Of a DNA stretch of 64,000 nt, positions 1-64,000 are shown piece after piece. The stretch is from contig JAUYQR010000012.1 in NCBI GenBank assembly GCA_030697175.1, forward strand, positions 59,591 through 123,590, written 5' to 3'. The translations under genes were made by a program, and so were the position numbers. Under the pieces are notes generated by a model, which was not told the origin of the DNA, did not search any database, and saw only the letters and a list, made by a program, of their open reading frames with translations. Within the stretch, counting starts at the first letter, position 1; each line of letters starts with the position of its first letter. This DNA comes from Paracoccaceae bacterium. Its GTDB lineage: Bacteria > Pseudomonadota > Alphaproteobacteria > Rhodobacterales > Rhodobacteraceae.

Positions 1-124
1 CCTGCAACAGCCCCAGCGCCGCCGCGCGATGATCGGTGCGACTGCTTTCGACAAGGGTGATCGCCCGTGCCAGGGCCCGCCTGTCGCCTGCCAGAACCGC
101 TTTTGCCGTGGCTTCGATATCCAT
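1..124 (-). CDS. meaB: MeaB/ArgK-type G3E GTPase (methylmalonyl-CoA mutase accessory protein), N-terminal fragment; gene runs off the left edge
   Basis: Own reverse-strand translation from ATG (124-122): MDIEATAKAVLAGDRRALARAITLVESSRTDHRAAALGLLQ. The LAG-(D/N)RRALARAITLVES segment is the typical MeaB/ArgK N-terminus. Absent from the ORF track because it is truncated. Confidence 0.5.
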   Translation of the reverse strand, partial: MDIEATAKAVLAGDRRALARAITLVESSRTDHRAAALGLLQ

Positions 125-220
125 TCCCGCGCCTCCGCCCCCTTCATGCCGCAACTGCCCCGGCTTGGCGAGGGCCGTCGCAGCTCTGGCCAAGGCTGCC
201 TCGCCGCGCCATAAGGCGGC

Positions 221-2632
221 ATGGCCGATCTGCCCGTCACCAGCGCCCTGCCCGCCCTGCGCGACGCCATCGCCGCGCGCGGGATGGCCGTGCTGCAGGC
301 GCCACCCGGTGCGGGCAAGACCACGCTGGTGCCGCTGGATCTGCTGGCCTCGGGGCTGGTCGCGGGGCGCATCCTCTTGCTGGAACCGCGCCGTCTGGCG
401 GCCCGCGCCGCTGCCGAGCGGATGGCGGAAACGCTTGGCGAGAAGGTCGGGCAAACCGTGGGCTACCGCATCCGGGGTGAGGCGAGGGTATCCGCCGCGA
501 CCCGGATCGAGGTGGTGACCGAAGGCATCCTGACGCGAATGATCCAGTCTGATCCGGGGCTGGAGGGGACCGGGCTGGTGATCTTTGACGAATTTCACGA
601 ACGGTCGTTGCATGCCGATCTCGGGTTGGCGCTGTGCCTTGAGGTGCGCGGCGCGCTCAGGCCCGACCTGTTGCTTCTGGTCATGTCGGCCACGCTTGAT
701 GCAGCCCCGGTGGCGGCCCTGATGGGCGCAGCACCGATGGTGACGTCGGAAGGCCGTGCCTATCCGGTGGAGACGCGCTGGCTGCCCCGACCACCCGACG
801 CCTCGTTGCGGCTGGAGGCCGTCACCGCCGCAGCGATCCGCGCGGCACTGGGCGAGACGGAGGGTGGCATCCTCGTGTTCCTGCCCGGCGAGGGCGAGAT
901 CCGCCGCACGATCAACCTGTTGGGCGACCTGCCCGGCTGCACCATCCGCCCGCTTTTCGGCGCGATGGATTTTACGGCGCAGCGCGCGGCGCTGGCACCT
1001 GCGGTGGACCGCAAGATCGTGCTGGCGACGGCGATTGCGGAAACCTCGCTGACCCTGCCCGACATCCGGGTGGTGATCGACGCGGGCCACGCGCGACGGG
1101 CGCGGTTCGATCCGGCGTCGGGCATGTCGCGGCTGGTGACCGAACGGGTGACCAAGGCCGAGGCGGAACAGCGCCGCGGGCGCGCGGGGCGGGTGGCGGC
1201 GGGCATCTGCTACCGGCTGTGGAGCAGGGGCGAGGAGGGCGGGCTGGCCCCCTTTCCGCCCGCCGAGATCGAGGTGGCCGATCTGGCCCCCCTGGCACTG
1301 GACCTGGCGGAATGGGGATCGGCCGACCTGCCGTTCCTGACCGCGCCGCGCGAGGGGCCATTGGCCGAGGCGCGGGCGCTGCTGACGGGCCTTGGCGCGC
1401 TGGACGATGCAGGCCGGATCACGCCGCACGGCAAGGCGCTGGCGCGGCTGCCGCTGCACCCGCGGCTGGGCCACATGCTGACCCTTGCCGGGCCAAAGGC
1501 GGCCCCGCTGGCAGCGCTTCTGGCCGAACGCGACCCGTTGCGTGCCGCGCCGCCCGACCTTGCGCTGCGCCTGAAGGCGGTCGACCGGCCGGGGCCCGAG
1601 GCACACATGCCAACCATCCAGCGCATCCGCGACGAGGCGCGCCGTCTTGCCGCCGGCATGGCAAAGTCCGGTTACCCTGACTTTTCGCCGGCGCAGATGG
1701 CCGCGCTCGCCTACCCCGACCGGATCGGCCTGCGCCGCAAGGGCGACGCGCCGCGCTGGGTGCTGTCGGGCGGCAAGGGCGCGGTGATCGCCCCCGGCAC
1801 GCCTCTGGCCACGGCCCGGCTGATCGTGGCCACCGACCTTGACGGCGACCCGCGCGAGGCAACGATCCGCCAGGCCGCCGCCCTGACCGAGGCCGAGGTG
1901 CGCGAGGTCTTTGCCGACCGGATCACCTGGGTCGAGGTTTGCGAGTGGTCGCGCCGCGAAGCCCGCGTTCTGGCGCGCAGGCAGGAACGCTTTGGCGCGC
2001 TGGTGCTGGACGACCGGCCCTGGCCCGACGCCCCGCCAGACCGGATCGCGCGGGCAGAGCTGGATGGGCTGCGCCTGCTTGGCCTGCCCTGGACGCCCGC
2101 CGCCCGGCGCCTGCGCGCGCGCGCCGCACTGGCCCGCAGCGATGATTGGCCCGAGGTCAGCGATGCGGCGCTGCTTGCCAGCGCGGACGGCTGGCTCCTG
2201 GCGCACCTCGCCGGTCGCCGCAGCGCGGCCGACCTTGCGGCGCTTGACCTCACCGAACCCCTGAAGGCGCTGCTCGGCTGGGACCGGCTTGCGATCCTCG
2301 ACCGGCTTGTCCCGGCCAGCTTCACCACGCCCCTCGGCCGCGCCGTGCCGATCGATTACGACGGCGACGCCCCGGCGATCGAGGTGCGCCTGCAGGAGAT
2401 GTTCGGCGTCACCACCCATCCCCTGATCGGCGCCGCGCGCCAGCCCTTACGCATCACGCTCCTGTCGCCCGCCCGCGCGCCCGTGCAGGTCACGACCGAC
2501 CTGCCGCGCTTCTGGGCCACCTCCTACGCCGATGTGCGCAAGGACATGCGCGGCGCCTACCCGCGCCACCCCTGGCCCGAAGATCCCACCGTCGCCGAAC
2601 CCACCCTGAAGGCCAAGCCGCGCGGCACCTGA
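221..2632 (+). CDS. hrpB: ATP-dependent RNA helicase HrpB (DEAH-box)
   Basis: 803 aa. Walker A APPGAGKTT, DEAH-type box FDEFHERS, SAT motif (MSATL), and the HrpB-specific C-terminal domain ending ...YPRHPWPEDP. Confidence 0.9.
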   Translation: MADLPVTSALPALRDAIAARGMAVLQAPPGAGKTTLVPLDLLASGLVAGRILLLEPRRLAARAAAERMAETLGEKVGQTVGYRIRGEARVSAATRIEVVTEGILTRMIQSDPGLEGTGLVIFDEFHERSLHADLGLALCLEVRGALRPDLLLLVMSATLDAAPVAALMGAAPMVTSEGRAYPVETRWLPRPPDASLRLEAVTAAAIRAALGETEGGILVFLPGEGEIRRTINLLGDLPGCTIRPLFGAMDFTAQRAALAPAVDRKIVLATAIAETSLTLPDIRVVIDAGHARRARFDPASGMSRLVTERVTKAEAEQRRGRAGRVAAGICYRLWSRGEEGGLAPFPPAEIEVADLAPLALDLAEWGSADLPFLTAPREGPLAEARALLTGLGALDDAGRITPHGKALARLPLHPRLGHMLTLAGPKAAPLAALLAERDPLRAAPPDLALRLKAVDRPGPEAHMPTIQRIRDEARRLAAGMAKSGYPDFSPAQMAALAYPDRIGLRRKGDAPRWVLSGGKGAVIAPGTPLATARLIVATDLDGDPREATIRQAAALTEAEVREVFADRITWVEVCEWSRREARVLARRQERFGALVLDDRPWPDAPPDRIARAELDGLRLLGLPWTPAARRLRARAALARSDDWPEVSDAALLASADGWLLAHLAGRRSAADLAALDLTEPLKALLGWDRLAILDRLVPASFTTPLGRAVPIDYDGDAPAIEVRLQEMFGVTTHPLIGAARQPLRITLLSPARAPVQVTTDLPRFWATSYADVRKDMRGAYPRHPWPEDPTVAEPTLKAKPRGT

Positions 2633-2714
2633 CCTTTCAGCGCTGAAACAGGATGTGACCGCTAACGGCTTCCCCTTCGCGTCCAGTCCCGCTAGACGGA
2701 ACCGCACAAGAGGT

Positions 2715-2780
2715 CGCGTTCCCCTTCCTCTTTGCAAAAATATCCCACGGGAGGTCCGGAGGGTGTGAAACCCTCCGGGG
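2715..2780 (-). repeat. Intergenic hairpin-containing repeat element (family copy A, inverted)
   Basis: Reverse complement reads ccggagggtttcacaccctccgg-acctCCCGTGGGATATttttgcaaagaggaagggg. Same architecture as 6790-6855. Confidence 0.6.
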
Positions 2781-2834
2781 CCAGCCGCAAAGACCGCCCG
2801 CCAGAAACATCGCCAGACTGCAGGACCACGACCG

Positions 2835-4043
2835 ATGCACGCCACCCACGCCCAAGCCAAGGCCGCCCGCTGGGCGATTGCCGCGATGTTTTTCGCCAAC
2901 GGGTTCGTCATGGGGGCCTGGGCGCCGCAGATCCCGCTGCTGCTGCCGCGCCACGACATCACCGAAAGCACGCTGGGCCTGCTGATCCTTGTGCTTGGCC
3001 TTGGCGCGGTCGGCTCCATGCTGTTCGCGGGCCGGCTGATCAACCGCTTCGGTGGCCGCCGCGTGCTGTCGGTGTTCTCGCTGGCGCTGATTCCGGTGCT
3101 GCCGGCGGTGGTGTTTTCGCCTGACCTCGGCGCGCTGGCCCTGTTCATGGCGGTGTTCGGCGCGATGGCGGGCTGCATGGATGTGGCGATGAACAATCAG
3201 GCGGTCGACATCGAGCGCCGGCTTGACCGCGCCATCATGTCCTCATCGCACGGGTTCTGGAGCCTTGGCGGCTTTTTCGGCGGCTTTGCCGGCAGTTTCG
3301 TGATCGCGCATTGGGGGTCCGAGGTGCAGTCGCTGCTGACCGCCGCGATCACCGCCGCCATCGTCTTTGCCGCAATGCCTTTCCTTCTGCCCGACAGCCC
3401 GCGCCTCCAGCCCACTGCCGCGCAAACGGCGGCGCCGAAACAGCACCTTCTGCCGCGCGACCTTTCGGTCTGGCTGCTGGGCTTCATGGCGCTGGCCTCG
3501 ATGGTGCCGGAGGGCGCGGTGCTGGACTGGGCCGCGATCTACCTGCAGAAGGAACTGGGCTCCGACGTGTTCCGCTCGGGCCTTGCCTTTGCCTTCTTCG
3601 CGGGGGCAATGGCGATCATGCGGTTTGCCGGCGACGCCGTGCGCAACCGCTTTGGCGCGGTCCGCACGCTGCGCGCCTCGGGGCTGATCGGGGCGGCTGG
3701 CCTGATGGGCGGTGCGCTGGCGCCGGCCGACTGGATCGCCATCGTCAGCTTTGCCTTTGCGGGCCTTGGCATCGCCAACATGGTGCCGATCCTGTTTTCC
3801 GCCGCCGGCAATCACCCGCGGCTACCCTCGGCGCTGGCGATCTCGACGGTCACGATGGTCGGCTACTGCGGCATCCTCGTCGCCCCCTCGTCGATCGGCT
3901 TTGTGGCCGAGCATGTGGGGTTCAGTTCCACCTACGCGGCACTGTCGCTTTTGCTGGTCGTGGTCTCGCTGCTGGCCGGTCACACCGCCGATGCCGACCG
4001 CACCAGCGCGACACCGCTTCAGGCCGCCTCTGCCGCAAGCTGA
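2835..4043 (+). CDS. MFS transporter
   Basis: 402 aa, about 12 hydrophobic helices, GRLINRFGGRR loop motif between TM2 and TM3 typical of the major facilitator superfamily. Confidence 0.75.
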   Translation: MHATHAQAKAARWAIAAMFFANGFVMGAWAPQIPLLLPRHDITESTLGLLILVLGLGAVGSMLFAGRLINRFGGRRVLSVFSLALIPVLPAVVFSPDLGALALFMAVFGAMAGCMDVAMNNQAVDIERRLDRAIMSSSHGFWSLGGFFGGFAGSFVIAHWGSEVQSLLTAAITAAIVFAAMPFLLPDSPRLQPTAAQTAAPKQHLLPRDLSVWLLGFMALASMVPEGAVLDWAAIYLQKELGSDVFRSGLAFAFFAGAMAIMRFAGDAVRNRFGAVRTLRASGLIGAAGLMGGALAPADWIAIVSFAFAGLGIANMVPILFSAAGNHPRLPSALAISTVTMVGYCGILVAPSSIGFVAEHVGFSSTYAALSLLLVVVSLLAGHTADADRTSATPLQAASAAS

Positions 4044-4573
4044 TCCACCGTCGTCAGCGTGGCGAAATCGGCGCCCAGCAGCGACAGTGTCACCCGCTGC
4101 ACCGTCGCCGCGTCGATCCGCCCGCCGTCATGTGCGGGCAGATCGAACCCCAGAAGCGCGTCGGTCGGCAACAGCACCCCGTAGCCAAGGTCCGACGCCG
4201 CCCGCACCGTCGAGGTGACGCAGAACGCAGCCACCGCCCCCGCGACGATCAGCCGGTCAATCCCGTCGCGGCGCAGGCGATCATCAAGTCCGGTGCCGGC
4301 AAAGGCCGAGGAGCGGTGCTTCCACAGCACCGCCTCGCCGGCGACAGGGGCGGCGCAGGCCATCGGTTCGGCCCCCGGCAGCCCCTTGCGAAACGGCGAG
4401 CCTGCGTCCGGCTCATCGTGATGCACATGGATCACCGACATGCCACGCGCCCGCGCACTGGCCAGAAGCGCGGCCATCCGGTCCATCGCGGCCGGGTTTA
4501 CCGGCGCGCGACCTGCGGCGATGCGGTCGGCCATGCCCGCTTGCATGTCGATGATCAGGACCGCGGTGGTCAT
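4019..4573 (-). CDS. Isochorismatase-family cysteine hydrolase
   Basis: 184 aa. N-terminal LIIDMQ (catalytic Asp), a conserved Lys region and AGAVAAFCV (catalytic Cys) typical of isochorismatase/nicotinamidase-like hydrolases. Start overlaps the stop of the upstream DUF1993 gene by 4 nt. Confidence 0.75.
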   Translation of the reverse strand: MTTAVLIIDMQAGMADRIAAGRAPVNPAAMDRMAALLASARARGMSVIHVHHDEPDAGSPFRKGLPGAEPMACAAPVAGEAVLWKHRSSAFAGTGLDDRLRRDGIDRLIVAGAVAAFCVTSTVRAASDLGYGVLLPTDALLGFDLPAHDGGRIDAATVQRVTLSLLGADFATLTTVDQLAAEAA

Positions 4574-5064
4574 GCGGCGCCCATGAAATCGCGCTTGCCG
4601 ACCTCGACCCCGTTGTGGCGCAGGATGTTGTAGGCGGTGGCGGCGTGGAAATGGAACTGCGGCAGCGAATACATCGTCAGGTATTGCGCACCCGGCATCG
4701 TCATATCCTCGCCCCGCAGCTTGATCGTCACCGGGCGGGTGGCCGCCGCTTCATAGGCGCTGGCGGGAAATTCGGCCATGTAGGCGCGCACCGCAGCGAT
4801 CCGCGCCTTCAACTCGGCAAAGGTCACCTCGGTGTCGGGAAAGCCTTTCGGCTCGGCCCCGGCCAGCCGCGCCGCCGCGCGGGCGGCAAAATCACAGGCC
4901 AGTTGCACCTGGCGGGTGAAGGGGAACATGTCGGGATAAAGCCGGAAGGTCAGCAGCGCCTCGGGCTTGACGGCCCTGGCGTCGCAATGCGCCTCGGCCT
5001 TGGCAAGGATCGCAGACAGGGCGCCGAGGGTGCGGTCCATCGGCGGGATGATGTGGTCATACAT
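4570..5064 (-). CDS. DUF1993 domain protein (DinB/YfiT-like four-helix bundle)
   Basis: Start trimmed to the internal Met (MYDHIIPPMDRTLGALSAIL...), which matches the typical DUF1993 N-terminus. A paralog lies at 20097-20582. Confidence 0.65.
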   Translation of the reverse strand: MYDHIIPPMDRTLGALSAILAKAEAHCDARAVKPEALLTFRLYPDMFPFTRQVQLACDFAARAAARLAGAEPKGFPDTEVTFAELKARIAAVRAYMAEFPASAYEAAATRPVTIKLRGEDMTMPGAQYLTMYSLPQFHFHAATAYNILRHNGVEVGKRDFMGAA

Positions 5065-5167
5065 TCGGGCGGCCTTTCGGGCATCGGGGTTGCGCGGCAC
5101 GCTAGACGCGCTTGCAGCCCCCGTCGAGAGGGCTTGCCAAGGCCATCCGGGGTTGCGACACCGGGGC

Positions 5168-5725
5168 ATGACCGACAGCACGCTTGCCACCCGCCGCGGC
5201 CTGCCCGCCGAATATCAGGTGATCCTTGCGGAACTGCCGCGCAAGGGCTGGCCCGACCACCGCGATTTCAACGGGCTGGCGGCCTTCTGGCTGGACCGGC
5301 ATCTGGCCTTCCGCCACACCCTGCAACGCCTGCGCGCCGATACCGAGGCCCGGATCGACCGCAAGCTGGCCCCCGAGGCCTTCGCAGGGCGGCTGGTGCG
5401 GCACGGCTCGGGCCTGTTGTCCGACCTGATCGGCCACCACCAGATCGAGGACGACGCCTATTTTCCGCAACTGGCCCGGCTGGAACCGCGCATCGCGCGC
5501 GGCTTTGACATGCTGGACGCCGATCACCACGCGCTGCACGACCTGATCGACCGCTTTGCCAAGGGCGCCAACGCCGCCCTTCAGGCCAAGGACGAAGCCA
5601 CCGGGCGCGAAAGGACCGCGCGCTTTCTGACCGACCTCAAGGATTTCGACCGCCTGCTCGTCCGCCATCTGGACGACGAGGAAGACCTTGTGCTGCCGGT
5701 CGTGCTGAAACACCGGGTCGGCTGA
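5168..5725 (+). CDS. Hemerythrin-like domain protein
   Basis: Start trimmed to MTDSTLATRRG (ATG at 5168). His/Asp-rich helical motifs (DRHLAFRH, HHQIEDDAYFP, DADHHALHDLI, LVRHLDDEEDLV) resemble hemerythrin HHE cation-binding domains. Confidence 0.55.
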   Translation: MTDSTLATRRGLPAEYQVILAELPRKGWPDHRDFNGLAAFWLDRHLAFRHTLQRLRADTEARIDRKLAPEAFAGRLVRHGSGLLSDLIGHHQIEDDAYFPQLARLEPRIARGFDMLDADHHALHDLIDRFAKGANAALQAKDEATGRERTARFLTDLKDFDRLLVRHLDDEEDLVLPVVLKHRVG

Positions 5726-5770
5726 CCCCGGTCAGCGCTTTGCTCTTTTCACAAATACTCATCTGTCCGG

Positions 5771-5795
5771 CGAGACGCGGCCCTGCCGCGTCTCG
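5771..5795. terminator. 10-bp-stem hairpin between convergent genes (possible bidirectional terminator)
   Basis: cgagacgcgg-ccctg-ccgcgtctcg, between the hemerythrin-like gene (+) and argF (-). There is no strong T-run. Confidence 0.4.
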
Positions 5796-5842
5796 ACTGA
5801 AAGGGCGTGCGGCGGAACGCCGCTCCGCTTGATACCCCGGTG

Positions 5843-6769
5843 TCAGACCCCCAGACACCAGCGCATCACGGCCTTTTGCGCGTGCAGCCGGTTTTCCGCC
5901 TCGTCGAACACCACCGAATGCGGGCCGTCCATCACCGCGCTCGTGGCTTCGTCGTTCCGGTGCGCCGGCAGGCAGTGCATGAACAGCGCGTCGGGTTTGG
6001 CGCGGCTCATCAGCGCCTCGTTGACCTGATAGGGGCGCAACTGGTTGTGGCGGCGTTCCTTGGCGCTTTCGGGATCGTGCATCGAGACCCAGGTATCGGT
6101 GACGACGAGGTCGGCGCCCTCGACGGCGGCGAACGGGTCGCGCTGCACGGTGATCTTCGAGCCCTTGGCGCGGGCGAAGGCGATGAACTTGTCCTCCGGG
6201 TCCAGGGTTTCCGGGCCGGTGAAGGTGAAATCGAAACCGAACTGCCCGGCGGCATGCAGGAACGAGGCGCAGACGTTGTTGCCGTCACCGGCCCAGACCA
6301 CCTTCTTGCCGGCGATCGGGCCGCGATGTTCCTCGTAGGTCATCACGTCGGCCATGATCTGGCAGGGATGGGTGCGGTTTGTCAGCCCGTTGATCACCGG
6401 GACGGTGGCGTGTTCGGCCATCTCCAGCAGCGTCGCCTCCTCGAAGGTGCGGATCATGATCAGGTCGACGTAGCGGCTGAGGACGCGGGCGGTGTCGGCG
6501 ATGGTTTCGCCGTGGCCAAGCTGCATTTCCTTGCCCGACAGCACCATCGTCTCGCCGCCCATCTGCCGCACGCCGACGTCAAAGCTGACGCGGGTGCGGG
6601 TCGAGGGTTTCTCGAAGATCAGCGCGACCATGTGGCCTTTCAGCGGCTGGTCATCGTCTGTCATGCCCTTCGGGCGGCCATTGCGCGCGGCCTTCATCGC
6701 GTGGGCGGAGTTGATCATGCCCCGCAATTCGGTGGCTTCGGTGGTGTGGATGTCGAGAAAATGTTTCAT
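5843..6769 (-). CDS. argF: Ornithine carbamoyltransferase
   Basis: 308 aa. STRTRVSFD carbamoyl-phosphate motif, HPCQ and HCLP motifs. Confidence 0.92.
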
Positions 6770-6789
6770 GCGCTGCGCTCTTTGACGAG

Positions 6790-6855
6790 GGGCGGGGGGG
6801 GGTCACACCCCCCGCACCCCCCGTGGGATATCTGGAGAAGGGGAAGCCTGAAGCG
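6790..6855 (+). repeat. Intergenic hairpin-containing repeat element (family copy B)
   Basis: ggggggtcacacccccc hairpin followed by CCCGTGGGATAT and GAAGGGGAA. Aligns without gaps over about 40 nt with the reverse complement of 2715-2780. Confidence 0.6.
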
Positions 6856-6861
6856 GGGCCA

Positions 6862-8052
6862 TCAGATGGCGGTCGACACGGCGCTTGCGGCGCGGTCCAG
6901 GCGGGTGAGGGCTTCGGTGATGTCGGTCTCGGTGATGTTCAGCGCGGGAAGCAGGCGCAGCACGTTGTCGGCTGCGGCGACGGTGAGGACGCCTGCGGCG
7001 TAGCCTGCCTTGACCATGTCGGTGTTGGGGGCCTTGCATTTGAGGCCGAGCATCAGGCCCTGACCGCGCACCGCCTCGAACACCTTCGGGTGGCGGGCGA
7101 CGAGGCTTTCGAGGCCTTGCCGAAACAGCGCGGCCTTGCGGCTGACATCGGCCAGGAAGGCGTCGTCGCCGACGATATCGAGGACTGCGGTGCCGACCGC
7201 GCAGGCGAGGGGGTTGCCGCCGTAGGTGGAGCCGTGGCTGCCCGCCGTCATGCCCGAGGCCGCGCGTTCGGTGGCGAGGACCGCGCCCAGCGGAAAGCCG
7301 CCACCGATGCCCTTGGCGACCATCATGATGTCAGGGGTCACACCCGCCCATTCATGCGCGAAAAGCCGGCCGGTGCGGCCCATGCCGCATTGCACCTCGT
7401 CGAAGATCAGGAGCGTGCCGGTCGTGTCGCACAGATCGCGCAGGCCCTTGAGGCACTGGTCGGGCACGACGCGGATGCCGCCCTCACCCTGGATCGGTTC
7501 GATGATCACGGCGCAGGTCTGGTCGGTGATCGCGGCGCGGATCGCGGCGTGATCCTCGGCCGAGGTCGGCCATTTCAGCTGGCGAAAGCCGGGCATCAGG
7601 GGCCCGTAGCCCTTGACCATCTTTTCCGACCCTGCGGCCGCGATGGCAGCGGTGGAGCGGCCGTGGAAGGCGCCTTCGAAGGAGATGAACTCGATCCGTT
7701 CGGGGTGACCGGCCTCGTGATGGAACTTGCGCGCCATCTTGATCGCCAGCTCGGCGGCTTCTGTCCCGGAATTGGTGAAGAACACCGTATCGGCGAAGGT
7801 GCGGTCGACCAGCATCTCGGCCAGGTGTTCCTGTTCGGGGATGCGGTAGACATTCGAGACGTGCCAGAGCTTTTGCGCCTGATCGGTCAGCGCCTGCACC
7901 AGGGCGGGGTGCGCATGGCCAAGGGCGTTGACCGCGATGCCGCCGCCGAGATCGAGGTAGCGCGTGCCATCCTCGGCCAGAAGCCAGGAGCCGCTGCCGG
8001 ACACGAAGGCCAGCGGCGCGCGATTGTAGGTGGGCAGGACGGCGGGGATCAT
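6862..8052 (-). CDS. argD: Acetylornithine aminotransferase (class III PLP aminotransferase)
   Basis: Start trimmed to [16 protein letters not shown], the canonical ArgD N-terminus. Also has the [11 protein letters not shown] and [13 protein letters not shown]-lysine region, and sits upstream of argF in the same orientation. Confidence 0.9.
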
Positions 8053-8456
8053 GCGAGGGGCCCTTTGGAAGGAAGGCCTAAGCCCTAAAGGCAGGCCATG
8101 CGGGGTGTCAACGGGGCGAGAGGGAATGCCCCGGACCAAGGGGGCAAGCGAAAGCGGTCGCTCAGGAGCGACGGCGTCGCTGGAAAGGGGCGGTCCGCGT
8201 GGTCATCACGCACCGCGTAATCGAGGGCGACAGCAAAGGGAAGCGGAAAATCGGGCGCAGGGTTCGGCACGATTGGACGCGGTGTGAGTGCCGGATGGCG
8301 ACTGCGGGCGCGTTTCGCGGGGCTTGGCGGGCGGGCCGCTGCGAAACTGCCCCGACGCCCCGCTTGATCTTCCGGCCGCCGCCTTGTATCCCGCACCGTC
8401 GCGGTTACAATGCCGCCTGAAGCAATTTCCCTTTGCCGCCAACCGGAGAGCTACGC

Positions 8457-9053
8457 ATGTCCTGGACCGACGAGCGCGTCGAGACGCTGAAGCGCATGTG
8501 GGGCGAAGGCCAATCGGCCAGCCAGATCGCCAAGGAACTGGGCGGTGTCACCCGCAATGCCGTGATCGGCAAGGTGCACCGGCTTGGCCTGTCGAACCGC
8601 GTCGGCGGCAAGGACGAGGAGGAGGAGGCACCGGTTGCCGCCGCCACCGCAGCCCCTGCACGACCGGAGCCTGCCGCACCTCGCACCGAGCCGCGCCCGG
8701 CCGCAGACCCCGCCCCGCGGCCGGCAGCGGCGGCCCCGGCGTCGCCATCAAACGTGACACCGCTGCCGGTGCGCAAGGCGATCATCCCCGCAGGTCAGCC
8801 CCTGCCGCCGCAGCCGTCGCTGAACGAGATCAGCCCCGAGGCGCTGGCATCGGTGCGCGAGGTTGAAAAGCGCGCCAAGAAGCTGACGCTGATGGAACTG
8901 ACCGAACGCACCTGCAAGTGGCCGATCGGCGACCCGGCGACCGAGGATTTCTGGTTCTGCGGCCTGCCCTCGCTGCCGGGAAAACCGTATTGCGAGGCGC
9001 ATGTCGGTGTGGCGTTCCAGCCGATGAGCGCGCGGCGGGATCGTCGCCGCTGA
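8457..9053 (+). CDS. gcrA: Cell-cycle transcriptional regulator GcrA
   Basis: MSWTDERVETLKRMWGEGQSASQIAKELGGVTRNAVIGKVHRLGL N-terminal domain, Pro/Ala-rich linker, C-terminal CKWPIGDP...FCG...YCEAH motif. Confidence 0.9.
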   Translation: MSWTDERVETLKRMWGEGQSASQIAKELGGVTRNAVIGKVHRLGLSNRVGGKDEEEEAPVAAATAAPARPEPAAPRTEPRPAADPAPRPAAAAPASPSNVTPLPVRKAIIPAGQPLPPQPSLNEISPEALASVREVEKRAKKLTLMELTERTCKWPIGDPATEDFWFCGLPSLPGKPYCEAHVGVAFQPMSARRDRRR

Positions 9054-9135
9054 GCGCCGAAGACAGGCCGTCCTGATCGACGCCGCCCGCGCCGGACCCA
9101 GCGCCGGGAACGGATGACCGGCGCAGGGATTGGCG

Positions 9136-11142
9136 TCAGTCGCTGTTCAGGATGCCTTCGAGGATGCGGCGGGTTTCCTCTGCCAGCGCGTCCTCGGCAC
9201 CGCGACGTGCGGTATCCTCAAGGCTTTCGCCCGGTGCCGGTTCGACGCCCAGTTCCTCGCGGAGCCTTTCTTCAAGCGCGGCCTTCGCCTCGGCCTCGGC
9301 TGCCTTTGCCGCTTCGGACGCGCGCTCGGCCAGCGCGCGGGCCTCGGCCTCCATCTTTTCTCGGGCGATGCTTTCCAGATCGAGCCGGAACTTCGGCGCG
9401 GCCCATGGGCCGGTGATCAGCAAGGGCACCATAACGCCGCCAGTGCCGTCAGCCTCGGCCAGCGCGGTGGGGCGCAGGCGATAGTCCAGCGTGCGGGCGC
9501 CGATGCCCACCTCGCCCGCGCCGGTTGCCGTGAGGTAGGGCGAGACGAAGCGCAGGTCGGTGTTGGTCAGCACGCCCTCGGCGATGCTGAAGGTGCCGGC
9601 GACGCCGTCAAACGCGGTCTTTTGTCCTTCGCCGACGTAGGTTGCGTCGAGGGTGCGAAGCATTCCGCCGATGTCGAGGCCGCGCAACTCGCCCTGCCCC
9701 ATTTCGACCACGCCCTGCCCTTGAAGGCTTTGCATGATCGCATCCACCGAATTGCCGACACCCAGGAATTGCAGGTCCAGATCGCCGGTCCCGACCAGCC
9801 GGTCATACCCGGCAAGATCGCTGAGCAGGGGCTGCATCGCCAGCCCGGCGAAGGCCAGCTTGCCACCGACCGACAACCCGCCGCGACCGTTGATCACGAA
9901 TTCGCCGGTGATCTGCCCGCCGTAGGCCGCCATTTCGCGGATGTCGAACACGGCGCGGGCGCGGTCTACCGTCAGGCGCAGGCCGGTTGGCCCGACCTTG
10001 ACCCGCCCGAGGTCGATCGACGGGGCGACCAGCGCCACCGCCATGTCAAGCGCGCCAAGGCCCGACACGTCGATCGCGTCCTTCGGCCAGCCGTCCGCCG
10101 GGCCGGTGGCGGCGGTTTCGCCGGCACCTTGGGCTGCTGCGCCGCCGCCAAAGACCAGCGGACCCGCCTTCAGTTGTGCCGAAAGTTTCGGGCGCGCGTC
10201 GCCGGGGGTGAGGTCGGCATCACCGGTGAGGGTATTGCCGTCCGCCGTGATTGTCGCCTCGCGCAGGAAAAGCGCGCCATCCTCGGCCAGGGTCAGTTGA
10301 CCCGCGATGCGCAGCGCCTCGGCGCCAAGGCCACGCGGCAGGCCGGGGTCCGCGGCACCGGCGAGTGCGGCCACCGCCTGCATGTCCGGCAGATCCGCCA
10401 GCAGCGTGCCTTCGGCGACCAAGGGCTGTGCGCCAAGCCGCCCGTCAAAGCTGACGGTCGAGCCTCCCGCCGTCAGGTTGGCCTGAAACGGCACCACCCG
10501 GCCTTCGGTCAGCGCGGAATAGACACCCGCCGTTGCCGAAAGCGCCACCGCCTGACCGCCCGAGGTTGCCGTGCCGGTCAGCGTCACCGGACCGGTGAAT
10601 TCGGGGATCGCCACCTCGGCCTCAACGGCGTCAAGGGCGATGCGGCGGCCTGCGGCATGGTCGATGAACAGGAACGATCCGTCGCGGATCAGGCCGCGGT
10701 CAAGGCTGTAGGGCTGCCCGACGCCCGGCGTGCCGACGCTGACCGTGCCGCCCGCCGTGCCGCCGAACACCCAGTTCTCTTCGCCTTGCGCCGACCGCTC
10801 CAGGATCAGCGCAGGGCGCACCGCCTCGATCCCGAGGATGCGGACCTCGCCGCCGATCAGCGCCGACAGGTTGATCTCGACGGTCAAGGCCTCGGCGGTC
10901 AGCATCGGCCCTTCCTTGGACCAGGGTGCATTGGCGATGGTGACCGGACCGGTCTTGACGCCAAGGTTGGGCCAGAGGGTTGGCCTGACAGCGCCGGTGA
11001 TTTCCAGTTTGCGGCCAGTCAGGGTCTCGAACTTCGCCGCCGCCGCCGACGCCACCCGGTCGGAGGGCACCAACGCCAGCATTCCGGCCGCAAGCAGCAC
11101 AAGAACCGCCAGCCCCAGCCCGACGCGGATGATCCAGCGCAT
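9136..11142 (-). CDS. AsmA-family outer-membrane assembly protein
   Basis: N-terminal anchor MRWIIRVGLGLAVLVLLAAG followed by a long beta-rich AsmA-like repeat body. The C-terminal Ala/Glu/Lys-rich tail is compositionally distinct. The start could instead lie 4 or 15 codons upstream. Confidence 0.75.
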   Translation of the reverse strand: MRWIIRVGLGLAVLVLLAAGMLALVPSDRVASAAAAKFETLTGRKLEITGAVRPTLWPNLGVKTGPVTIANAPWSKEGPMLTAEALTVEINLSALIGGEVRILGIEAVRPALILERSAQGEENWVFGGTAGGTVSVGTPGVGQPYSLDRGLIRDGSFLFIDHAAGRRIALDAVEAEVAIPEFTGPVTLTGTATSGGQAVALSATAGVYSALTEGRVVPFQANLTAGGSTVSFDGRLGAQPLVAEGTLLADLPDMQAVAALAGAADPGLPRGLGAEALRIAGQLTLAEDGALFLREATITADGNTLTGDADLTPGDARPKLSAQLKAGPLVFGGGAAAQGAGETAATGPADGWPKDAIDVSGLGALDMAVALVAPSIDLGRVKVGPTGLRLTVDRARAVFDIREMAAYGGQITGEFVINGRGGLSVGGKLAFAGLAMQPLLSDLAGYDRLVGTGDLDLQFLGVGNSVDAIMQSLQGQGVVEMGQGELRGLDIGGMLRTLDATYVGEGQKTAFDGVAGTFSIAEGVLTNTDLRFVSPYLTATGAGEVGIGARTLDYRLRPTALAEADGTGGVMVPLLITGPWAAPKFRLDLESIAREKMEAEARALAERASEAAKAAEAEAKAALEERLREELGVEPAPGESLEDTARRGAEDALAEETRRILEGILNSD

Positions 11143-11497
11143 CCATCCCCCCATCAAAACCTGAGCCAAAAACATGGCCTTGGACACGGAGTCTATGCGC
11201 CGCCCGGCAGCCCGGCAAGGTCGCGTTTCGGGCCACGCATCAAATGGCCGAGATCGCCGCAGCGCCCTGATCCCACATGCCAGAAGAGATCGGCTGGCTG
11301 CCTGATTCTCCCCCCGGTGGATAGGAAGAATGCATTTCGAATTTTCCGTAACCGCAACAATTGCAGTCGCCCATCGACATTCACCCCAGACGGGAAAAAG
11401 ACCCTTGTATAAAAGGACAGGTGCTGCAACTCCCTTTTGGCACCTGTGTCACCCCGAGGTATAGCTGTGTCCGGGGGCTCACACAGCCACGTAACGA

Positions 11498-11797
11498 GTG
11501 AATGGTTCAATGCAAAACGATCGTAGATTTCCAGTGTCGCATCCAGAAGTGTTGTCGGATGTAGTATTTGTGCAGCCGGGCGCCGCGTCGCGACGCACGG
11601 TTGATCGGAGCCCCCGCACTCTTGCCGCCACCGCTGGTCCTGCCCAGTTGCCGTGGCTGGAAATCCTGTTCCTGGTCGGCTGCCTGATGATGCTTCTGGT
11701 GGTCGCCACGCTGTCGCGGCCCACGCAGTTCAGCATGCTCGACACCGACCTTTCGGGACTGCACAGCGCGGCCCCGACCGCGACCGCCATTCCCTGA
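11498..11797 (+). CDS. Hypothetical small single-pass membrane protein
   Basis: Sits in an otherwise non-coding 800-bp AT-richer gap. The second half has host-like GC3 codon usage and one clear TM helix (LEILFLVGCLMMLLVVATL). Start uncertain, no recognised family. Confidence 0.3.
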   Translation: MNGSMQNDRRFPVSHPEVLSDVVFVQPGAASRRTVDRSPRTLAATAGPAQLPWLEILFLVGCLMMLLVVATLSRPTQFSMLDTDLSGLHSAAPTATAIP

Positions 11798-11882
11798 TCC
11801 CCAGATTGCTGCCAGACTGATTTTCCGTTCTTCGTTTGAAGAACTGCCTCCTTGCTGCCAAACCCATTTTTATCAAGACCTT

Positions 11883-11910
11883 GGCCGTGTCATCGCCCGA
11901 TGACACGGCC
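11883..11910. promoter_or_regulatory. Perfect 13-bp-arm palindrome about 40 bp upstream of rimO
   Basis: ggccgtgtcatcg-cc-cgatgacacggcc. No flanking T-run, so it looks more like an operator than a terminator. Confidence 0.4.
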
Positions 11911-11947
11911 ACTTAACACGCGGCTCGCGTTCCGTTATATCCCGCGC

Positions 11948-13315
11948 ATGTCCGAAAACCCGCCGCTTCTTCGCCCCGACCTTGCCCGCTCGCTGATCCC
12001 AGACACCCGTCGTGCGGGGCAGCCCACCATCGGCATGGTGTCGCTGGGCTGCCCGAAGGCGCTGGTCGACAGCGAACGCATCCTGACCCGGCTCAGGGCC
12101 GAGGGCTATGCCATCTCGCCCGACTACAAGGGCGCCGATGCGGTGATCGTGAACACCTGCGGGTTTCTGGACAGCGCCAAGGCCGAAAGCCTTGAGGCGA
12201 TTGGCGAGGCCCTGGTGGAAAACGGGCGGGTGATCGTGACCGGCTGCCTTGGGGCCGAGCCTGATTACATCACCGGCGCGCATCCCCGCGTGCTGGCGGT
12301 GACCGGCCCGCACCAATACGAGGCGGTGCTGGATGCGGTGCATGCGGCCGTGCCGCCCGCGCCCGACCCGTTCATCGACCTGCTGCCCGCGACCGGCGTC
12401 AGCCTGACGCCGCGGCATTACAGCTATCTGAAGATTTCCGAAGGCTGCAACCACGCCTGCAAGTTCTGCATCATCCCCGACATGCGCGGCAAACTGGTCA
12501 GCCGCCCGGCGCATGCGATTGTGCGTGAGGCGGAACGGCTGGTTGCCGCGGGGGTGAAGGAGTTGCTGGTGATCAGCCAGGACACCTCGGCCTATGGGGT
12601 GGACCTGAAACACGCCGAGGCCAAGGGCCACCGCGCCCACATCACCGATCTTGCGCGCGATCTGGGGTCGCTGGGGGCCTGGGTCCGGCTGCATTACGTT
12701 TACCCCTATCCGCATGTCAGGAACCTGATCCCGCTGATGGCTGAAGGGCTGGTGCTGCCTTACCTCGACATTCCCTTCCAGCACGCCCACCCCGATACGC
12801 TGCGCCGCATGGCACGCCCGGCGGCTGCGGCCAAGACGCTGGACGAAATCGCCGCATGGCGTGCGATTGCGCCGGACCTGACGCTGCGGTCGACCTTCAT
12901 CGTCGGCTACCCCGGCGAGACGGAGGCCGAATTCCAGACGCTGCTCGACTGGCTGGACGAGGCGCAACTGGACCGGGTCGGCTGTTTTCAATACGAAAAC
13001 GTTGCCGGCGCGCGGTCGAACGCCCTGCCCGACCATGTGCCTGCCGAGGTGAAGCAAGACCGCTGGGACCGCTTCATGGCGAAATCCCAGGCGATTTCGG
13101 AGGCGAAGCTGGCGGCCAGGCTGGGGCAGCAGATCGACGTGATCGTGGACGAAGTTGACGAAGACGGCGCCACCTGCCGCACCAAGGCCGATGCACCGGA
13201 AATCGACGGCAACCTTTTCATCGACGAAGGCTTCGAGGGGCTGGTGCCGGGAGATATCGTCCGGGTCGAGATCGAGGAGACCGGCGAATACGATCTGTGG
13301 GGCCGGCGCGTCTGA
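11948..13315 (+). CDS. rimO: Ribosomal protein S12 methylthiotransferase RimO
   Basis: Start trimmed to MSENPPLL. MTTase N-domain ([13 protein letters not shown]), radical-SAM CNHACKFC cluster, C-terminal TRAM domain. Confidence 0.9.
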
Positions 13316-13425
13316 CGCGCTTCGTCATATTCAAGCGTCTGATTTGAGGGATTCGCGGAAGCCCCGCCTCGTGGTAGAATCCGCGTCGCGGGGGTCACAT
13401 CCGCAGCAAATCAGGGACAGACATC

Positions 13426-13803
13426 ATGAATATCTCGCGCTCGTTCCTAGTAATCGGTTCGCTGTATCTTCTCGTCGGGATCGGACTGGGCAGCTACATG
13501 GGCGGGTCCGGCGACCATAGCCTTGCGCCGGTCCATGCCCATATCAACCTTCTCGGCTTTACGCTGATGACGGTGTTCGGGCTGGCCTACCGGGTGATTC
13601 CCGGCCTTGCCGACGGCCTGCTGGCCAAGGGGCATTTCTGGTTGCACCAGATCGGCGCGCTTTTGCTGCTGGTCGGGCTTTTCCTGATGATGTCGGGCCG
13701 GGTGGCCGAGGCCACCATCGGCCCGATGTTCCCGGTGGCCGAGCTTGCCGTGCTGCTGGGCGCGGTTCTGTGGGCGGTCAACCTGTTCCGCACCGCGCGT
13801 TGA
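13426..13803 (+). CDS. Hypothetical 4-TM membrane protein with HxH motif
   Basis: 125 aa, four hydrophobic helices. The PVHAHINLLGF motif resembles the helix carrying the two heme-ligand histidines in cbb3/NOR-type heme-copper oxidase subunit I. Confidence 0.5.
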   Translation: MNISRSFLVIGSLYLLVGIGLGSYMGGSGDHSLAPVHAHINLLGFTLMTVFGLAYRVIPGLADGLLAKGHFWLHQIGALLLLVGLFLMMSGRVAEATIGPMFPVAELAVLLGAVLWAVNLFRTAR

Positions 13804-13835
13804 CATGCGCGCCCGGTCCCAAGGGGCCGGGCGAC

Positions 13836-14198
13836 CTACCCCACCAGCACCACCACCCACGCCACGCCCGCCGCAAGGGCCGCCAGCGCGACCCCGGCAG
13901 AGCCGCAGTCCTTGGCCTTTTTCGCCTTGGGGTGGGTATCGGCCGAGATGTAGTTGACCACCTCTTCGATCGCGGTGTTCAGAAGTTCGGCCGCCAGCAC
14001 CAGGATGCCCAGCGCAAGGATCAACGCCCGTTCGCCCGGCGCAAGGTCGAGCCAGAAGGCAAGCGTGGCAGAGGCTGCGTTGACCAGCGTCCATTGCCGC
14101 AGGGTCTTTTCGCTGGCCCATGCCGCCCGCCAGCCCGCCACGGACCAGATCACGGTATTGGCCAAGCGCCGTGCCTCGGCGCGCAACAGTGCTTGCAT
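13836..14198 (-). CDS. dgkA: Diacylglycerol kinase
   Basis: Start trimmed to MQALLRAE, with AAGGAG 6 nt upstream. The motif AELLNTAIEEVVN...D is conserved in DgkA. About 120 aa and 3 TM helices. Confidence 0.8.
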   Translation of the reverse strand: MQALLRAEARRLANTVIWSVAGWRAAWASEKTLRQWTLVNAASATLAFWLDLAPGERALILALGILVLAAELLNTAIEEVVNYISADTHPKAKKAKDCGSAGVALAALAAGVAWVVVLVG

Positions 14199-14230
14199 CG
14201 GCTGCTCCTTTCGCGTCCCCTTGGCCAAGG

Positions 14231-14608
14231 TTAGTCGCCGGTGCGCGGTTCGTCGACCCCGGCTTCTGCCAGCCCGGCGCGGACGGCGGTGACGATATGG
14301 GCAAAGCGGTCGCCGCCCAAGGGCACACCGCCATACCAGCGCGCCACCACGACAACCTGATCGACCAGCCCCGCGCGTTCGACCATCCGCAGGATCAGCG
14401 CACCGGCGCCCGCCTCGCCGTCATCGGCCTTGAGCGGGCCATCGTCCGACAACACGGCGGCCCAGCTGAGATGCGTGGCCTTGGCGTATTTGCGGATGCG
14501 GCGCAGATCGGCCAGAAACGCGGCAATTCCGGCCCTGCTCTTGACCGGGCCGACCGCAACCCCATAACGCGACCCCCGGTCGCGCAGCACGTCGTCAATG
14601 CGGATCAT
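14231..14608 (-). CDS. YigZ/IMPACT-family (UPF0029) N-terminal domain protein
   Basis: 125 aa. Motifs DRGSRY...ATH..WA and VARWYGG..LGG.RF are characteristic of UPF0029. Confidence 0.7.
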   Translation of the reverse strand: MIRIDDVLRDRGSRYGVAVGPVKSRAGIAAFLADLRRIRKYAKATHLSWAAVLSDDGPLKADDGEAGAGALILRMVERAGLVDQVVVVARWYGGVPLGGDRFAHIVTAVRAGLAEAGVDEPRTGD

Positions 14609-14658
14609 TGCCGGCCCCTTTTGCCGACCGGTCTAGCCGAAACCGCCACCTGCCGCCA

Positions 14659-14910
14659 TCAGCCGCGCAAAGACTCGATCTCGGGCTTGTTCGGGCAGAA
14701 CTCGGGCATCTGGTTCGCCCGTCCCGAGGTTGCCAGCCAGCGGTCACAGGCGTCACCCTCCGTGCAGGCGGCACAGCGGTCGATGATCCGGGCCAGCTCG
14801 CTGCGTCTGAGCCAGCCTTCGACCACCGCCTGCGACAGGTCGACCCCACTGAGTCGCGCCATGCCGCGCGTCAGCCACCAGGCGCGCGGGGTTTCAGGAT
14901 ATCCGATCAT
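14659..14910 (-). CDS. DUF6455-family protein
   Basis: WWLTRGMARLSGVDLSQAVVEGWL...CAACTEGDACDRWL matches the conserved DUF6455 pattern. The ORF extends to 14997; the start among M22, M26 and M30 is uncertain. Confidence 0.6.
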   Translation of the reverse strand: MIGYPETPRAWWLTRGMARLSGVDLSQAVVEGWLRRSELARIIDRCAACTEGDACDRWLATSGRANQMPEFCPNKPEIESLRG

Positions 14911-14993
14911 TTCCAGCCTCATCCTTTCGTCCATGCCGCACCGGACATTGACGAAAGGATGCGGCGACAGGCACGACCCGGCCTTGACCCAGA

Positions 14994-15710
14994 TCAAGCG
15001 CCCGTCATGCGCCGCACGGTTGCAAGCACCACCGCCTTGCGGTCGGCGTTCGGGGGATGGCTGCCAAGGAATTTGTCGCCGGGGTCCGGCAGTCGGTCGA
15101 AGAACGCCGCGCCACGCACCGGATCAAAGCCGGCGATCAGCGCGATTTCGGCACCAAGCGCGTCGGCCTCCAGCTCGAAGTCTTTGGAATAGCTGCGGGC
15201 CGCAACCTCGGCGCCCATGTTCTGCGCCGCGCGGACCTCGTCGGCGGACAGCCCGCTGGCTTGCGCCAGAACCCCCGCCAGAAGCGCGCCCGACATCGCC
15301 TGATCGGCCCGTTTCGGGATGTGGCCGGCGATGTGATGCGCGGCCTCGTGACCCATGACGAAAGCCAGTTCGTCGGCGTTGCGGGCATCGGCGATCAGCG
15401 CAAGGGTGAAGCCGACGATGGGCCGCCCCTGCCGGTCAACCGTCTGGAAGGCGTTCGGCGGCAGGCCGGGGCGGTCATCGACGACGATGCGGAAATCGCA
15501 GTTCGGCACCTCGCTGCGGGCACGGCATTGCGCCTCGGCCACCGGCTCCACCAGGGTCACGACCTGCAGGAAGGTTTCTGCGGCGGCGCGGGGGGTCTTG
15601 CGGTCGCCGGACAGGAGCGCGGGTTCGGCGCGGACCGCAGGCGGCGGCATCGTCGCCACGCAGCCCGACAGCAGGAGTGCCCCCAAGGCAAGGAAAGCGG
15701 CGCGCATCAA
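14994..15710 (-). CDS. M48-family zinc metallopeptidase lipoprotein
   Basis: Lipobox LLLSGC and HEXXH motif (GHEAAHHIAGH). Confidence 0.8.
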   Translation of the reverse strand: MMRAAFLALGALLLSGCVATMPPPAVRAEPALLSGDRKTPRAAAETFLQVVTLVEPVAEAQCRARSEVPNCDFRIVVDDRPGLPPNAFQTVDRQGRPIVGFTLALIADARNADELAFVMGHEAAHHIAGHIPKRADQAMSGALLAGVLAQASGLSADEVRAAQNMGAEVAARSYSKDFELEADALGAEIALIAGFDPVRGAAFFDRLPDPGDKFLGSHPPNADRKAVVLATVRRMTGA

Positions 15711-15831
15711 ACCCCCTGAAAGTCAGACCCCTGACGCCCCACCCTAGCAAATCCGCCAGCCGCCGAAAGCCCGCCTCACGCAGGTGTCAGCGGCGCTTGC
15801 CCCGCATCGCCGTCGCGCGTAACCTTGGCCC

Positions 15832-16074
15832 ATGTTCACCATCGAGCACGAGTTCGACGCCACCGTGATCACCCTTGTCGACGAGGGGGGCGACCTGCCG
15901 CTGCAGGAGGATGTGATCATCAACGCCTTCGAGGATTGCGTCACCATCGACCAGCTTGATCCGCGCACGGACACGCCCATGCGCATCACCCTGTCGCTGG
16001 CGCAGATCCGCGACCTTGCCGCCGCGCTGGACCTGCCCGAGGGCAGTTACCGCATCAGCCGCGCGCCCGACTGA
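15832..16074 (+). CDS. Hypothetical small acidic protein
   Basis: 80 aa, good GC3 usage, clean intergenic placement, no recognised motif. Confidence 0.5.
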   Translation: MFTIEHEFDATVITLVDEGGDLPLQEDVIINAFEDCVTIDQLDPRTDTPMRITLSLAQIRDLAAALDLPEGSYRISRAPD

Positions 16075-16100
16075 CCCCAAGCCAGCCAAGGACACCCCGC

Positions 16101-17204
16101 ATGACCACCGGCTTTTATTCCGACGAGCGGTGCTTCTGGCACGGCGGCGGCAACTATGCCTTCACGCTGCCGGTGGGCGGGCTGGTGCAGCCCTTGGCCG
16201 GGGGCTTGCCGGAAAACCCGGAAACCAAGCGGCGGCTGCTGAATCTGGTCAACGCGACCGGGCTTGCCGACCACCTGTCGATGCGTCGTGGCACCCCCGC
16301 GACGTGGGAAGAGATGGCCCGCGTTCACCCGCACTCCTACCTTGAAGCCTTCAAGGCGATGTCGGACGAGGGCGGCGGCGAGCTTGGCCTGCGCACACCC
16401 TTTGGCCGGGGCGGGTTTGAAATCGCAGGCGTGTCGGCAGGCCTTGCGCGCAGCGCGCTGGCCGATGTGCTGACCGGCGCCGCGCGCAACGCCTATGCCC
16501 TGTCGCGCCCGCCGGGGCATCACTGCCTGCCCGACTGGCCGAACGGGTTTTGCCTGCTGAACAACATCGGTATCGCCATCCGGTCGGTGCAGGCCGCTGG
16601 CCTTGCGCGGCGCGTGGCGGTGGTGGACTGGGACGTGCATCACGGCAACGGCACCGAAGCGGTGTTCTGGGACGACGGCGAGGTTCTGGCCCTGTCGCTG
16701 CATCAGGACCGCAACTATCCGATGAACACCGGCGGGGTCGAGGCGAAGGGTGCGGGCAAAGGCCTTGGCACCAACATCAACGTGCCGCTGCCGCCCGGCA
16801 CCGGCAATGTGGGCTATCTGCACGCGGTGGAGCGGATCGTGGTGCCCGCGCTCACCCGGTTCAAGCCCGATGTGATCATCGTGGCCTGCGGGTTCGATGC
16901 GGCGGCGGTCGATCCGCTTGGCCGGATGCTGGCGACCGCCGAGACATTTCGGGCGATGACGCAGGCGATGATGCAGGCGGCGGAGGCGCTGTGTGGCGGG
17001 CGGCTGGTTCTGGTGCACGAGGGCGGCTATTCCGAGGTTTATGTGCCATTCTGCGGCCATGCCGTGTTGGAGGAACTGTCCGGCGCCCCGGTTCACGCAC
17101 CGGACCCCATGGGAGACACGCTTGCCAAGCGCCAGCCCGACGCGCGGTTTGACCGTTTCGTGGCCGCGTGGATCGACGAGATTGCCGCCGAACACGGGCT
17201 GTGA
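16101..17204 (+). CDS. Histone deacetylase-family (acetylpolyamine/acetoin-utilisation type) amidohydrolase
   Basis: 367 aa. Motifs RPPGHH, DWDVHHGNGT and GGY are typical of class II HDAC-like enzymes. Confidence 0.85.
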   Translation: MTTGFYSDERCFWHGGGNYAFTLPVGGLVQPLAGGLPENPETKRRLLNLVNATGLADHLSMRRGTPATWEEMARVHPHSYLEAFKAMSDEGGGELGLRTPFGRGGFEIAGVSAGLARSALADVLTGAARNAYALSRPPGHHCLPDWPNGFCLLNNIGIAIRSVQAAGLARRVAVVDWDVHHGNGTEAVFWDDGEVLALSLHQDRNYPMNTGGVEAKGAGKGLGTNINVPLPPGTGNVGYLHAVERIVVPALTRFKPDVIIVACGFDAAAVDPLGRMLATAETFRAMTQAMMQAAEALCGGRLVLVHEGGYSEVYVPFCGHAVLEELSGAPVHAPDPMGDTLAKRQPDARFDRFVAAWIDEIAAEHGL

Positions 17205-17270
17205 CGCGGCGCAGGCTGGAACTTGGCCCCGCCTGCCCGTAGGGTCGCGCCTGACCTTTCGGAGTGTTCG

Positions 17271-17849
17271 ATGCCTGCCCGTAACCAGCCCGCCCTCGAT
17301 TTCCTGCTGAACCGCCGATCCCGCCCGGCCAAACTGTTCACCGCGCCGGTTCCCTCCCGCAGGGAACTGGAGGAGATCATCACCGCCGCCTTGCGCGTGC
17401 CGGATCATGGCAAGCTGGAACCGTGGCGGCTGATCGTGGTCGAAAAACCGGCCTTCGCGCGGCTGGCCGGTCTGGCCGAGGCGCGGGCGCTGGCTTTGGG
17501 CGGGGACGCCGAAAAGATCGCCAAGGGGCGCGGGCAGTATGACCTCGGGCAATTGGCGGTGGTGGTGATCTCGTCGCCCAAGGCCGCCGAGAAGGTGCCG
17601 GTGTCCGAACAGGTGCTGTCGGCGGGGGCAGTCTGCCTCGGGCTGGTCAATGCGGCCACGGCGGCGGGTTGGGGGGCGTGCTGGCTGACGGGATGGCCCG
17701 CGCACGACCCGGTGTTCGTGGCAGACGCCTTCGGGTGCGCCCCCCACGAGACGGTGGCGGGCATCGTGCATGTCGCGACCCCGCCCGCTGACGCGCCCGA
17801 CCGGCCGCGCCCAGACCTTGACCGCATTGTCACTTGGATGAACGCATGA
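17271..17849 (+). CDS. Nitroreductase-family protein
   Basis: Start trimmed to MPARNQPALDFLLNRRS. The RRS...F and PDHGKLEPWR motifs are typical of the nitroreductase fold. Confidence 0.75.
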   Translation: MPARNQPALDFLLNRRSRPAKLFTAPVPSRRELEEIITAALRVPDHGKLEPWRLIVVEKPAFARLAGLAEARALALGGDAEKIAKGRGQYDLGQLAVVVISSPKAAEKVPVSEQVLSAGAVCLGLVNAATAAGWGACWLTGWPAHDPVFVADAFGCAPHETVAGIVHVATPPADAPDRPRPDLDRIVTWMNA

Positions 17850-18541
17850 TCCTTGGTGATTTCCTGAAGGCGCTTGGTCAGCTTGGCGACCCGCGGTTTC
17901 GGCGGGTGACGCTGATCGGCGTGGCGCTGGCGCTGGCACTGCTGGCGGCAGTCTACGCGATATTCCTGTTTGGCATCGAATACCTCATGCCGGAAACCGT
18001 CGATCTGCCGTGGATCGGCCCCGTGACCGGCGTGGATACGCTGCTTGACGTGACCTCGTTCTTTCTGATGATCGGGCTTTCGGTGTTCCTGATGGTGCCG
18101 GTCGCGTCGGCATTCACGGGCATCTTTCTGGACGACATCGTGCGATCGGTCGAAGATCGGCACTACCCTGCCCTGCCACCCGCGACCGGGGCCAGCATGG
18201 GAGAAACGCTGCGCGACACGGTCAACTTCCTTGGTCTGATCATCGGGGTCAACGTGCTGGCACTGTTCCTCTATCCGTTCGCGGGGCCGGCCATTCCGCT
18301 GGTGTTCTGGGCGATCAACGGGTTCCTGCTGGGCCGGGAGTATTTCACCCTTGTGGCCCTGCGCCGCGTCGGGCGCACCGAGGCCAAGGCGATGCGGCGG
18401 CGCAACCGCGCGGCGATCTGGGCGGCGGGCACGCTGATGGCGGCGCCGCTGTCCATTCCGCTCGTCAATCTGATCGTGCCGGTTTTGGGCGTCGCGACCT
18501 TCACCCACCTCTTCCACCGCCTTGCAGCGGCGGGACGTTAG
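17846..18541 (+). CDS. CysZ/EI24-like membrane protein
   Basis: Start trimmed to MILGDFLKALGQL, with an ATGA overlap with the upstream stop. The multi-TM topology and the motif AINGFLLGREYF are typical of this family. Confidence 0.65.
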   Translation: MILGDFLKALGQLGDPRFRRVTLIGVALALALLAAVYAIFLFGIEYLMPETVDLPWIGPVTGVDTLLDVTSFFLMIGLSVFLMVPVASAFTGIFLDDIVRSVEDRHYPALPPATGASMGETLRDTVNFLGLIIGVNVLALFLYPFAGPAIPLVFWAINGFLLGREYFTLVALRRVGRTEAKAMRRRNRAAIWAAGTLMAAPLSIPLVNLIVPVLGVATFTHLFHRLAAAGR

Positions 18542-18551
18542 CCTCGGAACG

Positions 18552-18830
18552 TCAGCCTTGGGGCGGGGACATCCGGCCGAACCAGTCGAGGTCGTGGATG
18601 GTGATCCAGCCTGACAGGATGATGCCGCAGATCAGCGCCCAGACCACCGAGGCGATCATCGTGGTGATCCAGGCCTTGCGACCGACGATTTCCTGCGCCG
18701 GTGCGCCGCGCGGGGTGCCGGGCACCACGCTGTCGGTATCGGCCTGCGCGGTCACCCGCACTTGCAGCACGATGAAGAACACCATGAACCAGGTCACGGC
18801 ATAGACGACGATGGCGGCGGTAATGCTCAT
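18552..18830 (-). CDS. DUF1467-family membrane protein
   Basis: 92 aa. MSITAAIVVYAVTWFMVFF N-terminus and two TM helices. Confidence 0.65.
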   Translation of the reverse strand: MSITAAIVVYAVTWFMVFFIVLQVRVTAQADTDSVVPGTPRGAPAQEIVGRKAWITTMIASVVWALICGIILSGWITIHDLDWFGRMSPPQG

Positions 18831-19231
18831 GCCTGCTCCAGTTCCACCAGACAGCCGTTGAAATCCTTGGGGTGCAGGAACAGGACCGGCTTGCCATGCG
18901 CGCCGATCTTCGGCTCGCCCGATCCAAGCACCCGTGCGCCCGTGGCCATCAGATGGTCACGCGCGGCCAGAATGTCATCCACCTCGTAGCAGATGTGATG
19001 GATGCCGCCCGCCGGGTTCTTTTCCAAGAACCCCAGGATCGGAGAGTTCTCGCCCAAGGGGTGCAGAAGTTCGATCTTGGTGTTTGGCAGTTCGATGAAG
19101 ATCACCGTCACGCCGTGGTCGGGTTCGGGTTGCGGCGCGCCGACCTTGGCGCCCAGCGCGCTGCGGTATTGCGCTGCGGCAGCCTCGAGGTCGGGCACGG
19201 CGATGGCGACATGGTTCAAGCGACCGATCAT
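18827..19231 (-). CDS. mce: Methylmalonyl-CoA epimerase (VOC fold)
   Basis: Start trimmed to MIGRLNHVAIAVPDLEAA. The GGIHHICYEVDDI motif is present and the stop overlaps the DUF1467 start. Confidence 0.85.
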   Translation of the reverse strand: MIGRLNHVAIAVPDLEAAAAQYRSALGAKVGAPQPEPDHGVTVIFIELPNTKIELLHPLGENSPILGFLEKNPAGGIHHICYEVDDILAARDHLMATGARVLGSGEPKIGAHGKPVLFLHPKDFNGCLVELEQA

Positions 19232-19293
19232 GGAATCTCTCCTGAGCTTGCAGCGCGTTATGGGGGTGTCTTGGGGTGGCGACAAGGGGCGGC

Positions 19294-19324
19294 GCGGTGA
19301 CGACGCGGTGACGACGCGGTGACG
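19294..19324. promoter_or_regulatory. 2.8 tandem copies of an 11-bp direct repeat (gcggtgacgac) in a divergent promoter region
   Basis: gcggtgacgac gcggtgacgac gcggtgacg lies 60-95 bp upstream of mce and 60-95 bp upstream of the response-regulator gene. Confidence 0.4.
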
Positions 19325-19386
19325 GTGTTCATCTCTTCTTAACCCAGATTGCGCAAGCTGGCCCCATGTCATGAAAGGAGCCTGCC

Positions 19387-20100
19387 ATGCCCTTCCCGCC
19401 TGCGTCCCCGGTTGCCCGCCCCGCCGAGGCGGGTGCGCTTCACGGCCTTCAGGGCCTTGTGTTTCTTGCGGTGGAAGACAGCCGCCTTGCCTGCGAGGCG
19501 CTGCGCCTGATGTGCCAGCGGTCGGGCGCGCGGCTGCGCCGGGCCGAAGGGTTGGCGGCGGCGCGGGCGCATCTGTCGGTTTACCGGCCGGATGTGGTGC
19601 TGGTTGATCTTGGCCTGCCGGACGGGCGCGGCGAAACCCTGATCCGGGCGCTGGCCACGCCCGCGAAGCCCGGCCCGCAACCCCTGGTCATCGCGATGAG
19701 CGGGGATGCCAGCGCGCGGGACGCAGCACTGGCGGCGGGGGCCACCCTGTTTCTGGAAAAGCCGCTGCCGGGTCTTGTGGCGTTTCAGGCGGCAATCCTG
19801 AGCCTGCTGCCCGATGGCGGGACGCGCGAGCCGGTTACCACCGCCGCCCCCGCCGATCCTGACCCGCTGGCGCTGCGCGACGATCTTGCCCGCGCCGCTG
19901 CGGCACTGGCAGCCGGGGTCGACGCTGACGAACGGGTGTATCTGTCGGGGTTTCTTGCTGGCATCGCCCGCCAGACCGTCGATGCGCCGCTTGGCGCCGC
20001 CTCGGCGCAGTTGCGCGATCCCGGCACCGCGACCGAAGGCATGGCGCGCCTGATCCGCGACCGCCTGCTGGCCAGCGAACCGCTAGGCCTGCACGGCTAG
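19387..20100 (+). CDS. Orphan response regulator: REC domain plus uncharacterised Ala-rich C-terminal domain
   Basis: REC motifs (LAVEDS, VVLVDLGLPDG, AMSG...FLEKP). The C-terminal roughly 100 aa carry no recognisable DNA-binding or enzymatic motif. Confidence 0.7.
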   Translation: MPFPPASPVARPAEAGALHGLQGLVFLAVEDSRLACEALRLMCQRSGARLRRAEGLAAARAHLSVYRPDVVLVDLGLPDGRGETLIRALATPAKPGPQPLVIAMSGDASARDAALAAGATLFLEKPLPGLVAFQAAILSLLPDGGTREPVTTAAPADPDPLALRDDLARAAAALAAGVDADERVYLSGFLAGIARQTVDAPLGAASAQLRDPGTATEGMARLIRDRLLASEPLGLHG

Positions 20101-20582
20101 GCAGGAGCGGCCTGGCTGAAGCTGAATCCTTCGGGGTATTGGTGAAAGCCGTCGAAATCCGCCTTGCCCAGCGGCACTCCCGCCGCGCGCAAGGCGGCAT
20201 AGCCCATCGTCAGGTGAAAGAAGAAATTCGGCAGGCCGTAAAGATGCAGGAACTCGGCCCCGGTCTGCTCAAGCTCGGCAAAACCCGCGCGGTGGCGGAT
20301 GATGCGGGCTTCGGCCCCCTCGAACTCCGCCGGTTTCATCGAGCCGAGAAGCGCCCGCGCCACGGCCAGCCTTGGCCCCAGCGCCTCGGGCAGATCCGGC
20401 ACCTCGCGGCCGACAAGGGGGCAGGCGATGCGCATCGTGAAACCTGCTGCGGTGGCAAACTGCTGGCTGGCGGGAAAACTGTCGGCGATGCGCGCGTCCA
20501 ACGCCTCGCGCCCGGCCCGCTCCACCATCCCCGACATCCGGGTGAGGTAGTGGCGGAACACCGGGACCGAGGCGTCATACAT
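20097..20582 (-). CDS. DUF1993 domain protein (second paralog)
   Basis: [16 protein letters not shown]... N-terminus and a C-terminal LPNFFFHLTMGYAALRAAGVPLGKADF motif, both shared with 4570-5064. Confidence 0.65.
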   Translation of the reverse strand: MYDASVPVFRHYLTRMSGMVERAGREALDARIADSFPASQQFATAAGFTMRIACPLVGREVPDLPEALGPRLAVARALLGSMKPAEFEGAEARIIRHRAGFAELEQTGAEFLHLYGLPNFFFHLTMGYAALRAAGVPLGKADFDGFHQYPEGFSFSQAAPA

Positions 20583-22363
20583 CAGCTATCCTTCGGCACG
20601 ACGCGGAGGTTCAACTCGCGCAACTGCTTCAGCGTGGCTTCCGAGGGCGCGTTCATCAGCATGTCCTCAGCGCGCTGGTTCATCGGGAACATGATGACCT
20701 CGCGGATGTTCGGCTCATCGGCCAGCAGCATCACGATCCGGTCGATGCCGGCGGCACAGCCCCCGTGCGGCGGCGCGCCGTATTTGAACGCCTTGACCAT
20801 GCCCCCAAAGCGTTTGTCGACCTCGTCGTTCGGATAGCCGGCCAGTTCGAAGGCCTTGTACATGATTTCAGGCTTGTGGTTGCGGATGCCGCCCGAGATC
20901 AGCTCGTAACCGTTGCAGGCAAGGTCATACTGATAGGCATAGACGGCGAGGGGATCGCCGTTAAGCGCCTCAAGCCCGCCTTGCGGCATGGAGAACGGGT
21001 TGTGGCTGAAGTCGATCCCGCCTTCGTCGGTTTTCTCGTACATCGGGAAATCGACGATCCAGGCGAATTTGAAGCAGTTCTCCTCGGTCAGGCCAAGTTC
21101 GCGGCCGATCTCGTTGCGGGCCCGGCCCGCGATGGCCTCGAACGTCTCGGGCTTGCCGCCAAGGAAGAAGGCCGCGTCGCCAAGCCCGAGGCCGAGTTGC
21201 TGGCGGATCGCCTCGGTCCGCTCCGGCCCGATGTTCTTGGCAAGGGGGCCGGCGGCTTCCATGCCCGACCCAGCCTCGGCCTCGCGCCAGATGATGTAGC
21301 CCATGCCGGGCAGACCCTGTCCTTGCGCAAAGGCGTTCATCCGGTCGGCGAACTTGCGGCTGCCGCCTTTCGGCGCCGGGATCGCGCGGATCTCGTTGCC
21401 GTCCTGCTCCAGCAGCCGGGCGAAGATCGCAAAGCCCGAGCCGCGGAAATGCTCGCTGACCTCCTGCATCCGGATCGGGTTGCGCAGGTCGGGCTTGTCG
21501 GAGCCATACCATTTCAGCGCGTCACGGTAGGCGATGCGGGTCCAGTCGGCGTAGACCGTCTTGCCCGGCGCGAACTCCTCGAAGATGCCCTGGATCACCG
21601 GCTGCACGGCGGCAAAGACGTCGTCCTGCTCGACAAAGCTCATCTCGATATCAAGCTGGTAGAAATCGGTCGGGCTGCGGTCGGCGCGGGGGTCTTCGTC
21701 GCGGAAACAGGGCGCGATCTGGAAGTAGCGGTCGAAGCCCGCGACCATGATCAATTGCTTGAACTGCTGCGGCGCCTGCGGCAGGGCGTAGAACTTGCCC
21801 GGATGCAAGCGCGACGGCACGAGGAAGTCGCGCGCGCCTTCGGGGGACGAGGCGGTGATGATCGGCGTCTGGAACTCGGTAAAGCCCTGATCCCACATCC
21901 GGTTGCGGATCGAGCGCACCACGTTCGAGCGCAGCATCATGTTGCGATGCAGCTTTTCGCGGCGCAGGTCGAGGAAGCGGTAGGTCAGGCGGGTTTCCTC
22001 GGGGTATTCGACGTCGCCGAACACCGGCATCGGCAATTCGTCCGCAGCCCCCAGAACCGTGACGCCGGTCGCGTAGACTTCAATCTCGCCGGTCGGCAGC
22101 TTGGGGTTCACGAGGCTCGCGTCGCGCCCCTTAACCCGCCCGTCGATCCGCACCACCCATTCGGCACGCACCTTTTCCAGATCGGCAAAGGCCGGGCTGT
22201 CGCTGTCGGCGATCACTTGCGTGATGCCGTAATGGTCGCGCAGGTCGATGAACAGCACACCACCATGGTCGCGCACCCGATGCACCCAGCCCGACAGCCG
22301 GACCTCATGTCCGACATCGGCTTTGGTCAACTGGGCACAGGTGTGGCTGCGGTAGGCGTGCAT
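20582..22363 (-). CDS. aspS: Aspartate--tRNA ligase
   Basis: Start trimmed to MHAYRSHTC. Class II motifs ([27 protein letters not shown]) are present. Confidence 0.92.
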
Positions 22364-22446
22364 TCTAATTCCCCTTCCGAGGGCTTTGGCAACTTTGGGC
22401 CGATACACCTTGCCCGCAGCCCCGAGTCAAGCCCCGGCCCCGGCAT

Positions 22447-22526
22447 CTTCTGTTCTTAAATATCCCCGCCGGAGGCTTCAGGAGCCGGGCGTGGGAGCCT
22501 CCGGCGGGGATATTTGGGAACAGAAG
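22447..22526. repeat. Palindromic element with about 30-bp arms (double, inverted copy of the dispersed repeat core)
   Basis: cttctgttc-tt-aaatatccccgccggaggc ... gcctccggcggggatattt-gg-gaacagaag. It overlaps the last 16 codons of the pabC-like ORF. Confidence 0.7.
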
Positions 22527-23143
22527 AATTGGGCAGGGGCGATCCCCCGCAAGGCGTTGCCAACCCACAGCTTCACCTGCGGCAGGTCTGCGGCGAGGAG
22601 ACGTTCCTCCGGACATGCCAGTTCAGCGCGCAACACACCGGGCAGAAGGCCGGAGGCGAGCGGCGGGGTGCGCATCCCCTGACCGCGGTCGAAGAATACC
22701 GTCGTAATCGTGCCGTCGCAGACCTCGCCGTGTTCGTTGAGGAAGATCATCTCGTCGAACGCAACGGGAAGCGTGGCGCGGGCGAGGTCGTAGACCTCGC
22801 GCCGGGTCGATTTCACGGTCAGCCAAGGGTCCGTTGACGACAGGCGCGTCTCGGCCAGGCCGACGCGCCAGAGGGGCTTTGGCGGTGGCAGGGCGGCCAC
22901 CTCGACGGTCATATCGCCCGCGGCGCCCAAGGTCAGACGCACGCGCGCCGGGTCGTCGGGTCGCGTCGCGGCAAGATCGACGTGCGGCGCATCCCAGCCC
23001 AGGGCTTCGGCACCGCGCGCCAGCCTTGCCATGTGCAGCGCGAGCCGCGGAAACCGCGTGCCGTCCCACAGCATCGTCTCGATCAGCCTTACGCCCGAAC
23101 GGCCGCCTTCACGAAGCGCGCTTTCCACAACGCCTCCTCCCAT
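22478..23143 (-). CDS. Class IV aminotransferase-like protein (aminodeoxychorismate lyase-like, short form)
   Basis: Motifs FLNEHGEVCDGTITTVF...TPPLASGLLPGVLR, directly downstream of pabB. The start is uncertain (M at 23143 or 23074). The C-terminal tail is encoded by the palindromic element. Confidence 0.65.
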   Translation of the reverse strand: MGGGVVESALREGGRSGVRLIETMLWDGTRFPRLALHMARLARGAEALGWDAPHVDLAATRPDDPARVRLTLGAAGDMTVEVAALPPPKPLWRVGLAETRLSSTDPWLTVKSTRREVYDLARATLPVAFDEMIFLNEHGEVCDGTITTVFFDRGQGMRTPPLASGLLPGVLRAELACPEERLLAADLPQVKLWVGNALRGIAPAQFFCSQISPPEAPTPGS

Positions 23144-24243
23144 TCGCCCTCGGCGGTGGAGCCGTGCACCACCCCCCCGCCCACGTTCATCACAATATCC
23201 TGCCCGGTGATCGACAACGTGCGGATCGCAACCGAGAAATCGGCGCGCCCGTCCGGGGCCATCCAGCCGATCGCACCGCAATAGACACCGCGCGGCGCGG
23301 GTTCGAGCTCGCGGATGATCTGCATGGCGCGGATCTTCGGGGCCCCCGTCACCGACCCGCAGGGAAACAGCGCCGCCATCAGAGCGGGCAGGCTGGCGCG
23401 TTCGGCCAGCTCGCCCTCGATGGTTGAGGTCATCTGGTGGACGGTGGAGTATTTCTCCATCGCGAAAAGAGCCGGGACTTTCACCGTGCCGACCTTTGCC
23501 AGACGCGAAATGTCGTTGCGCAGAAGATCGACGATCATCAGGTTTTCCGCCCGGTCCTTGACCGACGCCTGCAAGGCCGCCGCAATCGCCGCATCGCGCG
23601 CCGGGTCGGGGTCGCGCGGCGCAGTGCCTTTCATCGGGCGGGTGACAATGCGGCCCCCGGGCTCCAGCCGGAAGAACAGCTCGGGCGAGCGGGAGACCAC
23701 GACCGGCCCGACGCCCAGATCGACGTAGGCGCCGTGGCCCACCGCCCCGGTGCGCCTGAGCGCGCCGTAAAGGCCTTGCGCGCTGCCCGACAAAAGCTGC
23801 GCCGTCATCGGAAAGGTCAGGTTGACCTGATAGCAGTCACCAGCCGCGATATAGCCAAGCACTTTGGCCATCGCAGCGTCATAGCTGGCGCGCGGCATCA
23901 CCGGCTGCGGCGGTGTCATCCAGCTTTGTGTTCCGGTCACGGCAGCTTGCGCCAGAAAATCTCCAGCCGCCACCGGTCCGTCGAACACACCAAGGAGAAC
24001 CAGCGGCCCCTGCCGCCCTCGCGGCATCAGCGCGCGAAGCTTTGGTTCCAGCGCATACCCGGCCTCGTAGGCGACATACCCCGCGACCCAGGCCCCCGCT
24101 GCGCGCGCGCGCTCGGCCCGCGCCAAGGCCCGCGCAACCTCGGCCGGGCGCAGCGCCGCGATCACCTCGCGCGGCTGGGCAAACAGCACCGGATCGCCAG
24201 AAGGCCCATGTTCTACCAGGATCACCGCGCGCCCCATCCTCAC
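23089..24243 (-). CDS. pabB: Aminodeoxychorismate synthase component I
   Basis: 384 aa chorismate-binding domain. Motifs [24 protein letters not shown] and GVYCGAIGW. Confidence 0.85.
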
Positions 24244-24412
24244 CTATCCCGAGATAGGCCGATCCCCCGCGCCGCGCCAGCCGTTCCGGCCCGTTTCCGC
24301 ACCCGAAAACGACAGCGCGCCGCGATGCCGCAGCGGGCGCAACTTCAACCCTTGCGCCCCGGCCCGCCCTCGCTATAACCCGCGAAGTTTTGCGCTACAG
24401 GTGGGGGCCAGC

Positions 24413-27757
<3,345 letters not shown>

Positions 27758-27765
27758 ATTGGCAG

Positions 27766-27784
27766 GTGTCCCACGGTGGGACAC
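27766..27784 (+). terminator. Short hairpin immediately after carB
   Basis: gtgtccca-cgg-tgggacac followed by ttgcgtt. An 8-bp stem with a weak T-tract. Confidence 0.4.
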
Positions 27785-27881
27785 TTGCGTTAATCATATA
27801 AAATCAATTACTTGCTATTTTCAAGTAAGGCTTTCTAAACGAATGGAGCGCAAGAGTTGCGCGGAAACCGACGTGTCCTGT

Positions 27882-28289
27882 TCAAATGCAGGAGTCGGCC
27901 GAACCCTTCGCAACGATGGCTTGCCAGTCAGCTCCCAAGGTCTGCCGAGCGGACAATGAGTCATTGATCCGGGGGTCGCCCTTCTGAATGATCTGAATGA
28001 CCATATCCTGAGTGTTCGTCCCGTAAGTATCGAACCCGCCGTAAGTCGTGAACATTCCGCCAGTGATTTCAGTCTTTGACTGATCTCCGACCACGACGAA
28101 ACGGTCAGCACCGCGCTTTATCACCTCGATCGCCGCCTCTCGGAATGCTATTTCGCGGGTCCCTTTTGCTCCGCAAAGGTCCTCAGCCTCGGTCGATATC
28201 TTGAATGACGATTGCGTCAGGGGCTGGACGCTGGTTTCAACACATCCTGCGACAAAAACCAGTAGCCCCGCAAATATCAGCTTCCGCAT
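27882..28289 (-). CDS. Hypothetical lipoprotein
   Basis: Signal peptide plus lipobox MRKLIFAGLLVFVAGC. Located in a visibly AT-richer patch, no recognised family. Confidence 0.6.
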   Translation of the reverse strand: MRKLIFAGLLVFVAGCVETSVQPLTQSSFKISTEAEDLCGAKGTREIAFREAAIEVIKRGADRFVVVGDQSKTEITGGMFTTYGGFDTYGTNTQDMVIQIIQKGDPRINDSLSARQTLGADWQAIVAKGSADSCI

Positions 28290-28483
28290 CGACCAATCCC
28301 CATATCAACAACGCCATGTGTCAGCCAACACCGTAGCGGGCGAAGTGCTAACGATGTGTTAAGGGTATTGCGCAACCATAAGACAGATTTGCATATTTTT
28401 GCACCTGGCTGCACCCAATACGCAAAGGATTGTGAACCGGCCGCCCAACCGGGCGACCGCTTTCTTTCGGGCAATGGGGTGTG

Positions 28484-29485
28484 TCAGAGAATTTCCGACA
28501 CCTTCACCGAGCGCCCCTCGGCGACCGATTTCAGCGCGGCTTCGGCCAGCGCCAGCGCCATCAGGCCGTCGTGGCCGGTCGTCGGCGTCTCGGTTCCGGC
28601 CTGAATGGCGGCGATGAAGCCGGCGATTTCGTTGGCGTAGGCGGCGATGTAGCGGGTCATGAAGAAGTTCAGCAGCGGCGCGTCGTGGAAGCCGGCCTTG
28701 TCGGCAAAGGTGATCCGGTTTTCGCCGTGGTTCTGGGCGGCCACCATGCCGGAGGAGCCAAGCACCTCGATCCGCTGGTCATAGCCATAGGCGGCGCGGC
28801 GGCTGTTGGTGATGATCGCCTGACGGCCCGACTTGGTGCGGAGGATCACGTTGACGCTGTCGTAATCGCCAAGCTCGCCGATCTTGGCATCGGTCAGCAC
28901 CGAGGCGGCAGCTTGCACGGTTTCGACCTCTTCGCCCAGAAGCCAGCGGGCCATGTCGAAATCGTGGATCGTCATGTCGCGGAAGATGCCGCCCGAGCGC
29001 GTGATGTAGTCATGCGGCGGGGCGCCGGGGTCGCGGCTGGTGATCGTGACCATCTCCACCTTGCCGATGCGTCCGGCGTCGATCGCAGCCTTCACGGCCA
29101 TGAAATCAGGATCGAACCGGCGGTTGAAGCCGACCATCAGCGTGCCTTTGGCGGCGGTGACAGCCTTGATGCACTCCTTCACGCGGCTCAGCGACAGGTC
29201 GACCGGCTTTTCGCAAAACACCGCCTTGCCGGCCTTGGCGAAGCGTTCGATCAGGTCGGCGTGAGTGTCGGTAGGGGTGCAGATCACCACCGCGTCCACG
29301 TCCTTCGAGGTCAGGATCGTGTCGATGGTGCGGATGTCGCAGCCATAGGTGGCCTTGACGCTTTCGGCCGCCGCAGCGACCGGGTCGGCGATGGCCACAA
29401 GTCTGGCACCGGGGGTGCCTGCGACGGCGCGGGCATGGACCTGGCCGATGCGTCCGGCCCCGAGGATGGCAAAATTCAGCGTCAT
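28484..29485 (-). CDS. Gfo/Idh/MocA-family oxidoreductase (inositol 2-dehydrogenase-like)
   Basis: Start trimmed to MTLNFAILGAGRIGQVHA (Rossmann motif). EKP motif (VFCEKPV). Context is inositol-type ABC and isomerase genes. Confidence 0.8.
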   Translation of the reverse strand: MTLNFAILGAGRIGQVHARAVAGTPGARLVAIADPVAAAAESVKATYGCDIRTIDTILTSKDVDAVVICTPTDTHADLIERFAKAGKAVFCEKPVDLSLSRVKECIKAVTAAKGTLMVGFNRRFDPDFMAVKAAIDAGRIGKVEMVTITSRDPGAPPHDYITRSGGIFRDMTIHDFDMARWLLGEEVETVQAAASVLTDAKIGELGDYDSVNVILRTKSGRQAIITNSRRAAYGYDQRIEVLGSSGMVAAQNHGENRITFADKAGFHDAPLLNFFMTRYIAAYANEIAGFIAAIQAGTETPTTGHDGLMALALAEAALKSVAEGRSVKVSEIL

Positions 29486-29567
29486 TTCTGGTTCCTTATT
29501 CCGGGCCCATGCCCGAGTCGATCTGGTCGAAGTCGATAAAGGCCTGGCGCGGGGCGGTCCACCCGCC

Positions 29568-30338
29568 TTACGCCGCGCCCTGGTATTCCGTGCCGGTCTT
29601 GGCCCCGGTGATATAGGCCACCACATCCTCGCCGCTGGTATCCTCCTTGCGGAGGTTGGCGACGATGCGGCCCCGGCGGAACACGACGATCCGGTCCACC
29701 AGATCGAACACCTGCCGCATGTTGTGGCTGATCAGGATCAAGGGTTCGCCCGCCTCTTTCAGGGTGCGGATGATGTTTTCGACCTGCGCGGTTTCCTGCA
29801 CGCCAAGCGCTGCTGTCGGTTCGTCCATGATGACAAGTTTCGACTTGAAGGCGGCAGTGCGCGCAATGGCAACGCATTGCCGCTGCCCGCCCGACATGTT
29901 GCGGATGGTGTTCATGATGTTCGGAATCTTGACCCCGGTTTTCAACAGCGCCGCCATCGCCGCCTCCTTCATCGCCCGCTTGTCGAGGATGGAGAACGGG
30001 CCGAGGTTGAAGCGGATCTTTTCGCGGCCCAGAAACAGGTTCGACGGCACGTCAAGGTCGTCGGCCAGGGCAAGGGTCTGGAACACGGTTTCGATGCCCG
30101 CCTCGCGCGCCTCGATCGGGCTCTGGAAGGTGTGTTCCACGCCGTCGAAGATGATCTGGCCGCCGGTCGGTTTTTCGACCCCGGTGATCTGGCGCACGAA
30201 GGTGGATTTGCCCGCCCCGTTATCGCCCATGATCGCCACATGCTCGCCACGGGTCAGCGAGAAATCGGCCCCGGTCAGGGCGTGGACGCCGCCGTAGTGT
30301 TTGGTCAGCCCGCGCGTTTCAAGAATGAGATCGGTCAT
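29568..30338 (-). CDS. Sugar ABC transporter ATP-binding protein (single cassette)
   Basis: Start trimmed to MTDLILETRGLTKHYGG. Walker A GDNGAGKST, signature MSGGQRQ, Walker B VIMDEPT. Confidence 0.85.
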   Translation of the reverse strand: MTDLILETRGLTKHYGGVHALTGADFSLTRGEHVAIMGDNGAGKSTFVRQITGVEKPTGGQIIFDGVEHTFQSPIEAREAGIETVFQTLALADDLDVPSNLFLGREKIRFNLGPFSILDKRAMKEAAMAALLKTGVKIPNIMNTIRNMSGGQRQCVAIARTAAFKSKLVIMDEPTAALGVQETAQVENIIRTLKEAGEPLILISHNMRQVFDLVDRIVVFRRGRIVANLRKEDTSGEDVVAYITGAKTGTEYQGAA

Positions 30339-31408
30339 CAGCCGCGCCCCCGCTTGGTTTGCCGCCACTGGTCAAGCACCACGGCGCCGACGATGATCAC
30401 GCCCTTCACCATCTCCTGGTAGTAGGCGTCGAGTTTGAGGAAGGTGAAGCCCGAGATGATGACGCCGAAGATCAGCGCACCAAGGCAGGTGCCGATAATC
30501 GACCCGCGCCCGCCTTGCAAGCTGACCCCGCCGATCACCGCCATCGCGATGGCGTCCAGTTCATACATCACGCCCATGCCGGCCTGCGCCGTCAGGTTTT
30601 TCGATGACAGCACGACAGCGGCAAGTGCCGCCAGCGCGCCAGCGATGGTGTAGACCAGCACCTTGTGGCCATCGACGTTGATGCCCGACATCCGCGCCGC
30701 AGGCTCGTTCGAGCCGATGGCGTAGCAGTGCTTGCCGTATTTCGTCTGCGTCATGATGAGGTGGAAAAGGACCGCGAGCACGATGAAGATCACCACGGGT
30801 GTCATGCCCTTGCCGATGGTGGCGTAGCTTTCGGTGGGAAAGGAGATCGGGTTGCCCTTGGACCACCACTTCGCCGCACCGCGCGCGGCGACCATCATGC
30901 CAAGCGTGGCGATGAAGGGCGGAATCTTGGTGTAGGCGATCAGGAGCCCGTTCACGAGGCCTGCGAACAGCCCGCAGGCAAGCCCAACCACCAAGGGCAC
31001 GATCACCGGCAGGTCCATCCATTCCGGCCCGAAGATCGCCTTCGGATTGGGGTTGCCGTTGACGGTGGCGACCTGTGCAAAGCTCATCGTCACCATCGCG
31101 GTGACGCCGACGATGGAACCTGAGGACAGGTCGATGCCGCCGGTGATGATGACCTGCGTGACACCAAGCGCGATGATCCCGACGATGGCGACCTGCAGGA
31201 TGATGATCTGCAGCCGCTGTTCGTTGAAGAGAGTGTCCACGTTGTCGCGGGTGTTGAACAGGAAGCTGTCGCCGATGAACAGCCGGCCCAGAACCTCGAA
31301 GGCGACGATGATCAGCACCAACGCAGCCAGCACGTTCAGTTCCGGTGGCCGAGTCCTTTTCTTCGGGTCGAAGGTCAGTCCGCCGATCCCGTGCGAGGTG
31401 TTCGCCAT
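30338..31408 (-). CDS. Sugar ABC transporter permease (RbsC/AraH type)
   Basis: Start trimmed to MANTSHG. About 10 TM helices, GGIDLSSGS motif, stop overlaps the ATPase start. Confidence 0.85.
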   Translation of the reverse strand: MANTSHGIGGLTFDPKKRTRPPELNVLAALVLIIVAFEVLGRLFIGDSFLFNTRDNVDTLFNEQRLQIIILQVAIVGIIALGVTQVIITGGIDLSSGSIVGVTAMVTMSFAQVATVNGNPNPKAIFGPEWMDLPVIVPLVVGLACGLFAGLVNGLLIAYTKIPPFIATLGMMVAARGAAKWWSKGNPISFPTESYATIGKGMTPVVIFIVLAVLFHLIMTQTKYGKHCYAIGSNEPAARMSGINVDGHKVLVYTIAGALAALAAVVLSSKNLTAQAGMGVMYELDAIAMAVIGGVSLQGGRGSIIGTCLGALIFGVIISGFTFLKLDAYYQEMVKGVIIVGAVVLDQWRQTKRGRG

Positions 31409-31479
31409 GTCATGTCCCTTCCGACCTGAGCGCAAAGGGGCGGCACCTTGGCGCCGCCCCTTCCGAAGTGAGAGGTGGA

Positions 31480-32421
31480 TCAGTTCTTCGCCAGATAGTC
31501 GGCGATGTTGGCCGGGGTCACCAGTTCGAACGGGACGTAGACCTTCTGGTCGACCGCTTCGCCTGCCGCCAGCTTGACCGCCGCATCCAGCGCGCCGCCA
31601 CCCTGGGCTGCCGCGTTCTGGAACACGGTGATGTCCAGTTCGCCCGCCTGCATCGAGGCCAGAGCGTCCTGCGTCGCGTCGACACCCGACACGATGACCG
31701 ACGCCATGTCGATGCCCGCAGCCTTCATCGCCTGGATCGCGCCAAGCGCCATCTCGTCGTTGTTGGCCAAGACGCCATCGAACGCGGCGCCGGTGGACAG
31801 CCAGTTGGTCATCAGGCTTTGCGCTTCGTCACGGCTCCAGTTGGCGGTCTGCTGGTCGATGACGTTGACCTTGACCTTGCATTCGCCGGCTTCGATCACG
31901 TCGTAGTAGTTCTGCGTGCGCTGCACGGCGGCCTGGTTCGAGAGCTGACCCTGCATGACATAGACGGCGACATCGGTCTTGCCGGCAGCGGCCCACTGAT
32001 TGCACTGCTCGATGAAGCCCTGGCGCGAGGACTCGGATTCGTTCGACGCGACGAAGGCCTGGTTGTCGGGCAGGGTGTCGACGTTGACCGGCTGGCGGTT
32101 GACGTAGACCAGCGGCACGTTTGCAGCGGCGGCGGCATCCGACATCGCTTGCGTGGCCGAGGTGTCGACCGGGTTCACGATGATCGCGTCAACGCCCGAG
32201 GCGATGAAGTTGTTGATCTGGTCCAACTGCTTGGCCACGTCGTCCTGAGCATCCTCGATCTGCACCGACAGGCCGGCCGCATCGGCCTGCGCCTGGATGC
32301 CGTTGCGCAGCACGGTGAGGAAGTTGTCGTCGAACTTCGCCATCGACACGCCGATCCCTTCGGCCATGGCGGTGGTGGTCATCAGCGCCGCAATGCCGGC
32401 GGCGATCAAGGTCTTTTTCAT
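31480..32421 (-). CDS. Periplasmic sugar/inositol-binding protein (RbsB/MocB type)
   Basis: Signal peptide MKKTLIAAGIAALMTTTAMA and a type I periplasmic binding fold (GVDAIIVNPVD motif). Confidence 0.8.
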   Translation of the reverse strand: MKKTLIAAGIAALMTTTAMAEGIGVSMAKFDDNFLTVLRNGIQAQADAAGLSVQIEDAQDDVAKQLDQINNFIASGVDAIIVNPVDTSATQAMSDAAAAANVPLVYVNRQPVNVDTLPDNQAFVASNESESSRQGFIEQCNQWAAAGKTDVAVYVMQGQLSNQAAVQRTQNYYDVIEAGECKVKVNVIDQQTANWSRDEAQSLMTNWLSTGAAFDGVLANNDEMALGAIQAMKAAGIDMASVIVSGVDATQDALASMQAGELDITVFQNAAAQGGGALDAAVKLAAGEAVDQKVYVPFELVTPANIADYLAKN

Positions 32422-32633
32422 GGTACTCCTCCCAGAGTTTTTTCTGCCGTTGAGCAGGTCAGGTCTACGTCTTCTACGTCTTGCTCGCCGCTATTGCAAC
32501 GAAATTTGCGATAGTTGTATTTTCGCAAAACTTGCACGATTCACTTCGTCAGCCGCAATTTCAGGCTGATCCACTTGTTTTGTGCGGTCAACAGGTTTTT
32601 GCAACCGGTTGCAAATGCGGAGCGCGTCCGTCA

Positions 32634-33437
32634 TCACGCCGCCGCCACAAGATGGGCCATGCTGTCACGCAGCGCACTGGCCGGGGTCGCCAGATCATGC
32701 ACCGATGGCGCAAAACACTCGAACGACACCGGGCCGCGATACCCCGCCGCCTGCAGCGCGCGAATTTGCGCCACGTTGCCAAGCACATCGTCAGCGTCCA
32801 CCAGCACGCGGTGGGCGTCGGTCATCTGGCCGGTCGACAGGCCCTTTTCCACGACGCCCGAGATGTGGACGATGCCGGTATGGTCAGGATAGATCGGCCC
32901 GCCGCCCGCAAGCGTGTGGTGGAACGTGTCATGCACCAGCTTGAAACGCCCCGTCGCATCCAGCGCTTCGAACGCATCGACCGCTTCGGACTTGTAGCGC
33001 AGCGCGCAGATCTCGAAGCCGAGGGGTTCCACCATGCCGACCAGATCGTGATCTTCCAGCATCGGCTTCAGCGCCTTCAGCGCAAGGCGCAGGTTCGCCT
33101 GCCGCTCGCCGTTGCCGGTGCCGAGGTTGTCGTTGCGCGGGATCAGGCTGACCGCTTCGGCGCCCGCTGCCTTGGCGATCTGCATCAGCGCCAGCGCCTC
33201 GGCGGCCTTGTCCGCGGACCAGTCGTTGAACCGCTTGACCTCGGCGACCGCCAGCAGGCGCAGGGTGCGTGACCGCGCCAGATCACCGGCGGCTTCGGGG
33301 CTCATCCCGTCGAACAAGGGTTGCGGCAGGTCGTTCCTGACCTCGATGCCGACGCAGCCAAGGTTGGCGGCAAGATCGACAAGCGCCGCATAAGACAGCT
33401 TCGCCACGGTCATGTGGTTCAGCGCAAACGAAATCAT
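32634..33437 (-). CDS. Xylose-isomerase-like TIM-barrel protein (IolI/MocC-like inosose isomerase)
   Basis: Start trimmed to MISFALNHMT. AP-endonuclease-2/TIM-barrel pattern (EP.G, HDTFH, SFE). Confidence 0.7.
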   Translation of the reverse strand: MISFALNHMTVAKLSYAALVDLAANLGCVGIEVRNDLPQPLFDGMSPEAAGDLARSRTLRLLAVAEVKRFNDWSADKAAEALALMQIAKAAGAEAVSLIPRNDNLGTGNGERQANLRLALKALKPMLEDHDLVGMVEPLGFEICALRYKSEAVDAFEALDATGRFKLVHDTFHHTLAGGGPIYPDHTGIVHISGVVEKGLSTGQMTDAHRVLVDADDVLGNVAQIRALQAAGYRGPVSFECFAPSVHDLATPASALRDSMAHLVAAA

Positions 33438-33564
33438 CGGTGAGGCCCCCTGGCCGGTATTGGTTGCGGCGGACCGTGGGCCTATTCGCCCATTCGCGTC
33501 AATGGAGGGGGATGCGGTTTTCGTCAGCACTGACGATAAATCCGCGCAAGCTGATGTCTTTTCG

Positions 33565-34596
33565 TCAGACCGATTCCGGCAGATAGAGGTCAGGTTGCAG
33601 GAAATGCTGGCCCGAAACCGATGGCACGCCGTTCTGCACCGCATCCGACGCAAGCGTGATCAGATCGGCGCACAACCGCTGCAAGGGCGTGGCGATCACC
33701 ATCGTCACCTCGTGCGAGATCAGCGCAGAGCGGCTTTCAGGGGTCAGTTCGTTGACAATGAGCGCCACCTCGCCGGCGCTGCGCACCTCGCGCAGCGCGG
33801 CGATGGCCCCTTCCATCCCGCCCCCCGCGCAATAGATGCCACGCAGGTCGGGATGCCGCCCCAACAGGTCCAGCGTCGCCTCATAGGTCAATTGCCGGGT
33901 TTCCAGGTTGACCAGCGTGTCCAGCACATGAAACTGCGACGCATATTCGCGAAAGTAGCTGCGAAACCCGGTTTCCCGCAGTTCATGGCCGTGCCAGCGG
34001 TAGCCGCCGACGAACACGGCAATCTTGCCCGGCTGGTTCGCGCAGTGCGAAATCATGTGCGCGGCAATCCTGCCGACCTTCAGGTTATTGAGACCAAGGT
34101 AGTTTTGCCGCACTCCTTGGGCAAAATCATTGAGCAGGGCAAAGCAGGGGATGCCACGCGCGTTCAGCCGCACGACAGCATCGGTGACCTCGGGGTGGGT
34201 CACGGCGGTTGCGGCCACCGCGTCCACCCGGCCCGCCATCGCGTCGATCAGGCTGGCGAAATCGCCGGGCGCCTGCGACGTGGCAAACTCCACCTGCACC
34301 GACACCCGCACGCCTGCCACCGCAGCGGCGGAGCGTTCCAGTTCGGACTTGAACTGCTGGTAGAAGGATTGGCGTTCCTTGTGCAGCACGACGCCAAGCC
34401 TTAGGCGCGGCAGGTCGGCCTGCACCCGCTGCCCGATCAAGGGTGCCGCGTGGTACCCCACAGCGCGCGCCGCATCATAGACCCGGCGCGCGGTTTCCTC
34501 GCGCACCCGTTCGCGCCCGTTCAGCACGCGGTCCACCGTGGCGGGCGACAGACCCGCCTCGCGGGCAACATCGTGGATCGTGGGGCGACGGCTCAT
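33565..34596 (-). CDS. LacI-family transcriptional regulator
   Basis: Start trimmed to MSRRPTIHDVAREAGLSPATVDRVLNGR (helix-turn-helix), followed by a periplasmic-binding-like effector domain. Confidence 0.85.
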   Translation of the reverse strand: MSRRPTIHDVAREAGLSPATVDRVLNGRERVREETARRVYDAARAVGYHAAPLIGQRVQADLPRLRLGVVLHKERQSFYQQFKSELERSAAAVAGVRVSVQVEFATSQAPGDFASLIDAMAGRVDAVAATAVTHPEVTDAVVRLNARGIPCFALLNDFAQGVRQNYLGLNNLKVGRIAAHMISHCANQPGKIAVFVGGYRWHGHELRETGFRSYFREYASQFHVLDTLVNLETRQLTYEATLDLLGRHPDLRGIYCAGGGMEGAIAALREVRSAGEVALIVNELTPESRSALISHEVTMVIATPLQRLCADLITLASDAVQNGVPSVSGQHFLQPDLYLPESV

Positions 34597-34768
34597 GCTG
34601 ACCTCGATTTGACGATTTTTCGTCTTTTGACGAGTCACTCTTGATGCCTTCTGACGAAATTTGCAAGGTTTCCCTTGGTCAGATCCGCCGCTTCGGTCTA
34701 TTCCCCTTGGACGCGGCTTGCACCCGATTGGCGCAGGCGGCAGAACCAGAGGCAGCGGAGGTATCGGC

Positions 34769-35881
34769 ATGGCCAAGCGCGACTACAGTCTTCAGGGGCC
34801 AGACGCACGGCGTGCGGTGGAAACCGGTCTTGCAGCCGCCGAGTGGTATCACACCGAGGTGCCGCGCAAGGTGATGAAAGACCTGATGCAGCGCAGCGAC
34901 GCGCCGGCGATCCGCGATACGGTGATCCTGTATGGCTGCATGATCCTGTTCGCGGGCCTTGGCATCGCGCTGTGGCCCAGCCTTTGGTCGGCGCCGTTCT
35001 GGCTGGCTTACGGGGTGCTTTACGGCAGCGCGTCGGATTCGCGCTGGCATGAATGTGGTCACGGCACGGCGTTCAAGACCAAGTGGATGAACGATGTGGT
35101 CTACCAGATCGCGTCCTTCATGATCATGCGCAACGCGGCGACCTGGCGCTGGAGCCATGCGCGCCACCACACCGACACCTACATCGTCGGCCGCGACCCC
35201 GAGATTGCGGTGATGCGCCCGCCCGAACTGGCGAAGGTGATCCTGAACTTCTTTGGCATCATCGATGTGATCAGGTTCTTCCCGAATCTGGTCTACAACG
35301 CAGCCTTCGGGCCAACCGCCGACGAACGCACCTTCGTGCCGCAAAGCGAATGGGGCCGGGTGCGGCGCGTGGCGCTGGTGCATCTGTCGGTCTATGTGGC
35401 GACCGTCGCGCTTGCGGTCTGGATGCAGTCGGTCCTGCCGCTGATGGTGATCGGTCTGCCAAGGCTTTACGGCGCGTGGCATCATGTGATGACCGGGCTG
35501 TTGCAACACGGCGGGCTGGCCGACAACGTCATCGACCACCGGTTGAACAGCCGCACGGTCCTGATGAACCCGATCAGCCGCTTCATCTATTGGAACATGA
35601 ACTACCATGTCGAACACCACATGTTCCCGATGGTGCCCTATCACGCCCTGCCCCGGCTGCATGACACCATCAGGCACGACCTGCCCGCGCCGAACCGGTC
35701 GATCGCCGAAGGCTTCCGCGAGATGTGGCCCGCGTTCCGTCGCCAGCTTGCTTACGAGGATTTCTTTCTGAAGCGCAGCCTGCCACCCACCGCCAAGCCC
35801 TACCGCGAAGATCTGCACCAGATCTCGCCCGGCACGCTGACGCCTGCCGCGCCGCCTGCAACCGCAATCCCCGCCGAATGA
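34769..35881 (+). CDS. Membrane fatty-acid-desaturase-family di-iron oxygenase (MocD-like)
   Basis: Start trimmed to MAKRDYSL. Three His boxes: HECGH, HARHH, HVEHH. Confidence 0.8.
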   Translation: MAKRDYSLQGPDARRAVETGLAAAEWYHTEVPRKVMKDLMQRSDAPAIRDTVILYGCMILFAGLGIALWPSLWSAPFWLAYGVLYGSASDSRWHECGHGTAFKTKWMNDVVYQIASFMIMRNAATWRWSHARHHTDTYIVGRDPEIAVMRPPELAKVILNFFGIIDVIRFFPNLVYNAAFGPTADERTFVPQSEWGRVRRVALVHLSVYVATVALAVWMQSVLPLMVIGLPRLYGAWHHVMTGLLQHGGLADNVIDHRLNSRTVLMNPISRFIYWNMNYHVEHHMFPMVPYHALPRLHDTIRHDLPAPNRSIAEGFREMWPAFRRQLAYEDFFLKRSLPPTAKPYREDLHQISPGTLTPAAPPATAIPAE

Positions 35882-35888
35882 GGACCAG

Positions 35889-36200
35889 ATGCCCTGGATC
35901 AACGCCTGCGCCACTGACGACATCGACGAAGAGGATCTGATCCGCTTCGACCACGGCTCGCAGACCTTTGCGATCTACCACTCGCCGGAGGGGGACTTTT
36001 ACGCCACCGCCGGGCGCTGCACGCATGAGGAGGTGCATCTGTGCGACGGATTGGTGATGGGTCATCTGATCGAATGTCCAAAGCACAACGGCCAGTTCGA
36101 TTACCGCACCGGCGAGGCCAAGCGCGCGCCGGTCTGCGTCAACCTGCGAACCTTTCCGGTGAAGGTCGAGGCTGGCCGCGTCTTCATCGACATCGCCTGA
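35889..36200 (+). CDS. Rieske [2Fe-2S] ferredoxin (MocE-like)
   Basis: 103 aa with CTHE...(17 aa)...CPKHNG Rieske ligands, 8 bp downstream of the desaturase gene. Confidence 0.85.
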   Translation: MPWINACATDDIDEEDLIRFDHGSQTFAIYHSPEGDFYATAGRCTHEEVHLCDGLVMGHLIECPKHNGQFDYRTGEAKRAPVCVNLRTFPVKVEAGRVFIDIA

Positions 36201-36215
36201 CCGGAAGGAAAGCAG

Positions 36216-37013
36216 ATGCGCACCCGCAGGATGACCATCGCCGATCTGCGCGCGGCCAAGGGGCAACGCGCCCTGACCATGCTTTACGTCGAAACCCCCG
36301 ACGAGGCGGCGGCGGCGGCAGCGGCGGGGGTGGATATCCTGTCGATCATCGCCCCGGTCTGGACCGACACGATGCGCGAGGCGGCGGGCGACTGCTTTGT
36401 GCAGGTGGGGCTGCTGTATGGCGGCCCGATCTCGACCGATGATTACCTGCGCGCGGGCTTTGCCGCGCTGAACACCGGGGGCGATGCGTTCTATTGCAGC
36501 GCCGCCCTGGAAACCGTGCGCCGGATGGCGGCGGAGGGGCTGCCGGTGGTCGGCCATGTCGGCCTTGTGCCGCACAAGGCCACATGGACCGGCGGTTTCA
36601 AGGCGGTTGGCAAGACCGCGGCAAGCGCCCTGTCGGTCTGGCGCGCGATGTCGGACCTGGAGGCGGCGGGTGCCGTCGCGGTGGAGTTGGAGGTGGTGCC
36701 GGCCCGTATCGGTGCCGAGCTTAGCCGCCGGTCATCCTTGGTGACGTTCGGCATGGGTGCGGGGTCTGGCACCGATGCGCAATATCTGTTTGCCGAGGAC
36801 GTGCTTGGCTGCACCCGTGGCCACCGCCCGCGCCATGCCAAGACCTACCGCAACTTCGCCGCCGAATACGAGCGCCTGCAGCAGGAACGCATCGCGGCCT
36901 TCGGTGAGTTCGTGGCCGATGTGAAAGCGGGCCGCTACCCCGGCGCGGAACATGACGTTGCGATGGACGAGGCGGAGTTTGCGGCCTTTCTGGCGGGTCT
37001 TGATCCGGTCTGA
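36216..37013 (+). CDS. Divergent PanB-like (ketopantoate hydroxymethyltransferase family / ICL-PEP mutase superfamily) protein
   Basis: PanB-like blocks VVGHVGLVPH...GGFKAVGK, ELEVVP, FGMGAGSGTDAQYLFAEDVLG and a C-terminal FVADVKAGRYPGAEH. The canonical N-terminal VGDSLGM block is replaced by IIAPVWTDTM. Confidence 0.6.
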   Translation: MRTRRMTIADLRAAKGQRALTMLYVETPDEAAAAAAAGVDILSIIAPVWTDTMREAAGDCFVQVGLLYGGPISTDDYLRAGFAALNTGGDAFYCSAALETVRRMAAEGLPVVGHVGLVPHKATWTGGFKAVGKTAASALSVWRAMSDLEAAGAVAVELEVVPARIGAELSRRSSLVTFGMGAGSGTDAQYLFAEDVLGCTRGHRPRHAKTYRNFAAEYERLQQERIAAFGEFVADVKAGRYPGAEHDVAMDEAEFAAFLAGLDPV

Positions 37014-37024
37014 GCCGACCCCGT

Positions 37025-38371
37025 TCAGACCGTCACGACCAACCGCGCTGGCAGCGTCATCCGGACCGCAAGCCCGCCAAGCCCGGCCGAGGCGTCAAGG
37101 TCAAGCGAGGCCCCATAGGCGCGCAACAGATCAATCGCGATCGCCAGACCAAGGCCGGTGCCGGGCTTTGAGGTATCAAGCCGCCCGCCCGAGCGCAGCG
37201 CCTCGGCGCGGTCGGCCTCGGGGATGCCCGGCCCGTCATCCTCGACCCTGATCTCGATCCCGTCGCCCACCCGCCGCGCGGAAAGCGAGATCGAGTGGGC
37301 GCACCATTTCAGCGCGTTATCAAGGACATTGCCCAGCACCTCTTCGATGTCCTGCGCATCGACCCGGATCGTGAGGCCGGGGTCGCAGACCGTGGCCAGC
37401 GATTTGCCATCGCGCGCGGCCATCGCATTGAACAGCCGCGAAAACCGGTTGATCGAATGGCTGAGGTCGGTGCGGGCGGCAGTGGATTCGCCGGTGTTCG
37501 ACATCCTGATCCGTGCCAAGGACCGGCCAAGCTGGGCATCGAGCCGGTCCAGCGCATCAAGCGCCTTTTCGACCTTGGCCCGCTTTTCCCTGAGCGCCAT
37601 CAATTCGTTGCGCAGGATGGCGCTTGGGGTTTTCAGCGCATGGGCCAGATCGGCCGCCTGCCGCCGGGCGCGCCCGACGATGTCACGGTTCCGTTCCAGC
37701 AACGAGTTGATATCGGCGACCAGGGGGGCCACTTCCTCGGGGTAATCCGCCTCGCTCAGCGCCTCGTCGCGTTCCCAGCGGTGTGCCACGTCCTGACGCA
37801 GCTTTTCAAGCGGTCGCAGGATCGCCGCGGTCTGCGCCAGCACGCTGAACAGACCGAGGCCCGCCACCAGCGCGAAGGCCACCAGAAGGCTGCGCCGCAT
37901 CTCTTCGCGTTCGGCGTTCAGCCCGGCGCGGCTTTGCCCCACGGCAACCGTCCAGGCGCTGCCATCCTCCAGCGTGATGATCTGGTAGGCCGCGCGCAGG
38001 GTTTCGCCCTCGGGGCCAGAGACGTTGCCGATCAACAGGCGGTTCGACAGGTCGATCGGCCTGGGCAGGACGCTCTCGAACAGCGAGGCTGAACTGGTTA
38101 TCTGCCCGTTCTGACCGGTTACCTGCCAGTATTTGCCGGAATAGGGCATCTGGTATTCGGGATCGAAGATCAACTCGCCCAGCCGCGCCGGATCGTCACC
38201 GACATTGTTCAGGGCAGCGACTATGCGGGTGTGGTGTTCGGTCAGCGTGGCATCAAAGCGCTCCAGCACCTTGAGGTTGAGGTAGGAATACAAAAGGAAC
38301 GTGCCGGCGATCATTGCGACCAGCGCCGACAGGCTGCCGCTTAGCCACGCCCGTTTGCGCAGCGACAGCAT
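37025..38371 (-). CDS. Sensor histidine kinase (PhoQ/QseC-like, two TM plus periplasmic domain)
   Basis: H-box DLAHALKTP, N-box NVLDNALKW, G-boxes DDGPGI and GTGLGLAI. Confidence 0.85.
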   Translation of the reverse strand: MLSLRKRAWLSGSLSALVAMIAGTFLLYSYLNLKVLERFDATLTEHHTRIVAALNNVGDDPARLGELIFDPEYQMPYSGKYWQVTGQNGQITSSASLFESVLPRPIDLSNRLLIGNVSGPEGETLRAAYQIITLEDGSAWTVAVGQSRAGLNAEREEMRRSLLVAFALVAGLGLFSVLAQTAAILRPLEKLRQDVAHRWERDEALSEADYPEEVAPLVADINSLLERNRDIVGRARRQAADLAHALKTPSAILRNELMALREKRAKVEKALDALDRLDAQLGRSLARIRMSNTGESTAARTDLSHSINRFSRLFNAMAARDGKSLATVCDPGLTIRVDAQDIEEVLGNVLDNALKWCAHSISLSARRVGDGIEIRVEDDGPGIPEADRAEALRSGGRLDTSKPGTGLGLAIAIDLLRAYGASLDLDASAGLGGLAVRMTLPARLVVTV

Positions 38372-39030
38372 CAGCCCTGGTCGATCATGTATCCGCGCCC
38401 GCGCATGGTCTGGATAAGATCGGGCCCCAGTTTCTTCCGCAGCCGGTTGATGAACACGGCGATCGTGTTGGAGTCACGGTCGCCGTCATATTCGTAGATA
38501 TGCTCTGACAGTTCGGTCCGCGAAATCAGCCGCCCGGTATTGTGCATGAGGTAGGACAGCACCGCCACTTCTTGCGCGGTCAGGTCTACCGGCACCCCCT
38601 CCACCGTGGCGCGGCCGGTGCGGGTATCGAACACCACGCCGTTCTTTTCGACCAAGGGGTTCGTGCGCCCCGAACTGCGCCGCAGCATCGCGCGCACCCG
38701 CGCCGCAAGCTCTGGCAGGTGGAACGGTTTGGTCATGTAGTCGTCGGCCCCGGCATCCAGCCCGTCGACCCGGTCGGACCAGCCGTCGCGTGCCGTCAGG
38801 ATCAGCACCGGCGTCGAAATGCCCTTGGCCCGCCATTCCTTCAGCACCGAGGTGCCGTCACGCAACGGCAGGCCGATGTCGAGGATGATCATGTCATAAG
38901 GTTCGGTCGCCCCAAGGAAGCAGGCTTCCTGGCCGTCGCGCGCAATGTCGACCACCCGGCCCTCGGCCACCAGGAGGCGCTTGATCTGGTCGCACAGGAC
39001 CGGTTCGTCTTCTGCAAGCAATATTCTCAT
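38371..39030 (-). CDS. OmpR/PhoB-family response regulator
   Basis: REC domain (MRILLAEDE, ILDIGLP, LTAR...K) plus a winged-helix domain (TMRGRGY). Its stop overlaps the kinase start. Confidence 0.9.
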   Translation of the reverse strand: MRILLAEDEPVLCDQIKRLLVAEGRVVDIARDGQEACFLGATEPYDMIILDIGLPLRDGTSVLKEWRAKGISTPVLILTARDGWSDRVDGLDAGADDYMTKPFHLPELAARVRAMLRRSSGRTNPLVEKNGVVFDTRTGRATVEGVPVDLTAQEVAVLSYLMHNTGRLISRTELSEHIYEYDGDRDSNTIAVFINRLRKKLGPDLIQTMRGRGYMIDQG

Positions 39031-39071
39031 TTGACCGAGACTATACGCGAACTTGGCAACAATTAAGGCGG

Positions 39072-39611
39072 TTAATTCTTTCCGCCGCCATTTCCACCAC
39101 CATTGCCACCACCATTGCCGCCCCCGTTGCCACCCCCATTGCCACCGCCGTTGCCACCGCCGTTGCCACCGCCACCACCGTTGCCGCCGCCGCCACCGTT
39201 GCCGCCACCGTTGCCGTTGCCGCCCGCCTTGCCCGCAGCGCCGGCTTTGCTGGTGCCATTGGCCTTGCCCGCGCCCGAGCGTGCCGCGGTGGTGACCAGC
39301 CGACCCATTGCAGACGTCGTCGTGACCCGCTCTCCGGTTCGTGCATTGATGATCACGCTGACGAGCGAGCCGTCACTCTTTTTCAGCACGATCCGGTAGA
39401 AAACATCGTCAGCCGCGAAGGCCCGCGCCTCGATCGGCTCGCCGCCGTTGGCTTTGGCGACCTGGTCAATCACCCGCTTCAGGCTGATGGCATTGCCGGC
39501 GGTGACGATGCCGCGCAACTCCGCGGCGTCGACCTCGCGGACGGTCGATCCCAGCACCGGCACGGTAAATGCCAGGCTCGCCACAAGCACGAGGACCGCT
39601 GTTTGCTTCAT
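39072..39611 (-). CDS. Secreted PepSY-domain protein with a C-terminal tail made only of Gly and Asn
   Basis: Signal peptide MKQTAVLVLVASLAF and a PepSY core (ISLKRVIDQV...YRIVLKKSDGSLVSVIINARTGERV). The tail is NGNGGGNGGGGGNGGGGGNGGGN(GGGN)n...GGGKN. First gene of the PepSY-RR-HK operon. Confidence 0.75.
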   Translation of the reverse strand: MKQTAVLVLVASLAFTVPVLGSTVREVDAAELRGIVTAGNAISLKRVIDQVAKANGGEPIEARAFAADDVFYRIVLKKSDGSLVSVIINARTGERVTTTSAMGRLVTTAARSGAGKANGTSKAGAAGKAGGNGNGGGNGGGGGNGGGGGNGGGNGGGNGGGNGGGNGGGNGGGNGGGKN

Positions 39612-39797
39612 TCGGGTTTTCTATCAAGTTCGACGTGAACTGGCGATTAACAATCGGTTCGCTGCGAGTTTAACCGAGCTGGTGTCTAAGCGTTCCACAG
39701 ACCTGCGATTCGGCGGCTGCAACTTGCACGTGTCGACGCAGAAATCGAAACAACCGTAGGTTCCGAAAGGTTCCGACCGAACGCGCAGAGGCAGACC

Positions 39798-40646
39798 ATG
39801 ATGATTTCTACCAAGCAACTCTTGAAAGCCTGTTCCCTGACGATCGCCCTTCTGGGGTCGGCCGCCATCGTGACCACCGTGTCGATGCCCGATGCAGCCT
39901 ATGCCAAGAATGGCAATGGCGGCGGCAATGGGAACGGCGGCGGCAATGGCGGCGGCAACGGAAATGGCAACGGCGGCGGCAACAGCGCACGGTCCGAAAG
40001 CAGCTCCAAGGCCTCCGGCGGCGGCGCTGAGGCCAAGTCGACGGCGAAAAGCGAAAAGTCCTCGGCCAAGAAATCCGGCAAGAAGAGCCTCTCGTCCCTG
40101 CTTGGCGTCAGCGCTTCTGACCTTGGCGCGCTGAATGCGGCCCACGCCAATCCCAACGCCCTGAAGAACGCGTCGCCCAATTCGCGCGTCGGCCGCATCG
40201 CTGCCTACCGCGACTCGGTTCTTGCCGGCGACGTGATTCAGGCGGATCTGGATGCCAAGGCTCTGGCGCTGGCCGACCTGCCCGAGCCAACCCGCACCGT
40301 TGCGGATATCGACACCGAACTGGCAACCCTTGATGGCACGATCTCGACCAAGACCACCGAGATCGCCGACCTTCAGGCACAGCTTGGCGGCGAAAACGAC
40401 GAAGAGATCCAGGGGCAGATCGACACCCTGAACGGCGAAATCGAAGCCGCACAACTGCAGCAGGAAGCTCTTGCTGGCGAGCGTGCGGATACCGTTGCCT
40501 ACGAAACGCTGGCCGGCGAAGTCGCCGATCTGGAACAGCAGGTCGCGGATCAGACCGCGGTCGAGCGTTCGCTTCTGGAGGCCGCCGCCAACAAGCCGGT
40601 GACCGACGAAGTGGAAGCAGCAGTCAAGATCCTGCTCGGTCTCTAA
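39798..40646 (+). CDS. Secreted protein: Gly/Asn tract, Ser/Lys-rich region, conserved LGALNAAHANPNAL...SRVGRIAAY block, acidic coiled coil
   Basis: Signal peptide with AYA cleavage site. NGNGGGNGNGGGNGGGNGNGNGGGN directly follows the signal. C-terminal half is heptad-like and Glu/Gln/Ala/Leu-rich. Followed by a terminator hairpin. Confidence 0.7.
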   Translation: MMISTKQLLKACSLTIALLGSAAIVTTVSMPDAAYAKNGNGGGNGNGGGNGGGNGNGNGGGNSARSESSSKASGGGAEAKSTAKSEKSSAKKSGKKSLSSLLGVSASDLGALNAAHANPNALKNASPNSRVGRIAAYRDSVLAGDVIQADLDAKALALADLPEPTRTVADIDTELATLDGTISTKTTEIADLQAQLGGENDEEIQGQIDTLNGEIEAAQLQQEALAGERADTVAYETLAGEVADLEQQVADQTAVERSLLEAAANKPVTDEVEAAVKILLGL

Positions 40647-40667
40647 CCGGCATTCAAGGCTGCAGGG

Positions 40668-40700
40668 ACTGCACCGGATATCCCCTTCCGGTGCAGTTTC
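40668..40700 (+). terminator. Rho-independent terminator of the 39798-40646 gene
   Basis: actgcaccgg-atatcccctt-ccggtgcagt followed by ttt. Confidence 0.6.
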
Positions 40701-40756
40701 CTTGTCGTCTTGCGGCAGGCCAAATGAACGGCAGGCTACAAGAACGGCAGGCCAAA

Positions 40757-40784
40757 TGAAAAAGGCCACCCGTCGGGTGGCCTT
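40757..40784 (-). terminator. Rho-independent terminator of the 40808-41080 ORF
   Basis: aaggccaccc-gtc-gggtggcctt. On the minus strand it is followed by TTTTTC. Confidence 0.65.
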
Positions 40785-40807
40785 GCCTGCTGAAACGAAA
40801 GGGCCGA

Positions 40808-41080
40808 TCAGGCGGCGATGGTGCGCGATGCGATCCGGTCGAGGGCGACCACCACGTCTTCGACTGGCGGGAAGCGGTTGAATTCCCCGGCAAACAGCGC
40901 AACACGGGCCGTCGCCGCCGCCATTGAGGAGCGCGGCTCATTTGGCCCGAGGTCCGCTGTCAGAGAGAGACGATCAAGGTCATTCGTCGATCGCAGCATG
41001 TTCAGCCCCCATCCCCCGGTCGAACCCGCCTGGATTCTGGCAAAAAAATTCCGACTCACCACGCCTTGATCTTGCAACAC
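40808..41080 (-). CDS. Hypothetical small protein
   Basis: 63-90 aa depending on the start (M at 41080 or 40999). Host-like GC3 usage and its own terminator 25 bp downstream. No recognised family. Confidence 0.4.
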   Translation of the reverse strand: MLQDQGVVSRNFFARIQAGSTGGWGLNMLRSTNDLDRLSLTADLGPNEPRSSMAAATARVALFAGEFNRFPPVEDVVVALDRIASRTIAA

Positions 41081-41243
41081 TGTTCTTTAACCAGCCGCGA
41101 ACCCGCCGTTCACATTGCGTTAAATTTCGCGCCGGCGCCCGGTCCTGCCGCCACCCCTGATGGCTTGCGCGGTCGAGGGCCGTTCTGCCCCCCGCGCAGG
41201 GCGGTCGGTCAGGCGTGCAACTGCGGGCAACAAGGCCTGGGTG

Positions 41244-43049
41244 TCACTCTGCCTCGGCAAGTTCCATCCCGGTCGAGAATTGCCGATCGTAAAGATTGCG
41301 GAACTTGCCGCCCTTTGCCATCAGATCAGCGAACCGTCCGGCTTCGACCAGCTTGCCGTTTTCCAGATAGCAGATCAGGTCGGCGCGCAGGACGGTCGAC
41401 AGGCGGTGCGCGACGACCACGGTGGTCACGCCTCGGGTGACCCGCAAGAGGGCGTCGCGCACCAGCTCTTCGGAGTGGGTGTCGAGCGCGCTCGTCGCCT
41501 CGTCCAGAAGCAGGATTTCCGGCCGCCGCAAGACCGCCCGCGCAATCGCCAACCGCTGCCGCTGGCCGCCCGACAGAAACAGGCCGTTTTCGCCAATGGT
41601 GGTGTCATAGCCCTTGGGAAGGGCCGAGATGAACTCGTCGGCATGGGCCACCCGCGCAGCCGCGATGATTTCTGCGTCGTCCGCCTCGGGCCGGACCAGC
41701 CGCAGGTTTTCGCGCACCGTGCCGGAAAACAGGAACGTATCCTGCCCGACGTAAGACATCTTGCGGCGCAGCGCCGCAAAGCGCACCTGACGCAGGTCGA
41801 CCCCGTCAATCAGGATGCGGCCTTCGTCGGGGTCATGAAGCCGCAACAGCAGGTTCAGGACAGTTGACTTGCCGCTGCCCGACGGCCCGACCAGCGCGGT
41901 GGTCCCGCCCTGCGGCAGATCGAGGCTAAGCCCTTCGATCACCCGCTGCCCGTCGGCATAGCCGAAGCTGACGTTGTCGATCTTGATGACCCCGGCGCCA
42001 ACCGGCAGATCAACCGCATCGGCGGCCTCTGACATGCCGCGCGGGCGGTCGATCAGGTCATACATCATCCGCACCCCGACCATGCCGCCCTCGATGATGA
42101 CCCGCATCCGCGACAGCCGCTTTGCCGGCTCGTAAGCCATCAGAAAGGCGGTCACGAAAGACATCAGTTGCCCCGGCGTGCCGGCAGCGTGGCCAAAGAA
42201 GCTGACCGTGCTGAGCAGGACGATCGAGCCGATCGCGACGCCGGCGATGGTGTCCATCAGGGGCGTCGTTGCCGCCTCCAGCCGGACCATCTTGTTGGCG
42301 CGCTTTTCCACCGCCCGCACCGCCGTATCCATCCGGTCGATCATCAGACCTTCCAGCGCGAAGGCCTTGATCACCCGCGTGCCGGTCGAGGTTTCCTGCA
42401 CCACGCGAAAGATTTCTGCGATGCCTGCCATTTCCTGCGACATCACCTCGCGCACCCGGGTCAGGATCCGCCGCACCCCCATGATCCCCAAGGGGCCAAT
42501 CACCAGACAGACAAGCGACAGGAACGGCTGCTGCCAGAACATCACCGCCACCAGACCGATCAGGGTCAGAAGATCGCGGACAAAGCCGGTGACGATGGTG
42601 TCGATCACGGTGCGGGCCATCTGTGCGCTTTGCGTGACACGAACCAGAACGTCCGAGGATTCCGTGCGCGAAAAGAAGGCGACGTCCTGCTCCAGAAGGC
42701 GGCGGTAAAGCTCGGCCTGCTTTTGCGCCACGATCCGGTTGCCCGCCCGCGCCATCAGCACCATCTGGGCATAGGAGGCGAGGCCCCGCACGATGAAGAT
42801 GCCCGCCACCGCGCCCGCCACCAGGATGACCTTCGCGCGCTCTTCGGGGTTGGTCATGGTGTCGACGATTGCGCCCATGATCCAGGCTGTGGCCGCGGTC
42901 GTGGCCGCGACGACCACCATGGCCAGGATTGCCACAAGGTAGCGTCCGCTGTGTTCCGGCAGGTTTTCCAGCAACAGCCGGCCAAGCAGGCTGGTCTGTG
43001 ACAGGTGTCGCATCTTCCGTGCCCAGCGGGCCTTTAGAAAGCTGATCAT
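41244..43049 (-). CDS. ABC exporter, fused permease/ATPase (MsbA/ABCB type)
   Basis: Start trimmed to MISFLKARW. Six TM helices, then Walker A GPSGSGKST, signature LSGGQRQR, Walker B LLLDEATSALD. Confidence 0.85.
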   Translation of the reverse strand: MISFLKARWARKMRHLSQTSLLGRLLLENLPEHSGRYLVAILAMVVVAATTAATAWIMGAIVDTMTNPEERAKVILVAGAVAGIFIVRGLASYAQMVLMARAGNRIVAQKQAELYRRLLEQDVAFFSRTESSDVLVRVTQSAQMARTVIDTIVTGFVRDLLTLIGLVAVMFWQQPFLSLVCLVIGPLGIMGVRRILTRVREVMSQEMAGIAEIFRVVQETSTGTRVIKAFALEGLMIDRMDTAVRAVEKRANKMVRLEAATTPLMDTIAGVAIGSIVLLSTVSFFGHAAGTPGQLMSFVTAFLMAYEPAKRLSRMRVIIEGGMVGVRMMYDLIDRPRGMSEAADAVDLPVGAGVIKIDNVSFGYADGQRVIEGLSLDLPQGGTTALVGPSGSGKSTVLNLLLRLHDPDEGRILIDGVDLRQVRFAALRRKMSYVGQDTFLFSGTVRENLRLVRPEADDAEIIAAARVAHADEFISALPKGYDTTIGENGLFLSGGQRQRLAIARAVLRRPEILLLDEATSALDTHSEELVRDALLRVTRGVTTVVVAHRLSTVLRADLICYLENGKLVEAGRFADLMAKGGKFRNLYDRQFSTGMELAEAE

Positions 43050-43299
43050 TGTCCGGCTGGTTGCCTCTGGTAAGCGACACGCGGGCCGCGTGAAACGGGT
43101 GGCATCAAGGACGGAATCCAAGGTCCGCCGGTTGAAATCGGGCACGTCCCGAACCTTACCGCACGGCGCGGTCAAATGCCAAAGCCGTTTCCTAAGGATG
43201 GCCACCCCGGAACGCAAGGCCGCAGCGTCATGCAGCGGCGCGGGCTGTGCTTTCGCTGGCCGATGGATCGGCTGCTGCGCCCGGATCAGCGCCTGACCC

Positions 43300-44019
43300 C
43301 TAGCCCGTCAGGTCGGCCATGACAGATCCCGCAGCCTCGCCGTCACCGCGTTCGATGGCGCGCACCAGTGCGTCGTATCGGGCGGCGTGATGCGCGGCCA
43401 GGCCCTCGGCGGGGGGATCGCGGTCGGCGGTCAGGCGAGCCACGACGTTGACTGCGACGCCAAACTCCAGAATGGCAGACGAGGCCCGCAGAAACGGGTT
43501 GCCGGAGGCTTCGGTGACGACACGGTGGATCTCGAACTCGGCCATCGCGAACGGTTCGGGCTGGTGCGCCATCACCGTTCGCTGGTTCAGCCAATAGTGC
43601 AAAAGCCGGACATGCTCGGCCTCGCGGTGAACGGCGGCAAGCCGCGCCGCCTGCACCTCCAGGCTTTGCCGCACCGCACGGAAGGCCACCAGGAACGCCG
43701 GCGACGGGCCGCTTTCCAGTTTCCACGACAGGATCTGGCGGTCAAACAGGTTCCAGCGCGATTGCGGCAGGACGCGGGTGCCGACCTTGGCACGCGCCTC
43801 GACCAGCCCCTTTGCCTCCAGCGTCTTCAGCGCCTCGCGCAGCACGGTGCGCGACACACCGAAACGGTCCATCATCTCGGCATCGCCCGGCAGGCTTGAT
43901 CCCACCGGCATGTTGCCCGAAACGATGGCGCGGCCAACCTCGTTGATCACGTAGGAATGGAAGTTCCGCGCCACTTGCCGCCCGGAGAGCGTTCGGATCA
44001 GGCTCCCGGGTTCGCTCAT
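43300..44019 (-). CDS. GntR/FadR-family transcriptional regulator
   Basis: Winged helix-turn-helix (LPGDAEMMDRFGVSRTVLREALKTLEAKGLV) plus an all-helical FCD-type domain. Confidence 0.85.
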   Translation of the reverse strand: MSEPGSLIRTLSGRQVARNFHSYVINEVGRAIVSGNMPVGSSLPGDAEMMDRFGVSRTVLREALKTLEAKGLVEARAKVGTRVLPQSRWNLFDRQILSWKLESGPSPAFLVAFRAVRQSLEVQAARLAAVHREAEHVRLLHYWLNQRTVMAHQPEPFAMAEFEIHRVVTEASGNPFLRASSAILEFGVAVNVVARLTADRDPPAEGLAAHHAARYDALVRAIERGDGEAAGSVMADLTG

Positions 44020-44037
44020 ATCAATTGGTCCACGGCC

Positions 44038-44997
44038 TCAGGTTCGTCGCGATCCGGCCCGGAACACGAGCCGTTGCAGCAAGATGAACATAAACAAAAG
44101 CACGCCGACCACAATCTTGGTCCACCAACTGGACAGGGTTCCGTCAAAGACGATGTAAGTCTGCACCAGACCCTGCAGCATCACCCCGATGAAGGTGCCC
44201 GCGATGAAGCCGTAGCCGCCGGTCAAGAGCGTGCCGCCGATGACGACGGCGGCGATGGCGTCCAGTTCCACCCCCAGCGCGTTCAGCGAATATCCCGCCG
44301 AGGTATAAAGCGAAAACACCACCCCGGCGAGCCCCGCCAGCGCCGAGGACAGCGCGTAGATCATGATCGTCGTGCGTGCGACCGGCACGCCCATCAGCGC
44401 GGCCGAGGTTTCGGACCCGCCAAGCGCATAGACGTTCGACCCGAACCGGGTGCGGTGTGCCAGCAATATCGCCCCGGCAAACACGACCAGCATGATGATC
44501 CCGATCACGGTCAGCCGACCGCCGCCCGGCAACAGGATGTAGCTTTTTGACACCGTCGAATAGAACTCGTGCTGGATGCCGATGCTGTCGGACGACAGCA
44601 CCGAGGCGCCGCCACGGGCAAGGAACATGCCCGCCAGCGTGACGATGAAGCTGGGCACCTTGAGGTAGTGGATCGCGGCCCCCATCACGGCGCCGAAACT
44701 GCCGGCCACGCCAAGCGCGATGGCAAAGGCCAAAAGCGGGTGCAGATCAAGCCACATGATCAAGACGGCGATCAGGACGGTGGTGAACCCGATCACCGCG
44801 CCCACCGACAGGTCGATCCCGCCCGACAGGATCACGAAGGTCATCCCGACCGCCGCAATCCCGAGAAAGGCGTTGTCTGTCAGAAAGTTGCCCAGAACGC
44901 GGGTGGACATCATGGCCGGGTGCTGCAGCACCGCCAGAAGGAACGCAAAGAGGAAGATCAGGGTGGTTGCCACAAGCGGGCGCAGGCTGCGGTTCAT
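44038..44997 (-). CDS. yjfF: Galactofuranose-type ABC permease (YjfF-like)
   Basis: Start trimmed to MNRSLRPL. RbsC-type permease, last gene of a ytfQRT-yjfF-ordered operon. Confidence 0.75.
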   Translation of the reverse strand: MNRSLRPLVATTLIFLFAFLLAVLQHPAMMSTRVLGNFLTDNAFLGIAAVGMTFVILSGGIDLSVGAVIGFTTVLIAVLIMWLDLHPLLAFAIALGVAGSFGAVMGAAIHYLKVPSFIVTLAGMFLARGGASVLSSDSIGIQHEFYSTVSKSYILLPGGGRLTVIGIIMLVVFAGAILLAHRTRFGSNVYALGGSETSAALMGVPVARTTIMIYALSSALAGLAGVVFSLYTSAGYSLNALGVELDAIAAVVIGGTLLTGGYGFIAGTFIGVMLQGLVQTYIVFDGTLSSWWTKIVVGVLLFMFILLQRLVFRAGSRRT

Positions 44998-46034
44998 TTG
45001 GGTGTTCCGGGTAGGCGGCGCAAAAGCCGTGCCGACAGGGGCGATTGCAGGACAAGAATGACGATGATCACCGCCGATTTGACGACGAGGTTGAACTCTG
45101 GCGAAAAGCCCGAAATCAGGATGCCGGTGTTCATCGCCTGAATGATCATCGCGCCGAGGACGGCCATCGGGATCGAAAACCGCCCGCCCATCAGCGAGGT
45201 GCCGCCGATCACCACCGCCAGGATCGCGTCCAGCTCCAGCCAGAGGCCGGCGTTGTTGGCGTCCGCACCCCGGATGTCGCCGGCGACGATCAGTCCGGCT
45301 ATCGCGGCGCAAAACCCCGCAAAGGTGTAGACGATGAGCAAAAGCGCGTTGGCCGAAAGCCCCGCAAACCGCGCGGCCGAGCGGTTGACGCCCACCGCCT
45401 CGATCAGCAGGCCCAGCGCGGTGCGGCGCACGATCAGCGTGGCCGCGACCATCAGGACCAGCGCGATGATCACCGGCATCGGCAGGCCCAGAAACGATCC
45501 GGTCCCGATGAAGATCAGCAGCGGGTCGGAAAACGTGACGATGTAGCCTTCGGTCACCAACTGCGCGAGGCCGCGTCCCGCCACCATCAGAACCAGTGTT
45601 GCGATGATCGGCTGGATATCCAGAACCGTCACCAGAATTCCGTTCCACAGGCCGCACAGAAGCCCGGTGCCAAGCGCCACCAGCACCGCCACCGGCGCCG
45701 CCACACCCGAGGTGACCAGCACCGCCGCCACCGCCCCGCTGATCGCCATCACCGCGCCGACCGAAAGATCGACACCCTTCGTGGCAATCACCGCCGTCAT
45801 CCCGATGGCAAGGATCGCGACCGGCGCGCCCCGGTTCAACACGTCGATCAGGCTGCCGAACAGCCGCCCGTCCTGCCAGGTGATGGTGAAGAACCCCGGA
45901 AACAGCGCCCAGTTGACCAAAAGCACCGCCACCAGCGCAATGACCTGCGGCCGAACCAGAAGGCTGGTGATCGGCCGCGATGGCGCCCGAGGCGGCTGGG
46001 TCGTGGGCCGCAGATCAACGGTAGGACGGGTCAC
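44994..46034 (-). CDS. ytfT: Galactofuranose-type ABC permease (YtfT-like)
   Basis: 346 aa RbsC-type permease. Overlaps both neighbours by 4 nt. Confidence 0.75.
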   Translation of the reverse strand: MTRPTVDLRPTTQPPRAPSRPITSLLVRPQVIALVAVLLVNWALFPGFFTITWQDGRLFGSLIDVLNRGAPVAILAIGMTAVIATKGVDLSVGAVMAISGAVAAVLVTSGVAAPVAVLVALGTGLLCGLWNGILVTVLDIQPIIATLVLMVAGRGLAQLVTEGYIVTFSDPLLIFIGTGSFLGLPMPVIIALVLMVAATLIVRRTALGLLIEAVGVNRSAARFAGLSANALLLIVYTFAGFCAAIAGLIVAGDIRGADANNAGLWLELDAILAVVIGGTSLMGGRFSIPMAVLGAMIIQAMNTGILISGFSPEFNLVVKSAVIIVILVLQSPLSARLLRRLPGTPK

Positions 46035-47551
46035 GGGCGCACCTCTGCACGGGTTCCGGCAATGGATTGGACGATGACATCGGGCGCGATATCGTCGCCG
46101 TGCAGTTCGGCAACCATCTCGCGGTCGCGCATCACGACGATGCGGTTGGAATAGGCGACAACTTCATCCAGTTCGGACGAGATGACGAACAGCGCCAGCC
46201 CCTCTTCGCGCAAGCGGTTGATCGTGCGAACGATTTCGGCATGGGCGCCAACGTCGATGCCGCGCGTCGGCTCGTCCAGGATCAGGAAGGTCGGGTCGAT
46301 CGCCAGCCAGCGCGCCAGGATCACCTTCTGCTGGTTGCCGCCCGACAACAGCTTTACCGGCATGTCATGGTCTGCCGCGCGGATATCCAGCGCCTCGGCA
46401 TAGCGCCCCGAAAGCTCGATCTGGTCGTCTCGGTTCAGCGCCTTGAACCAGCCAAGCTTGGCCTGCAGCGCGATGATGATGTTTTCGCGCACCGACAGAT
46501 CGCCGAAGATGCCGTCCAGTTTGCGGTCCTCGGGGCAAAAGCCAAAGCCCGCCGCGACAGCCTGCGCGGGGTTGCGGATGGTGACGGGCTGGCCATCGAC
46601 CGTGATCGTGCCACCTTCGGCCGCATCGACGCCGAACATCAGCCGTGCCACCTCGGTCCTGCCGGAGCCGAGAAGCCCTGCCACGCCAACCACCTCGCCC
46701 TCGTGAACGGCAAGGTCGAAGGGCGTCATGCCCTTGCGGCCGAGGCCCTTGAATTCCACCCGGACAGCGCCCTGCGGCCCCCCGGAAAGCGATGTGGGAT
46801 GGTGTTCGAAGGCCAGATCCTTGCCCAGCATCATGCGAACCACGTCGGTGGTGTTCACCGCCGACAAGGGCTGCGTCGCCACCTTGCGACCGTTGCGCAG
46901 GATCGTGACGCGGTCGGCAAGCGCAAAGACCTGGTCAAGGAAATGCGTGATGAAGATGATTGCCAGGCCCTTGGCCTTCAGCCCGCGCACCACGTCGAAC
47001 AGGCGCTCCACCTCGTTGCGGTCAAGACTGGCGGTCGGCTCGTCCAGGACCAGCACCTTGCCCGACAGTTCCACCGCCCGCGCGATGGCGACGATCTGCT
47101 GCACGGCCACCGAAAATTCCGAAAGCTCGGCGCGCACGTCGAGATCAAGGCCGTAGCGGGCCAGCAGCGCCCGCGCCTGCCCCTCGATCTCGCGCCGCTT
47201 GACCAGGCCGAACCGGGTGGGCTGGCGACCAAGGAACAGGTTTTCCGCGACCGAGCGGTTCGGCAACAGGTTCACCTCCTGATACACCGTGCCGATGCCG
47301 TAGGTCTGCCCGTGCAACGGGTCGCGCAGCGTGATCGGCTGACCCTCCAGCAGCAAGTCACCGCCGTCGGGCTGGTAGGCACCGGTCAGGATCTTGATCA
47401 GCGTCGATTTGCCCGCGCCATTTTCGCCCAGAAGCGCATGCACCTCGCCTGGAAGGGCGGTGAAATCCACGGCATCCAGCGCCCGGTGCTGGCCAAAGAC
47501 CTTGACGATCCCGCGCGCCTCCAGAACCGGCTTCTGCCCCGTCTCGATCAT
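46031..47551 (-). CDS. ytfR: Sugar ABC ATPase, duplicated cassette (YtfR-like)
   Basis: Start trimmed to MIETGQKPVLEARGIVKVFG. First cassette has Walker A GENGAGKST; a second, partly degenerate cassette carries the signature LSGGNQQK. Confidence 0.85.
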   Translation of the reverse strand: MIETGQKPVLEARGIVKVFGQHRALDAVDFTALPGEVHALLGENGAGKSTLIKILTGAYQPDGGDLLLEGQPITLRDPLHGQTYGIGTVYQEVNLLPNRSVAENLFLGRQPTRFGLVKRREIEGQARALLARYGLDLDVRAELSEFSVAVQQIVAIARAVELSGKVLVLDEPTASLDRNEVERLFDVVRGLKAKGLAIIFITHFLDQVFALADRVTILRNGRKVATQPLSAVNTTDVVRMMLGKDLAFEHHPTSLSGGPQGAVRVEFKGLGRKGMTPFDLAVHEGEVVGVAGLLGSGRTEVARLMFGVDAAEGGTITVDGQPVTIRNPAQAVAAGFGFCPEDRKLDGIFGDLSVRENIIIALQAKLGWFKALNRDDQIELSGRYAEALDIRAADHDMPVKLLSGGNQQKVILARWLAIDPTFLILDEPTRGIDVGAHAEIVRTINRLREEGLALFVISSELDEVVAYSNRIVVMRDREMVAELHGDDIAPDVIVQSIAGTRAEVRP

Positions 47552-47660
47552 CCCCCGACCTCCCCTTCGTGTCTTCAAGTCTCCGCTCTTCCAGCGGATA
47601 AAGCAATTCCGCCGGGCAAAGGCGCGACCCCTGGCCCGGCGGCACCTCGGCGGAGGAAAC

Positions 47661-48632
47661 CTAGTATCCGAGGCCTTTGCGGCGGTCATATTCGCCCTGC
47701 GGATCATCCGCCGGGGTGTAGAGCCTGGATTCAGTGATGATGAACTTTTCGGGGGCGGTGCCCGCGTTCAGATAGGCATCTAGCGCGTCGAAGGCGGGGC
47801 CTGCCATGTTGGGCGTCAGCTCCACTGTTGCGTTCGCTTCACCGGCAACCATCGCCGCGAAGATATCCGGAACCGCGTCGATCGACACGACAAGGATATC
47901 CGTGCCCGGCTTCAGGCCCGCATCCTTGATCGCCTGGATCGCACCCACCGCCATGTCGTCGTTGTGGGCATAGACCGCGCAGATGTTCTTGCCGCCGTCT
48001 TCGGCCTTGATGAAGCCTTCCATCACTTCCTTGCCCTTCGACCGGGTGAAATCGCCGGTCTGGCTGCGGGTGATGGTCAGGTTCGCCTTGCCCGCCAGCG
48101 CTTCTTCAAAGCCCTGCTTGCGGTTGATCGCAGGCGACGAGCCTACGGTGCCTTGCAGTTCGACCACGTTGCACTGCTTGTCGCCGACGGCGCCGACCAG
48201 CCATTCGCCAGCGACGCGGCCTTCCTTGACCTGATCCGACGCGACCGAGGTCAGATACAGGTCTTCCGGGGCTTCGATGCCGCGGTCCAGAAGCACGACG
48301 GGAATGTTTGCCTCCTTCGCTTCGGTCAGGACTTCTTCCCAGCCGGTGGCCACAACCGGGGCCACCAGAATGGCGTCAACGCCTTGCGCGATGAAGCCAC
48401 GGATCGCCTTGATCTGGTTTTCCTGCTTTTGCTGGGCATCCGCGAACTTGAGGTCAATGCCCCGTTCCGCAGCGACCGCCTTGGTCACGCTTGTCTCGGC
48501 CGCGCGCCAGCCGGACTCTGATCCGATCTGCGAAAATCCGATGACTTTGCCTTGCAGACCTTCGGCGTAGGCCGCCGACATCAACAAGCCAGCCAGTCCC
48601 GCGCCAAGCGCGAGAGTATTGAAAATCTTCAT
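47661..48632 (-). CDS. ytfQ: Periplasmic galactofuranose-binding protein (YtfQ-like)
   Basis: Start trimmed to MKIFNTLALGAG. The long block GFSQIGSESGWRAAETSVTKAVAAERGIDLKFADAQQKQENQIKAIRGFIAQGVDAILVAPVVATGWEEVL is near-collinear with E. coli YtfQ as I recall it. Confidence 0.85.
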   Translation of the reverse strand: MKIFNTLALGAGLAGLLMSAAYAEGLQGKVIGFSQIGSESGWRAAETSVTKAVAAERGIDLKFADAQQKQENQIKAIRGFIAQGVDAILVAPVVATGWEEVLTEAKEANIPVVLLDRGIEAPEDLYLTSVASDQVKEGRVAGEWLVGAVGDKQCNVVELQGTVGSSPAINRKQGFEEALAGKANLTITRSQTGDFTRSKGKEVMEGFIKAEDGGKNICAVYAHNDDMAVGAIQAIKDAGLKPGTDILVVSIDAVPDIFAAMVAGEANATVELTPNMAGPAFDALDAYLNAGTAPEKFIITESRLYTPADDPQGEYDRRKGLGY

Positions 48633-48850
48633 TTCTTCCTCCCAGTGGAAATCTTGGCCACTCTCCTCAGGTGGCTGTGGCGACGTTATCAAAAGTATTA
48701 CTATATGCAAGAAATCCTTCACTTCGTCCGCCTTGACCCAAAGCTGCTGAACAATGCCTGCGCAGCGAAAACGGCCCGTTCCCAAGAATACCCGTGGTCT
48801 TTCATCAGCCTGCGGGACGCTGCAGAGCGGCGAGCCAAAGGCCGTGGGGT

Positions 48851-49879
48851 TCAGCGCGGCACTGGCGTGAAGTCGAACCGCATGACGTGCCGATAGGTCT
48901 CGCCCGGTGCCAGACGGGCCGAGGGGAACTGCGGGTTGTTCGGCGAATCGGGGAAGCGCTGGGTTTCAGCCGCAAAGCCGGCAAACCGCGCGTAGCGCTG
49001 GCCAGCCTTGCCGGGTGTGTCGGCAAAATGCGCGCCGGTATAAAGCTGCACGCCGGGTTCGGTGGTCGCCAGCGTGAAGCCCCTGCCCGACACCGGATCG
49101 ACCGCCCGCAGGCAGGGCCGCAGGCCGTCAGCCGCCACCGGGGACGACAGGCAGAGGTTGTGATCAAACCCGTCCGCGCCTGGCACCAGCGCACCGATCG
49201 GGCGCAGGCTGCGAAACTCGAACGCGGTGCCGGCGACCGAGCGCACTTCGCCGGTCGGGATCAGGCGATCATCGACCGGCAGGTAGAACCCGGCATCGAC
49301 GGACAAAAGCTGCCCCATCACATCGCCAGAGCCTTGCCCGGCAAGGTTGAAATAGGCGTGGTTGACCATGTTGACCACGGTGGTCGCGTCTGTCGCGGCG
49401 GTCATTTCGATCATCAGGCCAGCGCCGTCGATGCGGTAGGTGGTGCGCATCGTGACCGCGCCGGGATAGCCCATCTCGCCATCGGGCGATGCGGCGGCGA
49501 AGGTGACATGCTGCGCTGACCGGCTGTCGATGGACCAGATCTTGCGATCAAACCCTTCGCGCCCGCCATGCAAATGCTGGCTGCCCTCGTTCTGATCGAC
49601 CTGAACCTGACGGCCATCCAGCGCGAACCGCCCACCCGCAATCCGGTTGGAGTAGCGCCCGCAGGTGGCACCCAGATATCCGCCCTGGGTGCGCCAGTGC
49701 TGCAACGTGTCATGGCCCAGCACGATGTCGGCGAGGGTGCCGTCGCGGTCGGGCACCCAAAGCTCGGCAAGTCGCGCGCCATAGGTCAGCAGCATGACGC
49801 GCAGGCCACCGGCGCCAGACAGGGTCACGGCTTCGACATCGCGGCCGTCGATCTGCCCGATGATCGTGAGATCAGCCAT
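48851..49879 (-). CDS. galM: Aldose 1-epimerase (mutarotase)
   Basis: 342 aa with the GalM pattern (GR.ANRI, HLHGG, NHAYFNL, ETQ.FPDS). Confidence 0.85.
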   Translation of the reverse strand: MADLTIIGQIDGRDVEAVTLSGAGGLRVMLLTYGARLAELWVPDRDGTLADIVLGHDTLQHWRTQGGYLGATCGRYSNRIAGGRFALDGRQVQVDQNEGSQHLHGGREGFDRKIWSIDSRSAQHVTFAAASPDGEMGYPGAVTMRTTYRIDGAGLMIEMTAATDATTVVNMVNHAYFNLAGQGSGDVMGQLLSVDAGFYLPVDDRLIPTGEVRSVAGTAFEFRSLRPIGALVPGADGFDHNLCLSSPVAADGLRPCLRAVDPVSGRGFTLATTEPGVQLYTGAHFADTPGKAGQRYARFAGFAAETQRFPDSPNNPQFPSARLAPGETYRHVMRFDFTPVPR

Positions 49880-49900
49880 CTGCGGCCCCTTTTCGCGCCA

Positions 49901-50066
49901 CTCTGCCCAGTCTTACGCTTCAGCCCAGTCCTACGCCTCAGCCCAGTCTTACGCTTCTGCCCAGTCTTTCGCTTCAGCCCAGTCCTACGCCTCAGCCCAG
50001 TCTTACGCTTCAGCCCAGTCTTACGCTTCAGCCCAGTCTTACGCCTCAACCCAGTCCTGCGGCAGC
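49901..50066 (-). repeat. 18-bp tandem repeat, 8 full units plus a partial. Each unit is five codons plus a stop, in frame with and derived from the 3' end of the upstream dehydrogenase gene
   Basis: Minus strand reads GACTGGGTTGAGGCGTAA (native DWVEA-stop) followed by 7 further units: GACTGGGCTGAAGCGTAA three times, GACTGGGCTGAGGCGTAG twice, and one each ending GCGAAA (no stop) and with GCA for GCT. Then a partial unit. Confidence 0.95.
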
Positions 50067-51550
50067 AGGGCCGCCGGCATGTTCTGATAGGCCACCGGTC
50101 GCAACCAGCGGCGGATCGACAGGGTTCCCACCGAGGTGGCGCCGAAGTTGGTCGAGGCCGGGTAAGGGCCGCCATGCACCTGCGCATCGACCACCTCGAC
50201 CCCGGTCGGAAAACCGTTGGCCAGAACCCGGCCTGCCTTGCGCTCCAGGATCGGCAGCAATGCGCGGCCAAGGTCAAGATCGGCATCATCAAGATGCAGC
50301 GTGCAGGTCAACTGGCCTTGCAGGCTGCGCGCGATGTCCTGCATTTCCGCCGCGTGACGCACGCGAATGATCAGGCCAAGCGGGCCGAACACCTCTTCGG
50401 CAAGGGTGTGGTCGGCCAGCCAGTCCGACCCCGCCACTTCAAACAGATAGGGCGTGGCGTTGCGCCGGTCGCAGGTCGTGGTCAGCAGGGCACGCACGCC
50501 GTGGCCGGCGGCAACCCGGTCGCGCCCGGCTCGGAAGGCCTCGGCAATCCCGTCGGTCAGCATGGTCTGCGCGGCAACAGCCGCGACCGCCGTCTTGGCG
50601 GTATCCACAAACGCATCCGCCTCGGGGCCGTCGATCACCACGGCAATGCCGGGATTGGTGCAGAACTGCCCCGCGCCAAGCGTCAGCGAGGCGGCCCAGC
50701 CCTTGGCAATCGCGTCGCCCCGTGCGGCCACGGCGGCGGGCAACAGGAACATCGGGTTCACCGACCCCAGCTCACCAAAGAACGGGATCGGTTCCGGCCG
50801 TGCGGCGCACAGGTTGAACAGCGCGCGCCCCCCGGCAAGCGAGCCGGTGAAGCCCACCGCCTTGATCAGCGGATGCTGCACCAAGGCCTCGCCCACGTCG
50901 CGCTTGCCGCCCTGTACCAGACTGAACGTGCCCGCAGGCATCCCGCAGGCCTTGATCGCCGCGTCAATCGCCTGCGCCACGATCTCGCCGGTGCCGGGGT
51001 GGGCGGAGTGGCCCTTGACCACCACCGGGCACCCGGCCGCCAGCGCCGAGGCCGTGTCGCCCCCGGCGACCGAAAACGCGAGCGGAAAGTTCGACGCGCC
51101 GAACACCGCGACCGGGCCGACGGGCCGCTGGATCAGCTTCAGGTCCGGGCGTGGCGCGGGCTGCCGGTCAGGCAGCGCCGCGTCATGCCGCCGGTCCAGC
51201 CAGCCGTCCTTCAGGATATGCGCGGCGAACAGGCGCAACTGGCTCGTCGTGCGCCCCCGCTCGCCTTCCAGCCGTGCCGCAGGCAAGCCGGTTTCCTGGG
51301 TGCCGATCTCGGTGATCTCGGCGCCGCGCGCGTCGATCTCGTCCGCGATGCGGGTCAGGAACGCTGCCCGCTCGGCCCGCGAGGTGGCCGCATAGGCCGG
51401 AAACGCCGCCTCTGCCGCCTCGCACGCGGCGGCGACATGCGCTGGCGTGCCAACCGAAAAGTCATGCGACGGCCCATGCGCGGGCGACGAGGCGAAGGTC
51501 TGGGCATTGCCTACCCATTCGCCCGCGATCAGGTGTTTTCCGGTCAGCAT
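50039..51550 (-). CDS. Aldehyde dehydrogenase (2,5-dioxovalerate / alpha-ketoglutarate semialdehyde dehydrogenase-like)
   Basis: Start trimmed to MLTGKHLIAGEWV. Blocks FGASNFPLAFS..GGDTASALAAGCPVVVKGH and FTGS..GG are typical of KGSADH-type ALDHs. Sits adjacent to gguC. Confidence 0.8.
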   Translation of the reverse strand: MLTGKHLIAGEWVGNAQTFASSPAHGPSHDFSVGTPAHVAAACEAAEAAFPAYAATSRAERAAFLTRIADEIDARGAEITEIGTQETGLPAARLEGERGRTTSQLRLFAAHILKDGWLDRRHDAALPDRQPAPRPDLKLIQRPVGPVAVFGASNFPLAFSVAGGDTASALAAGCPVVVKGHSAHPGTGEIVAQAIDAAIKACGMPAGTFSLVQGGKRDVGEALVQHPLIKAVGFTGSLAGGRALFNLCAARPEPIPFFGELGSVNPMFLLPAAVAARGDAIAKGWAASLTLGAGQFCTNPGIAVVIDGPEADAFVDTAKTAVAAVAAQTMLTDGIAEAFRAGRDRVAAGHGVRALLTTTCDRRNATPYLFEVAGSDWLADHTLAEEVFGPLGLIIRVRHAAEMQDIARSLQGQLTCTLHLDDADLDLGRALLPILERKAGRVLANGFPTGVEVVDAQVHGGPYPASTNFGATSVGTLSIRRWLRPVAYQNMPAALLPQDWVEA

Positions 51551-51570
51551 GAAGGCCTCGATTTCGGTGG

Positions 51571-52539
51571 TCAAAGTGGCAGGACGGACGTCGCGCCCTT
51601 GGTCTTGGGGGCAAACGACAGCGGGTTGCGCAGCGGTTGGCCGAAGGCGTCGGCCTCGATCTCGAACACGTCGCCGGGTTCGGTCTTGATGCCATCGGCA
51701 TAGGACAGCGTTGCGGTGCCGAAGAAATGCACGTGCAGATCGCCCGGCTGACAGAAGATGCCATACTTGAAATGGTGATGCTCCAGGTTCGCCAGCGTGT
51801 GCGACATGTTCGCCTCGCCGCTGAGGAACGGCTTTTCCCACAAGACCGCGCCACCGCGCAGGATGCGGCTGGTGCCGCGCACATCTGCGGGCAACTCGCC
51901 CACCAGAATTTCCGGCCCGTAAGAGGCGACGCGCAGCTTGGAATGGGCCAGCCAGAGGTAATTCACCCGTTCGGTGACATGGTCGGAAAACTCGTTGCCC
52001 AAGGCCCAGCCGATCCGGTAGGGCGCGCCGTTCGGGCCGATCAGGTAGACGCCCGCAACCTCCGGCTCTTCGCCGCCATCCTCGGCGCAGGCCGGGGCTT
52101 CAAGGGCAGCACCGGGGGCGACGGCGGCATGGCCGTTGCCCTTGTAGAACCATTCGGGCTGCGCCCCGACCTCGCCCCTGGCCGGACGCCCGGCCTCCAG
52201 CCCCATGCGGAACATCTTCATGCTGTCGGTCAGCGTCTCGGCCCCTTCCAGCTTGGCGTGCATCGCATCGCGGGCCGAGGCCGACCCGAGGTGCGTCAGG
52301 CCCGTGCCCGTCAGATGCAGGTGCGCCGGATCGGGGTGGCTGACCGGCAATTCGAAGGTGGCGCGGCTCAGGTCCACCGCCTCACCCAGACCGCGGCGCG
52401 CCACTTCTTCGGCCAGCCCATGCCCCGCCGCAATCGCCGCCGTTGCCAGTTCATAGACCGACGCCGTGCCTTGCACCCGCCGCGCCTCGGCCCCCGTCCG
52501 GGCCACGACGCCCGCGCCCTTGACCGTCGATAGATGCAT
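51571..52539 (-). CDS. gguC: GguC / AraD1-family FAH-fold protein (2-keto-3-deoxy-pentonate dehydratase-like)
   Basis: Start trimmed to MHLSTVKG. Occupies the position after gguB as in the Agrobacterium chvE-gguABC locus. PEWFYKGNG and NEFSDH motifs. Confidence 0.7.
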   Translation of the reverse strand: MHLSTVKGAGVVARTGAEARRVQGTASVYELATAAIAAGHGLAEEVARRGLGEAVDLSRATFELPVSHPDPAHLHLTGTGLTHLGSASARDAMHAKLEGAETLTDSMKMFRMGLEAGRPARGEVGAQPEWFYKGNGHAAVAPGAALEAPACAEDGGEEPEVAGVYLIGPNGAPYRIGWALGNEFSDHVTERVNYLWLAHSKLRVASYGPEILVGELPADVRGTSRILRGGAVLWEKPFLSGEANMSHTLANLEHHHFKYGIFCQPGDLHVHFFGTATLSYADGIKTEPGDVFEIEADAFGQPLRNPLSFAPKTKGATSVLPL

Positions 52540-52547
52540 GTCCTGCC

Positions 52548-53720
52548 TCACTTGTTCTTGTTGTAGACGTCGAAGATCACCGCAGCCAGCAGCACCAGCC
52601 CCTTGATCATCTGCTGGTAATCGATGCCGACGCCAAGGATCGACATGCCCATGTTCATCACGCCCATGATCAAGGCACCGATCACCACGCCGACGATCTT
52701 GCCCGACCCGCCCGCCATCGCCGCGCCGCCGATGAACACGGCGGCGATGGCGTCAAGCTCGAACCCGGTCCCGGCCTTTGGCGTGGCCGAATTCAGGCGC
52801 GCGGTCACCATCATGCCCGCCAGCGCGGCAAGCACGCCCATGTTCACAAAGCAGAAGAACACCAGCCGTTCGGTGCGGATGCCCGACAGCTTGGCCGCCT
52901 TTTCATTGCCGCCGGTGGCATAGATGCGCCGCCCCTGCACGGTGTTTTCGGTGAAGAAGGCGTAAAGCACGATCAGCACCGTCAGCACGATCAGCACGTT
53001 CGGCAGCCCCCGGAACGAGGCAAGCTGATAGCCCACGAACGCCGTCGCCGCCGCAATCACCGCCGTGCGGCCCCAGAAAAGGCCTGCCGGTTCCGGCGTC
53101 ACGCCAAATTCCGCATCACGCGCCCGCGCCCGCACGCCGATCCAGATCACCGCGCCAATCGCCAGCGCCGTGATGATCAGCGTCAGCCCGTGCGGCTTCA
53201 TCAGCCCGGTCGGATCGGGAATGAACCCCGACGACATCGCCTGAAACGCCTTCGGGAACGGCCCGATGTTCTGGCCGCCCAGCATCAGCATCGTGGCGCC
53301 GCGGAACACCATCATCCCCGCCAGCGTCACGATGAACGACGGGATGCGCCAGAACGCCACCCAATAGCCCTGCGCCGCCCCGATCGCGCCGCCGACGATC
53401 AGCGTCAGCACGATCACCACCGGCACCGGCAGGTCCAGATCCACCGTCAGCCACGCCGCCACAGCCCCGGTGAACGCCGCAACCGACCCCACCGACAGGT
53501 CGATATGCCCCGACACGATGATCAACAGCATCCCCAGCGCGAGGATGATGACATGCCCGTTCTGCAGGAAGATGTTGGTGATGTTCGGCGCCTGCAGGAA
53601 CATCGGCTTGCCCTGCGCCGACACCAGGATCGAAAACAGGACCACGATGGCGACCAGCGCCAGCAGCATCCCGTTTTCCCGCAGGTGTCCCCCCAGTGCG
53701 CTTTGCTTTGGTTCCGACAT
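52548..53720 (-). CDS. gguB: Multiple-monosaccharide ABC permease
   Basis: 390 aa, MSEPKQSALGGHLRENGMLLAL N-terminus, XylH/GguB-type permease. Confidence 0.85.
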   Translation of the reverse strand: MSEPKQSALGGHLRENGMLLALVAIVVLFSILVSAQGKPMFLQAPNITNIFLQNGHVIILALGMLLIIVSGHIDLSVGSVAAFTGAVAAWLTVDLDLPVPVVIVLTLIVGGAIGAAQGYWVAFWRIPSFIVTLAGMMVFRGATMLMLGGQNIGPFPKAFQAMSSGFIPDPTGLMKPHGLTLIITALAIGAVIWIGVRARARDAEFGVTPEPAGLFWGRTAVIAAATAFVGYQLASFRGLPNVLIVLTVLIVLYAFFTENTVQGRRIYATGGNEKAAKLSGIRTERLVFFCFVNMGVLAALAGMMVTARLNSATPKAGTGFELDAIAAVFIGGAAMAGGSGKIVGVVIGALIMGVMNMGMSILGVGIDYQQMIKGLVLLAAVIFDVYNKNK

Positions 53721-55250
53721 TCAGGCCACCCTCCCCACATCCTTGACGATCAGCGCCATGATCTTTTCCTGACTGGCCTCGCCCCGCGTCAGTTCCCCGA
53801 CGATCCGGCCTTCGTTCATCACGTAGATCCGGTCGCACATCCCCAGCAGCTCCGGCATTTCCGAGCTGATCATCAGGATGCCGCGGCCCTGTTCGGCCAG
53901 CTCCTTCATGATCGTGTAGATCTCGAACTTCGCGCCCACATCAATGCCGCGCGTCGGTTCATCAAGGATCAGAAGCGCCGGGTCGGTGAACAGCCACTTC
54001 GACAGCACCACCTTCTGCTGGTTGCCGCCCGACAGGTTTACCACCTTTTGCTGCACGCCGGGCGTGCGGATCGCCAGTTGCTTGCGATACCCCTCCGCCA
54101 CCTGCGCCTCGCGCCGCTTGTCCAGGATCGAGCGCGTCGCGATGCCGGCAAGGTTGGCAAGGCTGATGTTGCGCAGGATCGGTTCGTCAAGGATCAGGCC
54201 CAGCGCCTTGCGGTCCTCGGTCACGTAGGAAATCCCGGCCGCAATCGCCTTTGACACGGTCGACACGTCCACCGGCTTGCCGTGCATCCTGACGCTGCCC
54301 TGATGGCCCTTGCCGTAGCTGCGCCCGAAGATCGACATGGCAAGTTCGGTGCGCCCGGTGCCCATCAGCCCGGCGATGCCGACGATCTCGCCTTTGCGGA
54401 TCGTCATCGACACGTTCTTGATCATCTGGCGCCCGGTCTGTTCGGGGTGCCAGCACGACCAGCCGTCTACCTCGAACAACACCTCGCCGGGGTGGCTTTC
54501 CCGTTCAGGGTAGCGGTGCGCCATGTCGCGGCCCACCATGTCGCGGATGATCCGGTCTTCGGATATTTCGGCCTTGGTCAGGGTGGAGACGGCGGCACCA
54601 TCGCGGATCACGGTGATCCGGTCGGCCACGCGGGAAATCTCGTTCAGCTTGTGGCTGATCATGATCTGCGTGACGCCCTGCGCCTTCAACTCCAGCATCA
54701 GGTCCAGCAAACGGTCCGCATCCGCCTCCTGCAAGGCGGCGGTCGGTTCGTCGAGGATCAACAGCCGCACGTTCTTCGACAGCGCCTTGGCGATCTCGAT
54801 CAACTGCTGCTTGCCGACACCAAGCTTGCCGACCACCGCGCTTGGCGGCTCGTTCAGGCCCACGCGGCGCAAGAGAGCGCCCGTTTTCTGAAACGCCAGC
54901 GGCCACGAGATCACGCCTTTCGACGCCACCTCGTTGCCCATGAACAGGTTCTCGGCGATCGACAGCAAAGGGATCAGCGCAAGTTCCTGATGGATGATGA
55001 TGATGCCCTTTTCCTCGCTGTCGTGGATGCGCCGGTTGCGCAGGGGCTGGCCGTCATAGATGATTTCGCCGTCGAAGCTGCCATGCGGATATACCCCCGA
55101 CAGCACCTTCATCAGCGTCGATTTGCCGGCACCGTTTTCGCCGCAGATCGCATGGATTTCTCCGGCCTCAACCGTCAGGCTGACCCGGTCAAGCGCCTTC
55201 ACGCCCGGGAAGACCATCGAGATCTCCCGCATTTCCAGAAGTGTCGACAT
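53721..55250 (-). CDS. gguA: Multiple-monosaccharide ABC ATPase (duplicated cassette)
   Basis: 509 aa. Walker A GENGAGKST in the first cassette and the signature LSGGNQQK in the second. Abuts the gguB start. Confidence 0.88.
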   Translation of the reverse strand: MSTLLEMREISMVFPGVKALDRVSLTVEAGEIHAICGENGAGKSTLMKVLSGVYPHGSFDGEIIYDGQPLRNRRIHDSEEKGIIIIHQELALIPLLSIAENLFMGNEVASKGVISWPLAFQKTGALLRRVGLNEPPSAVVGKLGVGKQQLIEIAKALSKNVRLLILDEPTAALQEADADRLLDLMLELKAQGVTQIMISHKLNEISRVADRITVIRDGAAVSTLTKAEISEDRIIRDMVGRDMAHRYPERESHPGEVLFEVDGWSCWHPEQTGRQMIKNVSMTIRKGEIVGIAGLMGTGRTELAMSIFGRSYGKGHQGSVRMHGKPVDVSTVSKAIAAGISYVTEDRKALGLILDEPILRNISLANLAGIATRSILDKRREAQVAEGYRKQLAIRTPGVQQKVVNLSGGNQQKVVLSKWLFTDPALLILDEPTRGIDVGAKFEIYTIMKELAEQGRGILMISSEMPELLGMCDRIYVMNEGRIVGELTRGEASQEKIMALIVKDVGRVA

Positions 55251-55312
55251 CGCCCCTCCCGCAAGGAACCTGCCTGCGCGACAATGGCGCAGGCAGGCCC
55301 GTCCAGATCAGC

Positions 55313-56383
55313 TTACTTCAGCTGGTCAGCGGTATAGTAGCCCGAACCGACGAGGATTTCTTCGTAGTTCGACAGGTTCACCGACACCGGCTCCAACAGA
55401 TACGACGGCACGACCTTGACGCCGTTGTTGTAGGTTTCGGTGTCGTTGATTTCCGGCTCGCCACCGGCAAGCACGGCGTCGACCATCTTCACGGTCACCT
55501 TGGCCAGTTCGCGGGTGTCCTTGAACACGGTCGAATACTGCTCGCCCGCGATCATCGACTTTACCGACGGGATTTCAGCATCCTGCCCGGTGACGATCGG
55601 CATCTTCATGTCGCCCGAACCGTAGCCGACGCCCTTCAGCGACGACAGGATGCCGATGGAAAGCCCGTCATATGGCGACAACGCGCCATGCAACTGCTTG
55701 TCGCCGTAGTTCGACGACAGCAGGTTGTCCATCCGCGCCTGCGCCACCGCGCCATCCCAGCGCAGCGTGCCGACCACGTCCATGCCGGTCTGACCCGACG
55801 GAATGGCGATATCGCCCGCGTCGATCATCGGCTGCAGCACGCTCATCGCGCCGTCGTAGAAGAAGAACGCGTTGTTGTCGTCGGGCGAGCCGCCGAACAG
55901 TTCCACATTCCACGGCTTCACGTCGCCAAAGCGCTCCTTCAGGCCGGCAACCAGCGATTCCGCCTGCTGCACGCCGACCTTGAAATTGTCGAAGGTCGCG
56001 TAATAGTCGACCGAGCCGCTGTCACGGATCAGGCGGTCATAGGCGATGATCTTGATGCCTTGCGCGGCGGCGTTGTCCAGCGCGTTCGACAGGGTGGTGC
56101 CGTCGATGGCCGCGATCACCAGCGCCTTGACGCCCGAGGTGATCATGTTCTCGATCTGGCTCAACTGCGTCGGGATATCATCCTCGGCATATTGCAGGTC
56201 GACGGTGTAGCCAGCCTCGGTGAACGCCTTCACCATCGACTCGCCGTCCGAAATCCAGCGCGACGAGGATTTGGTCGGCATCGCGATACCGACGGCTCCC
56301 TTGTCTTGGGCGAATGCGGGCAGCGCCGACAGGGCGGCGGTCGTACCGGCAAGGGCGATAAGCCCGCGGCGGGTCAAATTCAT
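55313..56383 (-). CDS. chvE: Multiple-sugar-binding periplasmic protein ChvE
   Basis: Start trimmed to [13 protein letters not shown]. Long blocks ([91 protein letters not shown]) are nearly identical to Agrobacterium ChvE as I recall it. Confidence 0.9.
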
Positions 56384-56520
56384 CTGTTTCCTCCCGATGA
56401 AATCTGGTGTTCCGCACTGAGCACACCTTGACGTCCGGTGCTCACGTACGCCGCGCAGATTGCGTCGAAGACATATATCTGTCAATTGTCGGTTACGATG
56501 CCAGACATGACGGAAGTGCC

Positions 56521-57453
56521 ATGAATACTTCGGTTCAGCCCCTTGCCTCGCTGCTGCGCCAGTTGAAGCCTGTCCAGTTGCGGCTGCTGGCCGAGCTTAA
56601 CAACAGTCAGGCGCTTGGGGTCGCGGCAGCCCGTGTCGGTGTCGCGCAGCCCGCCGCCTCGCGCCACCTGGCCGAGATGGAGGCGCTGCTTGGCCTTGCC
56701 CTGCACGAACGCCAGGGCCGCGGCCTGACCCTGACCCGCGTGGGCGAGGCGCTGGCCCGCCGCGCCGCCCGCATCCAGATCGAGCTTGCGGATGCCGCCC
56801 GCGACATTTCAGAAGCCGCCACCGGCCGTTCCGGCGTGGTGCGCGTGGGGGCGGTCACCGGCCCGGCCCTCAGCCTCGTGCTGCCCGCCCTGACCGAGTT
56901 CCAGCGGCTTTACCCGGAATTCCGCGCCGAGGTCACTGTCGCCACCTCCGTCCACCTCTGCGAACAGTTGCGCGCCGGGCAACTGGATTTCGCCCTCGCC
57001 CGCCTCAGCCCTGGCGAAACCCAGCTTGACGCCCGCCGCATCGCCGGAGAGCCGCTGTCGCTGGTGGTGCGGCGCGGTCATCCGCTTGTGGTGCTGCCGA
57101 ACATCACCCTCGCCGACCTTCTGCGCTACGAATGGGTGATGGGCGATGACGAGACGCTCTTGACCCAGACCGTCATGGCCCGGCTTGCAGACCTGCACGC
57201 GCCCGCGCCGTTACGGCGCATTTCCACCTCGTCGTTCCTGTTCACCCTGGCTCTTCTGAACCAGACCGACGCCATTGCCCCGCTGGCCACGCCCGTCGCC
57301 ACCAGCTTTTCCGGCAACCCTTCTGTGCCGTTCGTGACGCTTCCGCATGATCTTGGCATGACGGTTGCGCCGTTCAGCCTGGTGACCCGCGTTGGCGCAC
57401 GCCTGACACCGTCAGCCCAGAGGCTGGCCGATGCGATCCTTGACATGGCCTGA
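56521..57453 (+). CDS. gbpR: LysR-family regulator divergent from chvE (GbpR-like)
   Basis: Start trimmed to MNTSVQPL. Helix-turn-helix [36 protein letters not shown], in the position and orientation of Agrobacterium gbpR. Confidence 0.75.
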
Positions 57454-57679
57454 CGGCCGCCGTCAGGCCTGAAAGACCAACGCCGCCGACCAGAATGGCA
57501 CGGTCGCATGTCCCATCCGCCACCTGGCTTGCCAGCAGGTCCGACAGATCAGCGTGGAAGGCTTCGGGACCGGCCACGGTGCGGCTCAGGTCGGTCACCT
57601 TGCAGGTCGTCGCAAGATGCTCGGCCAGCAGCCCGGCCAATCCCTCACCGGCACTGTCGCCCGCAATGGCAGGTCTCAT
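57374..57679 (-). pseudogene. Truncated RpiB/LacAB-family sugar-phosphate isomerase remnant
   Basis: Residues 1-72 ([18 protein letters not shown]...[17 protein letters not shown]) follow the RpiB N-terminal half. Similarity is lost about where the frame enters the convergent gbpR 3' end (57453); the remaining 80 nt overlap gbpR. Confidence 0.45.
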
Positions 57680-57701
57680 GGGCCACCACGGCCCCTGCCA
57701 C

Positions 57702-58343
57702 CTAATCGAATGTTGAAATCAGTTCGGGCTTCGAGACCTTGCCGAAGACCTCGCGAAACTGCGGCCAGGTGGTGTCGCCAAGGATCGGCGTCAACTTCCG
57801 GTAGGCATATTCCGCGTCCTGGGCATGCCTTGGATAAGCAAGGAAAATCAGGCTGATGTCATGCTTCACCGCAACCTCGATCAGGCTGGCAAGCTTGACC
57901 CGAAGAATGGTTTCCTGCGCGTCAGAGCGTGATGTCGACCACAATCCGCCCGCGACCTCTTCGCCATCCGGCGTTCCGGTTGTGGCGAGCTGAACCTTGA
58001 TCCGGCTCTTTGCCGCGTCGGCACCGTTGCGGACGGGAACGATGATATGATCGATCCGAACGCCCCGGCTGACGATCTCGGACAGACGATCGCAAAGGTG
58101 GGGACTTTTCTGAAACCGTGGGCCGGCCACGTCAGACAGATCCCATTCAAAGCCGGCTCTTGCGATCTCGAAATAATGCGTTGTCCGGTCCGCCCCCTTG
58201 AAGCCGGTCTCAAATCCAAGCTCGGTCAGAAGCTGCATCAGAAACGATGTTCCCGTGCGTCCGGTTCCTGAAATGTAGACCTTGCCGACCTCGGGGGCCG
58301 ATCGGTCGCGCCGGCCCAGCGCTGACATGACGCGCCTGAACAT
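57702..58343 (-). CDS. Sulfotransferase-family protein
   Basis: PAPS 5'-phosphosulfate loop [13 protein letters not shown] and a 3'-phosphate motif [12 protein letters not shown]. Third gene of a tightly packed operon. Confidence 0.6.
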
Positions 58344-58345
58344 GC

Positions 58346-59575
58346 TCAGGTGTCTTTTCTAAGCCGCCGCAGCGTAAGCGTGTCGCGAACCTTGCGGAAG
58401 GTGCGGCTTTTCCAGCTTTTGCGCATGTTCGGCACACCGTGCGGCAGGCGGGCCTCTTCGGGAACCCCGACATGGGTCCAGCCCGATATGGTCGTTCCGG
58501 CGACGGCGCGGCGGGTGGCTTCCAGAAACCTGTGCCCATAGCGGCGGTCCGGCTCCAGATGGCACCCCTCGGCCCATTCGTTCCACGCGTTTATGAACAG
58601 TGGTCGGTTCTGGCCCGGAAACTCTTCAAGAGTTCGTCTTGCCGCCTCGGACAACCAGTATTCATAGTTCTCGGGCGTTCCGTTCATGATCACCGTGCCA
58701 CTGGCGCCGCGCCGCGCGGTATTGTCCCAAGACGGAAAGACCCCCCTGAACACGCTGCGATCAGGCCCATAGCGATTGGCCAGATACATTTCCGCCACGT
58801 CCTTGTAGTCCGGGCAATAGCCGCTGTAGCGGTCGCGAAACCGGATGGCGTGGGAAAGATCCGGGGCTTTCATGTTGTGTGGAGGAAACTCCACGCCGGA
58901 ATCAAAGCCGAATTGCGCATGGTCCCAGTTGCCATGCGTCAACGCGCAGGCCAAGTGCAATTGGCCAATCCCGACGCTTTCGCAGTAGTCACGCCACACT
59001 TGCAACGACCGGGCCGCATCTGGCAGGTGCTGCGGTCTGTAGACGATGACCAACGGTGCGCCATCAACGCGGATGTAGCGCGGGTCACGCAGGAACGGCT
59101 CAAGCGACTTGATGAATTCAAGATCATCCCCGTCGCGATACTTCTGGGCGATCAGGACTTCATGTTCCGCCGCATCCCACCGGCGTGTCCAGTTCTCGTT
59201 TGCCCAGCACAGACAGAAGGGCATGTCGCTTTCGGGGTCAGCCAGCATGTCGTTCAACGGACGTTCCAGAAGGCAATGCCCCGAGAACCAGTAGTAGTAG
59301 TAGCAAAAGCCGTGGATGCCATAGGATTTCGCCAGCGCAATCTGCGCGTGGCGCGCCTCGCGCAGCCGAAGGTCGTAAAACCCGAGGTCGGCGGGAAGAT
59401 GCGGCTGATAATGACCATCGAAATGCGGGACAGCCTTGGTGACGTTGGTCCATTCGGTAAAGCCCTTGCCCCACCAAAGGTCATTTTCCGGGATCGGATG
59501 AAACTGCGGCAGATAGAACGCGATCAGGCGCAGATCGACCCCATCAGTCCGTGCGCCCACAGAGATTCCCTTCAT
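58346..59575 (-). CDS. WbsX-family glycosyltransferase / GH99-like domain protein
   Basis: LIAFYLPQFHPIPENDLWWGKGFTEWTNV N-terminal signature of the WbsX family. Confidence 0.7.
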   Translation of the reverse strand: MKGISVGARTDGVDLRLIAFYLPQFHPIPENDLWWGKGFTEWTNVTKAVPHFDGHYQPHLPADLGFYDLRLREARHAQIALAKSYGIHGFCYYYYWFSGHCLLERPLNDMLADPESDMPFCLCWANENWTRRWDAAEHEVLIAQKYRDGDDLEFIKSLEPFLRDPRYIRVDGAPLVIVYRPQHLPDAARSLQVWRDYCESVGIGQLHLACALTHGNWDHAQFGFDSGVEFPPHNMKAPDLSHAIRFRDRYSGYCPDYKDVAEMYLANRYGPDRSVFRGVFPSWDNTARRGASGTVIMNGTPENYEYWLSEAARRTLEEFPGQNRPLFINAWNEWAEGCHLEPDRRYGHRFLEATRRAVAGTTISGWTHVGVPEEARLPHGVPNMRKSWKSRTFRKVRDTLTLRRLRKDT

Positions 59576-60468
59576 TTTTTCAGCCCCAGCAGACGCCGAA
59601 GCGACCTTGAGCGCCGGGGGGGGGCGGAAATACGACGGGCACCATCCACCGTTGGCCGCGTGTCTCGGGTGCTATCAATGGGCAGTGATGCCATTGTCTT
59701 TTCCCAGAACGCAACCGTCGCCGGATCAGGTGGCACGACCTGCTGGGTCATGAGGTCGACAGCCGCTGCGGCACGTTCAACCGGCACCGCACGACTGACA
59801 ACCTGATAGACATGCGCAAAGCGATTGCGCTGCAACGCGGCTTGCACCTCTGGCGGCATGGTACGCCAGCGATGCGCGAACTCGGTCATCTCGGGCGTTC
59901 GCACGACGAATTCAGCCTGCTCGATCACCAGTCCCTGCGACCGATAAAGCGCCTCGACATTCTTGATGCCGAAAAAGCGGATATGGGTCCGGTCCAGAAG
60001 TCCCCACGACCGATATTCAAAGTCTTCGTCGATCAGACACGCCGCAACCGCCGCGTGGCCGACATGGGGCAGCGACAGGATCACGCTGCCGGTGTCATTT
60101 AGCAGCGACTTCATTCCGCCCAGCACGGACCAGGGATCGTAGACATGCTCCAGCACGTCCGCTGCAATGACAAAGTCGAACTGGCCCTCACGGTCACGGA
60201 CCATCTCGGCCCAGCCAGCCTGATTGAGATCGGCCAAAAACACAGCGCGTGCAAACGGCTCGAGGCGTTCGATCGCAGAGGGATCAATCTCCAGCGCGAC
60301 AACATCGCAGCCCAGCGATCCCGACAGATGCCGCGTTATCGAACCCGGTCCCGCCCCGATCTCCAGCACACGGCTGCCGGGACGCACCATTCTCAGCACC
60401 CGGGCAGGTGCGACGTCGCTCGTCAGGTCGATGTCATACTCGTAAACGTGGCGCGAACTCGTACTCAC
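59572..60468 (-). CDS. Class I SAM-dependent methyltransferase with a roughly 100-aa C-terminal extension
   Basis: SAM motif I VLEIGAGPGS and motif II-like DFVIAADVLEHV. The proposed GTG start at 60468 is uncertain (the ORF runs to 60600). ATGA overlap with the WbsX start. Confidence 0.7.
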   Translation of the reverse strand: MSTSSRHVYEYDIDLTSDVAPARVLRMVRPGSRVLEIGAGPGSITRHLSGSLGCDVVALEIDPSAIERLEPFARAVFLADLNQAGWAEMVRDREGQFDFVIAADVLEHVYDPWSVLGGMKSLLNDTGSVILSLPHVGHAAVAACLIDEDFEYRSWGLLDRTHIRFFGIKNVEALYRSQGLVIEQAEFVVRTPEMTEFAHRWRTMPPEVQAALQRNRFAHVYQVVSRAVPVERAAAAVDLMTQQVVPPDPATVAFWEKTMASLPIDSTRDTRPTVDGARRISAPPRRSRSLRRLLGLKK

Positions 60469-60973
60469 ATGACACCCTGAGTTGTAAACGTCGGTCACTC
60501 TTCCTGTGCAGGAACACAAAGACAAACGCAAGTCGCGGTGCCGGTCAACGACCGATGCCGACACTTCGGCGGGCAAACGCCTCTCCCTCGCTGGCCGCAT
60601 CCCTCACCCGCGTGGGGCGAGCGTCACCTTGCGTCCGCAGGCCCCAGGATCGGTGCAACATGGTCCGTGGCAACAGTATTTGTCGGCCTTTAGCCTCGGT
60701 CCACAGCCCCCGTTGCCGGAAACGAATCGCATTATGGCGCTGGCTCGGCCTTTTGGCGTCATCAACAAGACCCAATCTCACGGTGAGTTAACGATCGCTT
60801 AACCACGCACAATCTTGGTCGCGGTCAGCGACAATGCATTGTCTTTTAGGACAGGTGCCAACGATCATCGTAGCGAGACCGAAGTCTGGATGGCATTAAC
60901 CTCTACATGGCTTCCAGCGCTGCCAGACGGCGCTCAAGCAGTCGAGTTGGTCTTTAACGAGTGTAGGGTTGAA

Positions 60974-61711
60974 ATGAAAAACGTGTTCCTGGGCGCAGCC
61001 CTTGCTGTCTGCGCGTCTGCTTCGGTAACGAGTGCAAGTCCCTTGTTTGGGTGCGAGCTAAAGAAGATCGTCGGGTCGAACGCCTACTATCGATCCGACG
61101 TGAGCTGCCAGTTCGGGGCCGGTGTGAAAGATGCCCGTGTCAAGGCATCCACACCGGCAGATCCCGAAGTGGAGACCCCGGCCGAAGAAACGCCGGTCAA
61201 GGTCATCGCCCCGGTCGAAACGCCCGATGAACCCGAGGTCGTGGACAACGAACCCCCGGTCACGGCAAATGACCCGGTCTACGAGGCACCCCAGCCCGCA
61301 GCCGAAGATGATGTATCGCAACCCGACGCTCCGATCGTGGACGAACAGGAAGACCCGGCCCCGACCAATCCGCCTGTCGTGGAAGAGCCCGCTCCCACCG
61401 ACGAGGGTGTTGACGAGACAAAGCCGGACGCGCCGGCCCCCGAGGTCGAGAAACCCGTGAAGGACGCCGATCACGACAAGGGCCACGGCAACGACGCGGA
61501 TGGCGTGGACGACGACAATCCGGCACAAACCAAAGGCGATGTGGGTCAAAACCCCGACAAGGATCCCGGCGAAGCTGACGCTGAAAAGCCGGCGCCCGAA
61601 AAAGACATGAAAGACGTGAAAGACGAAAAAGACGTGAAAGACGTGAAAGACGTGAAAGACGAAAAAGACAATAAGGACAATAAGGACAACAAGGACAAGA
61701 AGGACAAGTAA
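60974..61711 (+). CDS. Secreted, highly acidic Pro/Glu/Asp-rich protein with a C-terminal (x-K-D)12 repeat
   Basis: Start trimmed to MKNVFLGAALAVCASASVTSA (signal peptide). Two Cys in the N-terminal segment, then PE/PD-rich disorder, then DMKDVKDEKDVKDVKDVKDEKDNKDNKDNKDKKDK. Confidence 0.6.
   Translation: MKNVFLGAALAVCASASVTSASPLFGCELKKIVGSNAYYRSDVSCQFGAGVKDARVKASTPADPEVETPAEETPVKVIAPVETPDEPEVVDNEPPVTANDPVYEAPQPAAEDDVSQPDAPIVDEQEDPAPTNPPVVEEPAPTDEGVDETKPDAPAPEVEKPVKDADHDKGHGNDADGVDDDNPAQTKGDVGQNPDKDPGEADAEKPAPEKDMKDVKDEKDVKDVKDVKDEKDNKDNKDNKDKKDK
61601..61708 (+). repeat. 9-bp tandem coding repeat (gtgaaagac / gaaaaagac / aataaggac variants)
   Basis: About 12 consecutive 9-bp units read directly from the sequence at the 3' end of the acidic-protein gene. 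Confidence 0.85.
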
Positions 61712-61799
61712 GGCCGCGACCGGGATTCCGATCAGACCAACATCAATCCCGGTAAAATCCTCCCAGAAACTGGTTTCAGAAATTCATTTCAACAATATT

Positions 61800-61830
61800 G
61801 ACGGCGGCAGATCCATCTGCCGCCGTCTTC
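61800..61830 (+). terminator. Rho-independent terminator
   Basis: gacggcggcaga-tcca-tctgccgccgtc (12-bp stem) followed by ttc. Confidence 0.6.
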
Positions 61831-62105
61831 ATATCCGGCAGGATCCTTCGTTGGCACCGGGCAACCTTTTTGCATGGCACGTTGCAGATCTTTCCAATGG
61901 CGCTGGCGTAAAATCAAGGGTGCCTGCCCCGGATCATTGTTGCGCGGCAAAGGGCTGTTCAATCCCGAAAGTCACAAGGCACTCGGCCCCATTGAGCCTG
62001 GCCTCGATCTCGAAGCATTCTGGACATTTCTTCACCGTCCACAATAAAGTCAGGCGTGGCACGCCGCAACGCGCACCCACGCCACACAGGCAACGAGGGC
62101 ATATC

Positions 62106-62909
62106 TTGCAGGGCTGGGAATTCTGGTGCGTTGCCGTGCTGGTGGCGTTGATCGTGGGCTTTTCCAAAGGCGGCTGGTCGGCGATCGGCAACCTGAGTGT
62201 GCCACTGCTCAGCCTTACGGTTGACCCCCTCACCGCGGCGGGCCTGCTGCTGCCGGTCTACCTGATCAGCGACGGCTTCGGGCTTTGGGCCTATCGCCAC
62301 TCCTACGACCGGCGGGTTCTGGCGATCATGGTTCCGGCCGGACTGCTTGGCATTGCGGTTGGCTGGGCGATCATTCCGTGGGTCAATGCGAACATCTCGG
62401 GCGGCGACAGGATCATCACGGGGCTGGTCGGCACCATCGGAATCATCTTTGCGATCTACATGTTGACCGGCCGTGGCAGCGCCGGCCCGGTTCGCAAACC
62501 CAAGGTCTTGCCCGGCCTGTTCTGGGGCAGCCTTGCCGGCTTCACCAGCTATATCAGTCACGCCGGCGCGCCCCCCTACCAGACGTTCGTCCAACCGTTG
62601 CGGCTTGATCGGCTAAGCTATGCCGGAACCACGACCATCCTTTTCGCCATCATCAATCTGGCGAAACTCGGCCCGTACTGGATGACCGGGCAGGTCAACC
62701 TTGGCAGCCTGGAAACGGCAGCCTATCTGCTGGTGCCGGCGGTCGTGGGTGTCTATGTCGGCAAAAGGACGGTCGGCATGGTCAGCGAAGCGACCTTCTA
62801 CAAGGTCATAACCTGGGCCCTCCTGATTGTCGGGTTCGAACTTCTGGGCAAGGCGCTTCTGGGTGTCGATCCGATCCTTGGTTTCATCCAGACTGTCATT
62901 GGCCTTTGA
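62106..62909 (+). CDS. TauE/SafE-family anion (sulfite/sulfonate) exporter
   Basis: No ATG precedes the membrane domain. A TTG start at 62106 is proposed, giving LQGWEFWCVAVLVALIVGFSKGG. About 8 TM helices with the family's duplicated 4-TM pattern. Confidence 0.65.
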   Translation: MQGWEFWCVAVLVALIVGFSKGGWSAIGNLSVPLLSLTVDPLTAAGLLLPVYLISDGFGLWAYRHSYDRRVLAIMVPAGLLGIAVGWAIIPWVNANISGGDRIITGLVGTIGIIFAIYMLTGRGSAGPVRKPKVLPGLFWGSLAGFTSYISHAGAPPYQTFVQPLRLDRLSYAGTTTILFAIINLAKLGPYWMTGQVNLGSLETAAYLLVPAVVGVYVGKRTVGMVSEATFYKVITWALLIVGFELLGKALLGVDPILGFIQTVIGL

Positions 62910-63020
62910 CGTCAGTCGGACAAAACCCCTGAAGCTGCGAACCCAAGGTTAACACGCTGATAAAAGCGCAATTTGCGCACCATCCACTTCGGCCAACACC
63001 TGGCGCAGCCCGGGTTTCCG

Positions 63021-63539
63021 TCACCCCTCGGGCTTTGCCCGCCAGATCCGCTCGGACGTGTCCTTTTCATATCCCAGATCAGAAAAGCTGGCGATTTCCA
63101 GAGACTGTCCCCACGGAGCATTGAAGTAGATCCAGTTGAAACCGGCCAGCGGTCCTTCGGTCACGGAATTGGGCCCGTCCAGAAATTCGATGCCCTGGGC
63201 GCGCAGTCTTTCTGCGGACGCAAAGACGTCTTCAACCTCGAAACACAGATGGGTTCCGCCAATTTCCGAATTGCGCCTTGGCCGCGCCGATTTATCCTCG
63301 CCGCTATATTCAAAAAGCTCGACATTGGTGCCGGCACCGCAGCGCAGGAAAACCAGATCTTTGATCCGCGTGTGCGCCGGGGTTCCCAGCCGCCGTTCCA
63401 TGAACGCCTCGTCCACGTCGAACGCACCGGTGCGGAACACTTCGACCGCCCCGAACACCGCCTTGAAAAAGGCGATGCCTTCGTTGATGTCCGGCACCGT
63501 GATGCCGATGTGGTGCATGCCATAGACCCGCTCTGCCAT
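63021..63539 (-). CDS. VOC-family (glyoxalase/bleomycin-resistance/dioxygenase) protein
   Basis: 172 aa. MHHIGITVPDINEGIAFF and GGTHLCFEVEDV paired beta-alpha-beta-beta-beta modules. Confidence 0.75.
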   Translation of the reverse strand: MAERVYGMHHIGITVPDINEGIAFFKAVFGAVEVFRTGAFDVDEAFMERRLGTPAHTRIKDLVFLRCGAGTNVELFEYSGEDKSARPRRNSEIGGTHLCFEVEDVFASAERLRAQGIEFLDGPNSVTEGPLAGFNWIYFNAPWGQSLEIASFSDLGYEKDTSERIWRAKPEG

Positions 63540-63588
63540 GATCCGTCTCCTCCTTCATGGTGCTGTTTGTCGTGGATGATGTCCCCGG

Positions 63589-64000
63589 TCAGACCCGCTC
63601 CAGCGCGATGGCGATGCCCTGACCCACGCCGATGCACATGGTTGACAAGGATCTGCGCCCCCCGGTCAAAGCCAGTTGCAGCGCGGCGGTCCCGGTGATC
63701 CGCGCGCCGGACATGCCCAGCGGGTGGCCCAAGGCAATCGCCCCGCCGTTCGGGTTGACGCGGGCATCGTCATCGGGAACCCCCAGCGCGCGCAACGTGG
63801 CCAAACCTTGCGACGCAAACGCCTCGTTCAACTCGATCACGTCGAAATCGGCCTCGGCCAGCCCCAGCCGCGCCATCAGCCGTTCGCTGGCAGGTGCCGG
63901 GCCAAAGCCCATGATCCGCGGTGCGACCCCTGCCGTGGCCCCGCCCAGCACCCGCGCAAGCGGCGTCAGCCCATATCTCCGCGCCGCTGTCGCCGAAGCC
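63589..64000 (-). CDS. Acetyl-CoA C-acyltransferase (thiolase), C-terminal fragment; gene runs off the right edge
   Basis: [20 protein letters not shown] and CIGVGQGIA thiolase C-terminal signatures. The reading frame stays open to the window end. Confidence 0.85.

Follow-up and report, generated by a model that had tools for sequence, protein, structure and literature searches.

Two neighbouring genes in a Tabrizicola genome (GTDB genus; 3.67 Mb, 65% GC) code for exported proteins with long tracts made solely of glycine and asparagine, and both are members of a four-gene envelope-signalling module that is kept across many Rhodobacteraceae genera. The window, i.e. the whole stretch of 64,000 nucleotides that was analysed, carries the genes for PepSY-GN, a response regulator and a sensor histidine kinase on one strand and, divergently from them, the gene for CC (Table 1). 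Among the best 80 CC loci of named genomes, the PepSY-regulator-kinase operon is found divergently upstream of CC in 73 and convergent with it in 2; it is unlinked in 3, and the contig is too short in the remaining 2. At least 12 named genera are represented among the linked loci. When the CC family was sampled evenly, six of the eight clade A genes proved to be linked to the operon. Within Tabrizicola, four species have both genes adjacent and two have neither, so that they are present or absent together. The genes flanking the module are not conserved among the linked loci compared, and the unit therefore consists of four genes. An MsbA-like ABC transporter gene downstream and a PanB-like gene past the kinase gene are common to the closest relatives only.

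The first-pass annotation had proposed that the two tract-bearing proteins form a genuine pair adjoining a two-component system. The comparison of gene neighbourhoods bears this out: the two genes co-occur well outside the source genome, the tracts are conserved in orthologs instead of being specific to one strain, and the divergent gene belongs to an unnamed family rather than to one with an established unrelated function. However, PepSY-GN operons devoid of any CC gene exist (G126, G050, G052 and G075), and in the sister clade B, whose CC proteins have a G/N tract, the gene lies between argG and ilvA in genomes that have no PepSY operon. Therefore, CC cannot be essential to signalling.

Table 1. 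Genes, protein regions and control elements of the module, in window positions.
Feature	Positions	Strand	Basis or remark
Sensor histidine kinase, 448 aa	37025..38371	-	Pfam HATPase_c 1e-15 and HisKA
OmpR/PhoB-family response regulator, 219 aa	38371..39030	-	Pfam Response_reg 8e-24, Trans_reg_C 4e-22
PepSY-GN, exported PepSY-like protein, 179 aa, first operon gene	39072..39611	-	ORF list
PepSY-GN C-terminal Gly/Asn tail, 48 residues (130-177), followed by KN and stop	39081..39224	-	
PepSY-like folded core, residues 25-113	39273..39539	-	AF2 secondary structure and confidence
-10-like hexamer TAGAAA, preceded by TG	39618..39623	-	
Presumed response-regulator box GTTAAT-CGCCA-GTTCAC, direct half-sites 11 bp apart	39635..39651	-	
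Extra half-site-like element GTT(T/A)AAC	39668..39674	-	23 nt upstream of box start, on the CC side
CC, exported protein, 282 aa, divergent from the operon, unnamed family	39798..40646	+	ORF list
CC N-terminal Gly/Asn tract of the mature chain, residues 38-62 (25 pure G/N)	39909..39983	+	Predicted disordered
CC basic Ser/Lys-rich disordered segment, residues 63-100, pI 10.2	39984..40097	+	
CC conserved core block 1, SDLGALNAAHANPNALKNASPNSRVGRIAAYRD	40110..40217	+	pLDDT 75-94
CC acidic antiparallel helical hairpin, sequence variable	40218..40562	+	AF2
CC conserved core block 2, ERSLLEAAANKPVTDEVEAAVKILLGL, clade A marker	40563..40643	+	

The kinase contains two transmembrane helices around a periplasmic domain of about 120 aa, followed by a PhoQ-like HAMP domain and an HATPase domain. 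Its best NCBIfam match is PhoQ (5e-41), with 140.8 bits against an equivalog cut-off of 497, and it scores 91 bits against PmrB (cut-off 314); orthologous kinases carry the Pfam domain PF26769 (HAMP_PhoQ). The best NCBIfam match of the response regulator is PmrA (3e-62), with 210 bits against an equivalog cut-off of 330. On these scores, the similarity of both proteins to PhoQ, PmrB and PmrA is at the family level only. The Pseudomonas aeruginosa kinase BqsS senses Fe(II) by means of an RExxE motif; this motif is absent from the periplasmic segment of the present kinase (residues ~31-150), where the nearest sequence is REEMR. The gap between the PepSY and regulator genes is 41 nt and the regulator stop codon overlaps the kinase start, as in one operon, and the kinase and PepSY genes share an operon at every locus examined. 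The regulator orthologs at linked loci are 66-98% identical.

PepSY-GN is composed of a signal peptide, a PepSY-like core and a disordered tail. AF2 models residues 25-113 with a pLDDT above 95, and this core fits the PepSY fold, in which a helix packs against an antiparallel sheet of three to four strands. A Foldseek search against the PDB gives the PepSY protein YpmB as the best match (probability 0.99, rmsd 2.3 Å, 63 columns), and the PepSY protein UipA is matched as well. The homolog search gave 83 PepSY-GN proteins, and the family profile also matches the PDB PepSY/M4 propeptide structure 9vy3 (E 0.003). By sequence, PepSY-GN falls short of the gathering score of Pfam PF03413, with 16.8 bits where 24 are required (E 0.009); the match involves residues 41-94 and model positions 1-55 of 60. 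Of 42 family members, 16 are recognised by the same model at E < 0.01, with 7e-6 as the best value. PepSY-GN contains no Cys and was discarded as a lipoprotein candidate.

The CC signal peptide ends in AYA, and a single K then precedes NGNGGGNGNGGGNGGGNGNGNGGGN (residues 38-62). CC was likewise discarded as a lipoprotein. The criterion was a lipobox, L-[AS]-[GA]-C, at the signal peptide end; the only resemblance, LLKAC at residue 13, precedes the hydrophobic core, and AYA|K is a canonical signal-peptidase I site. After the Ser/Lys segment, whose length and sequence vary across the family alignment, come the block LGALNAAHANPNALKNASPNSRVGRIAAY and a helical part that is acidic, with 31 D/E as against 7 K/R residues. 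AF2 predicts helices at 130-159, 168-196 and 202-264 (pLDDT ~98), and the helical hairpin is reduced to a very short stretch in minimal members of the family, P0327 being one of them. Block 1 has invariant columns at S107, L109-A114, A117, A121, A125, S129, R130, G132 and A135, and LGALNAAHA...SRVGRIAAY is the invariant core of the whole family. Block 2, invariant at L260, E261, A263, N265, K266 and V268, separates the two-component-linked clade from the argG-ilvA clade. The homolog search gave 529 CC proteins. Neither Pfam nor NCBIfam has a family that matches CC, and searches of the PDB by sequence profile and by Foldseek returned nothing similar, only coiled-coil noise. CC represents a large and so far unnamed family of proteins exported by alphaproteobacteria; the family comprises 1114 clusters at 50% identity, has a small core of two blocks and is without a known fold relative. 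The mature protein has a pI of 4.5 and mature PepSY-GN one of 10.3; this charge complementarity was counted in support of the signalling model described below.

Most of this architecture had been read correctly in the first-pass annotation, which described an operon with a PhoQ-like kinase, a PepSY protein with a signal peptide ending in 45-50 G/N residues (48 by our count), and a divergent protein whose mature chain opens with a G/N tract and continues with a Ser/Lys-rich segment and an acidic coiled coil. Its impression that one block of CC recurs in uncharacterised alphaproteobacterial proteins was also right.

We favour, with moderate confidence, the view that the module is a DbfQRS-like three-component envelope sensor, made up of a tailed PepSY modulator, a PmrA/PhoP-type regulator and a PhoQ-like kinase, with a co-regulated exported CC partner. 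In Vibrio cholerae, the small periplasmic PepSY protein DbfQ binds the sensor domain of DbfS and pushes this kinase towards phosphatase activity, and PepSY-two-component modules are widespread across phyla, sometimes with a divergent gene order (PMC12714742). The present operon shares with DbfQ-DbfRS a Sec-exported single-PepSY protein as first gene product, an OmpR-family regulator and a periplasm-sensing kinase (PMC12714742), as well as a presumed autoregulation. PepSY-GN is a small exported protein with PepSY as its sole folded domain (a core of ~90 aa), and at every locus examined its gene lies within four genes of the histidine kinase and response regulator genes. By analogy with DbfQ-DbfS, the PepSY core would bind the periplasmic sensor domain of the PhoQ-like kinase and would so set its kinase/phosphatase balance, which envelope perturbation would change. 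Kinase binding and the response to envelope damage have been shown for DbfQ, whereas for PepSY-GN we infer them. The Gly/Asn tail, being disordered, uncharged and terminated by a conserved basic residue, would most likely serve as a flexible tether or spacer that controls the periplasmic position or the availability of the PepSY core. CC, with an N-terminal tail of the same kind, a Ser/Lys linker, a two-block core and an acidic hairpin, would most likely be a co-regulated envelope protein, i.e. an output or feedback partner.

Although the signalling part of the module resembles DbfQ-DbfRS, neither the tails nor the partner protein has been described before. DbfQ, at 135 aa, lacks a low-complexity tail, and the DbfQ-DbfRS paper describes no coiled-coil partner gene. 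What the present subfamily adds is a PepSY protein with a conserved Gly/Asn tail, extreme in composition, and a dedicated partner with a similar tail. Tail and partner would offer two natural handles on the coupling of PepSY to the state of the envelope.

Other known systems show partial similarities. In BqsPQRST of P. aeruginosa (PA2656-2659), one or more PepSY proteins are encoded upstream of a PmrA/PmrB-like system (PMC12714742 and general knowledge), whose regulator binds a direct-repeat box. However, there are two PepSY proteins in that system, both devoid of a G/N tail, and the half-site is TTAAG instead of GTTCAT. The alphaproteobacterial systems ExoR-ExoS/ChvI, NtrZ-NtrYX and PlrP-PlrSR (PMC13001219) rely on an exported accessory protein, encoded next to the system, that modulates the kinase from the periplasm, but these third components have unrelated folds (e.g. 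Sel1 repeats) and no G/N tract. Mycobacterial PE_PGRS proteins (review PMC12209268) have long tracts of the Gly-Gly-Asn type, are exported, come from a high-GC bacterium and vary in repeat number; their repeats form domains of hundreds of residues, whereas the tracts studied here are terminal tails of 25-100 residues. The assignment of the tracts to PE_PGRS was rejected, as Pfam finds no PE domain in PepSY-GN or CC, and the module proteins are Gram-negative periplasmic proteins without type VII secretion. RTX calcium-binding repeats (GGXGXDXUX) were also rejected, because neither Asp nor a hydrophobic residue is present, and so were N-glycosylation sequons, on reading the sequences. A literature search on G/N-tailed PepSY proteins and periplasmic Gly-Asn repeats found nothing relevant.

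The PepSY-GN tail reads GGNGNGGGNGGGGGNGGGGGN(GGGN)6GGG. In a six-frame scan of the whole genome, pure G/N runs of more than 10 residues occur only twice, as the tracts of PepSY-GN and CC; the run that comes next in length has 10. Orthologs preserve the frame and the tracts in both families. Across the 73 linked pairs, the tail occurs in nearly all PepSY-GN orthologs with a median of 48 aa (range 19-102), the CC tract has a median of 25 aa (range 2-57), and both are kept in ~90% of the pairs. Tract length varies between relatives, a polymorphism that the first-pass annotation had thought worth measuring: in a relative with ~93% nucleotide identity the PepSY-GN tail differs in length by 22 aa. 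Between close relatives the indels of either protein are all in frame and all inside the tracts, the order of the units is scrambled between 95%-identical orthologs, and the tract DNA shows repeats of period 6, 12 and 18.

Such turnover, together with the wide length ranges and the loss of the tract in some CC proteins, is what would be expected if the tracts were neutral low-complexity filler, generated by slippage of GGC/AAC hexanucleotide units, and only the folded domains mattered. The genes would then be merely co-regulated neighbours with their tracts in tolerant terminal regions. We consider this rather unlikely. Two unrelated protein families have retained the tracts over at least 12 genera, no such tract has arisen anywhere else in the genome, and persistence runs against the GC mutational bias, the tail Asn codons being AT-rich in spite of the 65% GC of the genome. 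Asp accounts for ~0.6% of tail residues and Ser for ~10%, even though AAC can turn into GGC by way of either residue, each of them a one-step intermediate, and acidic and hydrophobic residues in general are almost wholly excluded. Synonymous codons are diversified, with the minor ones enriched in the tracts (GGT 32% versus 10% genome-wide; AAT 45% versus 13%), and the penultimate position is K or R in most PepSY-GN tails. Both tracts are disordered according to AF2 (pLDDT ~40 for the PepSY-GN tail). These features suggest that the tails are under selection for composition and approximate length, not for sequence. If they prove functional, they would be a rare case, among bacteria, of a low-complexity region in the periplasm that is under selection for its composition and has a link to signalling.

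The first-pass annotation suggested that PepSY-GN and CC interact through their G/N tracts, or are anchored by them, and feed the kinase. The tracts could, for instance, form a polar zipper or associate homotypically as low-complexity sequences, with each other or with a shared anchor, and the complex could be the input of the kinase. The presence of the only two such tracts of the genome in adjacent, co-inherited genes is consistent with this possibility, as are their joint retention, the opposite net charge of the mature proteins and a weak correlation of tract lengths across pairs (rho 0.36, p 0.003, uncorrected for phylogeny). Binding through the tracts is nevertheless unlikely. The CC tract is almost absent in 7 of the 73 linked proteins, and G022, G149 and G004 combine a degenerate CC tract with an intact PepSY tail. 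The Ser and Asn fractions do not co-vary between partners, so that no concerted evolution of the two tracts was found, and AF2 predicts structure in neither. A partnership between the tracts is not obligatory, as each family also occurs without the other (clade B even with its tract) and ~10% of linked CC proteins are tractless.

Asn-Gly is the dipeptide that deamidates spontaneously most rapidly, and nearly every Asn of the tails precedes Gly or Ser. A tail with 10-25 Asn-Gly sites would therefore gain negative charge and isoAsp/succinimide reactivity with age, and the tails could be working parts instead of spacers: an ageing clock, a pH sensor or a covalent cross-linker, in the last case with the adjacent Lys-rich segments or the cell wall as targets. 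This proposal is very doubtful; if true, any of these roles would alter the engagement of the kinase or of the acidic CC by the basic PepSY protein. Alternatively, the thin uncharged tails may thread into, or tether the proteins to, an envelope structure whose geometry is read by the kinase. In RcsF-type proteins the length of a disordered linker couples envelope geometry to signalling, and a disordered, length-critical segment on a component of an envelope-stress sensor is a possible likeness to the present tails. However, RcsF is a lipoprotein threaded through outer-membrane proteins, whereas the present analysis gave no sign of lipidation or threading.

It is extremely improbable that the GGN-coding tracts act as inverted repeats (~71 nt, 726 nt apart) that invert the intervening 0.7 kb, with the body of the PepSY gene, the two promoters and the signal peptide of CC, and so swap promoters and create in-frame chimeras as a form of phase variation. 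Although a crossover in register would keep the frame, the arms are only ~80% complementary (reported arm pairs, at most 89%), which makes them ill suited to homologous recombination, and the diversified synonymous codons cut DNA identity further. Orientation is the same in 73 of the 75 linked loci (in the two exceptions the whole operon has been relocated, which is not the inversion predicted), none of 600 homologs is a PepSY-CC chimera and no recombinase gene lies nearby.

The DbfQRS-like reading also makes a proposal on regulation. The operon and CC share a control region of ~190 bp, in which a GTTCAT-N5-GTTCAY box appears to take the place of the -35 region of the operon promoter; such a replacement would make the operon autoregulated, with the response regulator as the presumed ligand of the box. 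All of the first 11 loci compared have a GTTCAY-N5-GTTCAY box at the matching position ahead of the PepSY gene; box and -10-like element are conserved in 73 of 73 loci, and a TGnTAn element follows the box in related loci. From box to ATG there are 23-24 nt at the loci of Tabrizicola and Rhodobacter, and 38-53 nt at those of Ruegeria. In the present locus the box ends 23 nt, and the -10-like hexamer 6 nt, ahead of the PepSY ATG, which implies that the PepSY-regulator-kinase mRNA would be leaderless or nearly so. Box and putative leaderless promoter constitute a directly checkable regulatory prediction. The extra half-site-like element lies at an offset of 23 nt, or about two 11-bp phases, and recurs there in most of the 73 loci, in the form GTTTAAC or GTTGAAC.

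A scan of the whole genome with a weight matrix built from 11 boxes revealed no clear regulon and no second box directly in front of CC; the operon's own site ranked joint second. The other top matches are mostly intragenic or precede unrelated ORFs, although one lies before a TadE-like gene and another 460 bp downstream of CC.

The gene for the exported PepSY-like protein with a C-terminal Gly/Asn tail (PepSY-GN) is the first of an operon completed by a response regulator and a histidine kinase. A gap of 41 nt separates it from the regulator gene, the regulator and kinase genes overlap start to stop, and 186 bp lie between it and the divergent gene for CC, an exported protein with an N-terminal Gly/Asn tract and an acidic helical part. 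The first-pass annotation had described both tract-bearing proteins, and its description is accurate in every detail. Two mechanical open reading frames, 39103-39399 (plus strand) and 39041-39346 (minus strand), run through the PepSY-GN tract in other frames (PPPLPPPL..., ATVAATVA...) and were rejected as genes, being by-products of the GGC/AAC repeat.

Features of the PepSY-GN/CC locus and of operons lacking CC that adjoin Tad/Flp genes
Feature	Position	Strand	Remarks
Histidine kinase	37025-38371	minus	ORF
Response regulator	38371-39030	minus	ORF
PepSY-GN	39072-39611	minus	ORF, 179 aa
Conserved regulatory array	39612-39700		PepSY-CC intergenic; box, TGnTAn, GTT(T/A)AAC
-10-like TGnTAn element	39618-39623	minus	TG-A-TAGAAA here; about 11 nt past box; conserved
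Box (conserved motif)	39635-39651	minus	GTTAAT-CGCCA-GTTCAC, window copy
CC	39798-40646	plus	ORF, 282 aa; divergent
16-nt unit, three copies	40713-40760		gap downstream of CC
Strong hairpin terminator	40762-40784	minus	gap downstream of CC
90-aa ORF	40808-41080	minus	gap downstream of CC
Box-like site GTTCACATTGCGTTAAA	~41108-41124	plus	16 bits, matrix scan
Operon without CC plus Tad/Flp genes, locus L039	1-3650		Ruegeria atlantica assembly
Operon without CC plus Tad/Flp genes, locus L036	5451-8202		genome G075

PepSY-GN consists of a signal peptide, a core (residues 25-113) modelled by AlphaFold2 with pLDDT above 95, and a tail with pLDDT of about 40. Residues 130-177, within this tail, form an unbroken run of 48 G or N, after which KN closes the protein. 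Its score against Pfam PF03413 is 16.8 bits, below the 24-bit threshold; of the 42 family members, 16 match this Pfam model. Searching the PDB with the family profile recovers a PepSY/M4 propeptide entry, and Foldseek ranks the PepSY proteins YpmB (probability 0.99) and UipA highest against the AlphaFold2 model. On the basis of predicted fold and family profile, PepSY-GN is a PepSY protein despite its own sub-threshold Pfam score. The regulator belongs to the OmpR/PhoB family; its top NCBIfam match is PmrA and that of the kinase is PhoQ, both far under the equivalog cut-offs, and Pfam HAMP_PhoQ is present in orthologous kinases.

The mature CC protein begins, after a signal peptide ending in AYA, with K and 25 residues of G and N only. 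This tract is followed by a basic Ser/Lys segment (pI 10.2), a first conserved block, SDLGALNAAHANPNALKNASPNSRVGRIAAYRD, a long acidic helical hairpin (31 D/E vs 7 K/R; pLDDT about 98 in the AlphaFold2 model) and a second conserved block, ERSLLEAAANKPVTDEVEAAVKILLGL. CC has no match by sequence or fold in Pfam, NCBIfam or the PDB, and its profile recovers 1114 clusters at 50% identity. Since five proteins of the family (P0250, P0257, P0264, P0318 and P0327) carry the core unit in two tandem copies, and in the minimal member P0327 the two blocks are joined with almost no hairpin, the two-block core is the real domain and the acidic hairpin a variable insert. P0264 also shows a weak OmpH/Skp match through its coiled coil.

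The four genes form a conserved unit. Full-length PepSY-GN was found in 10 of 151 evenly sampled genera of the Rhodobacteraceae, in a PepSY-regulator-kinase operon every time, and CC adjoins it in 6 of these 10. When the best 80 CC loci, a set biased towards clade A (see below), were taken from a pattern scan of 185,579 species genomes, 73 had the operon directly upstream and divergent. Two others had regulator and kinase genes downstream and convergent (one, on a contig of genome G004, with a PepSY gene also seen), three were unlinked and two lay on contigs that were too short. The named genera with the module are Tabrizicola (the genus of the window), Rhodobacter, Ruegeria, Pseudorhodobacter, Silicimonas, Litoreibacter, Brevirhabdus, Aliiroseovarius, Oceanomicrobium, Gemmobacter, Boseongicola and Cypionkella; the pair postulated from this genome alone does recur beside its two-component system in these 12. 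Within Tabrizicola, both genes are adjacent in four species and absent from two. The unit is limited to four genes because the flanking genes are kept in the closest relatives only.

A tree of CC proteins has two clades. Clade A proteins end in LLEAAANKPVT, and in 6 of 8 genera their genes show linkage to the two-component system. Clade B proteins (C-terminus ...NGRTLSPEA...) are encoded between argG and ilvA (threonine dehydratase) in six genera without PepSY-GN, and these paralogs also bear a G/N tract (loci L017-L019, L021, L028 and L030). In the window's genome this site is empty, argG and ilvA being only about 165 bp apart (contig C20, 573384-573550).

The tracts are real and statistically striking: when all 3.67 Mb of the assembly were scanned in six frames, no pure G/N run exceeding 10 residues turned up elsewhere. 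The only other run, the 10-residue GGNGNGGGGN, lies in a 501-codon open frame (contig C20, 86652-88157, plus strand). A G/N or G/N/S tract occupies the same terminus in nearly all of 120 CC and 83 PepSY homologs, so that the tracts are not peculiar to one strain. Among the 73 paired loci of named genomes, median length is 48 residues for the PepSY tail (range 19-102) and 25 for the CC tract (range 2-57; under 10 in 7 loci). Tails of orthologs 95% identical are equally long but arrange their GN, GGGN and GGGGGN units differently. Compared with a relative about 93% identical in nucleotides, neither protein has indels outside the tracts, and those inside preserve the frame (48 vs 26 residues in PepSY-GN, 25 vs 27 in CC). 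Tails contain about 55% G, 22-25% N and some S, K and A, with D, E and hydrophobic residues nearly absent, and the last three residues of most PepSY tails are G-(K/R)-(N/K/P). Asp accounts for about 0.6% of PepSY tails vs about 10% for Ser, both being one-step intermediates between AAC and GGC. Tract Asn is encoded by AT-rich codons though the genome has 65% GC; AAT (45% vs 13% genome-wide) and GGT (32% vs 10%) are enriched, which lowers DNA repetitiveness. Taken together, conserved presence, unit reshuffling and skewed composition and codon use favour selection that acts on composition and rough length while slippage turns over the repeat units. The PepSY/G/N-tail combination may have more than one origin, because P0200 and P0201, of a separate small PepSY-like family, are also G/N-tailed.

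Among systems already studied, DbfQ-DbfRS of Vibrio cholerae comes closest: there DbfQ, an exported PepSY protein of small size, binds the sensor domain of the kinase DbfS and drives it towards phosphatase activity, the pathway being switched on by outer-membrane damage (PMC12714742). PepSY plus two-component modules are >60-fold commoner than chance across bacteria (PMC12714742). The signalling half described here is a variant of DbfQRS/Bqs-type systems, whereas the G/N tail and the CC partner are new; neither the G/N tails nor the CC family have been described. By analogy with DbfQ, the PepSY core would modulate the PhoQ-like kinase. Both tracts are uncharged, predicted to be disordered and placed at free ends of the mature chains. 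We infer, beyond that analogy, that in the simplest reading they would act as tethers or spacers governing how far the folded parts extend, where they lie or how available they are, and CC would then be a co-regulated envelope protein. The mature chains differ in charge, PepSY-GN being basic (pI 10.3) and CC acidic (pI 4.5), a contrast that fits contact between the two without proving it.

The direct tract-to-tract interaction initially proposed may occur but is not required. Either family can be found on its own, some linked pairs (G022, G149 and G004) have a degenerate CC tract, and the partners show no covariation in tract composition and only a weak correlation in length (rho 0.36, uncorrected). 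The sole case resembling parallel change is the genus of genome G034 (locus L037, 7690-8943), where G/K-rich tails replace G/N in both partners (...KGKGASKSKGKGKGNN in the PepSY protein, AKSDKSKGKSKGKGKQNK in CC). A DNA-level role of the inverted GGN repeats is unlikely, since the 71-nt arms, 80% complementary, lack long perfect matches and gene orientation does not vary from locus to locus.

Every locus carries the presumed regulator box ahead of the PepSY gene, a pair of direct half-sites spaced 11 bp apart (GTTCAY-N5-GTTCAY) that is present in 11/11 and 73/73 loci. The motifs indicate a promoter geometry of the PhoB/PmrA-activated type, with the box replacing the -35 element. In the window the ATG lies 23 nt past the box, as in Tabrizicola and Rhodobacter loci generally (23-24 nt), leaving no room for a leader; in Ruegeria it lies 38-53 nt past the box, with a Shine-Dalgarno-like GAGG, which implies an mRNA with a leader. 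The operon would be autoregulated and its transcript here leaderless or nearly so. A conserved GTT(T/A)AAC begins 23 nt further upstream than the box, a distance of about two 11-bp phases; because it extends the array towards CC, one control region probably serves both divergent promoters.

A genome-wide matrix scan for boxes revealed no clear regulon. An 18-bit box-like site precedes a TadE-like gene of the window's genome (contig C14, 181112), and Tad/Flp pilus genes (TadE, TadG, RcpC, small pilins) adjoin PepSY-GN operons without CC; these may be a regulon hint, or chance. A direct repeat unlike the box, AGGTTCCGAA (1.9 copies, 39758-39776), lies 22-40 nt before the CC ATG in its presumed 5' untranslated region. 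The gap that separates CC from the ABC transporter gene convergent with it (40647-41243, about 600 bp) is unusually long.

Follow-up and report, generated by a model that had tools for sequence, protein, structure and literature searches.

Contingency repeats switch genes on and off by frameshift or by a change in promoter spacing, and Borg tandem repeats are reportedly coding repeats that give proteins low-complexity tails. The closest described counterparts of the element considered here are found among the variable-number tandem repeats (VNTRs) of Yersinia pestis, where a survey of 88 VNTRs found 16 that overlap the end of an ORF, 10 of them with the stop codon in the repeated motif (PMC3689786). 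The stop-containing motifs include units of 17–19 bp, such as N0171 (18 bp, at siroheme synthase) and ms05 (17 bp), and the authors of the survey judged stop-overlapping VNTRs to be of little effect on the ORF (PMC3689786). A second related group is that of the MIRUs, which are dispersed, apparently mobile units of ∼40–100 bp present at many loci, and the short ORF in each of them is translationally coupled (−4 nt) to the gene downstream (PMC12548453). Translational coupling drops sharply with added distance, and less than 20 nt suffices to produce the drop (PMC12548453).

Here we analyse an array of 18-nt units that lies between the genes for an aldehyde dehydrogenase (ALDH) and the aldose 1-epimerase GalM in a 64-kb stretch of DNA, which we refer to as the window. 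An earlier, sequence-only reading of this DNA had stated that no bacterial element of such a form was described. Stop-containing VNTRs are, in fact, tabulated for Y. pestis (PMC3689786), and the array belongs to the already catalogued class of VNTRs that overlap an ORF stop codon. In common with the Y. pestis cases, a stop-containing unit of 17–19 nt is repeated head-to-tail downstream of a gene, the copy number is polymorphic, the motif is specific to the locus, and little effect on the protein is to be expected. Unlike them, the array is found in a freshwater alphaproteobacterium, Tabrizicola, sits inside an operon between what appear to be formerly coupled cistrons, and has a 54-nt higher-order block, a clear polarity of decay and one natural allele that extends the protein.

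The other known systems are less similar. MIRUs also form variable-number tandem units between the genes of an operon, with stops in the frame of the upstream gene, but they are dispersed, whereas the unit described here comes from the gene's own end, was found at no second place in the 64-kb window or the collections searched, and lacks a start codon from which a relay ORF could begin. Phase-variable contingency loci resemble the array in that slippage alters the number of repeats among close relatives; in contrast to such loci, there is neither a frame shift nor a promoter-like site here, and the array cannot switch either reading frame because its 18-nt unit, a multiple of three, sits after the stop. 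The Borg repeats have a parallel in the CAA alleles described below, in which repeat sequence becomes coding and a repeated DWAEA is added at the C-terminus, but in the window only the first unit is translated.

Our favoured explanation, which we hold to be very probable, is that the array is a locus-specific minisatellite of Tabrizicola, born by a tandem duplication of the ALDH gene end that included the stop codon, and since resized by slippage or unequal recombination.

The array reiterates the end of the ALDH gene

The ALDH gene (50039..51550, minus strand) encodes a protein of 503 aa that ends in LLPQDWVEA before a TAA stop and was classed, from its ORF and translation, as an aldehyde dehydrogenase (NADP+) of the KGSADH/2,5-dioxovalerate dehydrogenase type. 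Its matches to named ALDH families of NCBIfam all fall below the curated cut-offs; the protein is identical to WP_305570081.1 of NCBI (Tabrizicola sp.), the record of which bears the name aldehyde dehydrogenase (NADP+). Downstream on the same strand lies galM (48851..49879, ATG at 49879-49877), the 342-aa product of which matches PF01263 and NF008277 (285 bits, cut-off 240). Both belong to a minus-strand sugar operon with the order sugar ABC transporter, AraD1/GguC, ALDH, galM, YtfQ-type binding protein with a second ABC transporter, and GntR regulator. The array sits within a long sugar-catabolic cluster (43300-56485, minus strand) with two ABC uptake systems, the upstream one of the multiple-sugar type and the downstream one with a YtfQ-type galactofuranose binding protein, and this cluster is consistent with an oxidative pentose/galactose pathway.

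Nine 18-nt units make up the array (50056-49895, minus strand), the translated ALDH end being followed by seven full copies and one degenerate copy. Tandem Repeats Finder (TRF) reports a period of 18 with 8.4 copies (score 248), and also a period of 54 with 2.9 copies (95% matches). A search of the window with the 18-mer, allowing up to three mismatches, returned eight matches, all inside the array, where 0.02 would be expected by chance. The ALDH stop codon is itself part of the motif: unit 1 (U1, 50056-50039, GACTGGGTTGAGGCGTAA) encodes the ALDH C-terminus DWVEA together with the TAA stop, and is the only unit translated in the window. Reading on towards galM along the minus strand, U2 (50038-50021) and U3 (50020-50003) are both GACTGGGCTGAAGCGTAA, U4 (50002-49985) ends in GAGGCGTAG, U5 (49984-49967) ends in GAAGCGAAA with AAA as its sixth codon, U6 (49966-49949) is GACTGGGCAGAAGCGTAA, U7 (49948-49931) is the same as U4, U8 (49930-49913) is the same as U2, and the degenerate, galM-proximal U9 (49912-49895) is GACTGGGCAGAGTGGCGC. 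The sixth codons of the full untranslated units U2 to U8 (49913..50038, minus strand) are TAA, TAA, TAG, AAA, TAA, TAG and TAA, an in-frame stop thus being present in six of the seven. The description of the units up to the galM ATG in the sequence-only reading is accurate to the base.

Two larger repeats are superimposed on this pattern, U4-U6 and U7-U9 (49895..50002, minus strand), which are evident from the 54-nt TRF period and from the comparison of alleles and are the product of a three-unit block duplication. Between U9 and galM is a 15-nt block, GAAAAGGGGCCGCAG (49894-49880, minus strand), in which GGGG, 6 nt before the ATG, resembles a Shine-Dalgarno (SD) motif and may act as one. Compared by eye with the 18-nt unit, of which it might be a decayed copy, this block has only 5 of 18 ungapped matches, and a gapped match looks over-fitted.

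As for the remaining frames, the unit read in its +2 frame (ACT GGG CTG AAG CGT AAG) contains no stop, and for this reason a 155-aa ORF with a TTG start (49825-50292, minus strand) crosses the entire array into galM; we regard this ORF as probably spurious. In the third frame, every consensus-type unit includes a TGA.

Independent read sets support the structure of the array

The window corresponds, in reverse complement, to part of JAUXYK010000031.1 (MAG GCA_030694435.1, Tabrizicola sp.), and identical ALDH and GalM proteins are also encoded in a second NCBI MAG, on a contig of 164.6 kb. Given that the source is a MAG, we considered whether the array, or its length, had been made by short-read mis-assembly. 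An identical GalM is found in three independent Logan k=31 short-read assemblies (SRR13727523, SRR13727538 and SRR22388094), two of which also have an identical ALDH. None of these k=31 assemblies crosses the window allele; all three break inside the array, at +42 and +111, and these are the first and last branch points predicted by a de Bruijn analysis of the window sequence. Because contigs from three independent read sets end exactly where predicted, we conclude that the array structure is real. The k=31 data further support the identity of U2 and U3, and the existence of both the TAG>AAA-unit and the TAG>TAA-unit contexts. This k-mer evidence backs the structure but cannot fix the unit number; by our own reasoning, the k-mer set is also compatible with extra 54-nt blocks. 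The exact count of nine is that of the MAG assembly only.

Together with the matching break points, the presence of the array in at least nine independent assemblies or read sets, some with branch-free alleles, makes an assembly artefact scarcely credible, and confines the uncertainty to the precise count of nine. The locus is also a caution for work with short-read assemblies, which break here or may give a wrong number of units.

Unit number differs in 18-nt steps between close relatives

Members of the 90%-identity protein clusters yielded seven further alleles, making eight with that of the window. Across these eight alleles, all from independent assemblies, the unit number is 4, 6 or 9 and the differences in length are always multiples of 18 nt. 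The sequence-only reading had offered, as one meaning of the array, a slippage-prone VNTR that alters the spacing between ALDH and galM, and had pointed to copy number in related strains or long-read assemblies as informative; the 18-nt steps fit that proposal. The nearest allele, L174 (ERR3478701), is 100% nt-identical to the window in the 3' part of ALDH and 99.5% in galM, yet has six units against nine in the window, and can be described as the window array minus U5-U7 (54 nt) with one substitution in U3. The other alleles belong to a sister lineage with flanks of ∼91–94% nt identity to the window. Among them, L168 (a 501-kb ENA contig) has four units, L169 and L170 (ENA, Logan) have six, L172 and L173 (Logan) have six with other internal variants, and L171 (Logan, ∼91% nt identity in galM) has at least six, its contig beginning within the array. 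The fully traversed alleles L174, L168, L169 and L172 are free of k=31 branches, and their contigs are thus unambiguous.

The alleles of the sister lineage have degenerate galM-proximal units in common (GGCTGGGCTGCAGCGTAG, GGCCGGGCTGCAGCGAAA, CATTGGGCAGAGTAGCGC), and variation in unit number and sequence is found on the ALDH-proximal side. The galM-proximal units are the older ones and the ALDH-proximal units young. The sister-lineage counterpart of U9, CATTGGGCAGAGTAGCGC, resembles the DWAE-stop gene end of the sister taxa L008 and L011, as does the last unit, (GAC/CAT) TGG GCA GAG TAG. Such a likeness suggests that the ancestral ALDH stop may have lain 18 nt before galM. Beyond the last unit, the 15-nt SD block is unchanged in all eight alleles. 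The AAA unit (U5) is common to the window and the sister lineage, while the corresponding unit in the nearest allele, L174, has TAA; the AAA may have been inherited from a common ancestor of both lineages or have arisen more than once.

Four alleles of the sister lineage, L169, L170, L172 and L173, carry CAA in place of the first TAA stop, so that ALDH continues into unit 2 and gains a C-terminal extension of one unit. The resulting protein has 509 aa, six residues more than that of the window, and ends in QDWAEAQDWAEA (L169:2378-2413; L172:1160-1195; L173; L170:1-33). The sequence-only reading had envisaged (DWAEA)n tails appended by partial read-through of stacked stops: an extended ALDH does exist, but it stems from the TAA>CAA mutation and not from read-through.

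Sister taxa share the operon but not the array

ALDH served as the query for fetching loci, 80 of them in species-representative genomes and another 80 in metagenome contigs. In 13 sister taxa of the Rhodobacter/Tabrizicola group, galM directly follows ALDH in the same synteny; none of the 13 has the array, and the distance from the ALDH stop to the galM start is −1 to 21 nt. The ALDH proteins of the L008-L014 group are 87–91% identical in amino acids over the whole protein. Before the stop, the sister-taxon proteins end in QDWAE, QDWA, QDWNA, QDWAH and similar, the C-terminal residues varying among relatives between AE, A, NA, AH, AN and AS. With galM starting −1 to 21 nt after the stop, no additional conserved in-frame stop was found in the orthologues.

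The sequence-only reading had suggested a search of the genome for the 18-mer. Neither the rest of the 64-kb window nor 162 of the 174 fetched loci contain the unit. The exact pattern of two adjacent units gave no matches in JGI metagenome contigs, and a scan of those contigs with the ALDH protein returned only relatives without the array. Viral contigs likewise gave no matches to the unit, and nothing therefore points to a mobile or phage origin. The array is thus restricted to a single lineage.

A comparable repeat is present in an ALDH orthologue of another lineage (L141:3490-3545; protein ending LPVDLR), where the gene's own 3' end plus TGA is repeated 2.7 times with a period of 19 nt (GTGGATTTGCGCTGAAGCG). 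We conclude that this is an independent origin of stop-spanning reiteration. Its 19-nt period places the copies out of frame, and conservation of frame is accordingly no rule for such repeats. A degenerate duplicate of the gene's 3' end was also observed in L021, after position 4006.

These comparisons bear on the idea that the units form a stack of back-up stops, catching ribosomes that read through or permitting regulated, (DWAEA)n-extended isoforms of ALDH. Retention of the in-frame stop in most of the full downstream units of the window would suit such a role, as would the existence of the ALDH with six additional residues where the first stop is CAA. A single back-up stop would suffice, however, several units and alleles have lost the stop (AAA, CAA) or have it displaced, and the orthologues have no such stack. 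The C-terminal residues of ALDH are not conserved among relatives, the extension seen in nature arises by mutation, and in the analogous L141 repeat the copies are out of frame. We therefore think a role in back-up termination or programmed read-through very unlikely.

Variation among the units shows no sign of constraint

The variants between units, being mostly silent, had been taken in the sequence-only reading as a pattern not expected from drift. The window units differ at five positions only: position 8 (C/T, minority base in U1, Ala/Val), position 9 (T/A, minority base in U6 and U9, silent), position 12 (A/G, minority base in U1, U4, U7 and U9, silent), position 16 (T/A, minority base in U5, stop to Lys) and position 18 (A/G, minority base in U4 and U7, stop to stop). 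Three silent variants out of five, against an expectation of 10 in 54, give P = 0.047, or 0.08–0.11 with a transition bias (kappa) of 2–4, and the excess is not significant. The recurrence of variants within the window is accounted for by the 54-nt block duplication. When alleles are compared, D>G, W>R, E>A, D>H and stop>K changes (codons GGC, CGG, GCA, AAA and CAT) appear in the untranslated units downstream, and the changes in copies are mostly non-silent. The lone amino-acid difference, Val, sits in unit 1, which is the only window unit under protein-level selection. Selection on silent sites is rejected on the count of variable sites and the comparison of alleles, and the argument against drift falls with it.

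Much the same applies to the arrangement of the units. Because 18 is a multiple of three, the in-frame stops, the boundaries that coincide with codons and the in-frame galM ATG, to which meaning had also been attached, are automatic by-products of the period.

Searches for another function

The RNA fold of the array is not more stable than that of shuffled sequences (z = −1.43). No Rfam family matches the array, the sole match lying outside it (E = 0.64, 12.8 bits), and a scan for promoters and terminators found no site resembling either in or beside the array. By direct reading, ATG, GTG and TTG are absent from all frames of units 2-9, the sole start-like codon being a TTG in the +2 frame of unit 1. 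The units follow the ALDH stop and end before the galM start. The lack of start codons in units 2-9 means that there is no relay ORF of the MIRU kind.

The proposal that the unit is a motif bound by a regulator, on RNA as the sequence-only reading had it or on DNA, and reiterated as in iterons or an operator array, finds some encouragement in a conserved core, GACTGGGCTGA, at regular 18-nt spacing. Set against this are mutations of the core in the older units (GGCCGGGC, CATTGG), the confinement of the unit to this one place within the 64-kb window and the collections searched, the results for Rfam and fold given above, and the sister taxa, which share both the operon and its regulators and have no array. 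Binding sites of this kind seem to us extremely improbable.

A probable, nearly neutral origin and its likely consequences for the operon

The array would have begun with a tandem duplication of the last 15–18 nt of the ALDH gene, stop included. Such a duplication, since it contains the stop, leaves the protein unchanged and is nearly neutral. Growth and shrinkage would then have occurred by single units or three-unit blocks, and the pattern suggests replication slippage or unequal recombination as the mechanism, with old copies decaying. As the first in-frame stop ends the protein, any further copies are spacer between the cistrons, untranslated and almost hidden from selection, which explains their persistence, their decay towards galM and the differences in number from one close relative to another. 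Should the first stop be hit by a point mutation, exactly one unit would be added to ALDH, as is seen in the CAA alleles of the sister lineage.

Growth of the array would have widened an ancestral tight junction between the ALDH stop and the galM start to 69–159 nt. With this widening, coupling of galM to ALDH by termination and reinitiation was presumably lost, leaving galM to rely on its own SD block. From the spacing of −1 to 21 nt in the sister taxa and the published decay of coupling with distance, we infer that galM is uncoupled from ALDH termination and initiates from its own conserved SD.

Tandem arrays delete easily. The retention of this one in two lineages with flanks ∼91–94% nt-identical, without ever being fully deleted, speaks against a neutral VNTR to some extent; retention is compatible with neutrality, and also with weak selection for a spacer. 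One may accordingly ask whether unit number is itself selected, setting the ALDH:GalM ratio through distance, lost coupling or mRNA stability as a heritable, reversible rheostat. Such tuning would agree with the difference in copy number between the near-identical strains of the window and L174, with retention in two lineages, with tight coupling in the sister taxa and with the influence of spacing on coupling (PMC12548453). Against it, coupling is already gone beyond a few tens of nucleotides, and 69 versus 159 nt should matter little; the unit sequences are free to decay and contain neither structure nor motif; all other relatives with the same operon do without the array; and there is no on/off logic of the type known from contingency loci. 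We consider a rheostat of this description unlikely. We are similarly doubtful of its more general form, in which selection keeps the array as a slippage-adjustable spacer that uncouples galM and tunes the GalM:ALDH ratio or mRNA half-life, and which serves in addition as a reservoir of C-terminal DWAEA extensions, within reach of one mutation of the first stop.

The array gives no indication of a new regulatory mechanism. It is of interest as a clean natural example of how a stop-spanning tandem duplication, shielded from selection, becomes a minisatellite, of how an array may pull apart two previously coupled cistrons, and of how one repeat unit is brought into a protein by a single mutation in a stop codon. 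Practical uses are limited, with strain typing in Tabrizicola a possible one.

Other tandem repeats in the window

Short tandem repeats are fairly abundant in the 64-kb window. At 61601-61713 (plus strand), within ORF 60815-61711, two adjoining 9-bp arrays, AAAGACGTG (7.7 copies) and GACAATAAG (5.1 copies), code for KDMKDVKDEKDVKDVKDVKDEKDNKDNKDNKDKKDK, which forms the C-terminal tail of an acidic 298-aa ORF rich in Pro, Glu and Asp, and the repeat reaches the stop codon. An intergenic array of three 16–17-bp copies, CGGCAGGCCAAATGAA, lies at 40713-40760 (plus strand), downstream of ORF 39798-40646, and is directly followed by a GC-rich hairpin, GGCCACCCGTCGGGTGGCC, that resembles a terminator stem. 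ORF 39798-40646 itself opens with a signal-like segment, after which comes NGNGGGNGNGGGNGGGNGNGNGGGN, and there is a second array in the neighbouring region. Gly/Asn-rich coding tandem repeats with periods of 6, 12, 18 and 36 are found at 39082-39233 and 39909-39987.
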